A program made the position numbers and the translations under genes. Of a DNA stretch of 64,000 nucleotides, positions 1 through 64,000 are shown in pieces. Location of the stretch: sequence record PZ452611.1, one strand, 5' to 3'. Below the pieces are notes generated by a model. It was not told the DNA's origin and made no database searches. It saw only the letters and a list, made by a program, of their open reading frames with translations. How positions within the stretch are numbered: the stretch's first letter is position 1; the number at the start of each line of letters is the position of its first letter. Source of the stretch: a phage.

Positions 1-25
1 CCTTTCGCTCCGGTAGGTTTGCAAT

Positions 26-649
26 ATGGCAAAAGTAGAATCCACGCATTGTAAGAGGTGCATCAAGTGCGGGGAGGTGAAAGACCTCTCCGAGTTCTAC
101 AAACACCAAAAGATGTCTGACGGTCATCTTAATAAGTGCAAAGAGTGTTGCAAGAAGGCCAGTAGGGAGGCTGACCAATTTTCCTACGACTCTTCAGAAA
201 AAGGTGTAATACGCGTGCTGTACAAGGCTCAAAAGTGCAACAGCAAGCAAAGAGGTCACCCGCCTCCGACTTACACCAAAAAAGAGTTTAAGGAGTGGCT
301 ATACCTAAACGGTTACAAAGAGTTGTATGATCAATGGGTAGCCAGCGGATACGACAAAAGGAAAAAGCCTTCTTGTGATAGGATAGATGATTTCAAAGGG
401 TACTCTTTTGATAATATCCGTTTAACTACCTGGGGAGAAAATAAAGACAAGCAGACGGAGGATATTCTGTTGCATAGAAGCACCAGCGGTAGACGGTGTA
501 AAAATGTAAGGAGACTGGACATGAATGGCAACGTTCTTAAAGAATGGGTATCCCACAATTCTTGTAGAAGAGAAACCGGAATATGTGTTGATTACTACAT
601 TCATGAAAAAATTCCAGCTCCCGATGGATACCTCTATGAATACTTTTAG
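26..649 (+). CDS. Cys-rich zinc-ribbon protein, possibly homing-endonuclease-like
   Basis: 207 aa ORF; N-terminal CxxC...CxxC cluster (CKRCIKCG...CKECCKK); weak RBS. Confidence 0.35.
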
Positions 650-711
650 CACCTAACTGACATAGCCCTGCCCGAAAGGGTGGGGCATTTTTGTATAAGG
701 AGATCTGAAAA

Positions 712-1128
712 ATGACATTAGAAGATATCATTGTTAAACCTGAGAACTATGACCAATACAACCTGTCAACTCAATCTGTAGACCTCGGATGCGCCACAGT
801 CAGTGCATGGCTGGTTAACGGAAAAGAGCTTGACGAGTGCCTGGAAGCACACATGTCGGTGAATAAATTTCTTGATGAAAATACCCACTGGCTAGAGGGT
901 GCAGGAGTATATGCTTCATGGTTGGAGAGTATGGGATTCGACTACCAATCTGAAGAGGGGTGGTGGAGCTATTTAGCTATCTGCCCAGAGACGCTGCAAT
1001 GCTTCATGAAATATTCTGAAGATTTGGAGTACCGGGCGGTGGTTGATAGTGCCATTGCCCGTTATAGCCGTAAACCTTTTTCCCACGACATTAAAACTGT
1101 GGAAGAGTTTGTTGAAGTTTTCTGTTGA
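712..1128 (+). CDS. hypothetical protein
   Basis: 138 aa ORF preceded by AAGGAGA RBS. Confidence 0.5.
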   Translation: MTLEDIIVKPENYDQYNLSTQSVDLGCATVSAWLVNGKELDECLEAHMSVNKFLDENTHWLEGAGVYASWLESMGFDYQSEEGWWSYLAICPETLQCFMKYSEDLEYRAVVDSAIARYSRKPFSHDIKTVEEFVEVFC

Positions 1129-1224
1129 CACAGGTTGAAAGGTGTGCAATTATAACTTCATAGAACGGGAGGACGTGATGAACGAAGAAAACTGGGATGT
1201 ATAACTAACAGGAGGCCACTGCCC

Positions 1225-1422
1225 ATGATTTATCGAATCCGTGTAAGAGAAGATGCACCAGGCTGTTACTTTGACTGGCGTGGGTGGTGGTTTCTCCACC
1301 CGATGGATGGACTCACAGATAGAATGCTGGATGCTGCCCTTTATACAGATACCGACATAGAATATAATCTCTATCTGAAGGACGGTATAGATAACGGTCT
1401 ATTTGAAGCAATTCCTGTGTAA
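1225..1422 (+). CDS. hypothetical protein
   Basis: 65 aa ORF preceded by AGGAGG RBS. Confidence 0.4.
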   Translation: MIYRIRVREDAPGCYFDWRGWWFLHPMDGLTDRMLDAALYTDTDIEYNLYLKDGIDNGLFEAIPV

Positions 1423-1490
1423 GAGACTGTGATAGCCATGTTTTATGATCTTCCTGTAGCACCACCACCTGTTGAACCTGGAGAACTAAG

Positions 1491-1916
1491 ATGATCTATG
1501 AAATTCCAAAACTGATTCGCGACGATGCCCAAAACGCCCACACCTTTATCATGGGCAAGCGCATGGATATTATTTGTCATAAAGATTTCTGGGAAAGTAG
1601 TTACTTCACAGAGTATTTTGGTAAACTGGACAATGGTCTGCTGATCCAGTTCTACACCGACGAGGAAAACAATATCTGCTGGGAGTTCGAAACTGAAGAT
1701 ATCCATAAACTTCTCACCTTCCTCGGTATTAAGGTTGAGGCCAAGTTTGAAGAAGGTGAGTGCGACGATTGTGGATTCTACGAGGTAACAGATTTCTATC
1801 TTCCGAGTGGTGAGAACCTTTACTATGAAAGCCACTTCGGTAACTCCAATATGCCACAGTGCTGGACTGAGTTTTTTGAAATTGCGGAAGAGGAGCTGGC
1901 ATACCGTGATTATTGA
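1491..1916 (+). CDS. hypothetical protein
   Basis: 141 aa ORF, GGAGA RBS. Confidence 0.5.
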   Translation: MIYEIPKLIRDDAQNAHTFIMGKRMDIICHKDFWESSYFTEYFGKLDNGLLIQFYTDEENNICWEFETEDIHKLLTFLGIKVEAKFEEGECDDCGFYEVTDFYLPSGENLYYESHFGNSNMPQCWTEFFEIAEEELAYRDY

Positions 1917-2364
1917 TACTGTAGAGGGAGATCTAATCTCTCTTTTCAAGAAAGGGTCGGGCCACATGATCCACGGTTGTAACTGCTTTCACACAATGGG
2001 TGCAGGCATAGCGAAAGATATTGCCCGTGAGTTCCCTCAAGCACTGGCAGCCGACAAAGAGACTGCCTATGGTAATCTGGACAAGCTGGGTATGTTTTCT
2101 TGTTGGGAGCATTTTGCCAAGAACAGGGTCGTATATGGAATCAACCTGTATACCCAGTTCTACCCAGGGCCCAATGCTGAATACTTCTCAATAATGAAAG
2201 GTTTTGAGCGAGTCAACGAGGTATTCAAAGGTGTGTCATTGCCGTTCTACATTCCTAAAATTGGATGCGGTATTGGCGGTCTAAAGTGGGAACATGTAGA
2301 AGATGTAATTAATCTTGCAACCACAGATATTGATGTGGTTGTAGTAGAGTACAAAAAGTGTTGA
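1906..2364 (+). CDS. macro-domain-like protein (ADP-ribose binding/processing), putative
   Basis: GDLISLF...IHGCNCFHTMGAGIAKDI resembles macro-domain N-terminal Gly-rich motif; start uncertain (GTG 1906 or ATG 1966), track ORF begins 1807. Confidence 0.45.
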   Translation: MIIDTVEGDLISLFKKGSGHMIHGCNCFHTMGAGIAKDIAREFPQALAADKETAYGNLDKLGMFSCWEHFAKNRVVYGINLYTQFYPGPNAEYFSIMKGFERVNEVFKGVSLPFYIPKIGCGIGGLKWEHVEDVINLATTDIDVVVVEYKKC

Positions 2365-2794
2365 CGACCATCTTCTGAGGTGATATAGTTTCCACAACAA
2401 CTAAGAGAGGAGAGCACTGTGGAGACTAAAATCTTAATTCTTGCTGTGGTAGATACAACCGAAGGAGCTATATTCGAATCTGCAGGAGGGTATTTCTACC
2501 TACCCTACGGAAAAAGAACTGCCGAACCGGGTAAAGATTCAATCATCAAAGTGTTCCCGTGTGCTTTCTGGCTGGAGATTCTGGCATGAAAACCTGCATG
2601 TGTGTGTCCACGCAATCGGATAATCAAGGGCTGTTTGAAGAATATCCAGTAATAGATGGGCCTAGCATATCCTTGTGCGACTTCCTGACTGGGACACGTG
2701 GTGGCTGTACAAAAGTGATGAATATTCAGGCTATTACTTTGCAAAAACATTTACCGGAGAGTTGGTATTTGTTCTGGAGGACTGAGGAGGGCTT

Positions 2795-2989
2795 ATGAGA
2801 AACAAGAAAGAACTTTACTCTGGCGAGTGGATCAACGATCAACAGATTGGAGAGGTAACCTGCTTCCGATGTTTTACCAGGTACAATATTAAAACTGCAC
2901 CAAAAAGTGTTCCAAAGACTGATGGTTATTACATAAAAGAACCTTATTGCCCAAAATGTAAATGCCGATTATATTGGAGTAACCTGTAA
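2795..2989 (+). CDS. small Cys-rich protein (zinc ribbon)
   Basis: 64 aa, CxxC...CxxC, GAGGAGG RBS. Confidence 0.4.
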   Translation: MRNKKELYSGEWINDQQIGEVTCFRCFTRYNIKTAPKSVPKTDGYYIKEPYCPKCKCRLYWSNL

Positions 2990-3251
2990 AAGATTGACAT
3001 CTGAAAACTGCAGTGTATAATATATGCATAAACTAACAGAGAGTGATGTATTATGGTAATTTTTAACCGGGATGGTATCATAGTTAGACAGCACCCGTTC
3101 CTTGAATACTATCAAATTGAGCAATGGTGCTACGGGGATTGCAGTCACTCCTATGGGCAAAGTTGGGGATATCGTACAGTTTTTGAATCCACAGACCTTG
3201 ACAAAGTAAGACAGAAAGTTTTAGAACTTATTAACAACAAGTGAGTATGAT

Positions 3252-3584
3252 ATGGTAACATTAGAAAGACGTAAAGCTATCGCCGCCACACTGGCAGACA
3301 TCTTTTGGGAGTGCAATTTAAAAGATACTAGATATTGTGGCGCATCTGTAGATGCATTGTTCCCACGGCCCACTATTGTTGCAATGGGGAACCTGTTAAA
3401 CGTAGTGTATGGAGCGTGGGACAAAGAAGGTGGATTTTATATCTGGCAACCTGACTACGGGACCTGGAAAGAGGTAAGGGGTGCGGATGACTTTGGGCCT
3501 GCAGTTGCTAAGATGGATGGCTGGGAAATCTATGTTGGAAACGACATGAAGCTGAAGGGCGAGATTGTTTACTGGTTACCTTAA
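3252..3584 (+). CDS. hypothetical protein
   Basis: 110 aa ORF in + early block. Confidence 0.4.
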   Translation: MVTLERRKAIAATLADIFWECNLKDTRYCGASVDALFPRPTIVAMGNLLNVVYGAWDKEGGFYIWQPDYGTWKEVRGADDFGPAVAKMDGWEIYVGNDMKLKGEIVYWLP

Positions 3585-3604
3585 GAAAGTGCAGGAGATA
3601 AAGT

Positions 3605-3850
3605 ATGAACAAAGGGTGGACATTTGTAGACGGCGTTAAAAACATGCCTCTAGGAAAGTATATTGTAGCCATGGCTGATGAGGATGGCAATGTAGATTTC
3701 GGAGCTTGCGAGGTTGTTCTTGCAGGATCTGGTAACTATGTGAGTAAAACCGGGATAATTAACGGTCAGTTCTACTTTGATCACAACCCTGTTGTAGCGT
3801 ATATGGCTATGCCAGAGTTTAAGTTCCCAAAGGAGGATGCAGATGTTTAA
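3605..3850 (+). CDS. hypothetical protein
   Basis: 81 aa ORF, AGGAGA RBS. Confidence 0.45.
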   Translation: MNKGWTFVDGVKNMPLGKYIVAMADEDGNVDFGACEVVLAGSGNYVSKTGIINGQFYFDHNPVVAYMAMPEFKFPKEDADV

Positions 3851-4040
3851 GCTTAAATCTGCATGGAACATCGCTGTGGGTGATGAGATCCGTATCCCCG
3901 GTGGGAAGACCATTATGAAGATATCTCGTATTGAGTACGAAGGTGACCGTGTATTCCACATCTTCGCAGAAGATGGTCGAGAAATTTATATACAGGCAGG
4001 TTCTCACATTTATATCCGTAAGAAAGGGGACGACAAATGA
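3837..4040 (+). CDS. hypothetical protein
   Basis: 67 aa ORF, AGGAGG RBS, 14 nt overlap with upstream gene. Confidence 0.45.
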   Translation: MQMFKLKSAWNIAVGDEIRIPGGKTIMKISRIEYEGDRVFHIFAEDGREIYIQAGSHIYIRKKGDDK

Positions 4041-4366
4041 CAGAGATCATCATTTCAACTGCAGGGTATGTGTTCCTGACAATCATTGCACTGACTATTT
4101 TGGTGACAGTGTATGGGTTTGTTATCCTTCCTATCCTTGAGACATTTAGTTTGTGTCGGTGTTGGAGAAAAGCTTACGGTCCACAACCATGGAAGGACTG
4201 GCCCCACCTAGTGCGCTTAGCGTTCTCTTATGCTTACGATCACTCCAGCAGTGCATGCATAACCGGATACCACGCCCACAACTGGAGCTGGGAAGGGTTG
4301 AGGAAATGGAATGTTACAAAGACCATACCTCTGCGCATGTACAAACCTAAAAACAAAGACAGCTGA
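4037..4366 (+). CDS. hypothetical membrane protein
   Basis: 109 aa, hydrophobic N-terminus, ATGA overlap with upstream stop. Confidence 0.4.
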   Translation: MTEIIISTAGYVFLTIIALTILVTVYGFVILPILETFSLCRCWRKAYGPQPWKDWPHLVRLAFSYAYDHSSSACITGYHAHNWSWEGLRKWNVTKTIPLRMYKPKNKDS

Positions 4367-4384
4367 TACTTGAAAATTCCTGGC

Positions 4385-4960
4385 ATATCAAGTATAAGGG
4401 GGATTTCTAAAATGGATTTCCTCCTTTTGATATTTCACCGGGCTGGATATTTTAAAATTCTTAGAAAATCAGAAAATGGATCGAAAACTAAAATGGATTT
4501 TTTCAGCACAGGCGCGGAAAATTGTGCCAATCTATCTAGCCGTTTGCACCATATTCGAGATCACCGTTCCAGATTTCCCACACATACACACCTCTCCACC
4601 ATACCTTTCTCCACTCACTCTTAGTGATTTATGACGGAAAACCCATCGCTATCAGTGAGTTGCGGTACAATTTTTCCAGTACTCGATCTACTTTTCATCT
4701 CATGGCTTGGATTTTCTGAAAATTTTTCTCGATAAATTTCTCAGTACTCGATCTGTTTTTCGTTTTCTGAATCGGATTTTCTGGAAATCGTTCCGGAGCT
4801 CGACCTGAAATTTTTGGGGACGAAATCGATTTTTCGTTTTCAGAAATGGATTTTTAAAATTTCTATATGGGAATATTTTATGGGATACTGTTTTATAGGA
4901 AATTGTTACGGAGGGTAATTAGCATGCTAACTAAATTTATGAAATGCGAAAAGTTCTCAT
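4385..4960. repeat. ORF-poor repeat region (AAAATGGATTT x4, GGATTTTCTGRAAAT x2, TACTCGATCT x2)
   Basis: short direct repeats read directly in sequence; no convincing RBS-led ORF. Confidence 0.6.
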
Positions 4961-4974
4961 TTAGAATTTTGAAT

Positions 4975-5190
4975 GATAATCATTCTCGTTTGCAGAATAA
5001 CGGGCACCCCCGGTGATTGTCTCCCGGCCCCTACTGCCCCGGCTTGTTATTATAGTAACACACAGGACAAAGAAAGCAAGAAGTTTTTGCATAAATTTTT
5101 AGACGATAATGATAATCGTTCTCATTTTATGCAGCGCCCATCCCCGGTGGTTGTCTCCCCCGTCACCGGTGCCTGCCGTCCTTTCGATAG
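4975..5190. repeat. two ~55 bp direct repeats (GATAATC..TTGCAG..CACCCCCGGTGATTGTCTCCC)
   Basis: copy at 4975-5030 and 5108-5165; related inverted copy at 13801-13850. Confidence 0.55.
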
Positions 5191-5381
5191 GTATATTGTG
5201 CCACCTGGCGGGGCCGCTGTCAACACTTTTCAAAAAATTTTTCTAACCTGATGCGCTAACCGCTGCAACCTGGCGGGGCCAGCCTGGCAGGACCTAACTG
5301 ACCAGGTAGGAGAGAATGAAGGCTTATAATCTGGTGGGCCTGTGCTATAGGATAGGTAACAATTGAAGAGGAGGTACAAAA

Positions 5382-5564
5382 ATGAAAGGTAATATGATCC
5401 CCCTGGAAAATGTAGCGATTAATGACGCTGAGGCTATCGCCCTGGTTGAAAAGGCTATGGCGGGAGCGTTGGAACATAAAGAAGAGTACGAAAAATGGTG
5501 GTTAACCTGGCGGGGGCGGCGGCTGGAGAATTCTGCCCAAAAAATAATTTTAACTAATGGTTGA
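5382..5564 (+). CDS. hypothetical protein
   Basis: 60 aa, GAGGAGG RBS. Confidence 0.5.
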   Translation: MKGNMIPLENVAINDAEAIALVEKAMAGALEHKEEYEKWWLTWRGRRLENSAQKIILTNG

Positions 5565-5643
5565 CAGCTCGGACAGTTCTTGTTATTCTTATCCTCGCAA
5601 GGTGAACAACACCACACTAATTAACAGAGAGGATAAAAAAATC

Positions 5644-5841
5644 ATGAACGCCTACGGAATCAAAGTACGTCGCAGCACTCGCCAGGTGGTCACCGATCAA
5701 ATGGTTTGCCAGGTGGACGTAACCATCAACAACGGGCAAGGCCTTTATAAATTTCGTCGCGGTCATAGCTATACCCTGCAACAGCTTAATCGTTGCGCCC
5801 TGACAAAAGGTCAGATCAACCACTGGTTTAATAAAAAATAA
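5644..5841 (+). CDS. hypothetical protein
   Basis: 65 aa from internal ATG with GAGAGGA RBS (track ORF starts 5557). Confidence 0.5.
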   Translation: MNAYGIKVRRSTRQVVTDQMVCQVDVTINNGQGLYKFRRGHSYTLQQLNRCALTKGQINHWFNKK

Positions 5842-5844
5842 GTA

Positions 5845-5873
5845 TTGACATATAGTCCGACACCAAATACACT
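5845..5873 (+). promoter_or_regulatory. sigma70-like promoter TTGACA-N17-TACACT
   Basis: consensus -35 and near-consensus -10 upstream of gene 5906. Confidence 0.5.
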
Positions 5874-5905
5874 AAAAGCACAAAAGACACTAAGAGGATA
5901 AAATC

Positions 5906-6304
5906 ATGAAAACCACTACCTTTAATTTTGATAATGCAGACTTTTCTTTTTCTGATGTCAAGAACTGCCGCCGTGATCGTGGATTTTACAAGGCTTATAA
6001 TCTGGTGGGCCTGGACGATGACAATAATTTGCACGAAGTAGCTGAGATCCGGTATTATGCCGCCGCCAGTGGGAACACTTACTACTGCGTTTTTTGGATA
6101 CACGACAACAAGAACAATAAGTACGGCTATACTGGCGGCAAGGCAAGCGGTCACGGTTATGATAAAGCTAACGCAGCACTTGAGAGCGCATTAAATGCCA
6201 TGGGGATCACTGCCGACGGCTGGATCTACGAAGAAGAGTTTTTGTCGGCACTTGCTGACCACCTAGGCTATAAAAAGCACATTGTAACATGCGCCCACGA
6301 ATAA
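5906..6304 (+). CDS. hypothetical protein
   Basis: 132 aa, AAGAGGA RBS. Confidence 0.55.
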   Translation: MKTTTFNFDNADFSFSDVKNCRRDRGFYKAYNLVGLDDDNNLHEVAEIRYYAAASGNTYYCVFWIHDNKNNKYGYTGGKASGHGYDKANAALESALNAMGITADGWIYEEEFLSALADHLGYKKHIVTCAHE

Positions 6305-6310
6305 AAATCA

Positions 6311-6338
6311 TTGACACGCTGCAAAATTTAAGTAAACT
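6311..6338 (+). promoter_or_regulatory. sigma70-like promoter TTGACA-N16-TAAACT
   Basis: followed by 5'UTR hairpin GGCGGGAAtgttTTCCCGCC (6349-6367) and RBS. Confidence 0.5.
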
Positions 6339-6386
6339 AGACACAAAAGGCGGGAATGTTTCCCGCCAGCACAAAGGAAAAAGATC

Positions 6387-6791
6387 ATGAATAAGAACGT
6401 ACGCCGCATCATGAACGAGTTGGCAAACGATGAAAAAATTATTGACATGCATTTGATCAACATTTGCCGCCGTTGTGTAACATATAACAACCGCGCCGCA
6501 AAAGCGCGTGAGATGAACGCAAAAGGCACCTTAAAGCCATTCCAGGTGGTGGTAAAGGCCATTAAAGATGTAACTAATACGGCAAACCAGGTACAGGGGA
6601 ACACCAACGAGAGTACCAATATTGATCCGGCTTACATCATGAAACGGATCCGGACCTGCAAGAACAAAGAGCAAGTGTATAATGTCATAGACTGGTTGGA
6701 TTCTATGGGCGATGTGGTTTACAATAGGTTTTCTGCAGCTATCGAGATCCAGCTTGACAGGTTGGACGGTAAAGTACTAAAAACTTACTAA
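6387..6791 (+). CDS. hypothetical protein
   Basis: 134 aa, RBS AAAGGAAAAAG. Confidence 0.55.
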   Translation: MNKNVRRIMNELANDEKIIDMHLINICRRCVTYNNRAAKAREMNAKGTLKPFQVVVKAIKDVTNTANQVQGNTNESTNIDPAYIMKRIRTCKNKEQVYNVIDWLDSMGDVVYNRFSAAIEIQLDRLDGKVLKTY

Positions 6792-6793
6792 GT

Positions 6794-6838
6794 TTATTTT
6801 TAGATGGCCTTGACTCCAGGGCCATCGATAAAGTAAAC
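6794..6838. promoter_or_regulatory. conserved palindromic cassette TTTTTAGATGGCCTTGACT-CAGGGCCATC-ATAAAGTAAAC (copy 1)
   Basis: near-identical 45 bp element also at 7424-7470 and 11166-11210; inverted repeat GATGGCC/GGCCATC flanks TTGACT. Confidence 0.6.
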
Positions 6839-6871
6839 TAATCCCAGTTAAGCGAAAAAGGAGGCTTGAAG

Positions 6872-6991
6872 ATGAGCACTACACGCCAACACACAAAGGT
6901 AACGATTATCGTTTGCATCATTGGTTACATCCTGGCGCAAATGTTGATGGGTAGCGCCAATGATTTCGCAAAATTTTTCTTAGACTTTTAA
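6872..6991 (+). CDS. small hydrophobic peptide (39 aa)
   Basis: AAAGGAGG RBS then ATG; single predicted TM; below track length cutoff. Confidence 0.4.
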   Translation: MSTTRQHTKVTIIVCIIGYILAQMLMGSANDFAKFFLDF

Positions 6992-7071
6992 TTGACAAGC
7001 TAACTTAAATCAGTATAATACTAAGCACATAAACGGGAAAACTTCCCAGAACACCAAAAGGAGAAAACATT

Positions 7072-7422
7072 ATGAATACTTCCATCACTATGACCGCCGA
7101 AGAAAAAGCCCTGCAGATCGCCGCTCTGAAAAAACAGATTGCAGAACTTGAAGACAAGATCGACAATTTTGAAATCGACGAAGACAAATACGACGATAAA
7201 TATGATGAATGGTTGGACGAGATCTACGGCGAAATTATGATCGGAAACATTTCTTTTCTTCCGTCGCGTATCCTCAAGGAGCTAGATCCTATCGCTTACC
7301 GCTGCGGATTTAGCGACTACATCGACAGCCTGGATATTGAGGACGATGAAGAATACCAGGAATTACAGACAGAGCTTGAAGAAGTGAAAGAAGAGCTTGC
7401 AGAACTGGAAGAAAACGAGTAA
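7072..7422 (+). CDS. acidic coiled-coil protein
   Basis: 116 aa, AAAGGAGAAAACATTATG. Confidence 0.55.
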   Translation: MNTSITMTAEEKALQIAALKKQIAELEDKIDNFEIDEDKYDDKYDEWLDEIYGEIMIGNISFLPSRILKELDPIAYRCGFSDYIDSLDIEDDEEYQELQTELEEVKEELAELEENE

Positions 7423-7423
7423 A

Positions 7424-7470
7424 TTTATTTTTAGATGGCCTTGACTTCAGGGCCATCAATAAAGTAAACT
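7424..7470. promoter_or_regulatory. conserved palindromic cassette (copy 2)
   Basis: same 45 bp element as 6794-6838. Confidence 0.6.
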
Positions 7471-7511
7471 TTAGACTGTTAACACTTAACCAATACAGAG
7501 GAGTTAAAACC

Positions 7512-7757
7512 ATGGCCGCACTAATTACCAAATATTATGCCCCTACCAACACCAAAAGCGCCCGTATCATGGTAAAAGGCTTCGGACGTAAAAAGGTGTA
7601 CACCTGGGATTATTCCCTAGACATGGAAGACAACTACACCAACGCGATGACAGATTTTATTAATGAGCTGAACACGCGGATCTTGACAAATTATAAAATT
7701 ACCGATATTGCCTATATAGGGGAAGGCGGGATCTGTTTTGTCGGTATCGTCAAATAA
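7512..7757 (+). CDS. hypothetical protein
   Basis: 81 aa, GAGGAG RBS. Confidence 0.5.
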   Translation: MAALITKYYAPTNTKSARIMVKGFGRKKVYTWDYSLDMEDNYTNAMTDFINELNTRILTNYKITDIAYIGEGGICFVGIVK

Positions 7758-7833
7758 ACTGTTTTTTCGGTGGTCCTGGTAGCAGGGCCATCTATAAAGA
7801 TAGTTTATCAGCACAATGAAAGGAGAAAGTAAC

Positions 7834-8187
7834 ATGATCAGCGGGGCAAGTTTTATTATTGGCGCTATTGCTACGGCTTTAATTGTAAACAAGATCCAAT
7901 CCAAAAACGAAAAAGAGAGCAACGCGCTTACAGAATACCCATTTTGGGTATTCAACGACAATGAAGACTACATTATCAAGTACAAGGATGAGAAAGGGGA
8001 CCAGGTAACACCGAGACCGATCCCAGCTTACAAGATGCAAGAAACATTATACCGCTTAAAGGCTGGCGGCGCAAAAATCGTAGACTTTTGGGGATATGAT
8101 TGCAAGGATCAGGAGACTATAAAACGTCGTATCCGGGCGATTCAGGCAAATATTGAGATCAGTAAAGGGGGCGTTTATGAAAATTAA
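7834..8187 (+). CDS. hypothetical protein with N-terminal TM
   Basis: start moved to ATG 7834 after AAAGGAGAAAG RBS (track 7816). Confidence 0.5.
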   Translation: MISGASFIIGAIATALIVNKIQSKNEKESNALTEYPFWVFNDNEDYIIKYKDEKGDQVTPRPIPAYKMQETLYRLKAGGAKIVDFWGYDCKDQETIKRRIRAIQANIEISKGGVYEN

Positions 8188-8374
8188 TTTCGAAAAAATT
8201 GTAAAGCGCCCCCACGATTCCGAAGAGCTGCCGGAACGCCGCCAGCGTAACAATAAACTGAATAAACCGAAAAGGTTCGGGAAGATCTGGAGAAATCACT
8301 ATGATCGCAAATTACCGGGCCTGCTTTTGGAACGTGAACGACAGGCGGAACGATACCGCCACAAAGACAAATAG
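8177..8374 (+). CDS. small basic protein
   Basis: Arg/Lys-rich 65 aa; internal ATG after AAAGGGGG. Confidence 0.4.
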   Translation: MKINFEKIVKRPHDSEELPERRQRNNKLNKPKRFGKIWRNHYDRKLPGLLLERERQAERYRHKDK

Positions 8375-8382
8375 CAACCAAC

Positions 8383-8410
8383 GCCCCGCCATTGTGCGGG
8401 GCTTTTTATT
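8383..8410 (+). terminator. rho-independent terminator
   Basis: GCCCCGCC-attgt-GCGGGGC followed by TTTTT. Confidence 0.7.
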
Positions 8411-8555
8411 TCTATCCCGCCGATAGCGCCCCTGGTTGGCCCTACAAGCGCCATAAAGGCCCCTACCTATGCAATCCCCTTTCTTAACCTGAAAACAGCG
8501 TCTAGGGCCGTTTTATGGCGTTAAAAATATTATTGACAGTAATTCTATTTAAAGC

Positions 8556-8584
8556 TTGACACCTTGGGATAGTCCGGATATACT
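8556..8584 (+). promoter_or_regulatory. sigma70-like promoter TTGACA-N17-TATACT
   Basis: second TTGACA at 8533; upstream of gene 8620. Confidence 0.5.
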
Positions 8585-8619
8585 AACCACATCAAAGCAA
8601 GAAGGAAGGAGTAAACGCC

Positions 8620-8880
8620 ATGCGTAAATTAAAAAATTTTGATAAAGTAGATGTTGTCCTGAATAATTTTTACTACTGCAATAATAAAGCCGTTTGGTGG
8701 CGTGATAGTTCCACCGATAAAGTTAAAGCGCGCTTTCTCCAAGGGCACTGGCAAGGCCGCCCAGTGATTAAAATCTCGGGGCAATTGGTAGCGTTTAAAA
8801 ATTGCCGCCGTGTTGATGACGTTGAAGAGATTCTAAACATTTTACGCCACAATAATTTAAAAAATAGTGTTGACAAGTAA
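8620..8880 (+). CDS. hypothetical protein
   Basis: 86 aa, GGAAGGAG RBS. Confidence 0.5.
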   Translation: MRKLKNFDKVDVVLNNFYYCNNKAVWWRDSSTDKVKARFLQGHWQGRPVIKISGQLVAFKNCRRVDDVEEILNILRHNNLKNSVDK

Positions 8881-8897
8881 GTCTCAATAAGTATACT
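8870..8897 (+). promoter_or_regulatory. sigma70-like promoter TTGACA-N16-TATACT
   Basis: followed by hairpin GGCGGGAAaacTTCCCGCC (8908-8926). Confidence 0.5.
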
Positions 8898-8954
8898 TAA
8901 ACACACAGGCGGGAAAACTTCCCGCCACTAACAAAGAAAATAGGAGAAAATATC

Positions 8955-9578
8955 ATGACCACCGTTAACATTACCACAGGTTACAATTTAGCTTTCGACG
9001 TGCTGACCGACGAACAAAAAGAAAAAGCCGTTGAAATGGTCCGAGAAAGAGAAGAACACAGCGGGGATAACTTTTTTGCAGAAAGTGTAATTGAAGACTA
9101 TAAAGAATATGTCTTTCCAGAGTATGGCCTTGAAGATACCAAGGTACATTGGTCCGGCTTTTGGTGCCAGGGTGACGGCGCGTCAATCAGTGCGGAAAAC
9201 GTGGATTTAGAAAAATTCTTGCGTAAAGTAAAGGCCCTGACCAAGTTCCGATCAATTCGTCACTTGTTCGGCACAATGCACGATGGCGAGCTATCCGCAA
9301 GTGTTGAGCGTGATCCATATAGCCGCTATAGTCACGAAAACACTGTAAGCGGGTACATCGATACTACATGGCTAGACCTGACCGCCAAACAAGAAAATAA
9401 AGTGGAAGATCTGGAAGAGCTGATCACCGAGACGGTACGGGAGCTATCCCGCAAGGTTTACGTAGACCTGGAGGAGGCCTATCTAGAACAGTTCACTACC
9501 GAAAACCTGATCGGCCTTATTGAGGCCAATGATTGGCGGTTTGATGTGGATGAATATGGAGAGATGAGTTTTTCATAA
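8955..9578 (+). CDS. hypothetical protein
   Basis: 207 aa, TAGGAGAAAATATCATG. Confidence 0.6.
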   Translation: MTTVNITTGYNLAFDVLTDEQKEKAVEMVREREEHSGDNFFAESVIEDYKEYVFPEYGLEDTKVHWSGFWCQGDGASISAENVDLEKFLRKVKALTKFRSIRHLFGTMHDGELSASVERDPYSRYSHENTVSGYIDTTWLDLTAKQENKVEDLEELITETVRELSRKVYVDLEEAYLEQFTTENLIGLIEANDWRFDVDEYGEMSFS

Positions 9579-9667
9579 ATAAAGTGTTGCAATAATCTAA
9601 AAACCTGCTATATTAAAACTCAAGGGGCAAGACGTTTGCCCCCACACAAAACAAAGAGGAAAACATC

Positions 9668-10048
9668 ATGAAAAACACTACCAAAGCTATTTACACCGTT
9701 ATGTTTAACCTGGTTACCTTTCGCGAGGATATGAAAGATCTTCCGCGTGAAACAGTGTGCGACCATATCGAAAACTATCGCAAACTAATCAAAGAGTTGC
9801 CTTTAAAACGTGATCAGTATGCGGCTAACGCCATGCTTAATGCCATGATCAAAAAGATGATCCAGTGTGATTTAATTCTAGCCTATGATTATGCGGGTGG
9901 TCGTTTTGCAGTATACAATCAGCCCGTGCCCGGTATGGGCACCATCGAAGAATTGCACGCGCTCAATCTAAAACAAGATGTGTGGGATAGTATGCCCCGC
10001 GTGGTGGTGTGGGCAGAAAGCGGGAAGATTTACGGCGATAGTTTTTAA
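9668..10048 (+). CDS. hypothetical protein
   Basis: 126 aa, AAAGAGGAAAACATCATG. Confidence 0.55.
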   Translation: MKNTTKAIYTVMFNLVTFREDMKDLPRETVCDHIENYRKLIKELPLKRDQYAANAMLNAMIKKMIQCDLILAYDYAGGRFAVYNQPVPGMGTIEELHALNLKQDVWDSMPRVVVWAESGKIYGDSF

Positions 10049-10112
10049 TCAGGTAACAGGCGGCATATTTGCCGCCTTATTGTTAAACAAAACTGCAAAA
10101 GAGGTACATAGA

Positions 10113-10484
10113 ATGGAATTTATTATTTTGGCTGTATTGGTTGCCTTGTTTAACGCCTGGATCGCTGGCAAGATGGGCAGATCCGCCTTTTTATGGTTTA
10201 TTATATCTATTTTCCTGGGGGTGGTTGCAACTATTGTATTGGTTATCCTTGCAATTGTTGACAAGGGGAATAATAGAAAGGGTAAAGTATTTTCAGACCT
10301 GTACGACGCTCAAACGTTTGTCAACGCCTATTATAGTGATCTTCCAGTCTCCCTACGCTGCAGCTTGGCACAACAGGTTTTTGATGAGGCTAAAACCAGA
10401 GATCAAGCCCATGAGATATGTTTAACTGAGGCGGATCGCCTATTTGAGAGGAATAGAAAATATGTGGGCCAACCGTTTAAATAA
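10113..10484 (+). CDS. membrane protein (2 TM)
   Basis: internal ATG with AAAAGAGG RBS; two hydrophobic helices. Confidence 0.5.
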   Translation: MEFIILAVLVALFNAWIAGKMGRSAFLWFIISIFLGVVATIVLVILAIVDKGNNRKGKVFSDLYDAQTFVNAYYSDLPVSLRCSLAQQVFDEAKTRDQAHEICLTEADRLFERNRKYVGQPFK

Positions 10485-10707
10485 TGCCACGTTAATTAAT
10501 CCCTTTAGTGAAGATTTGAAGCCAGCCGCCTGGCGTGACGGATTCAATAACGAACGCTTTATTTTCAGGCCTGATCTTGAGGAATTTTATAACAATGGAT
10601 CGAACAACAGCGGAGATAATTTTTCTTGTGGTGTGTGTCGTGATAGGACTCCTGGGGGCCATTGTAGATCGCGTCACTACTACCAGAAGGAAAGGGGGAG
10701 ACGATGA
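10444..10707 (+). CDS. hypothetical protein
   Basis: ORF ending in ATGA overlap with next small gene; true start possibly ATG 10462. Confidence 0.3.
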   Translation: MRGIENMWANRLNNATLINPFSEDLKPAAWRDGFNNERFIFRPDLEEFYNNGSNNSGDNFSCGVCRDRTPGGHCRSRHYYQKERGRR

Positions 10708-10823
10708 CAACCAAGGATAAGCCATGCACCGATAAGGTGCGCCGCGTTATGGTATGGCTTGAGATTATCGCCCTTGAAATATTGCTAGGCGTAGGGATGT
10801 ACTTTATCGCTGTAAGTAACTAA
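10704..10823 (+). CDS. small membrane peptide (39 aa)
   Basis: AAAGGGGGAG RBS; hydrophobic core; followed by terminator. Confidence 0.4.
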   Translation: MTTKDKPCTDKVRRVMVWLEIIALEILLGVGMYFIAVSN

Positions 10824-10827
10824 GAAC

Positions 10828-10856
10828 GGCCCCCGATCATGGGGGCCTATCTTTTA
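10828..10856 (+). terminator. rho-independent terminator
   Basis: GGCCCCC-gatcat-GGGGGCC followed by T-rich run. Confidence 0.65.
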
Positions 10857-10963
10857 AAAAAAAATTTTCTTCCGGGGTGTTGCAATCCGGTCCGGAATGT
10901 GGATAATAACAATCAACGGGGAGCTAATCCCCACCACCACAAAAACCAGAAAGGAGAAACAAA

Positions 10964-11164
10964 ATGAGCAACAATATCCGCGTTATTAACTTCAAAAAAG
11001 AAGAAAAAATTGCCGTGCTGATTGACGGTCAAGAAATCTTCAAGGGCGACTATGAAGATCATCAAACGGCGATTAGTATCACTCGCGTGATTGGTTACCA
11101 TAATTTCTACCCCCAAGGCGCTGAGGCAGCAGTTAAACGAATCAAAGAGATTGTAGGCCTGTAA
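10964..11164 (+). CDS. hypothetical protein
   Basis: 66 aa, AAAGGAGAAACAAAATG. Confidence 0.5.
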   Translation: MSNNIRVINFKKEEKIAVLIDGQEIFKGDYEDHQTAISITRVIGYHNFYPQGAEAAVKRIKEIVGL

Positions 11165-11165
11165 A

Positions 11166-11210
11166 ATTTATTTTTAGATGGCCTTGACTTCAGGGCCATC
11201 AATAAAGTAA
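11166..11210. promoter_or_regulatory. conserved palindromic cassette (copy 3)
   Basis: same 45 bp element as 6794-6838. Confidence 0.6.
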
Positions 11211-11255
11211 ATTTAAACCCTGTTAAAATAATCAGTGCAAAAAGGAGTAATGATC

Positions 11256-11555
11256 ATGTTTATACCCGCCAATAATCTTTATTTCTTTGATGGTCAGATC
11301 GTAGACGGTGTGGAAGTGGAGATCACTGGGTGCCCTGGTGGTCAGGCTATGACTTTTCGGAATAATGCCTTTGATGATTCTCGTATCGTTATGAGAATGG
11401 AAGTTACAAAGCTGGACGACAAGAAAACGCTCATTGACTATTCCGTGAAAGATCATCCAGACTACCACATGATCTATGGTGATTTGTGTATTGTTGACCG
11501 TGACAAGGTGGGCGGCATTGTGATCGCTATTGTGAACGATGTTTTCTCTGAATAA
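11256..11555 (+). CDS. hypothetical protein
   Basis: AAAAGGAG RBS then ATG 11256 (track 11235). Confidence 0.5.
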   Translation: MFIPANNLYFFDGQIVDGVEVEITGCPGGQAMTFRNNAFDDSRIVMRMEVTKLDDKKTLIDYSVKDHPDYHMIYGDLCIVDRDKVGGIVIAIVNDVFSE

Positions 11556-11779
11556 TTCCGGCAAATGATGCAAAATAAGGCCCCTAGCAGGGCCTGCAGC
11601 GATATAATCACATAAAGGCTATGCGGTTGCATGGCCTTTATTATTTTAGCGTTACAGCGTCCCCAAGGCGCTTAAAAAATTTTTAAAGAAGTACTTGCAT
11701 CAAGTCCTACAATATGGATAATAGGACGTGTCAGGGGGGCGGCCCCCAATCATTAACCGGATAGATAGGAGTTAAAATC

Positions 11780-12064
11780 ATGGCTATTGTCACCGTTGGC
11801 GATGTAGTGGAAATGGAAGCAAAATACTTAAAAGCGGGTATGCATATCCTACGGAATGATCAAGAATTGTTATTAACGATGGTAGACTATAATCCCGGCC
11901 AGGATTATCCAAGCATCGACATACTTTTTGAGTATGTTGATGAAGAATTGAAAGAGGATGAGGCTTATCAGGGTGAATTCTGCAATTTCTTTTGCCCTGA
12001 TGAGGTTGTAAAAGTTATCTATCAACCTGGCGTACCTTTCCCGCTGCACGCTATCAATAAATAA
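11780..12064 (+). CDS. hypothetical protein
   Basis: 94 aa, TAGGAG RBS. Confidence 0.5.
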   Translation: MAIVTVGDVVEMEAKYLKAGMHILRNDQELLLTMVDYNPGQDYPSIDILFEYVDEELKEDEAYQGEFCNFFCPDEVVKVIYQPGVPFPLHAINK

Positions 12065-12118
12065 ACCTGGCGGGGCCGAAAAGGCCCCAATTATGAAAAT
12101 AAAGAGAGGTAAATCATC

Positions 12119-12352
12119 ATGATGGAACAAATTAAACGCGCTGAGGCTATTAATGGCAATGTGATCTATTTTGTCAGCAAAAACGAAAAAGGCGTACCAT
12201 ATGCGGCGGTAATAGTACAACCTGACGGCGATTATTGGTTTACTGTATACGGATCTTATTCTTTCGGGCGTCCGGTTCATGATAGAATTTTGAAAGTAGC
12301 GAATCCGACCGGGAAAAATATCACAGCAGAAAAATTTTTTGAAAATAGTTGA
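12119..12352 (+). CDS. hypothetical protein
   Basis: 77 aa, AAAGAGAGG RBS. Confidence 0.5.
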   Translation: MMEQIKRAEAINGNVIYFVSKNEKGVPYAAVIVQPDGDYWFTVYGSYSFGRPVHDRILKVANPTGKNITAEKFFENS

Positions 12353-12428
12353 CATGACCATATAAGACTGTAATATATAAATCAAAGGGGGGCAACAAGC
12401 CCCACCAACCACAAAGAGGATAAAAATC

Positions 12429-12608
12429 ATGGCTATTATTGCAAAGACTGAGATCGTAGGCTTAGATTCTATTCTCCTCGCATATGAGGAAGCTATAGAA
12501 ATGTATGTGGTTTCCTATGGTGAATATATCCGTGAATATAAATCTATTGATCTGGCTTTTGAATGTTATATTCGCCAGGTTAATAAAGCGTACGATGATT
12601 ATCGTTAA
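12429..12608 (+). CDS. hypothetical small protein (59 aa)
   Basis: AAAGAGGATAAAAATCATG; below track cutoff. Confidence 0.4.
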   Translation: MAIIAKTEIVGLDSILLAYEEAIEMYVVSYGEYIREYKSIDLAFECYIRQVNKAYDDYR

Positions 12609-12698
12609 AATAGCTTGACAACAAACAACCATCTAACAAAGCATAATACATAAGGCGGTGGAATGGTCCGCCACCTGGAACAAGAAGAGGAAAACAAG

Positions 12699-12803
12699 AT
12701 GAAACAGAAATTAATTGATGCGGTGATCCTGGTTATTGCCCTGGGTATTGGCCTGATTGCAACCATGTCTAATATGATCTTGTCTTCCAACGGTATCGGG
12801 TGA
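12699..12803 (+). CDS. small membrane peptide (34 aa)
   Basis: AAGAAGAGGAAAACAAGATG; hydrophobic. Confidence 0.35.
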   Translation: MKQKLIDAVILVIALGIGLIATMSNMILSSNGIG

Positions 12804-12812
12804 GGTTGGCAA

Positions 12813-13028
12813 ATGATCACTAACAAAACAGGCAAAACAGAATTTTTACGCAACTTACAGATCGGCAAGCCTGAGATCTGGTATTGCACTAAAACACCAC
12901 GTGACGAAATGAAAGACTTCACCGCCACGCTGCAACGGGTAAAGATATCCATCACGCAGAAAAAGGCCTTATTAGTGGTGGAAGGTGAGATCCCCCAAAC
13001 CGTTGTTATAGTTGAGCGTACAGCATAG
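12813..13028 (+). CDS. hypothetical protein
   Basis: 71 aa ORF. Confidence 0.4.
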   Translation: MITNKTGKTEFLRNLQIGKPEIWYCTKTPRDEMKDFTATLQRVKISITQKKALLVVEGEIPQTVVIVERTA

Positions 13029-13119
13029 TTTAATTTATACCGATACCCGAAAATTAACCAACAAAGCATAAACAGGCGGTTACCGCCGCCTTAAACGTAG
13101 CAGAAAGAGGATAGACACA

Positions 13120-13404
13120 ATGAAAAAGATGATCGCAGTGGTTGCCCTGGTTGTTGGACTTAATGCGCCTGTAATGGCTAAAGAGCTGGCAAAAGAGGTT
13201 AATCTAACGGATATTCATGCCGTCAATCAAATCGGGGTTACTTATCGCTTATGCCTTGCCGCTAAAACTTTTAATGACGGTACAACAGAGTACTACGGAT
13301 TCGAGGGTATCCGGTGCGGTGAGCTTGCTCGCGACCTTAAGGAAGATTCAGACCTGGAGGATCTGCCCATAACCGTGAACGGGAAAACTTACGTGAACCG
13401 TTAA
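13120..13404 (+). CDS. secreted protein (signal peptide)
   Basis: MKKMIAVVALVVGLNAPVMA signal-like N-terminus; AAAGAGGA RBS. Confidence 0.5.
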   Translation: MKKMIAVVALVVGLNAPVMAKELAKEVNLTDIHAVNQIGVTYRLCLAAKTFNDGTTEYYGFEGIRCGELARDLKEDSDLEDLPITVNGKTYVNR

Positions 13405-13406
13405 CC

Positions 13407-13541
13407 ATGAAAAAGATAATCATCACCTTGGGGATTGTGGTGGCAATATTGGCGCTCTTCCCCCTTATGGTTAGGTATGTGCTGATCAGTGTTATTCTAG
13501 TGGTCAGCGATCTGGTGTTATATATTAACTCATTGTTTTAG
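13407..13541 (+). CDS. small membrane peptide (44 aa)
   Basis: hydrophobic ORF directly after previous stop. Confidence 0.35.
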   Translation: MKKIIITLGIVVAILALFPLMVRYVLISVILVVSDLVLYINSLF

Positions 13542-13549
13542 GTGCGATA

Positions 13550-13741
13550 ATGACCACTGATGAAGCTGTAAAAGTGTTGGCGGTATTGAGATATCATAAT
13601 CAAACAAAGGTTATAAACGATCCTGATTATGTTGACTCAAAGCGTGAAGATGAGACATTGACCGCAATATGGATTATTCAAGAATTGCTAAAGCGCATGA
13701 CAGAGAAAAACCGACCGGACTACATAGGCGAAAAAATATAA
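13550..13741 (+). CDS. hypothetical protein
   Basis: 63 aa ORF. Confidence 0.45.
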   Translation: MTTDEAVKVLAVLRYHNQTKVINDPDYVDSKREDETLTAIWIIQELLKRMTEKNRPDYIGEKI

Positions 13742-13756
13742 TATTTATAAACTACA

Positions 13757-13787
13757 AAACAGGGCTTGCAATGGTCCTGTTTTTTGT
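13757..13787 (+). terminator. putative rho-independent terminator
   Basis: ACAGG-loop-CCTGT followed by TTTTTT. Confidence 0.45.
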
Positions 13788-13800
13788 TATACTTATTCCA

Positions 13801-13850
13801 CGGCAGGCACCTGGCGACGGGGGGAGACAATCACCGGGGGGTGCCTGTCA
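13801..13850. repeat. inverted copy of GGAGACAATCACCGGGGG element, internally palindromic
   Basis: reverse complement of the 4995-5022 / 5143-5190 motif. Confidence 0.55.
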
Positions 13851-13953
13851 TATAAGAACTATAAAAACCGTTGACATCTGCCAGGGGGTGGGGTAACATT
13901 TATCTTGAAGGGGCAAAAGTGCCCACACAACAACCAGAAGAGAGGAAAACATT

Positions 13954-14226
13954 ATGTCAAGCTGGATTAATCAAGAAGTCGAATCACGTTTTAATGCTAT
14001 TTGGGATCTCATCGAAAAAGAGGACGGAACATCAAGCCCTTACCTCAATAATCTTGAATTCCATTTTGTGGAAGCGATGAACGCAGAACATGATCACGAA
14101 GGTGGTGCGGACGAGTTCGCTAAAAGGTATGGCTTCAACAATGCCAACGAAATGATCGAGGCGGTTGTACTCCAGGCTGAGGAAGATTATCAATTAAAAA
14201 CGCTTGAATTCTGCCGCCGCAAGTAA
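13954..14226 (+). CDS. hypothetical protein
   Basis: 90 aa, AGAGAGGAAAACATTATG. Confidence 0.5.
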   Translation: MSSWINQEVESRFNAIWDLIEKEDGTSSPYLNNLEFHFVEAMNAEHDHEGGADEFAKRYGFNNANEMIEAVVLQAEEDYQLKTLEFCRRK

Positions 14227-14286
14227 TAAGATAATGACACGGGCCAAAAGGCCCACTAATCAGAACCACACAAAGAGAGAAAGAAA

Positions 14287-14505
14287 ATGACAACCCGTAA
14301 AATTAAAGTTGTTTGCATTGAATCTACTGGGGGCGCTTTTGTAGTTGGTCAGGAATATAATGCGGTTTTAATGGGTACGGATTGGAAGGTTAAAGGCCTT
14401 AATGGTTACGAGTACGGCACTACTTGCGGCTTGCGTGGTCGAATCGGATACGTGAGTTTAGACAATAAAGAAAAATTTGTTTTCGACACCCTTGTGAGTA
14501 AATAG
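14287..14505 (+). CDS. hypothetical protein
   Basis: 72 aa, AAAGAGAGAAAG RBS. Confidence 0.5.
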   Translation: MTTRKIKVVCIESTGGAFVVGQEYNAVLMGTDWKVKGLNGYEYGTTCGLRGRIGYVSLDNKEKFVFDTLVSK

Positions 14506-14582
14506 CATGAATTGCTAAAGACTGATCTGCGAACTGCTGTATTATCAACTAATCAAAACGAACCACATAAAGAGGAAACATC

Positions 14583-14846
14583 ATGAAACGTCTGGATCAG
14601 CTTAAATTAGTTCAGTACATGGCCTACAGAATTCTTGAAGTCCAAAAAGGTAGCAAAAAAGAGGTTTGCGAGAAAGCTTATAAGATCTTTACCCGCAAAA
14701 AAGATGACTGGATGCTACGCCAGACCAAAAAGGCTGACATCTTGGGGTACCTGGAAGAAGAGATCCGACTTGAAGAGCAAGAAGAGATCCGCCGCAGTGA
14801 GGCAGATTATCAGGCAGCTTGGGAAAACTGGATGAGTAACAAATAA
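14583..14846 (+). CDS. hypothetical protein
   Basis: 87 aa, AAAGAGGAAACATCATG. Confidence 0.5.
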   Translation: MKRLDQLKLVQYMAYRILEVQKGSKKEVCEKAYKIFTRKKDDWMLRQTKKADILGYLEEEIRLEEQEEIRRSEADYQAAWENWMSNK

Positions 14847-14992
14847 TACAACAAGTTGCACGATCAGGGGGGCAATAAAGCCCCTTGATCACATAAAAAT
14901 TATGCTATCCTTGGTTGACAAGGATCGGCAGTTTTGCTATATTCTTTTTTGAAGGGAAGTTGTAAGAAAATTAACTAAGAGGTAAAAACACC

Positions 14993-15412
14993 ATGAACAT
15001 TAAATCTAATAATCCGGCATATAGCTTTGATAACGCTTTTTGTCACGGTCCGGCGGCGAAAGGATTCGAAATCGATGGTAAACTAATTATTGTCAATGTT
15101 GACGGGGAAGAGGTTGCAGTATATCCGGTGGCAGACGTTAAAAGCCGTTTGCAATGCCGCATGGATGTTACCGCCTACCAGCTTGATCCGGTCCGCATAG
15201 TTGCCCTGGTCCTGGAGGAAGAGATCAAAGCCATGCATCATAGCAATAAGTTTATCGGTGACGCGCAAGATAATATGAAGGTATGCCGCTATAAAGTTAA
15301 TGAAGTGCTTAAAGAATACGGCTTCAAAGATCTGATGATCAAGCGTGATGAAAAATTCCGTTATCGTAACGACCTGGCAAATCGAATCTATGAAATATAC
15401 GAATCATTATAA
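14993..15412 (+). CDS. hypothetical protein
   Basis: 139 aa, TAAGAGG RBS; last gene of + early block. Confidence 0.55.
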   Translation: MNIKSNNPAYSFDNAFCHGPAAKGFEIDGKLIIVNVDGEEVAVYPVADVKSRLQCRMDVTAYQLDPVRIVALVLEEEIKAMHHSNKFIGDAQDNMKVCRYKVNEVLKEYGFKDLMIKRDEKFRYRNDLANRIYEIYESL

Positions 15413-15429
15413 TTTCTTAACTAAACTAT

Positions 15430-15459
15430 CAGGGGCTTTAAAAGGCCCCTTTCTTTTGT
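15430..15459 (+). terminator. rho-independent terminator
   Basis: AGGGGC-ttttaaaa-GGCCCCT followed by TTCTTTTG. Confidence 0.7.
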
Positions 15460-16059
15460 CTGTATTTCTCCTACCACAAACGGCCCAGCCTGGCAAGTGG
15501 AATAATTGACTAGCCAGCAATTACCAACACTGTACAAATATACATATAAAATAACTATTGCATAATCTTTCATCTTGTGGTAGCAGGGCCATTTTTACAC
15601 GTTTTCCTTCCAAAATTGCACGTAATGCAGCTATTGCATAAAATTTAACCTGATGCACATCTTCAATAGCTTGTCAACAACTAAAAATCTTTATAAGTCA
15701 TACACTTACATAACCACAAAAGCGTGTTCTACGTGAAAAATCGAGTATAACTATAGCCGCCAGATCTCAGAATTTACGTACGCTCACCATTCTATAGTCT
15801 GCTAAGTATTTATTCCAACCATAGAATAACAGAATAGTCAATACCTGCATAAAATAATTATTCGTGTAAACTGCATAACATAAATCAGCCGGGGTGTCAA
15901 CATTTTTCGTAAACGGCTCGAAATTATCACTGTGAGCTATCATAAACAGAGAAATCTTTAGTCGTCTAATGTTTACTGTACGTTACTATACTAACTGGAA
16001 TCATTAGATGACTAATAAAAAGATAAGAAATCATTAACAATGCAATTGTTTTATTCATA

Positions 16060-16395
16060 ACAATAAGGCAACTATGCAAACGAATGGCATGGCGCGACGG
16101 AGTCGCGACATAATATAAAAGCAGTAACCATCACCCCCGTGATAGTTTGTCTGCAAACTATTAATCAGATCATAGTTGCCTTGTATTTAGTTAATCATGA
16201 CATAAACTCAGGCATAGCCTTCGTCTCGAGGATGTTAACAAGCAAGGCAACTATAGATCTTCTAATAGTTGCCCTGCTTTTATATTATGTCATAGAAACA
16301 CCCGAAGGGGTGACCAAAGGTCACCTGGCATAGCCAGTGAAATATTGTAAACAAGTTAATTATTATCATGCAAACGAATGGCATGGCTTATCATC
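16060..16395. repeat. repeat cluster: TGCAAACGAATGGCATGGC x2 and GGCAACTAT/ATAGTTGCC x4 in alternating orientation
   Basis: read directly; no coding support. Confidence 0.55.
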
Positions 16396-16560
16396 TCTGT
16401 GTAAATAGTTTGTTTGTAAACAGTTTATACGTGAACAGTTAGCTGTGTAAACTATCAGGCATGTAAGCTATTGAGCATGTAAACAGTAAAGGTCGTGAAC
16501 AGTAAGCGAGCGAATAGTAATGGCGTGAACAATGACAGCGTAAACAGTCAGGCATGTCAA
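16395..16560. repeat. iteron-like array, about 9 copies of GTRAAYAGT at 12-17 bp spacing
   Basis: GTAAATAGT, GTAAACAGT, GTGAACAGT, GTAAACTAT, GTAAACAGT, GTGAACAGT, GCGAATAGT, GTGAACAAT, GTAAACAGT. Confidence 0.6.
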
Positions 16561-18016
16561 TTATGTTCAGTGTGTCACCATTATGTCATATTGTGTCAGA
16601 CAAGTTTTTCTCCTCTTTGTCAAGTGCTGCATGAAAAATTTACAATCTGGTATGGTAGCATTTTTGCGGCCCTGTTTACATTCAGTACTGTATGTATAAG
16701 CCTTGTTGTGTGGGCGCTTAGACGTCTAGACGGTTGGAAGTCTGCAGGTCAATATCTAATCTATTGGTTGCTAACTATATCCCACACAAATAGTAAGAAA
16801 TGCAATTGTTATATGCGTAAACTGTAACTCATGTTATCAATCCCTGTATGGATCGCCAGTGGTGCGCATAATAGGTATTATGTTAAATTGCCAGTAATGA
16901 TAACTATTCTCACAGTGATAGGTATTCTCATTCAACCCCACAAGATAGGTTGCAAATGTTGTGCCACTGTGTGAACGGCCTCGCCTATTAATTTGCCTCA
17001 CTGCCTCGATATTTGAGAATTATTATAAGAATGAGAAGTATTCCCATTTCGTCCGCCTGGCAGCACTCCTGTAGGTCAGGTCAAAATCGGGAGAGAACTG
17101 GACCTGTTCAGATATTTCTGGCTGGCTCTTCAGGTCTGTGTGGGAAAAGCCGACCCCTCCGGCGGCGGGGAGGGGGTCAATTAAAAAATTTACGGGGCAT
17201 ATGAAGCGCTCTTCAGGTAAGGCATGTATTATGGGATGAAACCCTCTTCAGGAAATGATATTTGTGGGTGTGATATTTGCTGGAAAGCTAGATATGACTG
17301 GACTCCTGGCGGGGCAGGGGTAGTACAGACAGGGGAAATATGGGGGATGTAGTTGGGTAAATTGATCAGGCAGGTAGAGTATGGAATATGTTACGAGTAT
17401 GTTAAATATGGAGGGTGAATATCTGCAGGATTTGTGTGTAAAATCAAAGACTTAAGTGGTGTTGTGGTATTTTCTATAAATAATTCAAGTTTAATAGGTG
17501 ATATTTGTCCCTATCCACTTTGTGTGGTAAACAGATTCAGATGAGATTGGTTTACGAGTGTATACATAATATACAAATTAAAGATACAAGAAACCCCCCT
17601 CCCCCTTCGGCTACCATTCACCTTTTCCTCTGACTGGTACTTAAACACTTATTCAGACTCTTCAGGTTATCACCCATATATCATATGGCAGTGACTGGTG
17701 TCCTCCGGCCCCTCTTTCGTCACCCGTCCGCTTCGCCATGCTAATGCCATAGCCAATGGTTCGGTTGTTCACCCTGTTCACTCAGGTGTATCTCCATACC
17801 CCTTCAAACCGAAGAGAACAGAAAACCCGAATTACTCGGTAAAAGAAAAGAGAAGAACTTAATTTTATCAGGATAAGCAAGAATGTCAAGGCATGACTGC
17901 TCACTAAACAAGCAAACAGTCATGTGTGGGAGGTAAGTGATTGTGGTGGTAGGAAATTTAGTTGAAAGATGTGTTATAGGTGCTCCCAGCACTTTAGCCG
18001 GGTAGCTAATTGTGTG

Positions 18017-18298
18017 TCAGTCCAGCGGTTCATCCTCTACTTCACTGAAATCAATGTTCATGGTCTCTTCCCAACCATCGATCTCAGCACAAGAGTGAAG
18101 TTCTTTAGGGTTTACTCCCAAAGCCTCAGCAACAGAGTCTATATTTAACACCTCTGGCAGGTATGATTCATCGAATTCAAGGTAAATCAGGCCACGAGTG
18201 TTGTCAGCCCCACCAAATATTTCTATCTTCATGAAATCTCCTCTGGAAATGAGAGTGTGAACAGGGTTTATACGTTCCAATGCACTGGAATTATGCAC
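18017..18298 (-). CDS. acidic hypothetical protein
   Basis: 93 aa; first ORF of minus-strand block. Confidence 0.45.
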   Translation of the reverse strand: MHNSSALERINPVHTLISRGDFMKIEIFGGADNTRGLIYLEFDESYLPEVLNIDSVAEALGVNPKELHSCAEIDGWEETMNIDFSEVEDEPLD

Positions 18299-18352
18299 GT
18301 TTGCCTCTTCAGGCCATGCTTTAGCATGAGGAACCTGTGTGGGCTCGGTGCT

Positions 18353-18658
18353 TCATAGTCTACCACCCCTGAACTCTTCGTGCTCAGGCATAATAGAGAA
18401 CCAGATATCTACGATGTCCTCCCACGTCAGGTCATCAGCCTCAGGATCTATCTGGAGCGAAGATGGAGAATCTTCAGAATCGAAGTTTTCCTCTTTCGCT
18501 GGCTCAGCCAAGGGACATATAGTCACTCCTTTGGATGTCTCTTCAGATGCATGTGTGTTTATCATGTTCCACCCGTGAGTATTCCTGCAACAGCTGCTAT
18601 GGACGTAATGATCATCAGGATCACCACCAAAACTTCGGACAATGTTTTCATTGTGCAC
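18353..18658 (-). CDS. acidic hypothetical protein
   Basis: 101 aa ORF. Confidence 0.45.
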   Translation of the reverse strand: MHNENIVRSFGGDPDDHYVHSSCCRNTHGWNMINTHASEETSKGVTICPLAEPAKEENFDSEDSPSSLQIDPEADDLTWEDIVDIWFSIMPEHEEFRGGRL

Positions 18659-18925
18659 TCCATATTCTCTAGACTATGTGTTGATACTATCACTGGAGCG
18701 GTAATGTGTCAACAGAAACGCCGCGAGGGTTTGGTTAAAATCCGAGCGTATGGTGATTTGGGTCAAAACGGACGTGCGTTCTCGCTACGCTCGAAAGAGA
18801 GATTTGTTTGTAGACCGTCCTTAAACGCTCTGTAACGAGATTATCTGTCCAAGGTATGCAATCGTGCACCAGATAAAGAAAAGGACGCCACAGAGCGTCC
18901 TAGGTGTCTTAAATTTGATATTTTG

Positions 18926-19237
18926 CTATACCCATGAGGGTTTATCAAGGTTGGAGTAGCTGAAAGGTGTCAAAAGGTGATTGTCAAAATCTCTCAAACT
19001 ATCCAGATCTTTTTCCTCGTCCTGGCACCATCTGTGCCTACATTTATTGTTGTAGTGCATAGAATGCATAGCGTTCTGCAACTTAACAGGTACAAGTGAT
19101 TCAGGAGTAGATAGTATTGTTGGGTATGCCAGAACCACCTCAAACAGTGGAAACACATCGAAACTAAAGTCTACCTCTGCAGAGGTTGATGGCATATAGG
19201 AGTATTTAGCCGCCTTTGTAGACATAATCCACCTCAC
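18926..19237 (-). CDS. hypothetical protein
   Basis: 103 aa, 4 nt overlap with upstream gene. Confidence 0.45.
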   Translation of the reverse strand: MRWIMSTKAAKYSYMPSTSAEVDFSFDVFPLFEVVLAYPTILSTPESLVPVKLQNAMHSMHYNNKCRHRWCQDEEKDLDSLRDFDNHLLTPFSYSNLDKPSWV

Positions 19238-19566
19238 ACAGGTTTGATAATACCTTTACCGAATAACTCTTCGTATCTAATCCTATCCGGATCCCACTCC
19301 TGGATAATTTCGAAGACAATATCCAACCCTGGGATGATCACTTCTCCAGTGTCAAGCTTAGCAAGAACAAAACCGGAAGGTTGAATGGTTTCCCAGTTAC
19401 GGCGATCAGAGTAGAGTACTTCGAAAATATCACCAACCTCAACCCGTTTCTGTTGCTCAAGATGCTCCAGGTTCTCTTTCATGCGGATGCAGCGGATTTT
19501 TCGTGCAGGCCATAGACCGCCTGCATCACGTTCATTTAGCTCTTTTACAGTAATCGGTATACCCAT
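19234..19566 (-). CDS. hypothetical protein
   Basis: 110 aa ORF. Confidence 0.5.
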   Translation of the reverse strand: MGIPITVKELNERDAGGLWPARKIRCIRMKENLEHLEQQKRVEVGDIFEVLYSDRRNWETIQPSGFVLAKLDTGEVIIPGLDIVFEIIQEWDPDRIRYEELFGKGIIKPV

Positions 19567-19621
19567 CCCAAATCTCCTTCATAGATAGTAAAAAGAGGGG
19601 CCCAAGCCCCCCTCTTTGTCA

Positions 19622-19927
19622 TTATTCTACAGAGCGTTTGAACAGAATGTCTGCCTCGGACATGTGCTCAACCTCTTCTTCGATTTTAGCTCGACGTTTT
19701 TCAGCCTCATAGCGAATATCGAACTCAGTAGCCACCAGAGATTTGATGAATTTAGGAGAATACAGATGATCCTGCTTCTCAACGAGAATGATATCCTTAA
19801 TGGCATCTTTCAGATCTTTAATCTGAAGTTGGAGTTCCACCAGTTCTTCGATTGTTTTGCGAAGGCGATCACGCTCTGCAGTGTCAGAAGGAAGAGAGGT
19901 GAACAGTTCAACTTTAGATTTAGCCAT
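19622..19927 (-). CDS. coiled-coil hypothetical protein
   Basis: 101 aa; preferred over antisense + ORF 19616-19954 because the flanking ORF block is on the minus strand. Confidence 0.45.
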   Translation of the reverse strand: MAKSKVELFTSLPSDTAERDRLRKTIEELVELQLQIKDLKDAIKDIILVEKQDHLYSPKFIKSLVATEFDIRYEAEKRRAKIEEEVEHMSEADILFKRSVE

Positions 19928-19955
19928 AGTAAGAGTCTCCTTATGTTGTTTTAAA

Positions 19956-20273
19956 TTAACGTTCTACAAAAATACCGTTCAGTTCAATAACCAGGAATTT
20001 CTGGTCTTCACTATCGTCTCGTGCCAGCACCTCACAGACGTATCGGTCATCTCCATCATCATCGCAGTCAAATACAAGACTGAGAACTTTATCATGATAA
20101 ACCTTCGCCACTACCGCCTCGTAAGTATTGCCGATTGTGAATCCAAGATAATCTCCAATGCATTTGACAACAACATGATCGCCAGCATTCAAGTCAATCT
20201 TCGTCATTACTGCGCTCCTTGGGTAATAATATTGTATGTAAAACTTTAACCAGAGATGTGAATAACGCCCCAA
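19956..20273 (-). CDS. hypothetical protein
   Basis: ORF; real start probably internal Met (MTKIDLN). Confidence 0.45.
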   Translation of the reverse strand: MGRYSHLWLKFYIQYYYPRSAVMTKIDLNAGDHVVVKCIGDYLGFTIGNTYEAVVAKVYHDKVLSLVFDCDDDGDDRYVCEVLARDDSEDQKFLVIELNGIFVER

Positions 20274-20362
20274 AACACACCGATAGCGCTAAAACAGACA
20301 AGGCCATCATTAAAGCTTCAGTAAAATCAGTCACTCCTCACCTCTTGTTAGTCACTATACTG

Positions 20363-20626
20363 TCATTTATCCTTGCCGTCAAGAACTTTTTTAAATCTTT
20401 CAGGGATATCGCCTGTTCTTAGATAGCTCATGACCTCACAAGGTTCCCACTTGAATTTCTTACAAAGCAGGGCGGCTGAGATTGTTTCATTGCGAAAAGA
20501 AAGGATATTAATATCCCATTCTGAGAACCCCAACTTCCGAAGGGTAGCTACAGAAATCCTCACCGCAACCCAGCAGCAAAAACATGCAACAAACGCCACT
20601 GCTATAACCCACATCAGGATGTTCAT
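20363..20626 (-). CDS. membrane protein
   Basis: 87 aa, N-terminal TM helix. Confidence 0.45.
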   Translation of the reverse strand: MNILMWVIAVAFVACFCCWVAVRISVATLRKLGFSEWDINILSFRNETISAALLCKKFKWEPCEVMSYLRTGDIPERFKKVLDGKDK

Positions 20627-20715
20627 ATAAGCACCTTACTGAAATACAAGACACAGTGTTAAGGTTACTGACCAGCAAATAATTAATAGTGCCGTTGCAA
20701 CCTTGGCAAGATTTA

Positions 20716-21003
20716 TCATAGTGCCTCTAAGATTTCATATCCTTCTGGTCGGAATACAAGCCACTCCGTGGCTCCGTTTGGTCGATACGCTTTATACAGA
20801 ACAACCTGATCTCGGCACATGCACATGGCTACATAGTTTTCATCCACACCTGCAGCCTGCATTGCATCTTCTTCTCCGGCAACTGCTTTGCTTACAACTT
20901 CCTTGGTAGGCAGGTGTGCGATCAGCTCGTCACCATCATTAATTCCAAAATGGCGGAGTTCTCCATTGGTATCTTTAATCTTAATCTTAACCAGATCTTT
21001 CAT
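20716..21003 (-). CDS. small acidic protein, paralog family B
   Basis: 95 aa; MK-I/V-K-I N-terminus shared with neighbours. Confidence 0.5.
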   Translation of the reverse strand: MKDLVKIKIKDTNGELRHFGINDGDELIAHLPTKEVVSKAVAGEEDAMQAAGVDENYVAMCMCRDQVVLYKAYRPNGATEWLVFRPEGYEILEAL

Positions 21004-21332
21004 TAGTCTTCCTCCAGGTTCAAAGGCCCTAAGATTTCATATGCCAGATTAGAAGTTACCAGAGGGTCTTCTGCATCTTTAGTATTATACCACCCGTGGA
21101 TAACTAGAGCTCCACCACGCTGCATGTCAAACTGGAACTGTTTTGCCATGTACTCATCAATCTCTAGGATTTCCATGAGGTATTTAATGTTTGGAAGATA
21201 CGCAGTCACTACAGTTCCTTCCACCAATCCTTCAGGCCAACCCACGTCCGGATGACAATCTGGAACTAGAGTGGTCAGCTTAATGGTGTACGCTTTTTCT
21301 GCACGAGCCTTCAGTAACGGGTCAATCTTCAT
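21003..21332 (-). CDS. hypothetical protein
   Basis: 109 aa; start abuts upstream stop. Confidence 0.5.
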   Translation of the reverse strand: MKIDPLLKARAEKAYTIKLTTLVPDCHPDVGWPEGLVEGTVVTAYLPNIKYLMEILEIDEYMAKQFQFDMQRGGALVIHGWYNTKDAEDPLVTSNLAYEILGPLNLEED

Positions 21333-21682
21333 TATTCGTCCTCCTCTTCGGTGCCTGCTTCCAGTAATAAGTTAAGAATATCTTCTGCACAAGGCTCATA
21401 GAACTCTTGACCTTCATTATCGATGATTTTGTAGTCATCCCCGCGAATAATCAGAGGATCACTCTCAAAATTATCGAGACCTTTAACAACGACAACACGA
21501 TCGATTGCCATCATTGTAAGAACTTTATCGACATCTTCCTCTGCTACACCATACTGCAGTAGAATGTCTTTGGTAGGAGGAACAGCATCTACCACAACAC
21601 CGTTACCAAAACCTTCCGGCAAGTTAGCTAAAATATCTTCCGGAACCACACTAACATCAAAACCAGTAATTTCTACTTTCAT
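21332..21682 (-). CDS. small acidic protein, paralog family B
   Basis: MKVEITG N-terminus, acidic C-terminus. Confidence 0.5.
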   Translation of the reverse strand: MKVEITGFDVSVVPEDILANLPEGFGNGVVVDAVPPTKDILLQYGVAEEDVDKVLTMMAIDRVVVVKGLDNFESDPLIIRGDDYKIIDNEGQEFYEPCAEDILNLLLEAGTEEEDE

Positions 21683-21943
21683 TTACAGCACCTCTTCGTC
21701 AACTACTTCATAAAAATGGCCTGGGATTGCAATAGCGTTCTCACCTTCACCTACAAACACAGTTCCGTCAAGAATCAACATCATAAGAATTTCTGGAATA
21801 TCCTCTTCCGGAACGTTGCCAAAACCTTTAATCAGTGTGTAGGTTGGAAGATTTACCTCTAAGATGTCACCATCTTTAGAGCGGAAATCAACACCATCCT
21901 GAATCTCTGCCATTTCAAGGTTTTTCAGTTTAATCTTCATCAA
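21683..21943 (-). CDS. small acidic protein, paralog family B
   Basis: MMKIKLK..., ends YEVVDEEVL. Confidence 0.5.
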   Translation of the reverse strand: MMKIKLKNLEMAEIQDGVDFRSKDGDILEVNLPTYTLIKGFGNVPEEDIPEILMMLILDGTVFVGEGENAIAIPGHFYEVVDEEVL

Positions 21944-22019
21944 TCAGTCTCCCGTCTTGTTAAGATGAAGGTATTATTTCACACAGGGTTGGTGTTGTCA
22001 ACACCTGTGTGCAAGAAAA

Positions 22020-22415
22020 TTACTGAAACAGTGCAGATAAATTACCTTCTGGTGGGAACTTATCTGCCAAAAACGGTGTTAGCACAGTAGCCTTCTGAAG
22101 ATCTGGGGTCCACTCGTTGTTCAGAACATCCCAGTAGTACGCAATGTTGCTGTGTGGGTGCCGCATTACGAACTTTTTCCCTTCGTAGTCATCTGAAACC
22201 TCTACAGAAGAAATAACAACAGAATCTTCAAGGGTTTCTTCATAGAAAGATCCGCCTTCAAATTTCCAACGAGATGCAAGAGCCCCTGCCTTGAACGCTG
22301 CAGATAACGGACTGTCGGCAAGAACATACATTTCTTGCACTCTGTCGCTGCGATCTTTGCTTCTTACGTTGTACACAGTATCTGAGCTATACTCAACACG
22401 GTATAGGCTTACCAT
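22020..22415 (-). CDS. hypothetical protein, paralog family C
   Basis: HPHSNIAYYWDVLNNEWTP matches HPDSRVKHYWNSRTKTWTP in ORF 24222-24620. Confidence 0.55.
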   Translation of the reverse strand: MVSLYRVEYSSDTVYNVRSKDRSDRVQEMYVLADSPLSAAFKAGALASRWKFEGGSFYEETLEDSVVISSVEVSDDYEGKKFVMRHPHSNIAYYWDVLNNEWTPDLQKATVLTPFLADKFPPEGNLSALFQ

Positions 22416-22774
22416 TACCGCACCTCCTCAATAACTTCCACATCTGAACCCACCACAAATGCAAAAGGACAGGTTTCATGAAAGACATCCGGATCGCCGC
22501 CAAGCTTGCTAACAATTTCTCCACCACTAATAAACACAAGCTCACCGATATTCATCAGATTGCTGAAATAGTATCCATAATGATTAAAGAATGCAGCAGG
22601 GTCAGGTAGACTAGTAGCCTCAAGTTCTACATCGGTTGAGATTACTTTCTTATCATAACCTCTCGCCTTCTGAGATGCAAGATCTGCAGAATCTTCAGGC
22701 GACCGGAGATGCACAGGAATTGTTTCACCAATAAAGCGTACTTTCATATTATCACCCAACAACCATAGCTTCAA
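22415..22774 (-). CDS. hypothetical protein, paralog family A-like
   Basis: 119 aa; MKVRFIG internal motif; acidic C-terminus VEVIEEV. Confidence 0.5.
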   Translation of the reverse strand: MKLWLLGDNMKVRFIGETIPVHLRSPEDSADLASQKARGYDKKVISTDVELEATSLPDPAAFFNHYGYYFSNLMNIGELVFISGGEIVSKLGGDPDVFHETCPFAFVVGSDVEVIEEVR

Positions 22775-23015
22775 AAGGGGTCATGAACGAATAAACGGCA
22801 TCATCATCTGCTTCAGGGAATGCTCCCAAAGACTTCATGTCCGAGCCCTTGACAAATACAAGGTTTTGATCAAAAGCTTCTTGGGGGTCAATCCGATACA
22901 TATTTCGTAGAATATCACCTACCTCTTCATCAAGAGGTGAGTATGCTGTGCACGTTTTTCCGATCAAGCTTTGAGAATCAGGGTATCCACCTGAAGTTTT
23001 AAAATAAACAATCAT
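22752..23015 (-). CDS. small protein, paralog family A
   Basis: GYPDSQSLIGKT...VFVKGSDMKSLGA resembles ORF 28532-28765. Confidence 0.5.
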   Translation of the reverse strand: MIVYFKTSGGYPDSQSLIGKTCTAYSPLDEEVGDILRNMYRIDPQEAFDQNLVFVKGSDMKSLGAFPEADDDAVYSFMTPFEAMVVG

Positions 23016-23106
23016 ATAGTATCACCTCTGGTAAGAGATTGGGATTCCTTTCCCACAAATAATTACAAATCTTCCTTATCGAGGAAGTATGCTAATCCAA
23101 GCAGGA

Positions 23107-23376
23107 TTATTCCTCTACAATCTCATACACATCAGGAGTTACAATCAACTCTTCTCCGTTACCCGGTGCAACAAACACCACCAAACCTTCAGGTGTGTGC
23201 TTTTTAGCCATCTCGATAACATCTTCGCGCAGAGCTGGCTCCATCAGATCAAAACCTTCACCCAGGGCATCACGAACCACCTTCATATAGTCCACTGGTT
23301 GTGCTTCAACAATCATGCCTTCAACCAGTCCACAGTTTTTGTCTGCCAGCTCAGTTTTGAATAATTTAATTTTCAT
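23107..23376 (-). CDS. small acidic protein, paralog family B
   Basis: MKIKLFK..., ends YEIVEE. Confidence 0.5.
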   Translation of the reverse strand: MKIKLFKTELADKNCGLVEGMIVEAQPVDYMKVVRDALGEGFDLMEPALREDVIEMAKKHTPEGLVVFVAPGNGEELIVTPDVYEIVEE

Positions 23377-23513
23377 TTAGAGGTCTCCTCAATTATTTGA
23401 TATTAATAGCCGTAACCTAACACATTAACTACAATTGCGATTGCAAACATAATTTCAAAGCATGCAATCTCTACATTTGGGACTAATTTCTTAATCACAC
23501 CCATTGTAGCACC

Positions 23514-23831
23514 TCATTCTCCAAAGTCAATCTTTACTTTGCCTTTCCCCTTACCTTTCTTTCCACCACATTTAGCCAGCTGACGTGCTGCAACATCTAC
23601 CATACGGTCAGTTGCCTCGTAAGCATCACTGCCTTTAGCTTTGGCAATAACTTCTTTTCCAGAATTGTCAAAAATGAACGCCATAACTTCCTGGTGATCA
23701 TTTTCAACTTTTACACTCACACGTGCATAGTTGGCAGAGGGGTGCAAACGCTCCAGCTTAGACATTTTGTGGGAAATGAAAGACACCATACCTTCAGTGA
23801 TTTCTACGTTGCCAGTGATTTCAATTTGCAT
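23514..23831 (-). CDS. hpf: ribosome hibernation promoting factor / RaiA-like protein
   Basis: MQIEITGNVEITEG...KLERL...VSVKVEN...AKAKGSDAYEATDRMVDVAARQL aligns by eye with E. coli HPF recalled from memory (MQLNITGNNVEITEA...ARQL); Lys/Gly-rich tail. Confidence 0.7.
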   Translation of the reverse strand: MQIEITGNVEITEGMVSFISHKMSKLERLHPSANYARVSVKVENDHQEVMAFIFDNSGKEVIAKAKGSDAYEATDRMVDVAARQLAKCGGKKGKGKGKVKIDFGE

Positions 23832-23913
23832 AACGTGTTCCTTTTAAAGAAGAGGGAACCAAACCCTCTTTGAAAACAATGATACTAAATCTGAAGCGTT
23901 GTGTCAACAGTTT

Positions 23914-24204
23914 TTACAGCTTGTTGTCGATAGTTTTTAAAATATCTACAGCAAGATCTGCCATTTTTCGAACATACTCTGCAAACTCAACAGGATCCTT
24001 GATCAAAGAATTCACAGGGTCGTACCCTAGAGCGTTCAAAATGGCTGCAGCATCTACAACCTTCTCATCATTTGCGAAGATCTCTCCGTCAAACTTGTAG
24101 GTCCATTTTGAGTCAACCTTAGCAGAGCAGGGTTTGTCCATGCTTGTTACACCATCGTCTTTAAACTCTCCTGCGTTATCAATATTCAGAACTAAATCCA
24201 TCAT
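23914..24204 (-). CDS. hypothetical protein
   Basis: 96 aa ORF. Confidence 0.45.
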   Translation of the reverse strand: MMDLVLNIDNAGEFKDDGVTSMDKPCSAKVDSKWTYKFDGEIFANDEKVVDAAAILNALGYDPVNSLIKDPVEFAEYVRKMADLAVDILKTIDNKL

Positions 24205-24221
24205 AGTGGTACCTCACTGTT

Positions 24222-24620
24222 TCAGTTTAGCTTTTCTTCAACAACCCCATAGCTTGGGACAGAATCAAGAGCTTTCTGGTTTAAAAGTGGTGTAGCAGAA
24301 TCTGCAAACGGTGTCCAAGTTTTTGTTCTGGAATTCCAGTAATGCTTCACTCTGGAATCTGGATGCACTATAACAAAAACTTTTTCACTTGTCAACACAT
24401 TAATTTCTTCTACACCCTTGCTGATAATTTCTCCGTCATAGCCCCCAGTCTGGTATCCTTCGTACCAGGTTCTTGCATAGGCATAGCCAGCCTGCCAGCA
24501 TGCAGCCTCCTCCGAGGTGGAGATTACGTAGAAGTCCTTCTCAAATTCCGGAATACGCCCTTGCTTTACGCTCCAAGCTCCGCGAATTTTCATTGTAACT
24601 TTGAACAGTTTATTTTTCAC
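24222..24620 (-). CDS. hypothetical protein, paralog family C
   Basis: paralog of 22020-22415. Confidence 0.55.
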   Translation of the reverse strand: MKNKLFKVTMKIRGAWSVKQGRIPEFEKDFYVISTSEEAACWQAGYAYARTWYEGYQTGGYDGEIISKGVEEINVLTSEKVFVIVHPDSRVKHYWNSRTKTWTPFADSATPLLNQKALDSVPSYGVVEEKLN

Positions 24621-24632
24621 AACGGTTACCCA

Positions 24633-24887
24633 TCACAGCTCTGCAATATCTGCATCTGACCCTACCCCAAAGGCATAATAGGACTCTTCCCCGAAATAAT
24701 ATTCAGGTGCACCAGCGGTGATCAGGTCTGATCCTAAGATAAACACCACGTTGTGGCCTACATAACTGTGATGTTGCCGCACAGGATCATCCCACGGCAA
24801 CCCTTCAAAGTATACCGCAGGAACGACCTTTCCCTTCAGGAAGGATTGTCCCAAGTAGACGTTAGAATCAAGAATTTTAACCTTCAT
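24633..24887 (-). CDS. small protein, paralog family A
   Basis: MKVKILDSNVYLGQ...GKVV...GSDLITAGAP. Confidence 0.55.
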   Translation of the reverse strand: MKVKILDSNVYLGQSFLKGKVVPAVYFEGLPWDDPVRQHHSYVGHNVVFILGSDLITAGAPEYYFGEESYYAFGVGSDADIAEL

Positions 24888-25104
24888 GATCGTCCTCCAC
24901 TACCTCTACATCCTCGCCTAGGGCAAAGTTGTAGGTCCACTGACTGTCAAAGCAGTCCTGAGGTGCACCAGCGGCAATAAGATCTGCTCCTTTTATTTTT
25001 AAAAGGTCAGGGTAATCTTCGTTAGGGACAGCAGTAAACACTTTTCCTACTAAAGGCTCCTGACCAATATAGAAGCTTGAATCTAAAACTTTAACTTTCA
25101 TCAA
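24877..25104 (-). CDS. small protein, paralog family A
   Basis: MMKVKVLDSSFYIGQ...GKVF...GADLIAAGAP. Confidence 0.55.
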   Translation of the reverse strand: MMKVKVLDSSFYIGQEPLVGKVFTAVPNEDYPDLLKIKGADLIAAGAPQDCFDSQWTYNFALGEDVEVVEDDHEG

Positions 25105-25388
25105 CGGTCTCCATCAGGTGGTTGTGGGACGTAAACACTGTTACGAATATCGTCCGCAGTATAGTAATAAGTGTCTCCAACCCTATCTCTGGCTGCAATG
25201 TACTCTGCTATGCCAATAAGTGCCATTGATTTGGTGGCGTATCTTCCCAACTCGTTAGCTCCCCAGTAGAATTTAGACCAATAGGGAATAAGACCGAACA
25301 AATATACCTTTTGACGAACTTCCCAGTAAGTGCCTTTCCCGACAAGTTTAAACTCGACTTCACCACTGTTAATCTTTTTCATTATCAA
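25101..25388 (-). CDS. hypothetical protein
   Basis: 95 aa, 4 nt overlaps both sides. Confidence 0.45.
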   Translation of the reverse strand: MIMKKINSGEVEFKLVGKGTYWEVRQKVYLFGLIPYWSKFYWGANELGRYATKSMALIGIAEYIAARDRVGDTYYYTADDIRNSVYVPQPPDGDR

Positions 25389-25681
25389 TCTCCCTCCACC
25401 GTGGTCGGATTGTCAGTAAGAAATTGAGCATTAGCTGGAGGCACACCTGACATTTTCCACACAACCATAAGTTTGTAACCAGGCACTCTATTAAGTGCAG
25501 ATCGAGTAGAGTTTGTGCACGTATATTTTCGCTTTCCAAACCCGTTCTCAAGCATGATCCAGTATCCCGTGTCTTTATCACCTGGAATTGGTAATCCCTC
25601 ATCGTCCACCCATTGAATGGACCATGGCACGATGGCTACAGCTTTATATTTAAACTTTTTAAACCACTCAAAAAGTTTCAT
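25385..25681 (-). CDS. hypothetical protein
   Basis: 98 aa; chosen over overlapping 25369-25602 frame. Confidence 0.45.
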   Translation of the reverse strand: MKLFEWFKKFKYKAVAIVPWSIQWVDDEGLPIPGDKDTGYWIMLENGFGKRKYTCTNSTRSALNRVPGYKLMVVWKMSGVPPANAQFLTDNPTTVEGD

Positions 25682-25776
25682 AATTCAGCCTCGCATAGAC
25701 ATAATCACTATAAACAGGCAAACAATGAATCCGAATGCCACGCCACCCATAAACGTTAATATTGATGCAATCATAG

Positions 25777-25962
25777 TCAATCAGCCTCGCTTGGCAACTC
25801 TTCCACCTTAACATGCCGAAAAGTGTTACCGTAATGGTTGATCCATGACATCAGCTCACTTTCTTGCTCTTCCTCTGGGATGAACTCTCGAATACTGACA
25901 AGTTTTAAGAAAACCCAATCACAATCTGCACCCATTCTACCAGACAGACAATAGTGCTTCAT
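25777..25962 (-). CDS. hypothetical protein
   Basis: 61 aa ORF. Confidence 0.35.
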   Translation of the reverse strand: MKHYCLSGRMGADCDWVFLKLVSIREFIPEEEQESELMSWINHYGNTFRHVKVEELPSEAD

Positions 25963-25981
25963 AAAAACCCTCCATCCTGGT

Positions 25982-26182
25982 TTAGAATACTGCCTCTTTT
26001 AATGATCCAAGGAGCAGCAGGTGTGAAATCTGATCCACATCCATGGTAGATTCAATCTCCTCTTTTTTGAAAGGTTCTCGGCAAAACAGTACTACATTTG
26101 GGTTTTCGCTACGCACTATATAATACAGATCGTTCAAATCATTCTCATAGTAGGTATTAAATTTAAGAATTTTGTCACTCAT
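25982..26182 (-). CDS. hypothetical protein
   Basis: 66 aa ORF. Confidence 0.35.
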   Translation of the reverse strand: MSDKILKFNTYYENDLNDLYYIVRSENPNVVLFCREPFKKEEIESTMDVDQISHLLLLGSLKEAVF

Positions 26183-26466
26183 TTTCTAATCCTCTTCTTA
26201 GATTTTTGTGCAGAAACGCTTTCTGCAATACGAGACAGGCGTTCTTCTGAAGCTTTACCTACCCCAGGTTTCTTGAGCGGGTTATCTTTATGACCGCAAT
26301 CCAATTGGATGCTAGATACCTCCCCAACCTTGTAAGTCAATTCTAACAAAAGGTTGTCGTCCTTGTCAAATGTTTTTACGATAAATTTTTTATCGTCCTC
26401 CTGAACTTCATACCTAGTACCTGCAGTATACAGCATGGTGCCATCAGTGTAGGATATCCAAATCAT
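26179..26466 (-). CDS. hypothetical protein
   Basis: 95 aa, coupled. Confidence 0.45.
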   Translation of the reverse strand: MIWISYTDGTMLYTAGTRYEVQEDDKKFIVKTFDKDDNLLLELTYKVGEVSSIQLDCGHKDNPLKKPGVGKASEERLSRIAESVSAQKSKKRIRK

Positions 26467-26810
26467 TGCACCTCCTTCTGCTGCAACAGCATTAACTCTT
26501 TGTTGGAAATCTTTACTGCTGTCTTTATTGTTCCATCTTCACGGAACCACGACCAGAATTCTACAGTGTCACCACTATCAAGCAAGGCATGACCATGGTA
26601 AAAATCCTTGTCCTTAGACAGTTTCTCATCTATATCTGCATCGACACATTCGTGATCCATAGCATTTTGCCTGAATGCATCGGTTATGCCAATGCATGCC
26701 TTGCTCTCAAGACTGGTATATCCGATATCTTTTAATTCAGTTTCCCAAGTCCAGTATCCTACAAAAGCCACAACAGCTACCCACATTAATATCGATTTAA
26801 TCTTTGACAT
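26463..26810 (-). CDS. secreted or membrane-anchored protein
   Basis: N-terminal hydrophobic segment MSKIKSILMWVAVVAFVGYW. Confidence 0.45.
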   Translation of the reverse strand: MSKIKSILMWVAVVAFVGYWTWETELKDIGYTSLESKACIGITDAFRQNAMDHECVDADIDEKLSKDKDFYHGHALLDSGDTVEFWSWFREDGTIKTAVKISNKELMLLQQKEVQ

Positions 26811-26870
26811 TCTCTCTACCTCTTTCTTAATTTGTTTAATTATGGCACATCCTTTGTGCCTTGTTGCACA

Positions 26871-27332
26871 CTACTTAAACAACAGTTCAAAATAGTGCAA
26901 AATTAACAGAAGTTGAATTACGCCTAGCACAACAGCAAGTATGTTAATCTTAGAATCAAAAAACTTCTTAACTTTTACCCTAAAAGGTTCCTTAATGTCC
27001 TTTACGATCCTATCTATAGATGACCTCATATCCCTGATTACCATCCTGAACATTAAAGACGGATGATCCCTCTCTGTAACGGAATCGAAAACATACTCTC
27101 TTTGATCACAAGGGCCGCCAGCTCTGCGTATTAACCTCTCCACAGAGACCTCGTACGACACACCTGTAACGTAATCATCTATGACAAGGAGTGACGGGTC
27201 TTTATCGTCCAAGGGTATCAAAGTTATCTTTCCAGATTTTGTTAAAATTTCTCCTTTTTCAAGTAAGGTGTACCAATGCTCTCTGCCAAGACTGTTGAGG
27301 CACGTTTTTACATATTTAACAAACATCGTCAC
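26871..27332 (-). CDS. hypothetical protein with C-terminal TM
   Basis: 153 aa; C-terminal LAVVLGVIQLLLILHYF. Confidence 0.45.
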   Translation of the reverse strand: MTMFVKYVKTCLNSLGREHWYTLLEKGEILTKSGKITLIPLDDKDPSLLVIDDYVTGVSYEVSVERLIRRAGGPCDQREYVFDSVTERDHPSLMFRMVIRDMRSSIDRIVKDIKEPFRVKVKKFFDSKINILAVVLGVIQLLLILHYFELLFK

Positions 27333-27532
27333 CCCTCATCGCACGTCTGATATAACCACTCTATAAAATCTTGATACCATTCGCCCTCTGAGCGCTCCGT
27401 AGGCCAATAATCTTCACCCTCTCGTGCATTAAAATCTGAGTATTCAACTTTCCACTCCTTTACCAGCTCGTGGAGAAGGTTTTCAGCCTGCTCTAAAGAT
27501 TTATTTTTTGCCATTGCTGTCTCCTTTTTCAA
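27329..27532 (-). CDS. hypothetical protein
   Basis: 67 aa ORF. Confidence 0.4.
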   Translation of the reverse strand: MKKETAMAKNKSLEQAENLLHELVKEWKVEYSDFNAREGEDYWPTERSEGEWYQDFIEWLYQTCDEG

Positions 27533-27733
27533 GATAGTTATACATCAGAACTGCACCACCTAAGATGGCTACCAGTAACAATACCCCAGATAGCATCTCA
27601 ATAAACATGGCTTGAAACACTGGAAGGTCTCCCTAAATTAACGCACCATTTTAAATACATGCTCTTTTCCCATAAAGGTGCCTGGCTAAGATCTGCGTAG
27701 AACGCAATCTCTTTAAGAACAGTATAAACAGTT

Positions 27734-27970
27734 TTAGGTGCGGTCTCCATCCCTACTCTCCTTTTTCTCCTTACGGATATTCTTGTAGTAATCAACTAGG
27801 CACATTATTACAATGAAGATAACAATAGGCCAAAAAGGTGCAGCAGTGATGATGGTGATAAAATCATCAAACTTCACCTTTCGTCTAGCTACGATGCATA
27901 CACCTGTCAAGAATACCGCTGTTATAACGGCTATTACCAGGTAACCTATTAGCACAGCATTTATACTCAT
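27734..27970 (-). CDS. small membrane protein (2 TM)
   Basis: two hydrophobic helices, basic C-terminus; holin-like topology, weak support. Confidence 0.45.
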   Translation of the reverse strand: MSINAVLIGYLVIAVITAVFLTGVCIVARRKVKFDDFITIITAAPFWPIVIFIVIMCLVDYYKNIRKEKKESRDGDRT

Positions 27971-28001
27971 TAGTCCTCCCTTTTGTAGGTTAAATTATAT
28001 A

Positions 28002-28535
28002 CTACAGATGGTTGCTTATGGTGTCAAGAAAATTATCTCGTTCTTTCTCGGAGTTTTCACAGGTGTAGCTGAAAAACATATCTAGAATAACCTTATTGAT
28101 ATATTCCAGCTCCTCTGTGTTCAGGTACTTAGCAGGATCTACAATGACATCCCAAATATCATACAGACCACACTCATGATATCCATAACGCCACTCAATT
28201 GTCAAGCTGAGCGGCAAATCTTTACCGTCACAAACAACCTTCCATCTACATATGTTGGTATCTGGGCGTATCTGTGCACGGTATACCTGTACAAAATCCA
28301 ATTTGAATTTGAGGTATTCGTCATGCAATTTAAGCACAAAGCTCTCGATTTGTGGAGACACTTTTGCAGCAAACTGTGCGTATTTGTATTTGCACTGGAT
28401 GATCTTTCTGCGTTTTGCAGTTAAATTTTTTGCCGCCAGTTGTTCTTCAGTGTATCTCCACCTACGATCAACAAACGCAACAGGGTCTTTGTCCCCATAG
28501 AGGTCTTCCCAGTTAATCAGAAGCATACCTGTCAC
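28002..28535 (-). CDS. hypothetical protein
   Basis: 177 aa ORF. Confidence 0.5.
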   Translation of the reverse strand: MTGMLLINWEDLYGDKDPVAFVDRRWRYTEEQLAAKNLTAKRRKIIQCKYKYAQFAAKVSPQIESFVLKLHDEYLKFKLDFVQVYRAQIRPDTNICRWKVVCDGKDLPLSLTIEWRYGYHECGLYDIWDVIVDPAKYLNTEELEYINKVILDMFFSYTCENSEKERDNFLDTISNHL

Positions 28536-28765
28536 TCCTCCACAACTTCAAGGCCTTTGCCGCCTCGTTCTGGTAGATTACTTAAAGACAGGTAATACGT
28601 ATAGTCAGGAGAGATCCTGCCAGACTCTGCACCTGCAGCTAATAAATCTTTTCCCTTAACCATGACAACATTATCGTTTGCAGATAACCGTTTTGCTTCC
28701 ACAATTTTACCAATGCAGTCAACCAAGGAAGGGTATCCTAAATCTGTAAGAAATTTAACTTTCAT
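28532..28765 (-). CDS. small protein, paralog family A
   Basis: MKVKFLTDLGYPSL...GKIV...GKDLLAAGA. Confidence 0.55.
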   Translation of the reverse strand: MKVKFLTDLGYPSLVDCIGKIVEAKRLSANDNVVMVKGKDLLAAGAESGRISPDYTYYLSLSNLPERGGKGLEVVEE

Positions 28766-28804
28766 GCTACCTCCTACTTCTACCGTCCCTGGTAAGATAA
28801 ATTA

Positions 28805-29203
28805 TTACTGAACAGAGCGCGGAGCTGGGAAGGATAACTCTTCTAAAGAGAAGATTTCATTTCCCACAATCCATGTTGCCGGATCATCTGGGTTGACTGG
28901 ATAGATAATCATCACCTCGTCCGTGTTACATACCCGCTTTTTACCTGTGAGGTTATCAGCAACCCGCATGCGCGGTTCTTCAGAAATACACAGGTAGCCT
29001 CCTCGGCCCACTGTTCCTTCCACAGGATCCTGCCCTTTGATTACAATGATTATCTTCTCCCCTGTGGCGATATTGCCTTGCACACTAACAGTTTGACCAA
29101 CTTTAGATGTGCCGAACTTGGTGGTTTCAAACATTAAATCTCGAATTACTGTTGCATAGTCTCCAGACACTTTCTTACCTTCTTTAGTGATCTCAATCTT
29201 CAT
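28805..29203 (-). CDS. hypothetical protein, family B-like N-terminus
   Basis: 132 aa, MKIEITK. Confidence 0.5.
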   Translation of the reverse strand: MKIEITKEGKKVSGDYATVIRDLMFETTKFGTSKVGQTVSVQGNIATGEKIIIVIKGQDPVEGTVGRGGYLCISEEPRMRVADNLTGKKRVCNTDEVMIIYPVNPDDPATWIVGNEIFSLEELSFPAPRSVQ

Positions 29204-29472
29204 ACACTGGGCTCCTTAAATGAATCTATGTAATCAATTAAATCCCAAGCATCCCTATGACCTGTCAGAGGGTATACTTCTCCAAGAGGGATCATAGCAA
29301 TAAGTCTATCAAAAACCCAATCTGGACGCAACATTTTATGGTGATACTCCCACTCACCTTCTACAGACTTTTTCTGAGTGATCAGGATCTCTGTGTAGTG
29401 TTTCGCCTGTCTTGAGTAGATTGAGAATGACTTGTACATAAATGACCCCCTCTTGTTGAAAACAAAATACAC
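29200..29472 (-). CDS. hypothetical protein
   Basis: 90 aa ORF. Confidence 0.45.
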   Translation of the reverse strand: MYFVFNKRGSFMYKSFSIYSRQAKHYTEILITQKKSVEGEWEYHHKMLRPDWVFDRLIAMIPLGEVYPLTGHRDAWDLIDYIDSFKEPSV

Positions 29473-29474
29473 TA

Positions 29475-29789
29475 CTACCAGGTCACTGTCAAGTAGGCAA
29501 CTGTGTTATTTTTCTCCGGAGAGATGCCAACAACATCCACCTGCAGACCTCCTGCCCTCAAATCCCCAACAATGTGCGGGAAGTAATCTGAGAGATGCGA
29601 GGGTAGATTTATCGAAAATCCGCATCCCAGAAAGCCTGCTAACGCTTTATTTTGTATCTCCCCTACAATCGCATCATAAATGGAGTTAAGCTCGTCAGGG
29701 AGCGTTACAGGACGTTTTAGCGCTAACTGGTGTAATTTGTCCTTAGCACTCATTTTCATTTCAGGTCTACCTCTGGTGGTGCCAACCAC
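29475..29789 (-). CDS. hypothetical protein
   Basis: 104 aa ORF. Confidence 0.45.
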   Translation of the reverse strand: MVGTTRGRPEMKMSAKDKLHQLALKRPVTLPDELNSIYDAIVGEIQNKALAGFLGCGFSINLPSHLSDYFPHIVGDLRAGGLQVDVVGISPEKNNTVAYLTVTW

Positions 29790-30289
29790 ATAAATGGCGG
29801 CAAGCCTAAACGGTTTTTCTTATCCCACACAAAATATGCATATGCTTGCCCGTCAGTTCTGCCATTTGATTGAAATGACGGACGCTTAGATATTGTGATC
29901 ACAGTGGTAGGTGCATTATCAAGCCACCATTCAAATCTGGCTTTGCTTTCCAGAAAATTAAGACGTAAAAGCATAATAACTACGTCAGCATCTTTCAACG
30001 CCTTGTCTACAAACTCACGAGCCAAGCTGTATGGTGGGTTGGTGATAATACAGTCAACATGGTTGTATTCTGTATTCAGATAGTCAACACCTTCTTGGAT
30101 TTCTCCCCATGCAGATCCTAACGGCATACGGGAGTAGAACACACCTGAGGCACTATTCCTGCAAGGCTCTAAGTAGGTCCAGTCTTCTGGGAACGGAATA
30201 AGGTCATACAGCCCTTCTGCACACCACTCCGGTGTCACATACTCATCGTAGGCGTTACGTTGTTCATCAGGTTTTCTAGCACAAGTCAT
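29756..30289 (-). CDS. DNA methyltransferase (N6-adenine/N4-cytosine class, small phage Dam-like)
   Basis: CIITNPPYS catalytic motif IV. Confidence 0.6.
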   Translation of the reverse strand: MTCARKPDEQRNAYDEYVTPEWCAEGLYDLIPFPEDWTYLEPCRNSASGVFYSRMPLGSAWGEIQEGVDYLNTEYNHVDCIITNPPYSLAREFVDKALKDADVVIMLLRLNFLESKARFEWWLDNAPTTVITISKRPSFQSNGRTDGQAYAYFVWDKKNRLGLPPFMWLAPPEVDLK

Positions 30290-30306
30290 GCAAATCTCCA
30301 GATCAT

Positions 30307-30328
30307 AAAAGCCCTCCGAAGAGGGCTT
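30307..30328 (-). terminator. hairpin terminator or attenuator between ClpP-like gene and methyltransferase gene
   Basis: AAAGCCCTC-cgaa-GAGGGCTTT. Confidence 0.5.
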
Positions 30329-30340
30329 TAGAATTAATGT

Positions 30341-31390
30341 TTAAACTTCTTCGACAATTCCTGCACCCAGGATTTTTTCATTGAGCTCTTTTGCTGTTTT
30401 AATAATATTATCTACCAGACGCTTGCGAGTCTTATCTTTCACCTTAACCTCTTCACCGCCGTTCAGAGTAGTCTTCAATTGAGACAGAATATCCTGAAGT
30501 TCAACGACAGAGAATCTCTGCAGATCTTCTGAAGTAATCTCACCCAGGGCAATTCGGACGGTCTCGCCACTTTCCATCTGCAGATTCAGGAACACAGTGT
30601 GAACATCACCTTTCGAACCACCCGCTTTTGCAGATTCAACAGCATGAACTAACTCATCTAAAGATGTGCACTGGTGAATCTCCGGAAGACCTGCTTCACC
30701 TAACACGCCTTCTTCATCACCTTTTGCCAGAAGCTTTTTCGGTTTTTGTCCGTTCTGGATGCGTTGTATGTTGCCTTCATCCAGAATAATAGCTCCAGTG
30801 CGTGCTGCCAGCTCTTCTCCGTCCAACCACACTTCGCCACCAGCTGTGATGGATGCGATCTCATCTTCTGTCAGCACCCCACCGTAGTATTTTTCGATTA
30901 AGCGTTCGAAACGTTTTTTCCAGTAGCTGACCTGAGTATTCATGTTCACACCGTTACCATAAGTGCCACCTTGGTAGTAGTGGAACATAAACTCTGTGTC
31001 CGGAGCCACAGTGCGTTCTTTGCAACCCAGCCATAAGATTGTTCCCGCAGAGCAGCACATCCCTTCAGCATGTGCAACAACGCTTGCCTGAGACTCGCGG
31101 AATGCCTGCAGATAAGCCATTGCAATGTGCACGCAACCCCCAGGACTATTGATGATCACCCGAATGCTTTCTTCCGGCTGAGCCATACGGATCGTCTGCA
31201 GACGAGACATATGATCTTGTAAGTCTTCCAAATCGTCGATATAAAGAACGTGGTCAACAACTGGTGTTGGGTAGCTGTATGTTTCCATAATACCACCCGG
31301 CATACCGAACATTTTATTACTCATAGGTTCGAAACCGTTCTGTTTTTCTTTCATGCCGTGTACCATGGTGCTACGAGGTGTTAAATTCAT
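30341..31390 (-). CDS. ClpP-family serine peptidase (S14) with long C-terminal extension
   Basis: IINSPGG motif and ClpP-like core in N-terminal half; 349 aa. Confidence 0.6.
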   Translation of the reverse strand: MNLTPRSTMVHGMKEKQNGFEPMSNKMFGMPGGIMETYSYPTPVVDHVLYIDDLEDLQDHMSRLQTIRMAQPEESIRVIINSPGGCVHIAMAYLQAFRESQASVVAHAEGMCCSAGTILWLGCKERTVAPDTEFMFHYYQGGTYGNGVNMNTQVSYWKKRFERLIEKYYGGVLTEDEIASITAGGEVWLDGEELAARTGAIILDEGNIQRIQNGQKPKKLLAKGDEEGVLGEAGLPEIHQCTSLDELVHAVESAKAGGSKGDVHTVFLNLQMESGETVRIALGEITSEDLQRFSVVELQDILSQLKTTLNGGEEVKVKDKTRKRLVDNIIKTAKELNEKILGAGIVEEV

Positions 31391-31450
31391 GAGAAATCCT
31401 TAATATTGGAAGTTGAAAGCTATTTATTTAAACCTGATTCACATTTACCT

Positions 31451-31762
31451 TTATTTAGCAATCACTATAGAGTACTTACGATTGTCAGAAGCATCGCAGC
31501 TCAATGATTGCCAGTCTACCACATACCACGTATCATTGTCAACAATCACTTTATCGCCTGTTCTGTAGCAGGTGCTGCTTTCAATAATCCGAGACTCGAT
31601 AAAGAATCTGTGTCGGCGCTCACGTAGCAACGCTAAGTTGATTATATTGCCACCACTGTCCTTGATCCATACATTCTTGGATCCTTTATATGCCAGAATT
31701 GTCTCGCCGTTATAGACAAACAGGCAGTATATTTTATTTAGTTTCTCTTGTATTGTGGCCAT
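31451..31762 (-). CDS. hypothetical protein
   Basis: 103 aa ORF. Confidence 0.45.
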   Translation of the reverse strand: MATIQEKLNKIYCLFVYNGETILAYKGSKNVWIKDSGGNIINLALLRERRHRFFIESRIIESSTCYRTGDKVIVDNDTWYVVDWQSLSCDASDNRKYSIVIAK

Positions 31763-31865
31763 ACTATCTCCTTCTCCTTGTCTTGTCCGATAATAATATC
31801 TAAAGCTTACCTGTTTGTCAACAACTGTTTTAGATATTTAAGGGTGGAATAACCACCCTTCTGTA

Positions 31866-32654
31866 TTACTCGGAAACAGGGGTCCAAATATGATTTGCAC
31901 GATCCTCTATAAGATTGAGAGCAATCTGACGACCCAACCCGGAACGAACGACATCGTCTGGACTATCAAAGCTGATCATTCCAACCTCGGGATCTGGATG
32001 ACGAGTAAAGAAATCCGTCACCCATGCAAGGCCAGATTTACCAGGGATGTCACGTTGACTATTATCGCCCATAATTACAAGGGTGGCCTGATCAGAGATC
32101 CTTGTAATAATTGACAACATTTCTTCAGGGTTAGTTTGCTGTGCCTCGTCAATCAGGACAAAGCATCGCTCATCGAAACTACGACCACGAATGCTTTCAA
32201 CTTCACAAATCTCGATACGGCTGTTCTGACCATCTCCCAGCATTGCGGCAAAAGCACCTTTGCCAACACGACGACAAATAGTGTCCATCATGCTTCGAAG
32301 ATAGGGCCACAGTTTTTGCATTGCATTCCCTGGTTTAAATCCTGAAGTCTTTCCTGTCTGAACGTAAGGACGTGCAACAATGATCTTATCAATCTCGTTC
32401 TTACGCAGAAGATCACCTGCATATGCAGATGCCATGAATGTCTTACCGGATCCAAACACACCGTTTACAATAATAATCTTACGTGACCCTAGATAATCAA
32501 GATACTTTTGCTGCTTCTTATTCATTGGTCGGAGAGCTGGAGCAGTGTGCTCTCTTTCGTCAGCAAATTTCTCAGCAGCCTTACGCAGGCGATCAGATTT
32601 GCGAGCCTCTCTAGCTTCATCACGCATGCGTTTTGTTTCTTTAGCTCGACCCAT
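31866..32654 (-). CDS. phoH: PhoH-like ATPase
   Basis: Walker A GVFGSGKT, LIDEAQ motif, overall PhoH architecture. Confidence 0.8.
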   Translation of the reverse strand: MGRAKETKRMRDEAREARKSDRLRKAAEKFADEREHTAPALRPMNKKQQKYLDYLGSRKIIIVNGVFGSGKTFMASAYAGDLLRKNEIDKIIVARPYVQTGKTSGFKPGNAMQKLWPYLRSMMDTICRRVGKGAFAAMLGDGQNSRIEICEVESIRGRSFDERCFVLIDEAQQTNPEEMLSIITRISDQATLVIMGDNSQRDIPGKSGLAWVTDFFTRHPDPEVGMISFDSPDDVVRSGLGRQIALNLIEDRANHIWTPVSE

Positions 32655-32692
32655 GTTGGGACTCCTTTCAGATTGAGATGTGCCAAGTACTT

Positions 32693-33043
32693 TTACTGCA
32701 ACAGTTTTTCAATAGCCGCTTCCATGCTGCTTGCAACAGCCTGAACTCGGATATTCATCTCTTCTTGGTGGATCAGCTCCTTAAGCTCTTTAACGGTAAA
32801 TTCTTTAGAGAAACCTTCCACCATGATCTTGTGCAAGGCTTCTTGCGTGTCCACTTGCAAGAACTTTTCCAGTTTGTTGGCAGAGGCTTCTAAATCAGCC
32901 CGAATACGAGGGTCATCTGTGCGATTCAGCATTAGACGTAAGCCATCAAGATTAGTAGAAATAGCATCTGCATGTTGAGTAACTAACCGTGGCAAAATGA
33001 GATCTACAAACTTATTAGCCAAATCGATACGTTCTTGTGTCAC
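32693..33043 (-). CDS. hypothetical protein
   Basis: 116 aa, GTG start. Confidence 0.45.
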   Translation of the reverse strand: MTQERIDLANKFVDLILPRLVTQHADAISTNLDGLRLMLNRTDDPRIRADLEASANKLEKFLQVDTQEALHKIMVEGFSKEFTVKELKELIHQEEMNIRVQAVASSMEAAIEKLLQ

Positions 33044-33153
33044 TGTTGCACCCCCTCTTCATCCTCATGATATTTCTTTTCACGCTTGTGTTTTTTCTTA
33101 AGCTCAAGCGCAATCTCTTTTTTGTACGCCTTCTTCAAGGCTTTTTTAGCCAT
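33040..33153 (-). CDS. small Lys-rich basic protein (37 aa)
   Basis: GGAGGTG RBS; stop overlaps downstream start; below track cutoff. Confidence 0.35.
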   Translation of the reverse strand: MAKKALKKAYKKEIALELKKKHKREKKYHEDEEGVQQ

Positions 33154-33215
33154 TTGGCACCTCCTCTGCTTTCATTACGACAATTATAACCAACTTAACA
33201 AAGCTTTGTCAACGA

Positions 33216-33689
33216 TTAGTCAACCTGAACCCAACCACCTGCTACCTTTTTAAACATTCTTTGGTTATCACTGCCTCTAAAGGGTTTTTTGGTGGGGTTA
33301 TCTTTTTCGTACTTACCATCCATAATGTAATCAACACTATCTTTAATGTGATCAGGGACTTCTTCAAACAAATACCCTGTGTACACCCAGATAGTTTTTG
33401 TGTTGCCGAAGCGTTCACGGATAGCACAAATGATTGAATACATACCATCAATATTGTAAGGCGCTAAAGGCTCGCCACCGCATAATGTAACGCCGGTAAT
33501 ATGGTTTGGTTCTATAGAGCTAAGTATGCTCTCAATTGTGTCATTTGTTAACGGTTCCCCTTTAGCTGGGGACCAAACACTTTTGTTTTGGCAACCTACG
33601 CAGTGATGTGGACAACCAGAACAGAACACTGTTGTCCTAATACCTGGGCCGTCAACCATGCTACACTCTATAATATTAACAACATTCAT
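33216..33689 (-). CDS. nrdG: anaerobic ribonucleotide reductase activating protein (radical SAM)
   Basis: CPHHCVGC radical-SAM cysteine motif; adjacent to nrdD. Confidence 0.85.
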   Translation of the reverse strand: MNVVNIIECSMVDGPGIRTTVFCSGCPHHCVGCQNKSVWSPAKGEPLTNDTIESILSSIEPNHITGVTLCGGEPLAPYNIDGMYSIICAIRERFGNTKTIWVYTGYLFEEVPDHIKDSVDYIMDGKYEKDNPTKKPFRGSDNQRMFKKVAGGWVQVD

Positions 33690-33922
33690 TCCTTGCCCTC
33701 TTTGAGGTAGGGATATTCAGGCCCACAATAATCTCTATCTAAGAAAACAGCTTCTTCCCCTCTGGAATCAGTAGATTTATAATACCCATCACCCTGGTAA
33801 CTAACGAACCAGTAGCACCCATCATCGCTTTCTACTGTTGTGGCTCTGTCCGAATGAAAGATAATTTCGTAATCCTTACCGAATGTAAACCATCTGTTAG
33901 CTTTTACACAGACACCTATCAT
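33686..33922 (-). CDS. hypothetical protein
   Basis: 78 aa, coupled to nrdG. Confidence 0.45.
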   Translation of the reverse strand: MIGVCVKANRWFTFGKDYEIIFHSDRATTVESDDGCYWFVSYQGDGYYKSTDSRGEEAVFLDRDYCGPEYPYLKEGKE

Positions 33923-34073
33923 AAGGAACCTCTCTTCTGTGGTGTGCTTCTATTCAAGATAAGCTTATAAAAGTCCATTTGATGAAGCCGTATAACTTTT
34001 TATACTTACGCTTCAATGCTAACAATTTTATCTTGATTTTCTTGATAGATTTCCGCATTTCGACCCCTTATGC

Positions 34074-34190
34074 TTATAAGTACTCCGCGTCGCATTCAGG
34101 ACAATGCCAAATAAAATCGTCCAGTGCCTTGCACCAACGAAGATTGCAACGACAACCACACTTGCAAATTTTATAAATACCTTTAGACAT
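34074..34190 (-). CDS. small Cys-rich zinc-ribbon peptide (38 aa)
   Basis: AGGAGG RBS; CKCGCRC...HCPEC. Confidence 0.35.
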   Translation of the reverse strand: MSKGIYKICKCGCRCNLRWCKALDDFIWHCPECDAEYL

Positions 34191-34251
34191 ACTGTACCTC
34201 CTAGTTCACTGTGCCAACAATATGCCACATCCTTGTGGCTTTTGTCAAGTA

Positions 34252-36375
34252 TCAGCAACCACAACTTCCGTAGTGCTTAACCCGTTCTATAACTTCCGCT
34301 TGCTTACCTTTATTGTAAGGACGGGAGTTAGGACTGGAAAGGTATCCAGACACACGTCGAATTACGCTGATCGTTCCCTCTTCATGGTTTCCACACTCTG
34401 GACATACAAAGCCTTTAGCTGTTGCACTGAACTCACCAGAGAAACCACACTTGAGACATTTATCCACAGGCTGGTTGATACCAAAATACATAATGTGTTT
34501 ATATCCGAAATCAACAAGAGCTTCCAAAGCATCTAAGTTGTTTTTCAGATTTGGTGTCTCTACGTATCCGATGTTGCCACCAGAAGAGATCATAGCAAAA
34601 CCTTCCTCATACTCCCACTTATCAAAAGGAGAGCTATTGATCCATACTGGCTGATGGAAACTGTTGGTGAGATATTCATGCTCGTGCTTCAACACTTCAG
34701 GATATTCACGATCCAGACAGGTTGCAGCTTTATAGCATAGACTCTCAGAAGGGGTGCCGTACAAGCTAAACGCTAGTCTACTTTCCTTCTTGTATCGCTC
34801 ACAAGCATCTCTCATGTGCTGAAGTATTCCAAGAGCTAAAGCCTTGTCACCCTCCCTGCCCAAAATCTGACAGGTTTCATACACACCAATATACCCAATA
34901 CTGATGGAAGCGTACCCGTCATAGAAGAGTTTATCAATACTCTCTTCAGGATCCAGGCGAGCAAGAGCGCCTTCACACCACATGATAGGGTTCTGCCCTG
35001 CCTTTGTTCCTTTTAGACGGTTAACCCTTACAAGGTGAGCTTCATACGCCAAATCCAGATACTCGTCAAGAACTGCAAAGAAATCAACACCTTCCGTTTT
35101 AGCTTTTGCCGCAATCATTGGCAGGTTAAGGCTAACAACGCCTAAGTTAAATCTGCCAAGGTATTTCTCCTCGCCTGTTTCCAAGTCATTGTATTTGCTA
35201 AGAAAACTCCGGCAACCCATGCTCGTTACTTTACCATCTGTCGAGCCTGTCACTTTACGATTTAGTGGAACAGAAACAAAGTCAGGATAAATCCGCTCTG
35301 CAGAGCATTCCAGAGCTAATCGTTTCAAATCATAGTTAGGATCTCCAGGGTTCATGTTGACACCCTCTTCTAGGAAGAACAGCACTTTAGGGAACACAGG
35401 TGTGATACGTTCTTCACCAAGACCCATTTTGTGGACTTTCAAGTAGTTTTTGGTAATCATTCTACCAAAGACCGAGGTATCCAGTCCTAAACTTAATGTT
35501 ATGAATGGAGTTTGCCCGTTGACAGAAGTTAACGTATTGATTTGATAGAGCAAAGTCTGCATGCTGTCAAATACGTCTTTATCTGTCATTTGCATTGCAA
35601 CAGTCTCAGCATCTGGCAACCAATGTTCCTGGCAAAATTTAAGGTTCTTCTCATAGGTCGCTTCAGCATACTGTGCCAGATAATGATCAATATGGCTCAT
35701 AGTCTGACCCCCATATTGAGCACTAGCTACTGCACTAGAGATTTGGCTAAGGATTGTTGTTGCAACCCCTATTGACTTAGGCTTACTGACATGGGCGTTA
35801 CCAATGTTGAATCCGTTTTCCAACATATCTGGATAATTTACCAAACAACAGTTTGTTAACGGACTGATCAAGTAGTCAAGATCATGCACATGGATGAAGC
35901 CTCTATTGTGCTCTTCTGAGACACGGTCTGGCAGGATCTGTGTTGATGCAAGGTGTTTGCTAAGGATGCCTGCAAGCAGGTCACGATGAGTGTGTACATG
36001 ATTGGTAGGCTTATTTGCGTTTTCTTTTGTAAATTCATCACAAGTGCGATCCAAGAAGCCACTAATATCTGCAAGCAGTTTTCCACCTGCCTCTCTGTTA
36101 TTATCTCTTGTCTGCCTATACTGGATGTATTCTCTGGCTGCACATTTTAAACCCATATCCATAAGAGCGTCTTCAACAAGGATATGGATATTTTTTACAG
36201 AGATCGTGCACTGGTCGGTTGGTAGATTGTTAGCAACAACTTCATTAACCGCGCAGGCGATCCGGTAAGCTTCTTCTTCAGTATGTCCAGACTCAAGTAA
36301 GGCGGACTCTGCCGCCTTGATCACCTTAATTCCGTTATAGAACTCTTCTCTACCGTCCCGTTTTACAACTTTCAC
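34252..36375 (-). CDS. nrdD: anaerobic ribonucleoside-triphosphate reductase (class III)
   Basis: 707 aa; C-terminal glycyl-radical motif RVSGYL and Cys cluster. Confidence 0.9.
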   Translation of the reverse strand: MKVVKRDGREEFYNGIKVIKAAESALLESGHTEEEAYRIACAVNEVVANNLPTDQCTISVKNIHILVEDALMDMGLKCAAREYIQYRQTRDNNREAGGKLLADISGFLDRTCDEFTKENANKPTNHVHTHRDLLAGILSKHLASTQILPDRVSEEHNRGFIHVHDLDYLISPLTNCCLVNYPDMLENGFNIGNAHVSKPKSIGVATTILSQISSAVASAQYGGQTMSHIDHYLAQYAEATYEKNLKFCQEHWLPDAETVAMQMTDKDVFDSMQTLLYQINTLTSVNGQTPFITLSLGLDTSVFGRMITKNYLKVHKMGLGEERITPVFPKVLFFLEEGVNMNPGDPNYDLKRLALECSAERIYPDFVSVPLNRKVTGSTDGKVTSMGCRSFLSKYNDLETGEEKYLGRFNLGVVSLNLPMIAAKAKTEGVDFFAVLDEYLDLAYEAHLVRVNRLKGTKAGQNPIMWCEGALARLDPEESIDKLFYDGYASISIGYIGVYETCQILGREGDKALALGILQHMRDACERYKKESRLAFSLYGTPSESLCYKAATCLDREYPEVLKHEHEYLTNSFHQPVWINSSPFDKWEYEEGFAMISSGGNIGYVETPNLKNNLDALEALVDFGYKHIMYFGINQPVDKCLKCGFSGEFSATAKGFVCPECGNHEEGTISVIRRVSGYLSSPNSRPYNKGKQAEVIERVKHYGSCGC

Positions 36376-36650
36376 TTTTTCTCTCCAAAACCATTTTTAA
36401 CAAAAGAGATGAAATCGTCGGCACCGCCTATATGGACACTTTCAAGATTGCTTTCTAAGAAGATCTGCGGCAACGTTCTGGGTACGATTGGACTGCACTT
36501 CTCAATAAGCTCTTCTTTTGTGTAACCCTCGCCAAGTGTCTTATATACAAAAGGCAGACCTTTACTGACTGCAAATTCTTTTGCTCTTACACAATGTGGG
36601 CAGTTATCTTTACCGTAAATAATAAAGAAAAAAGATTTTTCACAGCTCAT
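36372..36650 (-). CDS. glutaredoxin-like protein
   Basis: CPHC active site, 92 aa, between nrdB and nrdD. Confidence 0.7.
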   Translation of the reverse strand: MSCEKSFFFIIYGKDNCPHCVRAKEFAVSKGLPFVYKTLGEGYTKEELIEKCSPIVPRTLPQIFLESNLESVHIGGADDFISFVKNGFGEKK

Positions 36651-36653
36651 GTA

Positions 36654-37742
36654 TTAAAACTCCCAAATTTCTTCTTCAGCGTCGTTAACAGTTGTGTTGA
36701 CGCGGTAGTCAGTGTTCGACATTTCTTGGTTCGCCGTCTGTTGCAATGAAGGTTTCATCCACACCTGCATAAACGGTAGAGGGTCCTTTGTTGGCGGCAC
36801 AAAGTCTTTGTCGATGCCATAGTAATCATAAATTGGTGAGCAGTTATAGTCAACCCATTCTTTAAGCAACGGTGAGTTAAGACCTATAATCGCTCTTCCC
36901 TCGCTGAAAATATAGTCACTCCAACCGTACTCTTTGGTTCGTACTTCATCAAGAATCTCTTTTAACTCCCCTTTTATCTCAAGGAAGCTTTTCTCCCATG
37001 CCGGATCATTAAGCAGGATATCAATGATGGCAAAATCACCTTTCGAGTGTAGCATTTCGTCAAGCATGATTTTTTGAACAAGCTGCGCCACCTGAACAAA
37101 AATACCCTGTTCAGCTACTGCGAAAGTGCATGCAAAACTTGCAATAAACTCAATACTTTCCAGGGCTAAAAGTGCAAAAAGCGCTCTAAGAATGCATTTC
37201 CGCACAATATCTTCTTTAACACTAGAAGGATCCAGTCGGTATTTTGCACCAATAACCTCAAGCTCTTGCATGTATTTGACAATAACGCCAGATCTGCTCA
37301 GAACGTTTTGGTTTTCCTGAATCTCTTCTATAATCTCACGGGCATTGGGGAGGCATTGTCTAACAATCTCTGAGTAAGTTAGTGCGTGAAGAACTTCAAT
37401 CTCTGACTGTTTCATCAATAGAGTGAAAAGCTCACTATTAGTGATGAATGGTGAAAAGAGGCAGATGATCGATCTTGCCGCAACGCTATCAGCCTCCCAT
37501 TGCCACATCAAGGTCTGCACCATCACATCATAAGTTGACTTGGAGCATGTTACAAAATCTGAAATAGATTGCGACAAATCAACTTCATCCTCTGCCCAGT
37601 CTTGTTCTTTTTGTTTTTTGTATAGTTCAAACAGTTGTGGATATTTTTTGTTGATAGAGTCGTACATACCCATTTGCTGTCCTAGAAACAGCGGATAGTC
37701 ACCAGTTTTATGAGCGGTGTTCTCAGCATTAAATACAGCCAT
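36654..37742 (-). CDS. nrdB: ribonucleotide reductase class Ia small subunit
   Basis: 362 aa ferritin-like protein immediately downstream of nrdA. Confidence 0.8.
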   Translation of the reverse strand: MAVFNAENTAHKTGDYPLFLGQQMGMYDSINKKYPQLFELYKKQKEQDWAEDEVDLSQSISDFVTCSKSTYDVMVQTLMWQWEADSVAARSIICLFSPFITNSELFTLLMKQSEIEVLHALTYSEIVRQCLPNAREIIEEIQENQNVLSRSGVIVKYMQELEVIGAKYRLDPSSVKEDIVRKCILRALFALLALESIEFIASFACTFAVAEQGIFVQVAQLVQKIMLDEMLHSKGDFAIIDILLNDPAWEKSFLEIKGELKEILDEVRTKEYGWSDYIFSEGRAIIGLNSPLLKEWVDYNCSPIYDYYGIDKDFVPPTKDPLPFMQVWMKPSLQQTANQEMSNTDYRVNTTVNDAEEEIWEF

Positions 37743-37781
37743 TATTCTAACCTCTAAAATGGGGCCGAAGCCCCTTTAAAA

Positions 37782-40097
37782 TTATAGTGCACAACTTTCG
37801 CAATACGGATCTTCAACTGAACTATCTGCAATCAAAGGATAGTTCTTTCTGGTTTCATCTTCAGCCTGCTTCTTGGCATGAAGTTCCTCTGCCAAGGAGT
37901 CACCAGCACCAACCCTGGAGTTTAAATAATACCATGTCTTCATCCCGAATTTAGTGGCACGGATAAGGTACCCTAGCTGCTCCTTCATTGAAATTTTACC
38001 ATCTTTCAACTTGGTGTAGTCTATGTATAAATCCGCGCTGATTGCCTGACCTGTGAATTTTTGAATCACAGCATACATATCGATCATGTCGTTAGTATCA
38101 ACGTCCCAAGCCGAGGTGTAATACTCTTTCAACTCATCATAGTCAGGAACGATAAACAGCACCTGCCCTTGTGGCGATTTTTTAAAGATAATGTGCTCAC
38201 GGACAGGATAAACCCCATTAGTGGTGTTTGTTGCCAGCGAAGAGCTTTCATTAGGCATATATGCTTCAAGAACGCTATTACGTAGCCCACCATTTTCAAT
38301 GATTTCTTTACGTAACCCTTCCCAATCCTGTTTAAGAGAAGGATCTTTCACCACGCTATCGACCTCTTTGTTATAGGTGTCGATTGGTAACCAACCTTCT
38401 GGATATTTTGTTTTATGCATCCACTCGCAGACACCACGCTCTTTTGCCAACCGTAAACTTGCCTTATGCAAGCTGTAGCTGTGAAGTTCTGCAAGATCGT
38501 GAACAAGCTGTTTACTTTCAGGAGATCCGTAAGTAACCTTGTGGCTGGCAATAAAATGTGCAACATTGGTAAGGCCAACTCCGATGGATCTGCGTTTTTT
38601 AACAGTGCTCTCCATATTTTCATACGGATATGTCATGATTTCCATAACATTGTCAATCATAAGCACCGTGTAATATGCAACATCCTCATACTCCTCTGGG
38701 GTAACCCTTCCAGCTACAAGTGATGACAGGAAGCACAATGCAACTTCGCCATCATCAACATCGTGCTTGAAGATATTACGCATATCTGAATAGCCTTTTG
38801 TCGGGAGGGCTATTTCTGCACACAGGTTACTTGAATAGATCACATCTTTAAAAGGTGTATGTCTATTCATCTCGTCTGTCCAGTATACGAACAGCCTTCC
38901 AACCTCAATACGCTGCGTGAGCAGTTCAACAGCAAGATCTCTAGCTCGGATCCATGTTTTAGGAATACTGTCATCTTTAGCGATACGATCAACCTCTGCA
39001 TCAAACTCCTCCATAGACATGGTGAAGATACCTTCATGCAGTTGAGGCGCGTGCTTATAAGAAACAAGCATCCAATCTAAATTCTTAGCCACACGGTTGA
39101 TAAACGACCTATTAATACCTATAGAGTAGTCCATGGTGTTGATTCTTTTTGAAGCAACAGTCATAGGGTTTCTCAAACGGATTAGCTCATCAATCTGCGG
39201 GTCTAGTGCAAGGAATGATACTGTTGCAGAACCGCCACGTGATTGTTGTCTGTTCTCCTTAACCCCAGCATCAATACCTCGATAATATGGAATCTTACCC
39301 ATGTGTTTAATAGTGTTACCACGAACACCATCGCCTGCAGATCTTGATGATAAATAGTAGCCGATACCTGCTTGGTTAACCGTCATTGTGTACGCAACTT
39401 CACGTGCCACACCAATAGATTTTGCTGTATCATCAGCTTTTATTACACAACAAGATGCATACCCTGTCTTACCTGTGCGCAGCCCGTTTAAGTACGGTGT
39501 CGGGGCATTGATCTTTAAGTCGGACAGATAAGTGTATAATTTTACAACATCGTTGATACGACGTTCTTTCGGCATATTCTTCATGACAGCCATTGCTATC
39601 CCCATAAACATCATCTGGGGAGATTCAAACAAGGTGTCTTTAAGAGTATCCTTGATCCCGTATTTGTCGCGAAACTGTTTAAGGACTGCATAGCCATAAC
39701 CGAGATCTTTACTGTGGTCAATAACAGCGTCTAAAGTGTTTAGCTCGGTAAAGCTATAGCCCATATCCTCCCAATACCCTTTCTCAACCATGGTATTGTA
39801 AAATGATGGTAAGGAAGGGATCTTTGTAAACCCTCCAAAAGCCTCTTTATAAATCTGACCAATAAGAACACGACCAGCCATACGGGAATGTTCTTCGTCT
39901 TTACGGCTAACACAGGAGTCTATGATAGCTTGGTTAACTTCTTTGGTTGTACATCCATCATACAGTCGTTTGTATGCATCCAGTGCAATATGTGACCAAT
40001 TGCCGTTACCGTCGTCACCGAAAATAGCTGCCTTATTTAAACGTTCTGGATCGAATGCCACTTCACATCCGTTGCTTTTAATTACCTTGGTGATCAA
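37782..40097 (-). CDS. nrdA: ribonucleotide reductase class Ia large subunit
   Basis: 771 aa; N-terminal ATP-cone, NLCAEIALPT active site, C-terminal CESC. Confidence 0.9.
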   Translation of the reverse strand: MITKVIKSNGCEVAFDPERLNKAAIFGDDGNGNWSHIALDAYKRLYDGCTTKEVNQAIIDSCVSRKDEEHSRMAGRVLIGQIYKEAFGGFTKIPSLPSFYNTMVEKGYWEDMGYSFTELNTLDAVIDHSKDLGYGYAVLKQFRDKYGIKDTLKDTLFESPQMMFMGIAMAVMKNMPKERRINDVVKLYTYLSDLKINAPTPYLNGLRTGKTGYASCCVIKADDTAKSIGVAREVAYTMTVNQAGIGYYLSSRSAGDGVRGNTIKHMGKIPYYRGIDAGVKENRQQSRGGSATVSFLALDPQIDELIRLRNPMTVASKRINTMDYSIGINRSFINRVAKNLDWMLVSYKHAPQLHEGIFTMSMEEFDAEVDRIAKDDSIPKTWIRARDLAVELLTQRIEVGRLFVYWTDEMNRHTPFKDVIYSSNLCAEIALPTKGYSDMRNIFKHDVDDGEVALCFLSSLVAGRVTPEEYEDVAYYTVLMIDNVMEIMTYPYENMESTVKKRRSIGVGLTNVAHFIASHKVTYGSPESKQLVHDLAELHSYSLHKASLRLAKERGVCEWMHKTKYPEGWLPIDTYNKEVDSVVKDPSLKQDWEGLRKEIIENGGLRNSVLEAYMPNESSSLATNTTNGVYPVREHIIFKKSPQGQVLFIVPDYDELKEYYTSAWDVDTNDMIDMYAVIQKFTGQAISADLYIDYTKLKDGKISMKEQLGYLIRATKFGMKTWYYLNSRVGAGDSLAEELHAKKQAEDETRKNYPLIADSSVEDPYCESCAL

Positions 40098-40345
40098 TTT
40101 GCTTCCTCCACTTCATTAACGTATTTATCAAGGCAGGTATCAGTATCTTGCTGGATAAAGGTATCCTCTTCTACAGAGATATTTATAATTTTACCTGTAT
40201 ACTCGTCATAATAAACATCATCATACATTTTAATATCGTTTGTCAGGCCGTTGAACCAAAGCCAGCCAACATATTCTGCCCGACTTGCAAAACCAAGATC
40301 CTTCCACTTGGAGTTATGACTCATCTTCACCACCTTAGCTTTCAA
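40094..40345 (-). CDS. hypothetical protein
   Basis: 83 aa, coupled to nrdA. Confidence 0.45.
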   Translation of the reverse strand: MKAKVVKMSHNSKWKDLGFASRAEYVGWLWFNGLTNDIKMYDDVYYDEYTGKIINISVEEDTFIQQDTDTCLDKYVNEVEEAN

Positions 40346-40835
40346 TACCGAATAATTTTTCTAGGCGATGCAGATCTTCAAAATTGAAAGGTTCATCAAC
40401 AATATGAATATCTTCAGCCTTTTCAGATTGTTTTGTATATTTTCTTACATTAACACGATCCTCTACAGGGATATCATACGGAAGATCTTGAACAAGCATT
40501 GCCTCACCAGGTGCTTTATCTACATCTAAAATATCTACACCGTTATACATTTGTGGGTATCTAAAGTCTGCACGCATGACACCAGCAAATACATCTGCCT
40601 TTCGATAATGGGTTGGCTTATTTTTGCATCTAACGTTTTTTCCACGAAGAACATCAATATTTTTTAAATCAAACCCTACGGCGAAGAGTGCAGCTCGGAG
40701 ACCGTTTCGTGTGCGAACGTTAAACCCAGGTACGGTAGCTAGGAAATCTAAAGTAACTGAAATAAATGTCTTTTTAGGAATCATAACATTACTCATATCT
40801 GTCTCCATTTCTGGCTCACCAACAAAGTGAGCCAT
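40335..40835 (-). CDS. hypothetical protein
   Basis: 166 aa; no motif recognised. Confidence 0.45.
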   Translation of the reverse strand: MAHFVGEPEMETDMSNVMIPKKTFISVTLDFLATVPGFNVRTRNGLRAALFAVGFDLKNIDVLRGKNVRCKNKPTHYRKADVFAGVMRADFRYPQMYNGVDILDVDKAPGEAMLVQDLPYDIPVEDRVNVRKYTKQSEKAEDIHIVDEPFNFEDLHRLEKLFGIES

Positions 40836-40894
40836 TATTATAGATTATCTGATACTATTAGTCAACACAAAAGTTACCTATCGCTGTGATAGGA

Positions 40895-41878
40895 TTAACC
40901 TTTCACGAAGTGGTTATTAAGCAGTTGTCTGTGCTGAACCCACCCACAAAAGTTGGCAGACCAGAATTTACCATCACGGTCTTGATGGGTTACACCTTCC
41001 TGCCAAGTACTAATGTCTTGTGTGATTTCACATGAAGACAGGTAGTAGTTTAAACGTTCCATTGCGTTATCGTGATCCATAGGTGTTGCCTGGTGTTCGT
41101 AAGGGCTTGCATGAATACGATCCCCACCAATCAATTTTTTAGCCACACTGTCTGCCTTTTCAAACGTACTGTCAATATTTCGATAAGATACTTGTGCACA
41201 GCAACTAGCACTAATAGACAGAGCTTCTTTAGTATCAAGAATGCAGAGCTTTCCTTCTGTGTCACGTACAGCGTAGTTAAACTCTCCGTCCAAATAAACG
41301 TGCTCTACATATGGAGTGTGCCATTGACCTGGTTTAAGGATTTCAGGAGTGCTATTCACAAGAGCTTCCCACATACAATTAGCCAACATCTGAATCGTAG
41401 GATCCGCATCGTGCCAGCAACGGAGATGGAAAAAATTATTCCACTCTGTGCTTGTTACAACTGTTTTCATGCGTTGGAACGGCTCTACTAAGCGGTTACA
41501 TACTTGTTTATGGTAACCAGCAAGGGCGAACTTCTCTGCATGCCAAGCGGCGTTTTTTGCAGCTTCTTTCCAAAACTCTTCAGGGGTTAGCTCCATGTCA
41601 GTGTACTCTACACGGATCTTTTGATCGTGTTCCCCACCATCTTCCATCCCTTGCTTATTTACACCGAAGCGAACTGGCATTGCCGGATTCTCCACAATCT
41701 GCTGCAGCATCTTGCCGACAGGCACTGCACGGGAAGACATGGCGTTTCGGCTGAATACTCGATGCGTCATAAGCTCTGAGTGAATAATTCGAGGATACTC
41801 TAGCTCAAAAGTGGTGATGCGCTTACCTTTCTCGGAAATGCTGTCAGCAATGATCTTTGCAGTGCACAGTTTTAGCAT
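40895..41878 (-). CDS. ThyX-like flavin-dependent thymidylate synthase, putative
   Basis: HRVFSRNAMSSR resembles ThyX RHR-x7-S motif; nucleotide-metabolism context; 327 aa is longer than typical ThyX. Confidence 0.4.
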   Translation of the reverse strand: MLKLCTAKIIADSISEKGKRITTFELEYPRIIHSELMTHRVFSRNAMSSRAVPVGKMLQQIVENPAMPVRFGVNKQGMEDGGEHDQKIRVEYTDMELTPEEFWKEAAKNAAWHAEKFALAGYHKQVCNRLVEPFQRMKTVVTSTEWNNFFHLRCWHDADPTIQMLANCMWEALVNSTPEILKPGQWHTPYVEHVYLDGEFNYAVRDTEGKLCILDTKEALSISASCCAQVSYRNIDSTFEKADSVAKKLIGGDRIHASPYEHQATPMDHDNAMERLNYYLSSCEITQDISTWQEGVTHQDRDGKFWSANFCGWVQHRQLLNNHFVKG

Positions 41879-42078
41879 TATTTAGCTCTCCTTGTTTTAA
41901 TTTTGGAAATTTCGTCTGGGTTTATATTGGCCTTAAATGCAAGGTATCTGTTAAACATATCAGAGCACATGTCTTGGGTGATCCTGGAGGCATACACTAG
42001 CTTACCCCCCAGATCATATACCTCCAGCCAGTCACCGTATCTGACTACAGGATCTCCACCTTTAGAACATCTGCCCAT
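41878..42078 (-). CDS. hypothetical protein
   Basis: 66 aa ORF. Confidence 0.4.
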   Translation of the reverse strand: MGRCSKGGDPVVRYGDWLEVYDLGGKLVYASRITQDMCSDMFNRYLAFKANINPDEISKIKTRRAK

Positions 42079-42079
42079 T

Positions 42080-42673
42080 TCAAATACCTTCTAAAAACTT
42101 TCCTATTTTATACCAACTATTAGCGGTATAGTCAACACTGACCTTTAACTCCTCGAATTGCTCATAAGGCGTATCTTTTAGGATTTTAATAACTTCAGGT
42201 CGTGAAGCGAATTGGTTAAGGTATTCATGCCTGTCGTCAATTATAACATCTACAGCCACATTTCCTTTGAAATGTGTGGCGTAGAAGCCGTGACCCTGGG
42301 TGTGATCGTCCAGATCCATAAAATCACTGGTCCAACGCTTTAAGAACCTTGATTTAGATGCAAGGTGACCTTTCTTGCATACCGAGATAAATGCAAGCTT
42401 GTGACCACGAGCCACCAAATCTTTCATAACCTCAATAGCCCCCTCTTCAGGCTTAAGAAAGTCGTAGAGGAATGGGTCACTCCAGAAATCAAAAGGCCCT
42501 ATGATGTTTTCTTTGGGGCGATCAGGCCAATACTTTGGCAGATCGTAATACATCAGCCCATTAGAAGGTTTAACGACTGTCTTACTGGCTGGACCATACA
42601 AACGCTCCAACCACTCCCACCATGCTGTTCCTGAATCTACCAGTGTCAAATCTACATCAATTCCGATTAACAT
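42080..42673 (-). CDS. HAD-family phosphatase, putative 5'-deoxyribonucleotidase
   Basis: N-terminal GIDVDLTL (DxDxT) HAD motif. Confidence 0.5.
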   Translation of the reverse strand: MLIGIDVDLTLVDSGTAWWEWLERLYGPASKTVVKPSNGLMYYDLPKYWPDRPKENIIGPFDFWSDPFLYDFLKPEEGAIEVMKDLVARGHKLAFISVCKKGHLASKSRFLKRWTSDFMDLDDHTQGHGFYATHFKGNVAVDVIIDDRHEYLNQFASRPEVIKILKDTPYEQFEELKVSVDYTANSWYKIGKFLEGI

Positions 42674-43284
42674 TCTTCTTGGGCCTCTTTAGCATCAATA
42701 TACTTGCACACAATCTCCGATGCACATTCCCAAGGTGCACCTTCAGGATTTACAACATCGAACTCAATCCCTTTTATTCCGTTCTTTTCCAGACTTAGAT
42801 AGGTTCTGGAATCATTTCCCCAGTCATATCCGACACGGTGAATACGGAACAACAACAGATCTCCACCTGTGCTGTATGCGTACTCACTAAGGCATGCCAG
42901 CTCCTCTTTGAATCCACCATCGGAGTAAACAACAACCCCTTTACCTTTAGGGAAATCTTTCTTCAAGGATGTGACTGCGGCCTTACCGAAAGCATCTTCA
43001 CCAAAGATAGGTTTAATCAGATTTTCACTACAATGGATCATCCATTCTCGCGGAGAAACATGCTTGCCGTCTATCATTAAGAAAGGGCAAGGCTCTTCTT
43101 TGTAGTGGCGGTCATAAAGTGCATTCCAGAGTTGAGGAGTTACACCAGCTGCCTTAATTGCCACGCTGAAGAGCATCTCCTTAACCTCACGGTGGTGTGA
43201 GTTAGGAATAGCTTCCAACAAGAGATCTGCAATGTGATCCTTACCACTGCTGGGTGGGGCGTTAAGAACAATAATATCCATCAA
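42667..43284 (-). CDS. deoxynucleoside monophosphate kinase-like P-loop protein
   Basis: P-loop NAPPSSGKD; resembles T4 gp1 N-terminus. Confidence 0.55.
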   Translation of the reverse strand: MMDIIVLNAPPSSGKDHIADLLLEAIPNSHHREVKEMLFSVAIKAAGVTPQLWNALYDRHYKEEPCPFLMIDGKHVSPREWMIHCSENLIKPIFGEDAFGKAAVTSLKKDFPKGKGVVVYSDGGFKEELACLSEYAYSTGGDLLLFRIHRVGYDWGNDSRTYLSLEKNGIKGIEFDVVNPEGAPWECASEIVCKYIDAKEAQEEC

Positions 43285-43484
43285 AAACCTCCGTGGTATT
43301 CTTCAACTGCATCAATAATACTTTTACACTTATCTACCAGCTCGTTAGCCACTACAGCATCGTCTTCCCAAACAGCTTCCTCAATCTGATCAAGCAATGA
43401 TCGCATCTTGCCCATCATTTCTGGGATAAAGTTTTCTGAAAAGCTGTCTGGAATTGTTAACTTTAGTGTCATTGCGGTCTCCAA
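43281..43484 (-). CDS. hypothetical protein
   Basis: 67 aa ORF. Confidence 0.4.
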   Translation of the reverse strand: METAMTLKLTIPDSFSENFIPEMMGKMRSLLDQIEEAVWEDDAVVANELVDKCKSIIDAVEEYHGGF

Positions 43485-43499
43485 CCATACTATGCGTTA

Positions 43500-43958
43500 T
43501 TAGAAGTTTGTTTTTACACGTCCCTTTTCATCGACCTCGTTATTAGCTAAAAGCGTTACAAAGTCTGTGAAACGGACATGAAGAACTCTTTTCTTATCAA
43601 GGTATCCTAAAGCCACCCCTGAGAAATTTAGCATCAAAGGGGCTAAAGAAGCTCTGGCACTGAAATGCTGTTGTTCTACCCTTCCAACACCCTTAGTGTA
43701 GGATGGGTTAAGATTGTAAGTTCTGAATCCTAGTTTTGTTGGAGCTTTAGAATTAAAAACAACTTTATAGCGTTTCTTACTCAACTTATGCTCCAGGATA
43801 AGCATTCCCTTATCACCCTTGATAAGTTGAAAATCTGTAAAGTGCTCTTTTAAGACGAAAGGTAGTGCCAGCCCCATCGCCTGCCCCCTTTGTACCGCTG
43901 TCTCACCAAAAGCTTTTGCATCAGTAAGTTCTTTGGTCAAGTCTATGCTTTTGATCAT
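43500..43958 (-). CDS. hypothetical protein
   Basis: 152 aa ORF. Confidence 0.45.
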   Translation of the reverse strand: MIKSIDLTKELTDAKAFGETAVQRGQAMGLALPFVLKEHFTDFQLIKGDKGMLILEHKLSKKRYKVVFNSKAPTKLGFRTYNLNPSYTKGVGRVEQQHFSARASLAPLMLNFSGVALGYLDKKRVLHVRFTDFVTLLANNEVDEKGRVKTNF

Positions 43959-44769
43959 ACCTAGTCTCCAAAATGTATTGTAGTTCTTTCTTACCTATAC
44001 TCTTCATTCCGGCAGTCTTACCTGCTTCTTCTTGAAAAGAAGAATAGCATTCAGCAAACACTCTGTCAACACCGTCAACTAAAGATTTTATGAAATATGT
44101 TGATTCTTCAGATTTTGGGTCATCATCCCCCAATACTTTTCCAGCATTATACCCAACACGTCTTACACAGAAGTCGTAGTCATCTGGTGTGCTAAAAGAA
44201 AATAACTTATTCTCTCCAATCTTTACAGGATCCCTATTGCACTCCTTTTTCTCCCAAATTTGGAAAACACATGGCACGTCATAAGGTTTGCCATTAAGTA
44301 AAAACGAGTTCTTAGGGCACCTTTCGCTGTAGACAAGGTGCATCGACATGTCCAATTTGTTTGCAAAAAATATTTTTTCAAATGTCCTCGGCAAGATGAA
44401 GGCTATGGCCCCTCCAAGCTCTAGCAATGATGCACAATGGTTGAAGAATTTGCAAGCTAAAGATGAATTCTTGCCAAATGGTGGGTTACCTATGAAGACA
44501 TCTGCCTTGGGGTGCACCTCCAAGAAGTTTGCCTGAATGCACGGTGTTGGCCCTTCAAATTCAGGATCTGGTACTAAATCGTACGACAGTATCTCTGAAA
44601 ATAGTTTTGAAAAAGAACCCCTTCCAGCAGAGGGCTCAACGTATGCACAATTCCCATACTTATCTTTTACTTTACCAACAAGATATTCTGCATACTCAGG
44701 GTTTGTGTAATATTTGTCGTTGGACTCTTTCTTGCTCAAAGTGCCTCCAAAAGGAAAAGGGAGGCGCAA
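43921..44769 (-). CDS. DNA N6-adenine methyltransferase
   Basis: motif I VEPSAGRGSF and motif IV GNPPFG. Confidence 0.7.
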   Translation of the reverse strand: MRLPFPFGGTLSKKESNDKYYTNPEYAEYLVGKVKDKYGNCAYVEPSAGRGSFSKLFSEILSYDLVPDPEFEGPTPCIQANFLEVHPKADVFIGNPPFGKNSSLACKFFNHCASLLELGGAIAFILPRTFEKIFFANKLDMSMHLVYSERCPKNSFLLNGKPYDVPCVFQIWEKKECNRDPVKIGENKLFSFSTPDDYDFCVRRVGYNAGKVLGDDDPKSEESTYFIKSLVDGVDRVFAECYSSFQEEAGKTAGMKSIGKKELQYILETRYDQKHRLDQRTY

Positions 44770-44784
44770 GCCTCCCCATAATTG

Positions 44785-45774
44785 TTAGATTATCTGAATC
44801 AGGGTGTTTTTCATTTCTTCTCTGGTACGGATGTTGTTACGGTCACGAACAACAGATCCACAACCTTCGCAGCGGTATGTTTTAAATGCACTCAGCTGAG
44901 TATATGCCAAAGCTTCTTCCTCGTGAAGGTGTTCTCCACCACAGCGTGGGCAACGAACCTTTGGCTCCTCGTCCTGGTAGTACAATGACATGTTTGGGTG
45001 CTGCTTAGCAAACGGGCGAGCCAGCAAATACAGTCCTTCCAGAGACAGGATATCACCAACATTATACTCCCGCATCTGTTTAAATGCCTCAAGATCGCCA
45101 TGGACACACTTGATCCACATTTCAAATGTGTGGTCAATCAGTTTCTGCCGGGCTAGTTGGAAGTATTTGCATGCATACTCCAAAGTGTTTGCATTCAAAC
45201 GAAATGCCTTCTTGATCATTTTAAGGGTGTCAACCTCTTTGTAGGGGCTTGTTGGAGGCAACCCGTGAAATGCAAATCGTTGGTTGGCCCACCCGCAGTC
45301 AAAACCTGAATTGTGGGCTACTGCGACATCGCATTTATCCAGATAATACCACAAATCCTGAATCAATTCGAGATCATTGTGAATATCCTCATCCCACATT
45401 TTGTAATCGGGAAGAGCGCAGTCAACCACACTAGGGCTGTCTAACCACTTACCTGCGAAAGTTAGCATATAAGGCATAACTTCAATACCACAGGTTTGAA
45501 TGTTGGTCTTATAGTGCCCAAAGAACCAGCCGTTTGTTGGGGATGTCTCTGTATCATACACCCAAACTTTAGCGCCTTTGTGCTCTTCAAGGAAGCGCTC
45601 CGTTGCTTCTCCTACAATCTCTGACATATTCTCTTGTGCACGTTTAAGCTGTAGTCGGATCCAACTCTCACGTGACTCACGGCCTAAAAATTCACGAGCG
45701 ATTTGTCTATTAGTGTATCCTTGTTGCTTTAGTGTTAAAATTTGCTCAAGAGTTAACTTTGTCATCATCGTCAA
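44785..45774 (-). CDS. DEDD-type 3'-5' exonuclease with C-terminal zinc finger
   Basis: VWVYDTETSP (Exo I), AVAHNSGFD (Exo II), CPRCGG...CEGCG. Confidence 0.6.
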   Translation of the reverse strand: MTMMTKLTLEQILTLKQQGYTNRQIAREFLGRESRESWIRLQLKRAQENMSEIVGEATERFLEEHKGAKVWVYDTETSPTNGWFFGHYKTNIQTCGIEVMPYMLTFAGKWLDSPSVVDCALPDYKMWDEDIHNDLELIQDLWYYLDKCDVAVAHNSGFDCGWANQRFAFHGLPPTSPYKEVDTLKMIKKAFRLNANTLEYACKYFQLARQKLIDHTFEMWIKCVHGDLEAFKQMREYNVGDILSLEGLYLLARPFAKQHPNMSLYYQDEEPKVRCPRCGGEHLHEEEALAYTQLSAFKTYRCEGCGSVVRDRNNIRTREEMKNTLIQII

Positions 45775-45780
45775 GATTCC

Positions 45781-46002
45781 TTAGTAAAACTGAAGAATGT
45801 CTTTTAAAGCGAAGTCACGATATTCGCCCTTGTCTACATCGAAGGCATGCATCAACCACTGCTCTTCTTTATGATATTCTGTAGAGCCAAACCATAAATT
45901 AGGCTCAGTAACGCAGCGATCTGCAACAACACCTTTCCAGTTACGGTATTTCATCCTGATCAGAACTGAATCGCAAGGATTGAATACCTTTTTCATCCCC
46001 AT
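45781..46002 (-). CDS. hypothetical protein
   Basis: 73 aa ORF. Confidence 0.35.
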   Translation of the reverse strand: MGMKKVFNPCDSVLIRMKYRNWKGVVADRCVTEPNLWFGSTEYHKEEQWLMHAFDVDKGEYRDFALKDILQFY

Positions 46003-46546
46003 AGAAATCTCTCTCCTCAGTTTTCTTTATAAACTCCTGCATGTAGAACTCAATAGCCTCATGCTTGGTGCACTCTGGATTAATGACAAGATTGAGATCT
46101 GATTCTGCTCGTGCAATGATCGTAGCTTTAGAGCATCTCCTCAAGAACTTTGTCATATCATCTCTGTAGTTTTTGTGGAGCGGGAAGTCGCTGTAGTCTT
46201 TCTCCAGATAGTCAGCCATCCGGCGCAACGCCTCTGATAAACTGCAATCTGTATACTCGTTACAGTATTTCATCCAGTATTTAAGCACATACCCCTCAAA
46301 GGTATTAGTGCACTGAGACAAAACACCCCTGCAACGACCAGTCAGATGATCATGATCTAGACAAGGCTTACGAAGTGGCTCGCACAAGATAGGATCAAGA
46401 CCATCCTGCTCCTCTGACAATTCTTTTCGAAAGTTGGCTATGTCTTTAGAATCTTTTAGCCACCCGTTATGAACGGGTGCTTTGACAGCTTTCTTTCTTA
46501 TTTTACGCTTTGCGATAATCCCTCCAGATGCGCCCTGCCTATCCAA
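45941..46546 (-). CDS. endonuclease VII-like Holliday junction resolvase
   Basis: CLDHDHLTGRCRGVLSQCTN matches T4 gp49 zinc/HNH-like motif. Confidence 0.65.
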   Translation of the reverse strand: MDRQGASGGIIAKRKIRKKAVKAPVHNGWLKDSKDIANFRKELSEEQDGLDPILCEPLRKPCLDHDHLTGRCRGVLSQCTNTFEGYVLKYWMKYCNEYTDCSLSEALRRMADYLEKDYSDFPLHKNYRDDMTKFLRRCSKATIIARAESDLNLVINPECTKHEAIEFYMQEFIKKTEERDFYGDEKGIQSLRFSSDQDEIP

Positions 46547-47127
46547 TAAGCATCTGCAAGATCGGCCTTACCTTGTACCAAATTGATCCCATCTAGGAAC
46601 CCAGGTTCAGATACTTCACAGGCCTTAACCATCAACTTTTTATCCATCGTAACAGGTTTCTTCACAGTATGCTCTTTACCTGTCTTTTTGTCAAGCTTTT
46701 TCTTCTCCTCGAAAGCAAGTTCCTCAGGAAGATGACTACGAGCAAACTTTTTGGCAGTTGTTGGTGTCACTGTGTGGACCTTAAATAGGCCGTCATTTTC
46801 ACAATCAGCTAAAGCATCCCAAAGCATAACTTCAAGACCGTAAAACAATCCAGCCAGTTCACGTGTGGCATCCCCGCGTGATCCAAAGGAAAGCCCTTCC
46901 ATAACTACGGTGTCAACGCCGTGCGTGTGGATATAATATCTGACCTGTTTGCAGATCCAGTCAATACGCTCAGCAGCTGTTGCAAAAGAAACCGTCCCTG
47001 GTTTCTTCTCTTTTGCAGATGAGCTTTGAGTTCGTAACACAACCTTATGAACAGGCTTTCCATCGTCCCATACAACGCAAGCTGTGTGTGTCAACGACTG
47101 GTCTATGGATAATAGACGCTCTCTCAT
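46498..47127 (-). CDS. RuvC-like Holliday junction resolvase
   Basis: LSIDQSLTHTACVVW, VVMEGLSF, DLADAYWIGRAH resemble RuvC catalytic motifs. Confidence 0.6.
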   Translation of the reverse strand: MRERLLSIDQSLTHTACVVWDDGKPVHKVVLRTQSSSAKEKKPGTVSFATAAERIDWICKQVRYYIHTHGVDTVVMEGLSFGSRGDATRELAGLFYGLEVMLWDALADCENDGLFKVHTVTPTTAKKFARSHLPEELAFEEKKKLDKKTGKEHTVKKPVTMDKKLMVKACEVSEPGFLDGINLVQGKADLADAYWIGRAHLEGLSQSVK

Positions 47128-47456
47128 ACTTCCTCATCCTCCTCTCCTTCATCAGGAGCATAAGCCTTATCTTTGAACAAGACGAGAGAGCAAAGCTTAA
47201 CATCTGTTTCCACACTGGTGAACATGCATAACCGCTCGCCCTCAATCAGTTCACAATCCTCTTTTAAAACAGCAGACCATACACGGTCATCTGCGTAATC
47301 ATCCGTGTACAGGATGTATGAAATGGTGTCATCTTCATACAACCGCCACATACCTGTGGCAACAACGAATGTATTTTTTGTTTTAAGTGTCCCTGTTGTA
47401 TGATCATCCTCAAAAACAGCTTCCATAATTGCGTTATCTACAGCATTTTTAGTCAT
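47124..47456 (-). CDS. hypothetical protein
   Basis: 110 aa, acidic C-terminus. Confidence 0.45.
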   Translation of the reverse strand: MTKNAVDNAIMEAVFEDDHTTGTLKTKNTFVVATGMWRLYEDDTISYILYTDDYADDRVWSAVLKEDCELIEGERLCMFTSVETDVKLCSLVLFKDKAYAPDEGEEDEEV

Positions 47457-48595
47457 CAGATTGCTCCAACATTTCTAAGAACGTTAACAAGTTTTGTCTG
47501 GTCATTAAATGTCCGCTTCATATACAAACAGTCAAAAATTATACTCATCCATTGACCTACGGAAATTCTACGATCAATACCATTGAAGTCAGTATACTTA
47601 ACAACACCTTTCGGGAACCACTTCTTGTACTGATCAATAATAGCCACCCACATCTCCTTTGGAGTGCTGCACTGAGACAGTAGGTAGAATGCTGAGGCAT
47701 CCCCAAACTTACCCTTACCGATAAGTCCTTGATACGGCTTGATGTTGTCAGCAGAGTCACCACACAGCATTTGGTATCCGAAGAACAGCATTCCGTAACC
47801 ACCAACCTCTCCATTAGGCTTCATGAAGATGTTACCCATACCGTTATCGATCAGCATAGGGGTTTCCCTTACAAAATCTCCCTTATCGTTTCGCATAGGA
47901 TCGAACACAAGCCCTGGTAGTGTTCTTTGGTCCTTATCAATAGAGATAATAAACTTGTTGAACTTACCTGTTTTTTGGTAGTGGTTCCAACCTTCAAATT
48001 GCTGGATAGCTAACCAGTCGTCAGCCTCGATACCGTTGATCACTTGAGCATTATACTGCTTTTGGAGATACTGTCTTGCATCTCCAAGCAGCAGTGGTCG
48101 AAGAGTATTGTTACGGTTGGCTTTATATCTTTCCGGCATTGGAAGATCTAGCCTGAAGTTACCTGTGCCTCCAAGTACCCCAACGCACCGATCTTCCGGA
48201 ATACCGAGATAATTAAGGACTGCATTAGCTTTACACTTAATTGTGTGCAAGCAGTTCTCTACAGGATCAGGGGTTTGGATATCCAAGACATCGAAATCCT
48301 CTCGTGTCCACGGAATAAACTCCTTGCCAGCCTTTTTACATGCAGCTTCACGGTTGGTATTCTCAGCTTTTAACCAACCACCAACGGTGTTCTTCTGCCG
48401 CCCCCAGAACTCTGTTCGTGTTTTAAACATCTTCTTACGTCCGGAGGCTTTGTGTGTTACCTCAATTGTCCTTTTTTCACAACTTGCTGCAGCTTGATAT
48501 GCAACCTGATCGAAGTCATAATAAACTATAGCGTCAGGTTCAAGAAGATCAGCCAGACAATCTATGGACTCAATAAGTGGATATTCTCTACTCAA
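47456..48595 (-). CDS. flap endonuclease / 5'-3' exonuclease (T5 D15 / RNase H family)
   Basis: INGIEADDWLAI and GDSADNIKPYQGLIGKGKF match FEN motifs; about 150 aa N-terminal extension. Confidence 0.65.
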   Translation of the reverse strand: MSREYPLIESIDCLADLLEPDAIVYYDFDQVAYQAAASCEKRTIEVTHKASGRKKMFKTRTEFWGRQKNTVGGWLKAENTNREAACKKAGKEFIPWTREDFDVLDIQTPDPVENCLHTIKCKANAVLNYLGIPEDRCVGVLGGTGNFRLDLPMPERYKANRNNTLRPLLLGDARQYLQKQYNAQVINGIEADDWLAIQQFEGWNHYQKTGKFNKFIISIDKDQRTLPGLVFDPMRNDKGDFVRETPMLIDNGMGNIFMKPNGEVGGYGMLFFGYQMLCGDSADNIKPYQGLIGKGKFGDASAFYLLSQCSTPKEMWVAIIDQYKKWFPKGVVKYTDFNGIDRRISVGQWMSIIFDCLYMKRTFNDQTKLVNVLRNVGAI

Positions 48596-48896
48596 AGACC
48601 CTCCTGTTAGTTATTCTGCAAGATGGTTGGATGCTGTAATGGAATGCATCATCACTTTCTGCAATAAGTGACTCAACATCCCAATACTTTTCAAAAAGGA
48701 ACGGATTAGAACCCCAGTGATGAGTTATTTTCATCAAGGAGTCTGGTATCAGATAACCAGAGATCTTAACTACATCGCCAGGTTGAATTGTGTTTTCATG
48801 AAGGTTGCTTGCCTTCTTCAGGATCATACCTTTATGATTCTCGTTTGCATACAACTGGACAATATCTTTATCTTCAACAATAAAAATTTTAAGCAT
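48588..48896 (-). CDS. hypothetical protein
   Basis: 102 aa ORF. Confidence 0.45.
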   Translation of the reverse strand: MLKIFIVEDKDIVQLYANENHKGMILKKASNLHENTIQPGDVVKISGYLIPDSLMKITHHWGSNPFLFEKYWDVESLIAESDDAFHYSIQPSCRITNRRVFE

Positions 48897-48955
48897 ATCT
48901 AGTTCTCCTGGTTTATAAATATCTGAACGATAATATCAGATTAATAACACTTTTG

Positions 48956-49249
48956 TCAAGACTTTTTAGTCTTTCTTGGAGAGCTTTTTGTTGATCTTTT
49001 CCTTTTGTGGTAGATTCCAAGTGCAGCGTTTTCTTGGGCGCACGTTTTAACAGTTCTCAGACAAGAACTTTCAGCTTTAGGCAGGTTTAACTCCCACCAA
49101 CCAAGCCAGTAAAGTTCTGATTCAGACAACTGCTCAGATTCAGCCTTCCGATACAAGGTTCGCATACCTCTGATGATATCGTCCAGAGGTGTATCGAATA
49201 CAAAAGCTGTCTTATCGAATTTCTCTTTTACAGGTCTCTTAGCCATCAA
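48956..49249 (-). CDS. hypothetical protein
   Basis: 97 aa, basic C-terminus. Confidence 0.4.
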   Translation of the reverse strand: MMAKRPVKEKFDKTAFVFDTPLDDIIRGMRTLYRKAESEQLSESELYWLGWWELNLPKAESSCLRTVKTCAQENAALGIYHKRKRSTKSSPRKTKKS

Positions 49250-49703
49250 GGTAACCCTCTATCCACGAAAAGTCAGTCTTCCATTCTGGAACTTTACTAA
49301 GCTCACGCCACTCTGCAAAGCAGTCTCGGTAATACGCCTCTGCCATACCTTTGGTGATCTTATTCACCTTAGCCAACTGATTAACTGCCTGAGCATACTT
49401 TCCACGGATATTTGCTAACCCAGGATGCACCGATGTGTGACAATCTGGGCACAACGCTATCAGTCCGACAAGCCGGATCACTCCCTCTTCGAAAGTGTAA
49501 AGTTCATGGCACTCCACTGGATGTTTGCTACCTTTACCGCCGCACACCTCACAAGTGTAGTTGGCTTCTCTATAGCACTTCTTACGGATCTTATCCCACT
49601 CACTCTTCTTCACAGCGTTTCGGAGGTTATTATACCAAGCTGTTTCTGGGATCAGTTGCACAATAAGCCTGCGTTCAGACTTCATTAAACGTCCGTCTTC
49701 CAC
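49239..49703 (-). CDS. HNH endonuclease-like protein
   Basis: CEVCGG...HPVECHE...CPDCHTSVH pattern. Confidence 0.45.
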   Translation of the reverse strand: MEDGRLMKSERRLIVQLIPETAWYNNLRNAVKKSEWDKIRKKCYREANYTCEVCGGKGSKHPVECHELYTFEEGVIRLVGLIALCPDCHTSVHPGLANIRGKYAQAVNQLAKVNKITKGMAEAYYRDCFAEWRELSKVPEWKTDFSWIEGYLDG

Positions 49704-49712
49704 GTATCCTCC

Positions 49713-49919
49713 TCATTCAAAGAAATGGGTGCGAGGGCAGGAACCTGCCTCACCTTGTTTCACAAGTTCGTAGAGCTCACCTTGGCTTGTCTCATAAAGG
49801 CAAATACGTTTACCATTGTCCCGATATACATCGACAAGATACGCTGTTTCACCTGCAAACACGACACCACAGGCCAGACATGCTGCCATGAACAAAATTG
49901 CCAACAGAAAATCTTTCAT
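49713..49919 (-). CDS. small lipoprotein
   Basis: signal peptide with lipobox AACLAC; downstream of endolysin. Confidence 0.45.
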   Translation of the reverse strand: MKDFLLAILFMAACLACGVVFAGETAYLVDVYRDNGKRICLYETSQGELYELVKQGEAGSCPRTHFFE

Positions 49920-49982
49920 GGTTAAACCCTCCTAAACATTTTATGAGGTAAAAATACCACGTCCGTGTGGTTATGTCAATGA

Positions 49983-50453
49983 TCAATCAAGGACAACACC
50001 GCCTGCCTTTTTAAACACCTCGATCAACTTCTCAATCTTCTGTTCATGCTGACCATATCCAGCACCAGGTAACGAAGCCCAGCGGGAACGGCATTTATGG
50101 ATAGCCTCGTGGATACGCCCTTCGTCAATGTCAGCGAGAGCCTTGCACTCACGGATCAGTTGCAACGCAATCTTGTCCTGACTGGCAGGGCCAAAATCTG
50201 GTAATCCTAACTGTTTCATATAGTGTTTAGCAAACTTCTCCAAAACCTGGTAACGCCCAGCAGCGGAGGAGGTAAGTTTAGCATTTAGCTTAACGTAAAC
50301 ACCGGGGTGCTTGCTGTAATCGCTGAACAGCTTGCCGCCGACTATGACATCGTACCCCCGATCCTTGGTAGGTTGTCTACCATTATCTGTGCCTTCCGAA
50401 TATGCGATCATATCCAAGAAAGCTTTTCGTTGAACATTTTTATCAAGTTTCAT
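49983..50453 (-). CDS. endolysin, lambda R-like lytic transglycosylase
   Basis: NVQRKAFLDMIAYSEGTDNGRQ...YDVIVGG...WASLPGAGYGQHE closely parallels lambda R as recalled. Confidence 0.85.
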   Translation of the reverse strand: MKLDKNVQRKAFLDMIAYSEGTDNGRQPTKDRGYDVIVGGKLFSDYSKHPGVYVKLNAKLTSSAAGRYQVLEKFAKHYMKQLGLPDFGPASQDKIALQLIRECKALADIDEGRIHEAIHKCRSRWASLPGAGYGQHEQKIEKLIEVFKKAGGVVLD

Positions 50454-50576
50454 TTTTCATACTCTCCAGTTTACTCATAACTAACCCGATCAACAACACT
50501 GCATAGTGTGGTTATGTAGGTGCCAATTGAAAACCATCATTCAATTGGTTACCGTTACCTACTAGACCTTCCTACA

Positions 50577-51842
50577 TTATTCCAGCACCTCCCAAGTTTC
50601 TGGATTAAGATTGCGGAATGCGATACCCACAGGGAATTGAGGCACACCGTCCACCGTACGCTGTTGGAATTTTATCGTGATAAATTTGCCAACATATGAG
50701 CAGCATTTTTCGTAGTTCCTTACGGCAAAAGTGCCTTTCATTTTGCATTTGCATTGTGTCCCATCTTTCTCTTCGCAGATAAGAACACCTTCCCCGTTTT
50801 TATCTTTTTCAACACCGATCACTTTTGCTTCAACATCGGTGAACAGTTTCCACTTGAGCAGATCAGTAGAGCGTTGACCGTATTCGTAGGTGCCACGGAA
50901 GTTACGAATAATAGATCCTTCATAACCTTCCTGCATGTACTGTCCGATGGAGTTGCGAACCTCTTCCTCGTTGTAGGAGATCTTGAAAGGAACACCCTCG
51001 ACGTTGGTGAGATGGTTAACTTCACAATAATCAATAACTTCCTGAAGATTTGTGGCCCGATCTTCCCAGCGATGGATGCAATCAGGAACATCGAACACCA
51101 TCAGTTTCAGGTCATAAGAGCAGTAACCTCCATACCGATCAGAATCACGGACAGGTTCTTCATAAACCGGATGATCAACCTTGTTGAAGTCTTTCCATGT
51201 CTCCTCTCCGGCCTTGATCGCTTTCTCACGGCGTTTTATGTCTGCCATGAAATCCTTATCAATTTCTTTCTCAATGTCTTCCAGACTACGCCATTTCTTA
51301 ACGAGGGAGGTTATTTTCTGCAACGGTAAACCGTGAATGTAGAACTCCCCATCAAATTCATCAAAGCCTGTTTCTTCATGCAGGTCTTGTAGCTCACGGA
51401 GGATGTTACCTTTCGGCTCATACACTTTGTTACCGCGAGAGATGAATTTAGGTACACCGTCTACGAATTTGACAAAGCAACGGTTCCCGTCAAGTTTGTG
51501 TTGCAGGTGGCATGGATACACAATAGCGTGTGGTTTTTTCGAAGCATCTTGCGCCAGCATAGGTGAAATGTCAATGGCCTCAAGGTCTTCGACATTTTCT
51601 TTGTAACCCAGCCGGACTTGCTTTTCCCATTTAGACTGCGCCTCTAAAACAGCTTGTTCTTCTGCTGTAGTTTCGTTGGATCGCCCGATGTTTTTGGCTT
51701 CACATTTTGTGGTTTTTGATTGTACAGCGCCACCAACCCTGCCGAACACAACAATAACCTCGTTGCCGCTTGTATCTACTTTCCACATCTGGATGGACCC
51801 GTCTTTATTGCGAGCATAAAGTGTTGTTTTGAATTGATGCAT
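50577..51842 (-). CDS. ATP-dependent DNA ligase
   Basis: KLDGNR motif I; C-terminal EGSIIRNF...GQRS and PQFPVGIAFR match virus-type ligases. Confidence 0.8.
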   Translation of the reverse strand: MHQFKTTLYARNKDGSIQMWKVDTSGNEVIVVFGRVGGAVQSKTTKCEAKNIGRSNETTAEEQAVLEAQSKWEKQVRLGYKENVEDLEAIDISPMLAQDASKKPHAIVYPCHLQHKLDGNRCFVKFVDGVPKFISRGNKVYEPKGNILRELQDLHEETGFDEFDGEFYIHGLPLQKITSLVKKWRSLEDIEKEIDKDFMADIKRREKAIKAGEETWKDFNKVDHPVYEEPVRDSDRYGGYCSYDLKLMVFDVPDCIHRWEDRATNLQEVIDYCEVNHLTNVEGVPFKISYNEEEVRNSIGQYMQEGYEGSIIRNFRGTYEYGQRSTDLLKWKLFTDVEAKVIGVEKDKNGEGVLICEEKDGTQCKCKMKGTFAVRNYEKCCSYVGKFITIKFQQRTVDGVPQFPVGIAFRNLNPETWEVLE

Positions 51843-52111
51843 TACTCTACCTCTTCCTTAAAAATTTTAAACATCTCTTCTTTACTCATTACCAACCAGT
51901 CACCCATAAAATCAACAAGCCAATCACCCTGGTACAAGACTAGGTTACCAAACGGCTCTACAAGCTCACACATACGACGAAGATCTCTGGTCCGAACAGG
52001 TGACGATGTAAACACACCTGTATCAATCCACCGTTGCAGATCAGATACTGATGAAGAGCTTCCGTCAAACTGGTGTGCTTCTACAGGTTTAGCAAGATTA
52101 AATAACGGCAT
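51842..52111 (-). CDS. hypothetical protein
   Basis: 89 aa, start abuts upstream stop. Confidence 0.45.
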   Translation of the reverse strand: MPLFNLAKPVEAHQFDGSSSSVSDLQRWIDTGVFTSSPVRTRDLRRMCELVEPFGNLVLYQGDWLVDFMGDWLVMSKEEMFKIFKEEVE

Positions 52112-52406
52112 TGCAGTCCTCCTTCTCTAATAGGTCTTTTATCGGGTAAACAAGCAGGTGTGGATCGTAATAATTTATAGTTTTATTCTGCCACACTATG
52201 AACTTAATTACAACTAAATTTACCACATCTTTATCTCCATGTAGTCCAACACACAGATTTGTCCATATTTTGTGGTTGAATACTTTGCTGTCGATGTAGA
52301 TCTTAGTGTCAAACTTATCCTCTATCCTACCTATAAGTTTAACCAATTCTTTCATCTGATCTCCAAACACAGCATCGTTTTCAAGATCTCTGGAGTGCTT
52401 GTACAT
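52098..52406 (-). CDS. hypothetical protein
   Basis: 102 aa ORF. Confidence 0.45.
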   Translation of the reverse strand: MYKHSRDLENDAVFGDQMKELVKLIGRIEDKFDTKIYIDSKVFNHKIWTNLCVGLHGDKDVVNLVVIKFIVWQNKTINYYDPHLLVYPIKDLLEKEDCNAVI

Positions 52407-52469
52407 AACTTTCTACCTCACTTGCATACTTTCCGAAACAAGTAAAGCCGGGTAATCCCGGCTATGTTG

Positions 52470-53183
52470 TTAAATATACTCTGTTACATCCTTGAAGCTC
52501 GAAGGCTTCATGATCTTACCTTTACTGTCAAGGAATATGATAACTTTATTACCGTTGTAGAATTCTTCCTTGGCAACAAAACCTTCATATCGACCATCAA
52601 AGCGTCGTTCAAGATCTTTAATCTCCAACTCGATTAGTTGTTCAGCAGGCATATCTGCACTGGCACCGTGTGAATACCGTAGATGGTTGACCCGTGCAAA
52701 CTTGCTGTCATTCGATTTGAGAACCTTACGCATCATCCCGCACACATCGCCGCGAAGCTGGAACAGCAAAGCTGTTGACAACTCTGCTAAGCGGTAAGCA
52801 GACGCTCTTTGCTTAGAGGTGTTTTTCGCAGCGATCAGTGTATCATAGAACTCGCCGATCTTGAACTTAAGACCTCGCGGATTATCAAACAGGTTTGACC
52901 ACTTTTCGTGATTATCATTAACAAGATAAGCGGCATAACTTGTGACAACGTGAAGATCGCAGGCCTCTTTTAGCAGGTGATCTCCACCATCACCTTTCTC
53001 CAGCTCTTCCAAAACCTCATTGAACTCTTCCTCAATGAAGCTAAGCTGTAATTCGAATGGTGTGTATGATTTTTTCACTTTAGCTGCCACACGGTTCCAG
53101 TTTTCCACCCAATTGGCAGACCAAAGGTAGTTTTCAGGCTGAGACAGTTTTTCCAGGTTGTCGATCAGTTTAGTATTCAGCAT
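52470..53183 (-). CDS. MazG-like nucleotide pyrophosphohydrolase, putative
   Basis: FIEEEFNEVLEELEKGD...LKEACDL resembles MazG EExxE/D box; weak. Confidence 0.35.
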   Translation of the reverse strand: MLNTKLIDNLEKLSQPENYLWSANWVENWNRVAAKVKKSYTPFELQLSFIEEEFNEVLEELEKGDGGDHLLKEACDLHVVTSYAAYLVNDNHEKWSNLFDNPRGLKFKIGEFYDTLIAAKNTSKQRASAYRLAELSTALLFQLRGDVCGMMRKVLKSNDSKFARVNHLRYSHGASADMPAEQLIELEIKDLERRFDGRYEGFVAKEEFYNGNKVIIFLDSKGKIMKPSSFKDVTEYI

Positions 53184-53196
53184 TAAAGGTCTCCTT

Positions 53197-53958
53197 TTAA
53201 AGTTCCATAAAGTTTTCTACAGTTTCAATAAATGCTTTATCAGAGAAAGCGTCAACAGCACCGTTAAACCATACAGGGATCCCGCGATCCTCATATTGAT
53301 AAAGGTCGCTACGTGAAATGCCACTTCCATCTGCACTCTGCGAATCATACTTGTTTACAATCAGCAGTTTTGTTCCTTTACAAGTAGCAGGAAACAATTC
53401 CCAGTTAAAATTAATAACTGTGTTAGAACAACCCACTAGGATCACCATATCATTGCTGGTGAGAGATGTCAACAGGTCATACATGTCTGTATACTTAGGA
53501 GCAACCTCGCCGAAGAACACTACATTGGGCTTAACCCAGGTATACTTGCCTGTATCTACCTCCGTGTATCCGATATTTTTAATTACATCATTACCTTCAG
53601 CATCTTCGTAGGTGATTTCAGGCAAATACCCGTGGACATGTAAAATATCTTCATGTTTTACACCAGCACGCTCCAGCAAATCATCTACATTGGTGGTAAG
53701 GTTGATCACACGACCAGACCAGCGGGAATACCACTCAGCGATCCGAAGATGTGCAAGGTTAGGATCAACACTGCCCAGAGCTACACGACGTGCATTGTAA
53801 AAGTCATGCACCTTATAGTAGTTCTTGGCAAAGGTGTGGATGTTGCACACCTCATCGATGCTGAAATTCTCCCACATTGCAGTGCTACCAGATCGGAAGG
53901 TGGGAATACCAGATTCTGCGCTCAAACCAGCACCAGAAATAACAATAAGTCGTCGCAT
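53197..53958 (-). CDS. Sir2-family NAD-dependent deacylase / ADP-ribosyltransferase
   Basis: ISGAGLSAESGIPTFR sirtuin signature, HG motif. Confidence 0.8.
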   Translation of the reverse strand: MRRLIVISGAGLSAESGIPTFRSGSTAMWENFSIDEVCNIHTFAKNYYKVHDFYNARRVALGSVDPNLAHLRIAEWYSRWSGRVINLTTNVDDLLERAGVKHEDILHVHGYLPEITYEDAEGNDVIKNIGYTEVDTGKYTWVKPNVVFFGEVAPKYTDMYDLLTSLTSNDMVILVGCSNTVINFNWELFPATCKGTKLLIVNKYDSQSADGSGISRSDLYQYEDRGIPVWFNGAVDAFSDKAFIETVENFMEL

Positions 53959-53966
53959 AAATGTCC

Positions 53967-54317
53967 TTAGTAGATGTTTTGTTTGATCTCTATTCCAAAC
54001 TTCTTGAATGAGTCAGCAGCAAGCATAAATTTACGAGCTGCCGATGGATTAGAAGTATGCACGAAAATAATCACGTTGTCAATAAGTGGTGGCTTTCCGA
54101 ATACAAGTTTCTCCTCTAGCGCAGAGAAGCAGTCGTACCCTTCAAGAACTTCACCTAGATCATTGTCAAAATACCATTCAGATACGCGTCTGTAGAGCTT
54201 TCTCTTATCATTAAGAAAATCCATAAATTCAGAAGAATTCTTTAGCCACAGAGCGTCTGGGAGTCCATAATCTGACGGATCTCTAAAATCATCAAGCCAC
54301 ACAATCCACTTCTTCAT
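53967..54317 (-). CDS. hypothetical protein
   Basis: start set to internal Met MKKWIVW overlapping RNA ligase stop (track 53967-54389). Confidence 0.4.
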   Translation of the reverse strand: MKKWIVWLDDFRDPSDYGLPDALWLKNSSEFMDFLNDKRKLYRRVSEWYFDNDLGEVLEGYDCFSALEEKLVFGKPPLIDNVIIFVHTSNPSAARKFMLAADSFKKFGIEIKQNIY

Positions 54318-55249
54318 TGCATATAGTCCTCGTTGTGGAAATAGCAGTCCAGTATCTCGCGACGCTCCTGCTCTAATAAGCAATTCCACACATCTTCTGT
54401 ATAGTTGCTACGAATAAATTTTACCATACCGTAAAACTCCTCGTCAACACGTTTAAAAATATCGTCATCCCAAATCTTCCATGCTTTACCTCTCATTACG
54501 GCCTTCCGTGCCAAATAGTATGGAGACTTGATCTTCAGCTGCAGGTCATAAGGGTAGTAAGGCTTACGGATCATATACCCTTCGCCCCTTGTTTCTGCAG
54601 CTAATTCTTTTGCATAGCTGAACGGGATTTCACGCACAGTGTGAGGACGTTTTGCACCAAGGTATTTGGCAATCCCATCTAAAGCTGCTTCTGGTAGCAT
54701 TATTCCAGAATCATTATATCTGCAACCTATCAAATATGCGCCATGGTCTTCTTGAACAATATGCGGATCTGAAGGGTGACAAATTTCAAACATGAATGTC
54801 ATGTTTTCATTGCCCATAACCTTCTTGATAAGATCTAAATCACCACATTGCTCTTGGATGGTTTCCTTTGCAAGGTTACAATATGGAGAATCAAGAGACC
54901 CGGTTGTTGAGAACAATAGGTCACCTTTATGAGATGATACCACACCAAGGAATCCGTTCTTTTTCTCTACCGCAGTAACAAGTTTACTGTCCGGTAGGTT
55001 GGTGGAGTTTTCTCCTAAGTTGAATACTTTTGTGAAAGGCCATGCCACAACATTCCCCTCATTGCCAACAACAATACCTCGGCACTCCAGTAAACGCGGA
55101 GACAAATGCCACAGATTGTTGTAGAATACTTTTCTGGCATATTTATAGATCTTTAATCCAAGATCTGGATAATACCGACTGGTTACAAGACCTTTGTCTA
55201 CTAGGTCATCTGCATTAAAATACTTCATCATACGTTCCTCATTTGTCAT
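54314..55249 (-). CDS. RNA ligase, T4 Rnl1-like
   Basis: LLECRGIVV and KVFNLGEN match T4 Rnl1 (LPDALECRGIMF, KFFNLNEN); nucleotidyltransferase KxNG motif EKKNG. Confidence 0.8.
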   Translation of the reverse strand: MTNEERMMKYFNADDLVDKGLVTSRYYPDLGLKIYKYARKVFYNNLWHLSPRLLECRGIVVGNEGNVVAWPFTKVFNLGENSTNLPDSKLVTAVEKKNGFLGVVSSHKGDLLFSTTGSLDSPYCNLAKETIQEQCGDLDLIKKVMGNENMTFMFEICHPSDPHIVQEDHGAYLIGCRYNDSGIMLPEAALDGIAKYLGAKRPHTVREIPFSYAKELAAETRGEGYMIRKPYYPYDLQLKIKSPYYLARKAVMRGKAWKIWDDDIFKRVDEEFYGMVKFIRSNYTEDVWNCLLEQERREILDCYFHNEDYMQ

Positions 55250-55293
55250 TTTGTCAGTCTATCCTGCCACACAAATAACCTAGTGTCAACACT

Positions 55294-55321
55294 TGAAATT
55301 AACAAAACAGTTAGGTATACT
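55294..55321 (+). promoter_or_regulatory. sigma70-like promoter TTGAAA-N16-TATACT in divergent intergenic region
   Basis: strand switch between Rnl1 (minus) and kinase (plus). Confidence 0.45.
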
Positions 55322-55349
55322 ATCATTAAAATTAAAACGGAGGATTGCT

Positions 55350-55760
55350 ATGTCTAAAATGCTATATATCGTGCGTGGTCTGCCAGGGTCTGGCAAATCA
55401 ACACTGGCAAATGCGCTATCTTTAGAAGGTCTGTATCCACATTTTGAGAACGACATGTTCTGGTATGACGATGACGGCAATTACAACTGGGATGCAAGTA
55501 AAGTAACACTCGCAGCAAAATGGTGCAAAGATAACGTAGAAGATATGATGCGTATGGGATACGACCGTATCGTGGTAAGTAATACGTTTACAAAAGAAAA
55601 ACATGTGCAGGAATATGTTGACATGGCAATCAGTCATGGGTATAGTTATACCGTGATCGTGGTTGAAAACCGCCACGGTAATAAAAGCATTCATGATGTT
55701 CCAGACAAGGTTGTGGATCGTATGGAACGCCAGCTTAAAAACTGCATTAAACTTAAATGA
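55350..55760 (+). CDS. P-loop polynucleotide kinase-like protein
   Basis: LYIVRGLPGSGKST Walker A as in T4 Pnkp kinase domain; start moved to Met after GGAGG (track 55293). Confidence 0.6.
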   Translation: MSKMLYIVRGLPGSGKSTLANALSLEGLYPHFENDMFWYDDDGNYNWDASKVTLAAKWCKDNVEDMMRMGYDRIVVSNTFTKEKHVQEYVDMAISHGYSYTVIVVENRHGNKSIHDVPDKVVDRMERQLKNCIKLK

Positions 55761-55767
55761 GGAATGT

Positions 55768-56322
55768 ATGAAATACTTTGTAACAAGCGACACACACTTT
55801 CTCCACCAGCGGGTCATGGAGTTTGATTCATGTCAAAAACACAGATCTCAGTATGATCACAATCTTGACAGTATGAATGCGGGAATCATCGCCGAGTGGA
55901 ACTCTGTTGTGTCACCTGCAGACACTGTGTTCCACTTGGGAGATATTGCGTGCACTAATGATAAGAATATCAACAAATTACTTCCAGATATTCTAAATAT
56001 GTTGAACGGACATATTATTCTTGTTCGTGGCAACCATGACACAAGGACGACTGTCAGAATTATGAAAGAGTTCTATCACGAGGTTGTAGATTATTACGAG
56101 CTTCGCCACAACAAGAATTTGATCTGTATGAGCCATTACCAATTTGCAAAGTGGAACAGAAAGCCTCACGGATCAGTCCAACTGTTCGGTCATGCTCACG
56201 GAACCACACAACAGTTGTTTGGCAGGCAGCTTGATGTCGGTTGGGATGTGTGGGGGAGACTCTTACCATTAGAAGAGGCATACCGTACTGCAATGAGTTT
56301 TGATATTGACAGCAGGGAGTAA
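55768..56322 (+). CDS. calcineurin-like metallophosphoesterase
   Basis: DTHF, GDIA, VRGNHD motifs; start moved to MKYFVTSD (track 55663). Confidence 0.7.
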   Translation: MKYFVTSDTHFLHQRVMEFDSCQKHRSQYDHNLDSMNAGIIAEWNSVVSPADTVFHLGDIACTNDKNINKLLPDILNMLNGHIILVRGNHDTRTTVRIMKEFYHEVVDYYELRHNKNLICMSHYQFAKWNRKPHGSVQLFGHAHGTTQQLFGRQLDVGWDVWGRLLPLEEAYRTAMSFDIDSRE

Positions 56323-56369
56323 TCCCTGCTATTTTAAAGAAAATTGCCACACAAGGAGAATCAGGAGAT

Positions 56370-56720
56370 ATGAAAGATGGGGATAAGCTGCTATATCTTA
56401 AAGTCCCCCTTGAAATACTATCTATGTCAAAAGTTTTGAATGACACAACTGGGGAGGTTGTTGTTCTTGACTTGTATGACAAGATCGTATACTGCTACCT
56501 GCACAACTGGTATAAGCTTGGAGGAAATTCACGCTTCACACCAAGCACAAGGAAAATTGCAGCAGATGTTGGGATAAAGAAAACAAAAGCAGCAGCGTGC
56601 GTTAAAACTTTAGAATGTGCAGGAGTGGTTGAAACATCCACACAAGGGAGAGGTAAAAGATGCACATTTTCCAAAGTTTTGCCACCAGAAAAAGTTATTC
56701 GAATGTCAACAACTGGTTAG
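56370..56720 (+). CDS. putative HTH DNA-binding protein
   Basis: helix-turn-helix-like STRKIAADVGIKKTKAAACVKTLECAGVV; directly upstream of 21-bp repeat array. Confidence 0.4.
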   Translation: MKDGDKLLYLKVPLEILSMSKVLNDTTGEVVVLDLYDKIVYCYLHNWYKLGGNSRFTPSTRKIAADVGIKKTKAAACVKTLECAGVVETSTQGRGKRCTFSKVLPPEKVIRMSTTG

Positions 56721-56794
56721 ACCAGTAAAAACTTAAATATCTGTACTATAAGGATTCGTATGTTTTATGTTCGCTCTGGAACAGAGGTTAGTAA

Positions 56795-56876
56795 CTGTCC
56801 GTGATACGGACACTACTGTCCGTCACGCGGACACATCTGCCCGTAATACGGACACTAACTGTCCGTGATACGGACA
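56795..56876. repeat. four tandem 21-bp repeats with palindromic core CTGTCCGTGATACGGACAC
   Basis: copies at 56795, 56816, 56837, 56858; GTCCGT/ACGGAC inverted repeat in each. Confidence 0.75.
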
Positions 56877-57363
56877 CATAAAGAATATAACTAAAATAAC
56901 TAAATAATAAAAAATAAAAGATCTAGTACTTATGGTACTAAAGTACATATACTTAACTTATGTAGAATATACTAGATCCTAAGTACCATGTTTTAAATTT
57001 ATTACTTACCATAGGTAGTGTCGGCCCTTCATTGGCACTCGCCTACGAGGGGCGAGATGCCGGGCCTCCGTAGTGCACACATGCAGGTCTGTTAACATGT
57101 GTGGGAGCGAAGCGATAGCGCAGGCCAAAGGCCGAGCACTAATGTGGACCACCGACGAAAGCTTGCCAGCGCCGTAAGGAGTCGGTTGAGAGCCTCCCGC
57201 GCGAGTTTGGATAAAGTTTATGTGTGGAAACGGACAATGAGGCCCCTAAATCGCTCCACAGCCATATAAACTATACCAAGTAAGGCAATCGCACCAGTTT
57301 GATAGAAAAGCTCGTTACAAAGCGATACAGTGAGTTTTTCTATAACTTGAAGAGGAGGCAGCT

Positions 57364-57942
57364 ATGAGTCCACGCAAAGATGACCGTGAAAAGATTGCAA
57401 AACGTTATCAGAATGAAGAACAGATGGAGAAAACTTTCAAGTGGAAGCCAGGTTTCCAGCGTAATCATTCTAACGCTCGTGATCGTAAGCATCCGGATAA
57501 GTGGTTAACACCGCCAAATGATGGCATGCAGGTTGGTGATGAGAAGGAGCTGTCACCTGGAAAAGATGGCAACTACATTCGCACTAAGGACGCTGGTCCA
57601 AAGGATGACAGCTATCTTGTAGATAAGGTTCTTGATGGTATCAATGTAGATGTTGACACTGCACGAAACCTTTTTCTTGGGTGGTATCGCACAGGTTTTT
57701 TCGACATCAAGGCTATTCGTCGTGTTTGTGATATTAAAAAGTCTGCATATGATGACGACTCGTTACATCGCACCCTGAGACAATATTCAGAAAGATATGG
57801 TCATCCGGTTATCACTCTTGACGATGTTAACGAAGTGATGTATCATGCAGAGGTTGTTGCAGGAAGATTTGGTGATGCATATCTTGATATCCTTTCTGCA
57901 AAGGATGAGGTAATGTTAAATAAGATTTACTATGAACGCTGA
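57364..57942 (+). CDS. hypothetical protein
   Basis: 192 aa, GAGGAGG RBS. Confidence 0.5.
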   Translation: MSPRKDDREKIAKRYQNEEQMEKTFKWKPGFQRNHSNARDRKHPDKWLTPPNDGMQVGDEKELSPGKDGNYIRTKDAGPKDDSYLVDKVLDGINVDVDTARNLFLGWYRTGFFDIKAIRRVCDIKKSAYDDDSLHRTLRQYSERYGHPVITLDDVNEVMYHAEVVAGRFGDAYLDILSAKDEVMLNKIYYER

Positions 57943-58141
57943 GGGGCGATTAATGAACAATCCGGTAGCAAAGAACTGTAATAAATTCAACAAGTCTGCT
58001 ATTCACACTGACAGGAAAAAGAGTTGGTTTCCTGACATTGACGAGGAGCTTGAGAGTTACTTTGAAGATTTAGTCACCAATGCGGATGAGGTTGCGATTA
58101 AAGAATACGCAGACAGGCGAGATAAGGCCGGAATCTGTTGA
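57932..58141 (+). CDS. hypothetical protein
   Basis: 69 aa ORF. Confidence 0.4.
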   Translation: MNAEGRLMNNPVAKNCNKFNKSAIHTDRKKSWFPDIDEELESYFEDLVTNADEVAIKEYADRRDKAGIC

Positions 58142-58217
58142 CAAAAATAATGTTACCTGATAAGATCTGCAATATGATGTGATACAATTTTAACTTACGA
58201 GGTCTACAGGTAATGCT

Positions 58218-58460
58218 ATGTTTAAGGTTAAGCTCGTTTTTCGTTCCATGAATGAGGATTATTTAGAAGATGAAGGTGAATTTCGTGCACTGGATGATGC
58301 AATAGATTTTGCCAACGACTTAGCTTGTATGAATACGGGTTATGGGCTATGCTGTTGGGATGGTGGTGTTCAGATCGGTGATAGCAAGATCTTCTACTTC
58401 TACCCTGAGCCTGATAACAAACAAATTAAGTATGTTTTATTTATTTGTGCTTTACAATGA
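58218..58460 (+). CDS. hypothetical protein
   Basis: 80 aa ORF. Confidence 0.4.
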   Translation: MFKVKLVFRSMNEDYLEDEGEFRALDDAIDFANDLACMNTGYGLCCWDGGVQIGDSKIFYFYPEPDNKQIKYVLFICALQ

Positions 58461-58747
58461 GGTTGTTTTCGTGTATCATGATGAATATCCAATTTAAAGA
58501 TGAATTTGATGGCTTTATCTCCGGATGCTTTGAAACAGGGTTCGGAGAAGGCTGAGTTCCCCTTAGAGGGCTTGATAGTGCACCACACTTAAAATGGTAG
58601 GGGCAGCCAGCACATGACGATGTGACCCCAGCCAACCTGTAATAAGGTCGAGCCAAAGTGCGGTAATGGGCTCTGGTAACCCACTTGTTGGGTCTTGCTG
58701 GTCCAGGACGCTGGACAAGTCGCAGGGAATACCACCCTGCGGCGAAC

Positions 58748-58776
58748 TTGACAATCAGTATTTGCTATGATAAAAT
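58748..58776 (+). promoter_or_regulatory. sigma70-like promoter TTGACA-N17-TAAAAT
   Basis: upstream of gene 58805 with RBS GGAGGAAAC. Confidence 0.5.
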
Positions 58777-58804
58777 CCACCTATCACGTGATAATGGAGG
58801 AAAC

Positions 58805-59143
58805 ATGGCGGATACAACTAAAAAGCGTCGCCGTAGAGGCAGACCTCTGAAAGAGGAGTCCAACGCCATTCAGCTAGAGAAGAACATCCTTGATATGAAG
58901 GAATCTTTTATAGCGATGGTTCCAGAAGCTCACAAAGTTTTAAGAGAGCTGATGTTGGACCCGAAAACCAAACAAAATATTCGTCAAAGCATTGCAGAGT
59001 ATGTTCTTGATAAGGCAGACCGAATGCAGGAAGAATATGATGAGATGTTTGGTGAAGAGGAAGAGGTGGTAGTGGAAGAGGCTGAAAAACCAGCACCTTT
59101 TATGCCATTTACTACAGAAATACAGCCTGTTAGCAATAGCTAA
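58805..59143 (+). CDS. hypothetical protein with Lys/Arg-rich N-terminus
   Basis: start at MADTTKKRRRRGRP (track 58685). Confidence 0.5.
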   Translation: MADTTKKRRRRGRPLKEESNAIQLEKNILDMKESFIAMVPEAHKVLRELMLDPKTKQNIRQSIAEYVLDKADRMQEEYDEMFGEEEEVVVEEAEKPAPFMPFTTEIQPVSNS

Positions 59144-59239
59144 AATATTTTCTTGACAAACTTTGCTTAACAGTGTAATATTGTAAACATGGTCTCCCAC
59201 CTTTTCTGGCGGCTAAGGTGTAAAAGAAAGCCACCCAGT

Positions 59240-59314
59240 GCCCTGTTAGCTTAGTGGATAAAGCAGCGGCCTTCTAAGCCGTTGACACTGGTTCGAGTCC
59301 AGTACGGGGTGCCA
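59240..59314 (+). tRNA. tRNA-Arg (anticodon TCT)
   Basis: hand-folded cloverleaf: 7 bp acceptor with two G-U pairs, anticodon loop CTTCTAA, T-loop TTCGAGT, CCA encoded. Confidence 0.75.
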
Positions 59315-59318
59315 AATT

Positions 59319-59405
59319 GGGGAGTTATCCCGTAGAGGTAGCGGTGTAGACTGTAAATCTATTGTCATTGCGACTCGGGTGGTTCGACTCCACCACTCCC
59401 CACCA
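59319..59405 (+). tRNA. tRNA-Tyr (anticodon GTA)
   Basis: perfect 7 bp acceptor GGGGAGT/ACTCCCC, loop CTGTAAA, long variable arm, T-loop TTCGACT, CCA. Confidence 0.8.
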
Positions 59406-59519
59406 AATTTATATTTTTAGATGCATAAATAATACAGATAATGGCATTGATATTTATCGTCGTTTATACTAGTCACTAACTGCTCGAAAATCAGTGTCAT
59501 TATCAGTATAATTTATAAA

Positions 59520-59610
59520 GGAGGGTAGGGAGCAATGGTGCTCAAGCGGTCTTGAAAACCGTCCCGTTGAGGATGACTCGATGATGGTTCGATTCCATTA
59601 CTCTCCGCCA
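59520..59610 (+). tRNA. tRNA-Ser (anticodon TGA)
   Basis: acceptor GGAGGGT/ACTCTCC, loop CTTGAAA, long variable arm, T-loop TTCGATT, CCA. Confidence 0.75.
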
Positions 59611-59708
59611 CATTGTTGACCTTGTAATTAAGCGAAAGCCGGAAGCAGAACCGGATTATCAAATGTTACAGTCGTCATCGCCGACTAGCAACATGGTCAA
59701 CATACTGA

Positions 59709-59805
59709 GCTAGGTAAGCCCTTTGGCAAGGGCGAGGATTTTTAATCCTGAAAATAGACGAGGTAGTCGTTGAATACATAGGTGGTTCGATTCCATCACC
59801 TAGCA
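59709..59805 (+). tRNA. aberrant tRNA-like element (possible tRNA-Lys TTT-like with about 30 nt extra arm)
   Basis: perfect acceptor GCTAGGT/ACCTAGC, canonical D-arm and T-arm (GGTGGTTCGATTCCATC), anticodon-like loop TTTTTAA, but 30 nt insertion between anticodon and T arms. Confidence 0.35.
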
Positions 59806-59812
59806 CCTTTTT

Positions 59813-59888
59813 GCTGATGTAGCACAATCGGTAGTGCAATTGATTTGTAATCAATAGGTTGTAGGTTCAAGTCCTGCCATCAGCACCA
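59813..59888 (+). tRNA. tRNA-Thr (anticodon TGT)
   Basis: acceptor GCTGATG/CATCAGC, loop TTTGTAA, T-loop TTCAAGT, CCA. Confidence 0.8.
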
Positions 59889-59889
59889 A

Positions 59890-59964
59890 GGCCCTGTAGC
59901 TGGAAGGTTCAAGCAAGCGACTCATAATCGCCAGACGGTGGTTCAATTCCACCCAGGGCCACCA
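59890..59964 (+). tRNA. tRNA-Met (anticodon CAT; Ile-lysidine type not excluded)
   Basis: acceptor GGCCCTG/CAGGGCC, loop CTCATAA, T-loop TTCAATT, CCA. Confidence 0.75.
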
Positions 59965-59975
59965 AATAGTAAATA

Positions 59976-60052
59976 CTCCGCGTAGCTCAGCTTGGTAGAG
60001 CGCCTGATTTGGGATCAGGAGGTCGAGTGTTCGAATCACTCCGTGGAGACCA
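59976..60052 (+). tRNA. tRNA-Pro (anticodon TGG)
   Basis: C1-G72 acceptor, D-arm GCTCAGCTTGGTAGAGC, loop TTTGGGA, T-loop TTCGAAT, CCA. Confidence 0.8.
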
Positions 60053-60098
60053 CTTTCAGTTATACTTTAAACATATATAAACAAAAGGAACCTTTAAA

Positions 60099-60368
60099 AT
60101 GTATACACTTAAAATTGTAGAGCGTGTAAATCCAACCCATACCGTAGATTTTCGTGACGATTTCAATCCTCTGGCTGTAAATCTTCGAGAGTCATATCAT
60201 GAACTCAGCTGCGATGCAGTGGTGGTCTTTTTTGAAGACAACTCTGAAGGGGCGGTAGCTTGTGTTGTTGATAGTGAGCAGAAGTTTTATATTTACAGAG
60301 ATGTAGATGCATACTTGATGAATGAAAACGCAGTTACTGTTAGAATCATCCACCGAGTGCCTCGATAA
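60099..60368 (+). CDS. hypothetical protein
   Basis: 89 aa, AAAAGGAAC RBS. Confidence 0.45.
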   Translation: MYTLKIVERVNPTHTVDFRDDFNPLAVNLRESYHELSCDAVVVFFEDNSEGAVACVVDSEQKFYIYRDVDAYLMNENAVTVRIIHRVPR

Positions 60369-60423
60369 GTATTAGTCTCCTTTTAGTTAGTTTCGATCTA
60401 TTTAGGTTACTCAATTTTAACCC

Positions 60424-60457
60424 GCCCCGTTAGCTGTATAGCTGCGGGGTTTTTTCG
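60424..60457 (+). terminator. rho-independent terminator
   Basis: CCCCG...CGGGG hairpin followed by TTTTTT. Confidence 0.7.
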
Positions 60458-60473
60458 TTTCTGGAGCCTTAAA

Positions 60474-60872
60474 ATGATTTCAGGTTTAACATGGCTGAGT
60501 AGGTATAGAGGGATCATAAAAGGTTTAGTTTTTGCAGCGGCTATAGGTACAGCTTATCTTGGGGCCGTGTATTGGTTTAACTCTAAGCTTAATGAAGCCT
60601 ACCAAGAAGGTGTGTTAGCAACAGAGTTGAAGTGGGAACGGATCCTTGATCAGCAACAAAAGCAGGCCGACAAAATTAAAATGGGCCACGCAGAGGAGGT
60701 TAAAAACCTTGAAAAATCCCTTTCTGATCTACAGGATAAATTAAATATAGCTGAGAGGGCAGGTAGAGAAAAGCAGATTATCTACCTCCAATCACCTGAA
60801 GGTAAGAAGTCAACACTTCCTGATCAGCTTATAGATATTTATAATGAGAGTATCAATCAGGAGGATCGATGA
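60474..60872 (+). CDS. i-spanin (Rz-like), putative
   Basis: N-terminal TM helix then coiled-coil domain; overlaps downstream lipoprotein gene. Confidence 0.55.
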   Translation: MISGLTWLSRYRGIIKGLVFAAAIGTAYLGAVYWFNSKLNEAYQEGVLATELKWERILDQQQKQADKIKMGHAEEVKNLEKSLSDLQDKLNIAERAGREKQIIYLQSPEGKKSTLPDQLIDIYNESINQEDR

Positions 60873-61156
60873 GAGTTGCCACACTGTTTATTGCGTGCTT
60901 GTTATTATGTGGGTGTGCAACCAGCGTTGAGAGAGAATACAAGATTGACCCTCCGGATGTAGGAAGGTTGATTGTTAAACCCCCAGAAGGTGCCATGAAA
61001 CCACCTGCTAAAGCTATGCCTTTGAAGAAAGGTGCGCCAGATGCAGTGAATTCTGGCATTATGAGGGATAATAATCTGTCTTGTAGCAATGATAGAGCTA
61101 AATTGATCATTTTGCAAGACTATATTAGAACACTGTTTCCAAAGGAGAGAGGTTAA
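60869..61156 (+). CDS. o-spanin (Rz1-like outer-membrane lipoprotein), putative
   Basis: lipobox LLLCGCA, Pro-rich periplasmic segment. Confidence 0.6.
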   Translation: MRVATLFIACLLLCGCATSVEREYKIDPPDVGRLIVKPPEGAMKPPAKAMPLKKGAPDAVNSGIMRDNNLSCSNDRAKLIILQDYIRTLFPKERG

Positions 61157-61584
61157 TGTCTAAGATTTACGGACCGTGTTCTGAAAAGCAGAAGATGATC
61201 CTCGAAAACGATGCAGATATCTTGGTAATCGGCGGTGCAGCAGGGTCTGGCAAGTCGTTCCTCTTGCAGTTGATGCCACTTAAAATTATTGATGACCCCC
61301 ACAGCTCTGTGGTTATGTTCCGAAGAACAACCCCACAGTTGGAAGGTGAGGGTGGGCTATGGCCTAAAGCAGTAGCTATTTATAGTGATCTGCCTGAAAA
61401 CATTAAGCCAAAGTTTAGAGAGAAGGATCATAAGTTCATTTTTCCACGGTTTGATCCGAACACTGGCAAGTGGGATAGAAGCAAAAAGGGAGCTGTTGTA
61501 AAATACTGCCACATGGAGTATGTACAAGATAAGCTTAACCATCAGGGGCTTGAGTACACCATGGTTTGCTTCGATGAGGGTTAA
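61156..61584 (+). CDS. terminase large subunit, exon 1 (ATPase N-terminus)
   Basis: Walker A GGAAGSGKS, Walker B-like CFDE; frame closes at TAA inside putative intron. Confidence 0.6.
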   Translation: MSKIYGPCSEKQKMILENDADILVIGGAAGSGKSFLLQLMPLKIIDDPHSSVVMFRRTTPQLEGEGGLWPKAVAIYSDLPENIKPKFREKDHKFIFPRFDPNTGKWDRSKKGAVVKYCHMEYVQDKLNHQGLEYTMVCFDEG

Positions 61585-61587
61585 TTT

Positions 61588-61920
61588 GTAGCTCTCGTAA
61601 AACCTCCCTAATTGCGGGGAAATCTTTATTATTGACACCACCAACCTGTTATGGTAACATAATAGAGGCTTCGAAGAGAGATCGAAGGTATGGTAACAGT
61701 GTGTTAATTTAGATAATCCGCAGCGAAGCATCCGAGAGGATGAACGTTCAACGACTAGTCGAAAGACGTAGAATCAAGCGATTCGAAACGGGAGGGTAAG
61801 CGATTGTTGTCGCTTATAAGATATAGTCTGGTCTGCATGGAGACATGCAGCTGCCTGAGAATGGCGGGGCAAGACTAGCGACCTTGCCTGAACATAAACG
61901 ACACAATTCGAATGGGAGCA
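61588..61920 (+). mobile_element. group-I-like intron 1 (no ORF), boundaries approximate
   Basis: ORF-free insert between terminase frames; shares AATTGCGGGGAAATC and ATAGTCTGGTCTGCATGGAGACATGCAGC blocks with second insert. Confidence 0.5.
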
Positions 61921-61933
61921 GATAGACTATCTG

Positions 61934-62221
61934 ATGTCTCGTCTGCGATCTCAGTCAAAGTATCCATCAAGAATGGTTATCAGCTGTAACCCTGATTCAG
62001 AACACATGCTTGCCAAACTGGTTAGATGGTGGTTGGATGATGAAGGGTATCCAGATCCGGAGAAATGCGGTAAGAAAAGATATTTTATCCGACGCGACGG
62101 TGAATTTATTTGGGGAGACTCTAAGGAAGAGTTGATAGAGAAATACACCACGGTTAACGGACTGGGTGTAGAGATCAAGCCAAGACCGTTGTCATTCTCG
62201 TTCATAGGCGCAACCATTAAA
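61934..62221 (+). CDS. terminase large subunit, exon 2 (approximate)
   Basis: short reading frame (open from about 61898) between the two inserts; assigned by position, no terminase motif recognised in this segment. Confidence 0.45.
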
Positions 62222-62224
62222 TGA

Positions 62225-63194
62225 TAGTGGCTTCGTGCAGAAATGCACGTCGAATAACTTCGTTAATTGCTGGGAAATCCGATTGCTAAACGGACAATCA
62301 GCAGCTATAATTACCCTTCCGAACCTGTAGTAGGGAGATGTTTGAAATGAAAAATTTAGGCTTTTTAGGCTACAATCATTATTGTGCTACATACGATGGC
62401 AGAATTTACAGTCTGTATTCTAATAAATTCCTCCATCCTAATGTGCAGAAAAAGACTGGCTATGCTATGGTAACTTTGTGCGAGGACGGTAAAAAGTTCC
62501 AAGTGCTCGTTCACAGAGTGATTGCTATGACTTTTGTTGATAATGACAATCCCAGCGTGAAAACTCAAGTAAACCACCTAGATGGTAATAAGTTGAATAA
62601 CGCCGCATGGAACCTTGAGTGGACAACGCCTGAGGAAAACACACATCACGCTCATGAAATGGGACTTAAAAAGGACTATGTCAATAAATACAGGTCCCTG
62701 GATGATGCCACCGCTCTTGAAATATGTAGGCTGTTAGAGCAAGGCGCAAGGGTAAAAGACATTTGTGAAATGTTTGGTGTCAATCAACCACTTGTAAGTG
62801 GTATAAAGAATGGCTCAGTATACCCAGATATTTCTAAAGAGTTTAACTTTAGAAAAGTGCCAACCTCTAATCGGATAAGTGAGCACAAGATAATAGGTAT
62901 CTGCGAGGATCTTAGTGATAAGGTCTTGTGTGTAAATAAAATAGCTAAGAAGTGGGGAGTAAGTTTTAGTGTTGTTAAAGGAATAAAAGACCGTAAGACT
63001 TACACCTATATTTCAAACAATTACGATTGGTAATGTAGTTCAACGACTATCCTGAGAGGGAGTAGGGCGCAAGCTTATGGCGCTCGAAAAGCGAAGCACC
63101 CTGAAATGGGTGGTGATATAGTCTACTCTGCATGGTAACATGCAGCAGCACGTAAAGGTGCGGAAGGTGGTGTTGCGACCACCTTTGAATATAA
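62225..63194 (+). mobile_element. group-I-like intron 2 carrying HNH homing endonuclease, boundaries approximate
   Basis: conserved blocks shared with intron 1 (TTAATTGCTGGGAAATCC; ATAGTCTACTCTGCATGGTAACATGCAGC at 63118-63146); internal free-standing ORF. Confidence 0.55.
62338..63033 (+). CDS. HNH homing endonuclease (HNH_3 with C-terminal NUMOD/HTH-like repeats)
   Basis: VHRVIAMTF...NHLDGNKLNNAAWNLEWTTPEEN HNH motif. Confidence 0.85.
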   Translation: MFEMKNLGFLGYNHYCATYDGRIYSLYSNKFLHPNVQKKTGYAMVTLCEDGKKFQVLVHRVIAMTFVDNDNPSVKTQVNHLDGNKLNNAAWNLEWTTPEENTHHAHEMGLKKDYVNKYRSLDDATALEICRLLEQGARVKDICEMFGVNQPLVSGIKNGSVYPDISKEFNFRKVPTSNRISEHKIIGICEDLSDKVLCVNKIAKKWGVSFSVVKGIKDRKTYTYISNNYDW

Positions 63195-64000
63195 GGATTC
63201 GATAATCCTGTCTGCTTAAGAGACAACCCAGAATACCTTGCTTTTCTTGAAGGTCTGCCCGAGCTTGAAAAAGCCCAGCTTCTTCATGGCAACTGGTTTG
63301 CAAAGCCTGAGGGTGCAAACTATTTTCAAAGATCTTTCCTTCGTGATGCCGATAGAGTACCCCTTGGATCAGTATCTTGCAGGGCATGGGATAAGGCAGG
63401 AACCGAGAGAACTTCCGGTAATAAATTTCCTGACTTTACCGCCAGTATTAAGGTAAGTAAAGATAGCGACGGCTTTTATTACCTGTCCGGTGATTATTGT
63501 CCTGAGAACGTGGATGACGGGAGGTATTCCACAGGTCTGGAAGGCAAGTTCTGTAAAAAGGCTGGTGAACGAGATGTGATCATCAGGAAACAGGCGCAGT
63601 TTGATGGTGATGATTGTATAATCGTATTCTCTGTGGACCCTGGTCAGGCAGGTAAGAGTGAGTTCTTAACCTCATCCAGATCCTTGCTCGCCGAAGGGTT
63701 CAGGGTTGAAGAAGACCCAATGCCTTCCAACAAATCTAAACTGACAAGGTTCTCACCTTTTGCCAATCTTGCACAACAAGGAATGGTGAGGATTGTAAAA
63801 TCCAGTTTCCATCCTGATACTCTGGAAGCATTTCTGACTGAACTTGAAAAATTCAACGGGGAAAGATCAACATTTAACAGAAAAGACGACTGGGCCGACT
63901 GTGTAGCTTCTGCGATTAATTTCCTGGAGAAAGAGGAGGTAGCACTTCCTTGTGTGATTCCATCAATCTCATCACCTTCTATGTTCAAGCGTTTTATCTA
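63195..64000 (+). CDS. terminase large subunit, exon 3 (nuclease domain), truncated at window end
   Basis: open frame without ATG: LLHGNWF..., VFSVDPGQAGK..., RKDDWADCVASAINF typical of terminase nuclease domain; not in ORF track because no start codon. Confidence 0.65.

Follow-up and report, generated by a model that had tools for sequence, protein, structure and literature searches.

Phage tRNAs that resist host nucleases are a known form of counter-defence. The tRNA-Lys(UUU) of T5 acts against the AriB nuclease of PARIS (PMC11464382, PMC12409363), phage tRNA-Thr(UGU) acts against P2 OLD, as reported in a study that screened a 245-member coliphage tRNA library (PMC12445682), and an anticodon-loop-mutation hypothesis has been put forward (PMC10264068). 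The tRNA-like element described here resembles these molecules in being phage-encoded and located in a tRNA cluster, and in Escherichia phage rV5 it carries UUU together with A73. The anti-nuclease tRNAs, however, are otherwise canonical molecules of 75–77 nt whose anticodon is fixed among relatives, whereas the element has a 31-nt insertion, exchanged bases at positions 8 and 14, an incomplete CCA and a loop that varies between genera.

Species 1 and 2 of T4 (rnaC and rnaD) are also small phage RNAs, of about 120–140 nt and unknown function, found at the end of a tRNA cluster, and rnaC possesses a tRNA-like T arm, GGG-UUCGAAU-CCC. They differ from the element in being longer and in having no full cloverleaf with an anticodon-type arm. 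Homology with them was rejected, there being no similarity in sequence or structure by the family model R1 (described below); the model has no match on T4 70908-71171, which contains rnaC and rnaD, its only T4 matches being tRNA-Thr and tRNA-Leu, at about 24 bits.

A long arm between the anticodon and T arms is shared with the class II tRNAs (Leu, Ser, Tyr), tRNA-Sec and the allo-tRNAs (PMC5389517); the allo-tRNAs also have unexpected anticodons and are possibly regulatory, and the UCA of tRNA-Sec is contained in some loops of the family (Henunavirus type). In all of these the arm is bordered by 1–2 nucleotides, while the hairpin of the element is flanked by 7–8 and 9–10 unpaired conserved nucleotides. 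The acceptor and T stems are 7/5, not the 8/5, 8/4 or 9/3 of tRNA-Sec and allo-tRNAs, and the D stem is 4 bp, not the 6 bp of tRNA-Sec; matches of the Rfam tRNA-Sec model fall on tRNA-Ser and tRNA-Tyr and not on the element. Unlike E. coli tRNA-Ser with its G2-C71, the element has C2-G71, and G73 never occurs as its discriminator, which is A, U or C. Taken by itself, A73 would be compatible with tRNA-Leu or tRNA-Tyr. A tmRNA was rejected, as none was found by ARAGORN and pair 3:70 is U-A rather than G3·U70.

The YrlA Y RNAs (PMC4201824) and the tRNA-Other of Bacillus cereus (PMC3399842) are likewise tRNA-shaped, and in their case the RNA is processed and modified as a tRNA and does not decode. 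The tRNA-like module of YrlA, unlike the element, is enclosed in a Ro-binding stem and lacks a free acceptor end, and tRNA-Other differs in being chromosomal and of normal length. YrlA (RF02553) was discarded as a candidate, its sole weak match (25 bits vs 69) lying at 59917-60029, outside the element.

Location and architecture

The element is 97 nt long and lies at 59709-59805 on the (+) strand of rV5 (PZ452611.1), positions being those of the window, the whole 64,000-nucleotide stretch that was analysed. It sits within a tRNA operon in which all genes are co-oriented (Table 1). A further promoter-like site is found at 59484-59512. The acceptor stem, T arm, anticodon-like loop TTTTTAA, inserted hairpin and partial CCA of the initial annotation are all present at the positions it gave. 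Its insertion of about 30 nt, with a hairpin of its own and beyond any standard variable arm, measures 31 nt (59750-59780) and separates the anticodon-type stem from the T stem.

Table 1. Features of the rV5 element and its operon, in window positions
Feature	Position	Strand	Remark
Sigma-70-type promoter of the tRNA operon, TTGACA-17-TAATAT	59153..59181	+	P(tRNA) in the NC_011041 annotation; also found by consensus scan
Acceptor stem, 5' strand GCUAGGU (positions 1-7)	59709..59715	+	7/7 Watson-Crick with 59798-59804
A8 and A9	59716..59717	+	A at 8 where canonical tRNAs carry U
D arm, stem GCCC/GGGC, 8-nt loop UUUGGCAA including G18 G19	59718..59733	+	
G26, alternatively G27 mismatched with G at 59750	59734..59734	+	Position 27 modelled as deleted by Rfam
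Anticodon-type hairpin, 4-bp stem AGGA/UCCU, 7-nt loop UUUUUAA	59735..59749	+	
Anticodon-type loop of rV5	U33 = 59740; anticodon UUU = 59741-59743; A37 = 59744	+	
5' linker GAAAAUAG	59750..59757	+	G, then invariant AAAA
G·U pair	59757:59771	+	Can lengthen the extra hairpin to 5 pairs
Extra (variable-region) hairpin ACGA-GGUAG-UCGU	59758..59770	+	In the MFE fold
3' linker UGAAUACAUA	59771..59780	+	AUACAUA portion invariant family-wide
T arm GGUGG-UUCGAUU-CCAUC	59781..59797	+	One G·U pair
Acceptor stem, 3' strand ACCUAGC	59798..59804	+	
Discriminator A73, then C74 C75	59805..59807	+	A76 unencoded, next base U
UUUUU spacer	59808..59812	+	tRNA-Thr(UGU) begins at 59813

All six neighbouring rV5 tRNAs encode CCA; the element alone is incomplete (ACC-U). 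If RNase P cut tRNA-Thr at its 5' end, the element would keep a 7-nt trailer. On its 5' side, the rV5 element directly follows a conserved structured spacer; in most clades the element begins 2 nt after the CCA of the preceding tRNA.

The tRNA-like fold and its departures

ARAGORN, a tRNA predictor of the kind that the initial annotation had proposed as a check, accepts the element as a tRNA at 59709-59807, labelled "tRNA-???". In a permissive search it scores 35.5 bits with Rfam RF00005 (E = 3.4e-5), which passes the gathering threshold of 29; orthologues from other genera stay below RF00005 reporting at the gathering threshold with default filters. The minimum free energy fold of the element, at -34.2 kcal/mol (z = -4.09), comprises the cloverleaf and the extra hairpin, and none of 200 shuffled sequences folds as well. 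A permissive Rfam scan of 58500-60800 gave only tRNA-clan matches on the element and none for ribozymes, riboswitches, tmRNA or Y RNA.

The 7-bp acceptor stem, the 4-bp D stem with G18 G19 in its loop and the 5-bp T stem with a UUCRANY loop are those of a tRNA and are supported by covariation. The D arm had been called canonical, which is right for the stem and the loop with G18 G19 but not for its tertiary partners. Instead of the reverse-Hoogsteen pair U8/A14, A8 and U14 are invariant in all 23 aligned orthologues and look like an exchanged 8:14 pair as far as sequence can tell, and in place of R15:Y48 there are U15 and A48, again invariant across the family. The anticodon stem, given before as 4–5 bp, has four Watson-Crick pairs rather than the five of a canonical tRNA; at the fifth position, corresponding to 27:43, two G residues are mismatched in 23/23 aligned orthologues.

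The variable region is 31 nt in rV5 and 39–40 nt in other clades, corresponding to neither the class I (4–5 nt) nor the class II (10–24 nt) size, and its hairpin is bordered by conserved single-stranded flanks of 7–10 nt. The last five bases of the 3' linker, ACAUA, could serve as a normal 5-nt variable loop, in which case A44 would face G26 and A48 would face U15.

The family and its constraint

Twenty-four distinct orthologues were found, one copy per genome and all in Vequintavirinae-type phages. Twenty-three were aligned, and the divergent L051 was compared separately. L051 came from a pattern search with the 5' half, which otherwise gave five chance coding matches; a pattern of arm loop and linker, run on viral and bacterial collections, gave chance matches only. 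Under the family model R1, members reach at least 99 bits, and ordinary tRNAs do not exceed 28 bits. Matching phage records number 129 with the rV5 sequence and 189 with the Seunavirus sequence, and additional copies occur in IMG/VR and metagenome contigs. Bas55 and other phages of the BASEL collection carry an identical sequence. A search of the collected bacterial and archaeal genomes, with 185,579 bacterial species genomes, found no copy, and no family member turned up in Klebsiella phage KP2025 or Justusliebigvirus Bas62, whose tRNA regions were searched. The family is thus a tRNA-derived RNA specific to Vequintavirinae-type phages. A literature search returned no description of the element and no transcriptome of an rV5-type phage.

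In the alignment all stem cells pair (460/460), and 10 of 20 stem pairs, counting the 19:56 elbow pair, show compensatory double changes. The alignment has a covariation score of 0.437, shuffles one of 0.168 and slid controls at most 0.111. Every cell of the acceptor stem pairs, with compensatory changes in four of its seven pairs; the D stem has them in three of four. Position 19 of the D loop and position 56 of the T loop covary, as G-C in 15 sequences and U-A in 8. The T stem is paired in every cell; one of its pairs is compensatory and another alternates between G·U and G-C. Three of the four pairs of the anticodon-type stem are testable in all 23 aligned sequences and are always paired; the alignment columns of the fourth differ by clade, and it was read directly from the parsed sequences. 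Comparison with orthologous loci, also proposed in the initial annotation, thus supports all stems by covariation.

Core identity between genera is 0.76–0.97, compared with 0.56–0.91 for tRNA-Thr in the same genome pairs, and the core is the more conserved of the two in 15 of 21 pairs. This shows that purifying selection on the body of the element is at least as strong as that on a neighbouring true tRNA.

The element could still be taken for a decaying, functionless pseudogene, one of the possibilities first raised. It was not called in the original rV5 annotation, pipelines disagree about it, its orthologues escape Rfam at default settings, and phage V18, which is viable, lacks its 5' half, two true tRNAs being lost in the same deletion. 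Public records leave it out (original rV5) or name it tRNA-Lys (BASEL records and others), tRNA-OTHER, TERM or tRNA-Stop; the Hena1 copy is tRNA-sup(tca) and the JLBYU08 copy tRNA-Stop(tta). Against decay stand the complete stem pairing with its many compensatory changes, a core mostly more conserved than a true tRNA, and a single copy kept across several genera whose tRNAs differ by 20–40%. Conservation rules the pseudogene out, and covariation effectively refutes it. Judged from these comparisons, the element is a real, single-copy, structurally constrained RNA gene, which bears out the first suggestion of a tRNA with an unusual extra arm or a tRNA-derived RNA.

The extra arm and its linkers

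The GAAAA of the 5' linker is invariant in the 23 aligned sequences and reads GUAAAA in the outlier L051. The extra hairpin is present throughout the family, with length and sequence varying by clade. In Avunavirus an A-U to G-C compensatory change is seen in its stem, and in the clade with the conserved arm loop GAAYUAACAGUA three core stem pairs are 100% paired, two of them covarying.

A role of the conserved linkers as antisense seeds found no backing, as the window shows no enrichment of their complements. With at most one mismatch, it holds five complements of AAUACAUAGG (one being the element itself) against 4.6 expected, and four of CCUGAAAAUAG (one again the element itself) against 1.75 expected. 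In the flanks of ten carrier loci (a few kb per locus), no stretch of 8 nt or more is complementary to the arm loop GAACUAACAGUAC. Kissing between anticodon loop and arm loop was rejected by inspection: the UCCA/UGGA complementarity of GAP31-type sequences is missing where the loop is GAACUAACAGUAC.

The insertion might instead be intron-like, about 25 nt being excised and the halves joined by phage Rnl1, kinase and phosphoesterase to give a tRNA of 72–76 nt. Removal of 59751-59775 would leave the 5-nt variable loop ACAUA, and genes for an RNA ligase, a kinase-like ATPase and a phosphoesterase lie 3.4–5.4 kb upstream. We regard this as extremely improbable. The Rfam search found no endonuclease, bulge-helix-bulge motif or ribozyme signature, excision would leave the aberrant loops of other clades unrepaired, and we know of no such splicing in bacteria or phages. 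Many phages, moreover, have Rnl1 and no element. The link to an RNA-repair module drawn in the initial annotation is accordingly weak and non-specific; a specific association was rejected because homologues of Rnl1 are spread over many unrelated phage groups (663 records), relatives without the element among them.

The anticodon-type loop and the 3' end

The loop is UUUUUAA in the rV5 genus (Vequintavirus), UUUAUAA in Avunavirus, a 6-nt CNNCCA in Seuna/Mydovirus and, with A33 rather than U33, NAUCAAR in the Henunavirus group. The canonical 7-nt shape with U33 and purine 37 is therefore kept in rV5 and Avunavirus and not in the other two. The anticodon differs among orthologues, between genera and even between near-identical sequences. 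Outside the extra-arm region (alignment columns 48-74), seven Seuna/Mydovirus sequences differ from one another at two loop positions and by one G·U change, and nowhere else. Positive selection is not claimed for these two positions, as lack of constraint accounts for the variation equally well. The 3' end is A73-CC in rV5, U/C73-ACA in Avunavirus and U73-CCA in the other clades; UUU and A73 occur together only in the rV5 genus. Among neighbouring phage tRNAs there are also conserved bodies with aberrant loops (ACGAUA, ACGAUUC).

Some of these loops invite a recoding function, namely an opal suppressor (UCA of the Henunavirus group) or a frameshifter (6- or 8-nt loops of Seuna/Mydovirus), on which phage genes would rely for programmed read-through or frameshifting. 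The suppressor and stop names in the Hena1 and JLBYU08 records fit this, as does an amber-suppressor-like tRNA(CUA) in related phages. The Henunavirus loop CAUCAAA differs from the E. coli tRNA-Sec loop CUUCAAA at position 33 only, which we count in the same direction. Such a function is nevertheless very improbable. Since the anticodon varies between genera and near-identical sequences, no conserved recoding target is possible; the Henunavirus group and Seuna/Mydovirus lack U33, and rV5 itself has a sense (Lys) anticodon.

Alternatively, the element may do nothing as a free molecule and act only in processing or stability, as RNase P or RNase E punctuation or as an end that protects neighbouring RNAs such as the upstream spacer RNA. 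Its place in a polycistronic tRNA operon, 2 nt after a CCA in most clades and adjoining the structured spacer in rV5, agrees with this. We find it improbable, however: an acceptor/T minihelix would suffice as punctuation, the flanking true tRNAs already supply RNase P sites, and the invariant linkers, the constant extra hairpin, the GAAYUAACAGUA loop shared by several clades, the 19:56 covariation and U73-CCA would go unexplained.

A possible tRNA-Lys stand-in or a possible non-decoding mimic

We tentatively prefer the reading that the RNA had an ancestral role independent of the anticodon and was co-opted in rV5 as a nuclease-hardened stand-in for tRNA-Lys. It is proposed because the rV5 element combines a Lys-type loop with A73 and rV5 alone among the genomes examined is without a canonical phage tRNA-Lys(UUU); its six tRNAs include none for Lys. 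Elsewhere tRNA-Lys is found beside an element with a non-Lys loop, in Av-05, the Mydo-like phages and Hena1. Its anticodon is UUU by ARAGORN in Av-05 and the Mydo-like contigs, and the Hena1 record has two tRNA-Lys with anticodons unlisted. The identity elements of E. coli LysRS are U35, U36 and A73, all of which the rV5 element carries (UUU at 59741-59743, A73 at 59805).

The ancestral RNA would work without reading codons, through its tRNA-shaped body, linkers and arm. RNase P and 3' trimming would release it, and in rV5 the host CCA-adding enzyme would complete the end to CCA. In the rV5 genus both the loop (U33-UUU-A37) and the discriminator A73 would have become tRNA-Lys-like, so that the RNA could replace tRNA-Lys(UUU) in LysRS charging and in decoding AAA/AAG, or at least occupy enzymes specific for Lys tRNA. 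The short stem, C41 and the bulky arm may at the same time make it a poor substrate for tRNA-Lys nucleases (PrrC, RloC, PARIS AriB).

Two of these features have counterparts in resistant phage tRNAs. At the AriB site, phage tRNA-Lys(UUU) of the T5 type differs from host tRNA-Lys by A41C and/or U39A, and A41C strongly reduces cleavage (PMC12409363). Like T5 tRNA-Lys, the rV5 element has the protective C41 in U36AAUC|N41: its site reads U36-A-A-U39-C40|C41, with A41C present and U39 unchanged. Phage tRNA-Thr resists P2 OLD by virtue of two changes, one of them the loss of the 27:43 pair (PMC12445682), and the rV5 element also lacks this pair.

Several observations count against a Lys stand-in. 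Its CCA is incomplete where those of its neighbours are complete, and A8/U14, U15/A48, the 4-bp stem and the 31-nt variable region deviate from every elongator tRNA. LysRS is a class II synthetase that approaches the tRNA from the variable-loop side, so the extra arm could block charging. In the sister genus Avunavirus, UAU with U73/C73 and an 'ACA' end fits no E. coli identity set, and therefore the A/U-rich loops of this clade could reflect drift in an AT-rich genome rather than adaptation. The linkers and arm, needless for a plain Lys tRNA, are still conserved in rV5; the loss of tRNA-Lys and gain of the Lys loop amount to one evolutionary event; and V18 is viable despite its deleted 5' half. 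The initial reading as tRNA-Lys holds for the rV5 genus alone, where UUU comes with A73 and where rV5 itself has no other tRNA-Lys; it fails for orthologues with UAU, UCA-type or 6-nt loops. Lys decoding thus cannot be the common function of the family.

A close rival, which we also consider possible though short of probable, is a tRNA mimic that is processed like a tRNA and reads no codon in any clade, rV5 included. Its body, with the conserved linkers and arm, would bind a protein that recognises tRNA shape, most plausibly a host tRNA-targeting defence nuclease or toxin that is titrated or inhibited, which would include the nuclease decoy suggested in the initial annotation; another candidate is a tRNA-processing or tRNA-modifying enzyme of phage or host. 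The Lys-like loop of rV5 would then be a copy of the nuclease target or a product of AT-biased drift.

Conservation points to such a mimic in lying in the acceptor/T/D 'top half' and the linkers and not in the anticodon. In most clades the loop cannot present a normal anticodon, as it has 6 nt in Seuna/Mydovirus and carries A33 in the Henunavirus group, and these clades also possess canonical tRNA-Gly and tRNA-Lys, so that the element is surplus to decoding there. The neighbouring tRNAs with aberrant loops suggest a recurring theme, and the rV5 and Avunavirus clades have an imperfect CCA. Competition by overexpressed viral tRNAs has been raised by others as a possible way of inhibiting AriB (PMC12409363), which we count on the same side.

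On the other hand, a stoichiometric decoy of a catalytic nuclease requires tight binding or a high copy number, and among the genomes examined the Lys loop is confined to rV5, the one without a phage tRNA-Lys. Loop and discriminator, moreover, agree in two clades, as NCC with U73 and as UUU with A73. The identity set of E. coli GlyRS is NCC, U73, G1-C72 and C2-G71, and that of LysRS is UUU with A73; the agreement therefore points to recognition by a synthetase, that is, to charging.

A broader proposal, which we hold to be somewhat unlikely, is that the family forms an undescribed class of phage non-coding RNA, a Vequintavirinae-specific tRNA mimic with a fixed scaffold (body and linker/arm) and exchangeable 'heads' (loop and arm tip), acting outside translation and with a loop retuned per host. 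It would, for example, bind tRNA-targeting immune nucleases or toxins tightly as a decoy or inhibitor, or be an aminoacylated ligand that does not decode.

Implications

Phages of the rV5 type are widely isolated and are used in therapy and biocontrol, and this gene is missing from their records or inconsistently named; model R1 can clean up the annotation in well over 100 public genomes. Phage tRNAs have recently been shown to be weapons against tRNA-cleaving immunity (PARIS, OLD, retron Eco7, PrrC). The element would extend this concept, being either a tRNA-Lys re-engineered in an unusual way and proof against nucleases, or a true mimic without decoding. To our knowledge, all anti-nuclease phage tRNAs known so far are near-canonical. 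The outcome would show which parts of a tRNA tolerate change without loss of function. The element is evidently not an ordinary tRNA, and it may have a role in the fight between phage and host over tRNAs.

The element and its operon

The window is the reverse strand of NC_011041.1, Escherichia phage rV5 (V5), with record position equal to 122028 minus window position. ARAGORN places the 97-nt element between six tRNAs in the order tRNA-Arg(UCU), Tyr(GUA), Ser(UGA), element, Thr(UGU), CAU tRNA (Met or Ile2) and Pro(UGG). The sequence features listed for it in the initial annotation were all found at the locus. The description of a tRNA-like element with canonical arms needs correction in two respects: the arms are there, but position 8 is A where U is canonical and position 14 is U where A is canonical, and the anticodon-type stem has just four Watson-Crick pairs with a G·G mismatch alongside. 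Because A-C-C directly precedes five U, the gene lacks the terminal A. ARAGORN, proposed earlier as a check, calls a "tRNA-???" here. Among Rfam families only the generic tRNA model matches, weakly (35.5 bits, threshold 29), and its alignment has position 27 deleted and a 26-nt variable-region insertion. The MFE fold is exactly a cloverleaf plus an extra hairpin (-34.2 kcal/mol, z = -4.09).

Neither the RefSeq record nor the original rV5 paper lists the element; each gives six tRNAs. It is annotated as tRNA-Lys (AAA) in BASEL phages, tRNA-OTHER (Asp|Gly) in Murica and tRNA-Stop(tta) in JLBYU08, the Hena1 orthologue as tRNA-sup(tca), and several records draw small hypothetical ORFs over it. No published discussion of it was found in the literature searched.

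Between tRNA-Ser and the element, the spacer holds another conserved structured RNA, about 90 nt long. Its 8-bp closing stem is UGUUGACC/GGUCAACA in rV5, and divergent Vequintavirus-like contigs have GAGGAUC/GAUCC(U)UC and GGAUCAUG/CAUGAUUC instead, with 3 compensatory pairs. Two inner hairpins are kept (MFE z = -2.85), and an Rfam scan gave no match.

Two other regions of the window were noted. A 2.6-kb AT-rich stretch (34–39% GC) flanked by convergent gene blocks has no long ORFs, no annotated genes in NC_011041 and no match in an Rfam scan. It carries iteron-like GTAAAC(W)(R)T repeats at 16-nt spacing, more copies of them and several inverted repeats, and is a candidate replication origin. 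The gene for the terminase large subunit is recorded as three joined pieces with an HNH endonuclease gene in one gap, which suggests intron- or intein-type interruptions.

Positions of the features in the window and in the compared phage and metagenome sequences (L numbers)
Feature	Sequence	Position (strand)	Detail
AT-rich stretch	window	~15410-18015
Iteron-like repeats	window	16431-16487
RNA-repair module	window	about 54314-56322	Rnl1 (gp078), kinase-like ATPase (gp077), phosphoesterase (gp076); 3.4-5.4 kb upstream of element
Promoter of tRNA operon	window	59153-59181	sigma-70-type
Spacer RNA	window	59614-59703 (+)
Element	window	59709-59805 (+)
Acceptor stem	window	59709-59715 with 59798-59804	perfect, 7 bp
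D arm	window		GCCC-UUUGGCAA-GGGC
Anticodon-type hairpin	window		AGGA-UUUUUAA-UCCU
Insertion, anticodon-type stem to T stem	window	59750-59780	31 nt, hairpin ACGA-GGUAG-UCGU
T arm	window		GGUGG-UUCGAUU-CCAUC
3' end	window		A-C-C, then five U
ARAGORN call	window	59709-59807
tRNA-Thr(UGU)	window	59813-59888	AUUGA-UUUGUAA-UCAAU
Terminase large subunit	window	~61156-64000 (+)
tRNA-Tyr/element fusion, V18	L007	851-947
Abnormal-loop upstream tRNA	L010	331-405
Abnormal-loop upstream tRNA	L026	5383-5457 (-)
Abnormal-loop upstream tRNA	L039	3313-3387
Abnormal-loop upstream tRNA	L006	1119-1194
86-nt tRNA, PVP-SE1-like contig	L024	5994-6079 (-)
CUA tRNA	L034	7862-7934
CUA tRNA, KP2025	L067	10437-10508
tRNA-Lys(UUU), Av-05	L069	4736-4812

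Distribution and conservation of the family

BLAST with the element found 129 phage records, almost all Vequintavirus, at 97–100% identity. The Seunavirus orthologue as query found 189, covering Vequintavirus, Avunavirus, Seunavirus, Mydovirus and Henunavirus with Escherichia, Salmonella, Klebsiella, Cronobacter, Erwinia, Enterobacter and Proteus as hosts. Pattern scans of IMG/VR and metagenomes added further copies, including divergent ones (L034/L043, L040, L051), bringing the collection to 24 distinct sequences; scans of bacteria and archaea, one genome per species, found none. Under a covariance model built from 23 of the 24, no member scores below 99 bits and no ordinary tRNA above 28; the model finds exactly one copy per genome and does not match T4 rnaC/rnaD. 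The tRNA regions of Justusliebigvirus Bas62 and Klebsiella phage KP2025 lack the RNA; the metagenomic contig L034, a close relative of KP2025, has it.

In Escherichia phage V18, a natural deletion has left the 5' half of tRNA-Tyr fused to the element's final 47 nt. The 3' half of tRNA-Tyr, the 5' part of the element and, between them, tRNA-Ser and the spacer RNA are gone; thus this phage is viable without them. Separately, 18 MG0656xx records labelled "Campylobacter phage" (C15, D1, A12a and others) are 99–100% identical to rV5-type coliphages in the tRNA region, and these labels probably reflect mislabelling or contamination.

The fold is well conserved. Twenty pairs were tested on the 23-sequence alignment; each of the 460 cells holds a standard pair, and 10 of the pairs show two-sided changes. 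The covariation score is 0.437, versus 0.168 when shuffled and at most 0.111 with partners slid. The tertiary elbow pair between D-loop 19 and T-loop 56 covaries (G19-C56 in 15 sequences, U19-A56 in 8), which argues for a true L-shaped fold.

Every member has the extra hairpin, with a form that varies by clade. It has 4–5 bp, a 5-nt loop and a compensatory A-U to G-C change in Vequintavirus and Avunavirus, and assorted stems of 5–7 bp in some Seuna/Mydovirus sequences. In Hena1, NDO71, FENT2, L018, L034 and L051, a 3–5-bp stem, whose three core pairs are 100% paired with two covarying, carries a conserved 12–13-nt loop, GAAYUAACAGUA(C). All 23 aligned sequences share the 5' linker G-AAAA, which is GUAAAA in the 24th, L051, and all 24 share the 3' linker AUACAUA. 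The last five bases of the latter, ACAUA, may be the ordinary variable loop, so that the rest of the inserted region would be an insertion at the 43/44 junction.

Between genera, the core, computed without loop and arm, is 0.76–0.97 identical. For the neighbouring tRNA-Thr(UGU) the corresponding range over those genome pairs is 0.56–0.91, and in 15 of the 21 the core has the higher identity. A decaying pseudogene, an option raised by the initial annotation, is thus excluded.

Variation of the anticodon-type loop

The loop is not conserved between clades. Vequintavirus has UUUUUAA with A73 and ACC(U), and Avunavirus UUUAUAA with U73 or C73 and "ACA". Seuna/Mydovirus has a 6-nt C-N-N-C-C-A loop (CAUCCA, CCACCA, CCUCCA, CAGCCA, CUUCCA) and U73-CCA. 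Henunavirus and metagenomic relatives have (C/U/A)AUCAA(A/G), in which A replaces U33, and U73-CCA. Seven Seuna/Mydo sequences show three alleles at each of the two middle loop positions, in four dinucleotides, and outside the arm region (alignment columns 48–74) differ further by a single G·U change. These phages also encode canonical tRNA-Gly(UCC) and tRNA-Lys(UUU). Given this variability and the canonical tRNAs, the family-wide function cannot be ordinary decoding.

In two clades the discriminator goes with the loop: U73 accompanies NCC, and A73 accompanies UUU. The E. coli GlyRS identity set is NCC, U73, G1-C72 and C2-G71, and that of LysRS is UUU with A73. These sequence pairings hint that synthetases, or proteins reading both tRNA ends, matter for the family.

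Neighbouring tRNAs are also unusual. The tRNA just upstream of the element in Mydo/Seunavirus has a conserved body, but its anticodon loop is abnormal: Mydo-type phages have the 6-nt ACGAUA, and KE22 has ACGAUUC, without U33 or purine 37. In the PVP-SE1-like contig the tRNA at the relatives' tRNA-Lys(UUU) position has a perfect Lys anticodon arm (UCCGA-CUUUUAA-UCGGA) and about 10 extra nt between D arm and anticodon arm; ARAGORN calls it tRNA-???(ggca). L034 and KP2025 carry an amber-suppressor-like CUA tRNA, named tRNA-Pyl by ARAGORN and tRNA-Sup-CTA by the record annotation.

Possible role of the rV5 copy

The rV5 clade has the most tRNA-like loop of the family (7 nt, U33, UUU, A37), a discriminator switched to A and, together with Avunavirus, the shortest extra arm. 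The rV5 genome has no other tRNA-Lys. Av-05, Mydo-like phages and Hena1 have tRNA-Lys and a non-Lys loop in the element RNA; the UUU anticodon is shown in Av-05 and Mydo-like contigs, and the two tRNA-Lys of Hena1 are annotated without anticodon. PARIS AriB cleaves tRNA-Lys between 40 and 41, U36AAUC/A41, and A41C strongly inhibits it (PMC12409363). The rV5 element reads U36AAUC/C41, matching this resistance change. Phage tRNA-Thr variants resistant to P2 OLD have lost the 27:43 pair and changed the CNG motif (PMC12445682), and the element likewise lacks 27:43. Tentatively, the rV5 copy may be a family member co-opted as a nuclease-hardened stand-in for tRNA-Lys(UUU). In this reading RNase P and exonucleases would free the RNA from the transcript, the host enzyme would complete its CCA end and LysRS would charge it.

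Several points speak against a Lys stand-in. The CCA is incomplete, unlike in the six neighbouring tRNAs, the core is non-canonical, and the linkers and arm are still conserved. LysRS is a class II synthetase, with which the extra arm could possibly clash sterically. The loss of tRNA-Lys with gain of a Lys loop is one event only. The sister Avunavirus copy has an incoherent identity (UAU with U/C73), making AT-biased drift a real alternative.

The main rival, nearly as probable, is that the RNA is non-decoding in all clades and acts as a tRNA-shaped ligand, most plausibly one that inhibits tRNA-targeting defence enzymes by competition or serves as a decoy for them. The aberrant loops of the other clades and the conserved-body, abnormal-loop tRNAs directly beside the element favor it, as does the suggestion that AriB might be inhibited competitively by viral tRNAs when these are overexpressed (PMC12409363). 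That the RNA is an element for processing alone, a recoding tRNA, a pre-tRNA that is spliced, or a pseudogene is unlikely even with the four readings taken together.

The tRNA-Thr(UGU) of rV5 contains the exact U36AAUC/A41, the AriB recognition and cleavage sequence of host tRNA-Lys and tRNA-Thr (PMC12409363). Judged from its anticodon arm, it does not look hardened against AriB, unlike T5 tRNAs.

A link between the element and the RNA-repair module had also been proposed. Rnl1 homologues occur in 663 phage records from many unrelated groups, including Justusliebigvirus and KP2025-type phages that lack the RNA, so the co-occurrence is not specific. It shows only that these phages expect anticodon-nuclease attack.

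There is precedent for phage tRNAs that are aberrant or resist nucleases, and for stable tRNA-like RNAs encoded in phage tRNA clusters. In the literature searchable here, the architecture of the element, conserved across a whole subfamily, is unprecedented. What is new is the combination: a 7/5 cloverleaf whose anticodon stem has 4 bp, linkers that are conserved and an arm that is exchangeable, and a loop that either drifts or has been re-targeted.

Follow-up and report, generated by a model that had tools for sequence, protein, structure and literature searches.

The window analysed here, a stretch of 64,000 nt that is 100% identical to Escherichia phage rV5 (DQ832317/NC_011041), ends in the gene for the large terminase subunit, terL, whose coding sequence lies in three pieces separated by two inserts (Table 1). 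A split rV5 terL with two introns is already known, as the GenBank record annotates a three-exon join ("ORF64ABC") together with ORF65, an HNH homing endonuclease, and the arrangement was published in 2013 under the section heading "Introns in terminase" (Kropinski et al. 2013, Virol J 10:76; PMC3606486). In the accessible part of that paper's text the intron call rests on BLASTX, and fold, boundaries and population comparison are not given. To this account we add exact boundaries, Rfam scores, and the occupancy of the introns together with its association with exon bases. Alignment of rV5 terL with that of phage JeffSchatz, an intron-less relative, fixed the boundaries between exons and introns.

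Table 1. Features of the rV5 terL locus (positions in the window)
Feature	Position	Strand	Remarks
terL exon 1	61156-61581	+	142 codons; boundary from alignment with intron-less JeffSchatz terL
Intron 1	61582-61900	+	319 nt, predicted ORF-less group I intron; Rfam RF00028
Intron 1 J3/4-P4 core block AAUUGCGGGGAAAUC	61610-61624	+	aligned to Rfam consensus AAUUGCGGgAAA
Intron 1 P7 3′ strand and P9 hairpin	61823-61851	+	aligned to Rfam consensus AUAGUCu...UgucagGAAAcugacaG
terL exon 2	61901-62217	+	317 nt; boundaries from intron-less relatives
Intron 2	62218-63196	+	979 nt, predicted group I intron, ORF in putative P6 loop
Intron 2 J3/4-P4 core block	62263-62280	+	from cmscan alignments
I-HmuI-like HNH homing endonuclease gene (predicted)	62347-63033	+	228 aa from ATG 62347
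Intron 2 P7 3′ strand and P9 hairpin	63118-63146	+	from cmscan alignments
terL exon 3	63197-64001	+	nuclease (RNaseH-like) domain; boundary from intron-less relatives

The terL exons and their joined product

The first frame opens at the ATG at 61156 and encodes the N-terminal ATPase part of the protein, with Walker A (GGAAGSGKS, DNA at 61234) and Walker B (MVCFDEG) motifs. The preliminary description, made from the sequence alone, had recognised this ATPase frame correctly but placed its stop at 61585; the TAA occupies 61582-61584, directly after U61581, which is the last base of exon 1 and the U of the 5′ splice site. The middle frame that it gave as about 61898-62221 is indeed open over this span, the true exon being the shorter interval of Table 1, which ends on U62217 in codon phase 2. 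It was also right that the nuclease-domain frame lacks a start codon where it opens, after the stop at 63195, although the true exon starts at 63197, likewise without a start codon. Within the window this exon covers 63197-64000; the last base of its TAA stop, position 64001, to which the end of the GenBank terL CDS maps, lies outside.

The three frames cover consecutive parts of one T4-type terminase in Pfam, the first matching Terminase_6N positions 2-104, the second Terminase_6N positions 109-162 and the third Terminase_6C, all above the cut-offs. Once both inserts are removed, the resulting protein of 515 aa matches the uninterrupted TerL of JeffSchatz with 100% identity; an alignment of the concatenated exons with intron-less terminases was among the checks proposed beforehand. 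All 27 nucleotide differences between the spliced rV5 terL and JeffSchatz terL are synonymous. The conceptually spliced product matches PHROG 979 (terminase large subunit) in a single stretch over residues 1-513 (694 bits, E = 3.4e-208). By these matches rV5 TerL is a T4-type large terminase with an N-terminal ATPase carrying Walker A and B motifs and a C-terminal RNaseH-like nuclease.

Several GenBank records enter the terL pieces as separate CDSs (e.g. naam, HdK5, YP-6 and 18-1-2), which would suit a truly split terminase in which three separately translated polypeptides assemble without splicing, the inserts being intergenic DNA with a free-standing HNH gene. There is precedent for phage genes being split by free-standing homing endonucleases. 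We consider this reading hardly credible at rV5 terL: a start codon is missing where exon 3 begins, exon 2 breaks off inside a codon, Rfam identifies the inserts as genuine group I ribozymes, and an ORF-less insert of 268 nt in phage RudolfGeigy would be left unexplained. Moreover, excision at sites obeying the U•G and terminal-G rules restores the uninterrupted protein without a single amino acid change, on which ground a split gene and a pseudogene are both rejected. An intein is rejected for the window as well, given that the inserts hold stops, shift the frame and match an RNA family; the in-frame insert of phage 18-1-2 gave no significant intein match in profile and PDB searches. Finally, a group II intron is rejected on the Rfam search of the whole window, which at the gathering threshold returned RF00028 and tRNA families only.

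Two group I introns with a shared conserved core

Intron 1 matches the Rfam group I family RF00028 (Intron_gpI) over the full model (1-253) with 84.9 bits (E = 3.6e-20) against a gathering score of 50 bits. Its minimum free energy has a z-score of -6.0, and the corresponding fold recovers P1, P3, P4, P5, P6, P8 and P9. With its ORF in place, intron 2 gives split RF00028 matches of 35.2 and 21.4 bits, both below the gathering score, because P6 is interrupted by an ORF segment of 732 nt. The assignment of rV5 intron 2 to group I is instead supported by the natural ORF-less variant of RudolfGeigy, which occupies the same site and scores 95.6 bits, and by the core alignment, as the flanking exon and intron 2 core of RudolfGeigy and rV5 are 97-98% identical. 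Thus the covariance-model scan suggested beforehand bears out both introns, the second through its ORF-less form. At the insertion point of intron 2, the intron-less terL of JeffSchatz reads ...GCAACAAT on the upstream and ATTCGATAAT... on the downstream side.

Both introns keep the U•G rule at the 5′ splice site, with P1 pairs U61581•G61591 and U62217•G62227 in the cmscan alignments, and the terminal-G (omega-G) rule, with G61900 and G63196 as last bases, at splice positions that were set independently of these rules, from intron-less alleles. The P7 pseudoknot and P10 are covariance-model assignments, and the segment from the P7 5′ strand to the P3 3′ strand holds a hairpin-forming insertion of 29 nt in intron 1 and of 38 nt in the ORF-less intron 2 of RudolfGeigy. 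Introns of subgroup IA carry P7.1/P7.2 at this position. Among four variants of intron 2, compensatory changes are seen in P2 (G-C to A-U), P5 (U-A to C-G) and P8 (U-G to A-U), alongside one-sided G-U changes, which would lend the helices modest covariation backing from few and closely related sequences. Taken together, these observations mark both inserts as group I introns, and the earlier claim of a terL split by two such introns, one with an HNH ORF, is upheld by the Rfam scores, the reconstituted exons and the I-HmuI homology described below.

The preliminary description further held that the two inserts share sequence blocks and are related. The blocks are located at 61610 and 61823 in intron 1 and at 62263 and 63118 in intron 2, and their similarity is above chance when intron 1 is compared with intron 2 by blastn, which finds one match of 35 nt with 85.7% identity (E = 1.4e-7) and one of 30 nt with 80% identity (E = 8.8e-4). 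The relation is true at the level of intron class, that of a td-like core, and fails for the peripheral architecture, which differs. A recent origin of one intron from the other, by reverse splicing or ectopic homing within terL, might be read from these blocks, which include a near-identical P9 hairpin (CUGCAUGG-AG/UA-ACAUGCAG), and from the td-like character common to both. Yet the likeness is confined to three blocks of 35, 30 and 12 nt that belong to the conserved catalytic core and recur in part both in the consensus of the Rfam family and in the td intron of T4, to which P7-P9 of intron 1 is 83.5% identical over 79 nt. Furthermore, P2 is missing from intron 1 and present in intron 2, P5 carries a long extension in the former and is short in the latter, and the endonuclease families of the relatives differ by loop: in many of them an endonuclease VII-like ORF replaces the P8 hairpin of intron 1, which is without an ORF in rV5, and in intron 2 an HNH ORF lies in P6. 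As only the conserved td-like core is common to both, the introns are probably not recent duplicates, and we regard a recent paralogous origin as unlikely, disfavoured by both the architecture and the family-wide nature of the shared blocks.

The HNH endonuclease gene of intron 2

The complete HNH ORF that had been noticed at 62338-63033 is intact. GenBank starts it at the ATG at 62338 (231 aa), and the second ATG, at 62347, is the more likely start. The loop that holds the ORF would be closed by a putative P6 pairing CUAUA (62305-62309) with UGUAG (63034-63038). In Pfam the product matches HNH_3 with 28 bits (cut-off 24.8) and has helix-turn-helix matches, and it matches PHROG 59 (HNH endonuclease) with E = 5.4e-51. 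Its alignment with I-HmuI (PDB 1U3E; E = 3.6e-11) covers residues 8-151 with the N-termini in register and conserves the VxH-DGNK-NN...NL-W-T block, including the His and Asn of the HNH motif. The ORF is intact in 6 phages and, with pN/pS of 0.01-0.13, under purifying selection; from the homology to I-HmuI we predict that it encodes an I-HmuI-like HNH homing endonuclease.

The location of the HNH gene inside a terminase gene invites the view that its product is a packaging accessory of the terminase instead of a homing enzyme. HNH-terminase partnerships exist in other phages, and in HK97-like cos phages HNH genes adjoin those of the terminase. For rV5 we deem this very improbable, and reject it on the patchy distribution and I-HmuI-type architecture of the protein: most close relatives lack the ORF though their terminases are nearly identical, and the ORF is of the I-HmuI type, with NUMOD-like and helix-turn-helix modules, and not of the short HK97 gp74 type. 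That the ORF lies in the putative P6 loop of its group I intron also speaks for a homing endonuclease, this loop being the classical place for such genes.

Between 60400 and 64000, promoter-like sites (7 against 6.6 expected) and terminator-like sites (5 against 2.6 ± 1.7 expected) occur at chance level, and therefore we make no claim on separate expression of the HNH gene. One of the promoter-like sites, at 62283-62311, lies just upstream of the ORF.

Occupancy, splicing and homing

Intron occupancy was compared by sequence in 14 genomes, which are not phylogenetically independent. Intron 1 is carried by 6 and absent from 8, intron 2 is carried by 7 and absent from 7, and the presence of either is independent of that of the other. 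The HNH ORF occurs in five of the 14 (rV5, HdK5, ECML-10, PDX and YP-6), and two (RudolfGeigy and WM) carry intron 2 without it. This presence/absence polymorphism is found among phages that are 96-99% identical, and close relatives that carry one intron, both or none, some with and some without ORFs, are what one expects if the introns are mobile. The exon bases vary with occupancy: at site 1, base -1 is T in 6/6 carriers and C or A in 8/8 non-carriers, and at site 2, base -3 is C in 7/7 carriers and A in 7/7 non-carriers. Both carrier bases improve P1 pairing, and the association could reflect co-conversion or shared descent instead of a pairing constraint.

We propose, with high confidence, that rV5 terL is transcribed as one pre-mRNA with two td-like (probably subgroup IA-type) self-splicing group I introns. 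Each intron would fold into a P1-P9 ribozyme whose internal guide sequence base-pairs with the last bases of the preceding exon, so that the 5′ splice site is marked by a U•G wobble. Two transesterifications would then excise 61582-61900 and 62218-63196, leaving a continuous terL mRNA of 515 codons. On RNA that remains unspliced, the in-frame stops at intron bases 1-3 (the TAA with which intron 1 opens) and 5-7 (intron 2) would halt ribosomes. We infer that rV5 terL is spliced in vivo; the essential terminase must be made, because rV5 is a propagated and viable phage, and in Pectobacterium phage CB7, a member of the same subfamily, an HNH-containing terL intron splices as judged by RT-PCR (PMC7344957). 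The HNH protein is presumably active as an endonuclease in rV5 and, by analogy with I-HmuI, would nick or cut its terL target in a co-infecting intron-less phage, upon which recombinational repair would copy the intron and nearby exon bases into the intron-less genome, completing the homing event. The occupancy polymorphism and the purifying selection on the ORF are indirect evidence for such homing.

Tentatively, the terL locus of Vequintavirus may offer a natural population snapshot of the homing cycle, in which the introns assort independently, each with or without an ORF, and occupancy is linked to a synonymous base that strengthens P1. Standard group I intron biology would lead one to expect such a snapshot, and no paper describing one for Vequintavirus was found in the searchable literature. 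If the C or A at -1 of intron-less alleles blocks splicing, these synonymous bases would act as an invasion barrier as well as a co-conversion footprint. The occupancy polymorphism in near-identical phages could be convenient for experiments on homing and co-conversion. In itself, rV5 terL holds no new principle, mobile group I introns that reside in an essential phage gene being textbook biology. Its chief importance is for annotation quality, as in many GenBank entries for close relatives terL is missing or its exons appear as separate genes named "terminase" or "hypothetical", and the rV5 boundaries are directly transferable to them.

Among known systems, the td-like IA introns of T4 td, SPbeta bnrdE and the SPO1 DNA polymerase gene share their ribozyme class with the rV5 introns. 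Over its 3′ 79 nt, intron 1 shares 83.5% identity with the T4 td intron, and the SPBc2 bnrdE intron is about 73% identical to the core of intron 2 over 77% of its length. Td-like phage introns carry their ORF in a peripheral loop, as does rV5 intron 2, but they sit in genes of nucleotide metabolism or polymerases, whereas the rV5 introns sit in a terminase gene. The td endonuclease, I-TevI, is of the GIY-YIG type, unlike that of rV5, which is an HNH protein like I-HmuI, the nicking endonuclease of the SPO1 DNA polymerase intron; I-HmuI has 174 aa against 228 aa for the rV5 protein, which has an extra C-terminal region with more helix-turn-helix-like matches. Group I introns in terL itself are described for Lactobacillus phage LL-H (cited in PMC3606486) and for Bastillevirinae (PMC11878797). 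Together with CB7, these phages resemble rV5 in having self-splicing group I introns, often with HNH ORFs, in the same class of gene, although the phages are different and the likeness is one at the level of gene class.

Three exons of the large terminase gene

The three frames that the preliminary description had taken for one split terminase do cover successive parts of a single T4-type terminase in Pfam: the ATPase frame (ATG 61156 to TAA 61582-61584) corresponds to Terminase_6N positions 2-104, the short middle frame (open 61898 to 62221) to Terminase_6N positions 109-162, and the nuclease-domain frame (opening at 63195 and continuing past the window end) to Terminase_6C. We set the exon/intron boundaries by alignment with the relative JeffSchatz, in which, as in about half of close relatives, terL is uninterrupted, there as a single CDS. 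The conceptually spliced gene is 1548 nt long, the window stopping one base before the end of its stop codon, and it encodes a 515-aa protein with 100% identity to JeffSchatz TerL, all 27 nucleotide differences between the two genes being synonymous. Residues 1-513 match PHROG 979 (terminase large subunit) in a single stretch at 694 bits. In-frame stops occupy bases 1-3 of intron 1 and bases 5-7 of intron 2. The terL start codon shares bases with the stop codon of the o-spanin gene just upstream; a small ORF precedes the spanin pair, and before it Rfam places a cluster of six tRNA genes, of which two score weakly (35.5 and 29.9 bits).

Features of the rV5 terL region (exons and introns by JeffSchatz alignment)
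Feature	Window coordinates	Length
tRNA gene cluster	59240-60049	
i-spanin	60474-60872	
o-spanin	60869-61156	
terL exon 1	61156-61581	426 nt
Intron_gpI match	61572-61850	full model
terL intron 1	61582-61900	319 nt
terL exon 2	61901-62217	317 nt
terL intron 2	62218-63196	979 nt
HNH ORF	62338-63033	231 aa
terL exon 3	63197-64001	805 nt

By megablast against a phage collection, window 61100-64000 matches Escherichia phage V5/rV5 at 100% over the whole query on the reverse strand (DQ832317.1, NC_011041.1). Both records annotate a single CDS "terminase large subunit, ORF64ABC" as a three-piece join, in which pieces 2 and 3 are separated by another CDS, "HNH homing endonuclease, ORF 65". The rV5 genome paper has a section "Introns in terminase", in which the TerL gene is placed in three segments per BLASTX, plus a homing endonuclease, and David Shub's help with defining the intron location is credited (Kropinski et al. 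2013; PMC3606486). The introns were therefore already known, and are a published, annotated case of a well-known element type, of low interest except for annotation transfer and a possible homing model.

Group I structure and probable splicing

Both inserts are group I introns, as had been proposed. In a covariance-model scan, Rfam Intron_gpI fits the first insert with 84.9 bits (E = 3.6e-20), above its gathering score of 50, and it is the sole non-tRNA Rfam family detected in the 64-kb window, terL intron 1 being its only match at the gathering threshold. Intron 2 gives split sub-threshold matches only (35.2 and 21.4 bits), because about 730 nt including the ORF interrupt its core; the ORF-less, 268-nt intron at the same site in the relative RudolfGeigy scores 95.6 bits. 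Folded alone with short exon flanks, intron 1 has an MFE z-score of -6.0 and a fold containing P1, P3, P4, an extended P5, P6, P8, P9 and two 3' hairpins. Among four intron 2 variants (rV5, RudolfGeigy, VB-EcoM-WM and Avunavirus 18-1-2), compensatory changes are seen in P2 (G-C to A-U), P5 (U-A to C-G) and P8 (U-G to A-U). Finally, the 5' splice-site U pairs with the internal-guide G in both introns (U61581•G61591, U62217•G62227), and both end in G. Splicing of the rV5 terL pre-mRNA in vivo is very likely, since the phage is viable and terL is essential; in a relative, Pectobacterium phage CB7, RT-PCR shows that a terL HNH intron is spliced (PMC7344957).

Intron occupancy among relatives

Compared by sequence, 14 vequintavirus genomes carry the two introns independently of each other. 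JeffSchatz, FFH2, FV3 and EduardKellenberger have neither; naam has only intron 1, as do MaxBurger and ECP26 in an 883-nt form with an endonuclease VII-like ORF in place of the P8 hairpin; ECML-10, PDX and YP-6 have only intron 2 with HNH, and VB-EcoM-WM only an ORF-less intron 2. Both introns are present without ORFs in RudolfGeigy, both with ORFs in HdK5, and in rV5 an ORF-less intron 1 accompanies an intron 2 with HNH. The relatives' intron 1 ORF matches Pfam Endonuclease_7 (E = 2e-21). In MaxBurger (L006, 1001-1591), HdK5, ECP26 and others it lies on a segment of ~580 nt that replaces the hairpin found at window 61798-61815 in the ORF-less rV5 form; it encodes 196 aa, and its 3' end overlaps the conserved J8/7 core by about 10 nt. 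In an evenly spaced subset of the 149 matching records, 47 rows at >= 95% identity included 23 without intron, 22 with intron 1 and 8 with intron 2, categories inferred from coverage and span apart from genomes checked by sequence.

Occupancy is linked to synonymous exon bases in 14/14 genomes. At site 1, base -1 is T in 6/6 carriers and C or A in 8/8 non-carriers; at site 2, base -3 is C in 7/7 carriers and A in 7/7 non-carriers. Carrier bases improve P1 pairing, giving the obligatory U•G pair at site 1 and a C-G pair at site 2. This association, drawn across related genomes and hence not a statistical test, would fit either a constraint on splicing or co-conversion as part of homing, or the two together.

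GenBank annotation of the terL exons is inconsistent across naam, HdK5, ECML-10, PDX, YP-6, WM and ECP26, some records splitting the exons into individual CDSs or calling them "hypothetical protein". In ECP26 the first exon is labelled "putative recombinase endonuclease", the naam o-spanin "putative large terminase subunit", and the ECML-10 and PDX records hold no terL CDS. Furthermore, 18 unannotated "Campylobacter phage" records (MG065644-MG065690; host C. jejuni) have terL 97-99% identical to E. coli vequintaviruses, and their host label looks doubtful.

In Escherichia phage 18-1-2 (OK136180.1), an Avunavirus, the first "terminase" CDS (882-2228) is 448 aa long because a 329-aa in-frame insert interrupts the Walker A motif (IIGGAAG/CLSKDHEVL...VVVTGN/SGKSYLLQLMP; rV5 equivalent IGGAAGSGKSFLLQLMP). 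With its Cys start and an Asn followed by Ser, the insert looks like an intein in the P-loop; searches of Pfam, NCBIfam and PDB sequences gave no significant match, the best being the AceL NrdHF intein (E = 0.38). If it is one, this terL has an intein in addition to its two introns: the site-2 intron of rV5 at about 2816-3794, with an HNH gene 81.6% aa identical to rV5's, and an upstream intron (2167-2417; just 34 bits on Rfam) at another site, after ...LDHQG, about 10 codons upstream of rV5 site 1.

The HNH gene and the origin of the two introns

The HNH ORF is complete, as first described, and matches Pfam HNH_3. It is intact in 6/6 phages examined with pN/pS of 0.01-0.13, a set that includes an Avunavirus copy whose synonymous sites are saturated (pS 0.85), and is therefore a maintained, functional gene for a putative endonuclease. 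Its product is homologous to I-HmuI (PDB 1U3E; E = 3.6e-11), the HNH nicking endonuclease from the SPO1 DNA polymerase intron, and may drive homing. If translation begins at the second ATG (62347), the two N-termini are in register; some relatives carry the equivalent annotated start, and a Shine-Dalgarno-like GGGAG precedes this ATG by 10 nt and ATG 62338 by just 1 nt. The ORF segment stands where the ORF-less variant has a short P6 hairpin and would lie in the P6 loop, CUAUA 62305-62309 pairing with UGUAG 63034-63038. Scanning the terL region for sigma-70 promoters and terminators revealed no excess over chance; one sigma-70-like site (62283-62311; TTGCTA, 17-nt spacer, TATAAT, 10/12) lies within intron 2 directly upstream of the ORF, in a region where the site count is at chance level.

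The preliminary description had also called the two introns related, from four shared blocks that we located at 61610, 62263, 61823 and 63118. Their similarity is above chance, blastn aligning one stretch of 35 nt with 85.7% identity (E = 1.4e-7) and another of 30 nt with 80% identity (E = 8.8e-4), but the relation is only that of members of the same class: it is limited to J3/4-P4, J6/7-P7 and P7'-P9, and the common blocks are mostly found in the Rfam consensus. P2 is missing from intron 1 and present in intron 2, and P5 carries a long extension in the former and is short in the latter. Core-limited similarity, family-wide blocks and differing P2/P5 architecture argue against a recent duplication of one intron, and for these reasons we see two td-like introns that probably arrived by separate invasions. 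Td-like intron sequence also occurs in vequintavirus nrdD, in the anaerobic ribonucleotide reductase region of Escherichia phage SYGMH1 (search matches H135 and H174), and in the LL12 DNA polymerase gene (PMC6658697). The T4 td intron is 83.5% identical to the P7'-P9 region of rV5 intron 1 over 79 nt, and the SPBc2 bnrdE intron and other Bacillus phage introns show about 73% identity to the core of intron 2.
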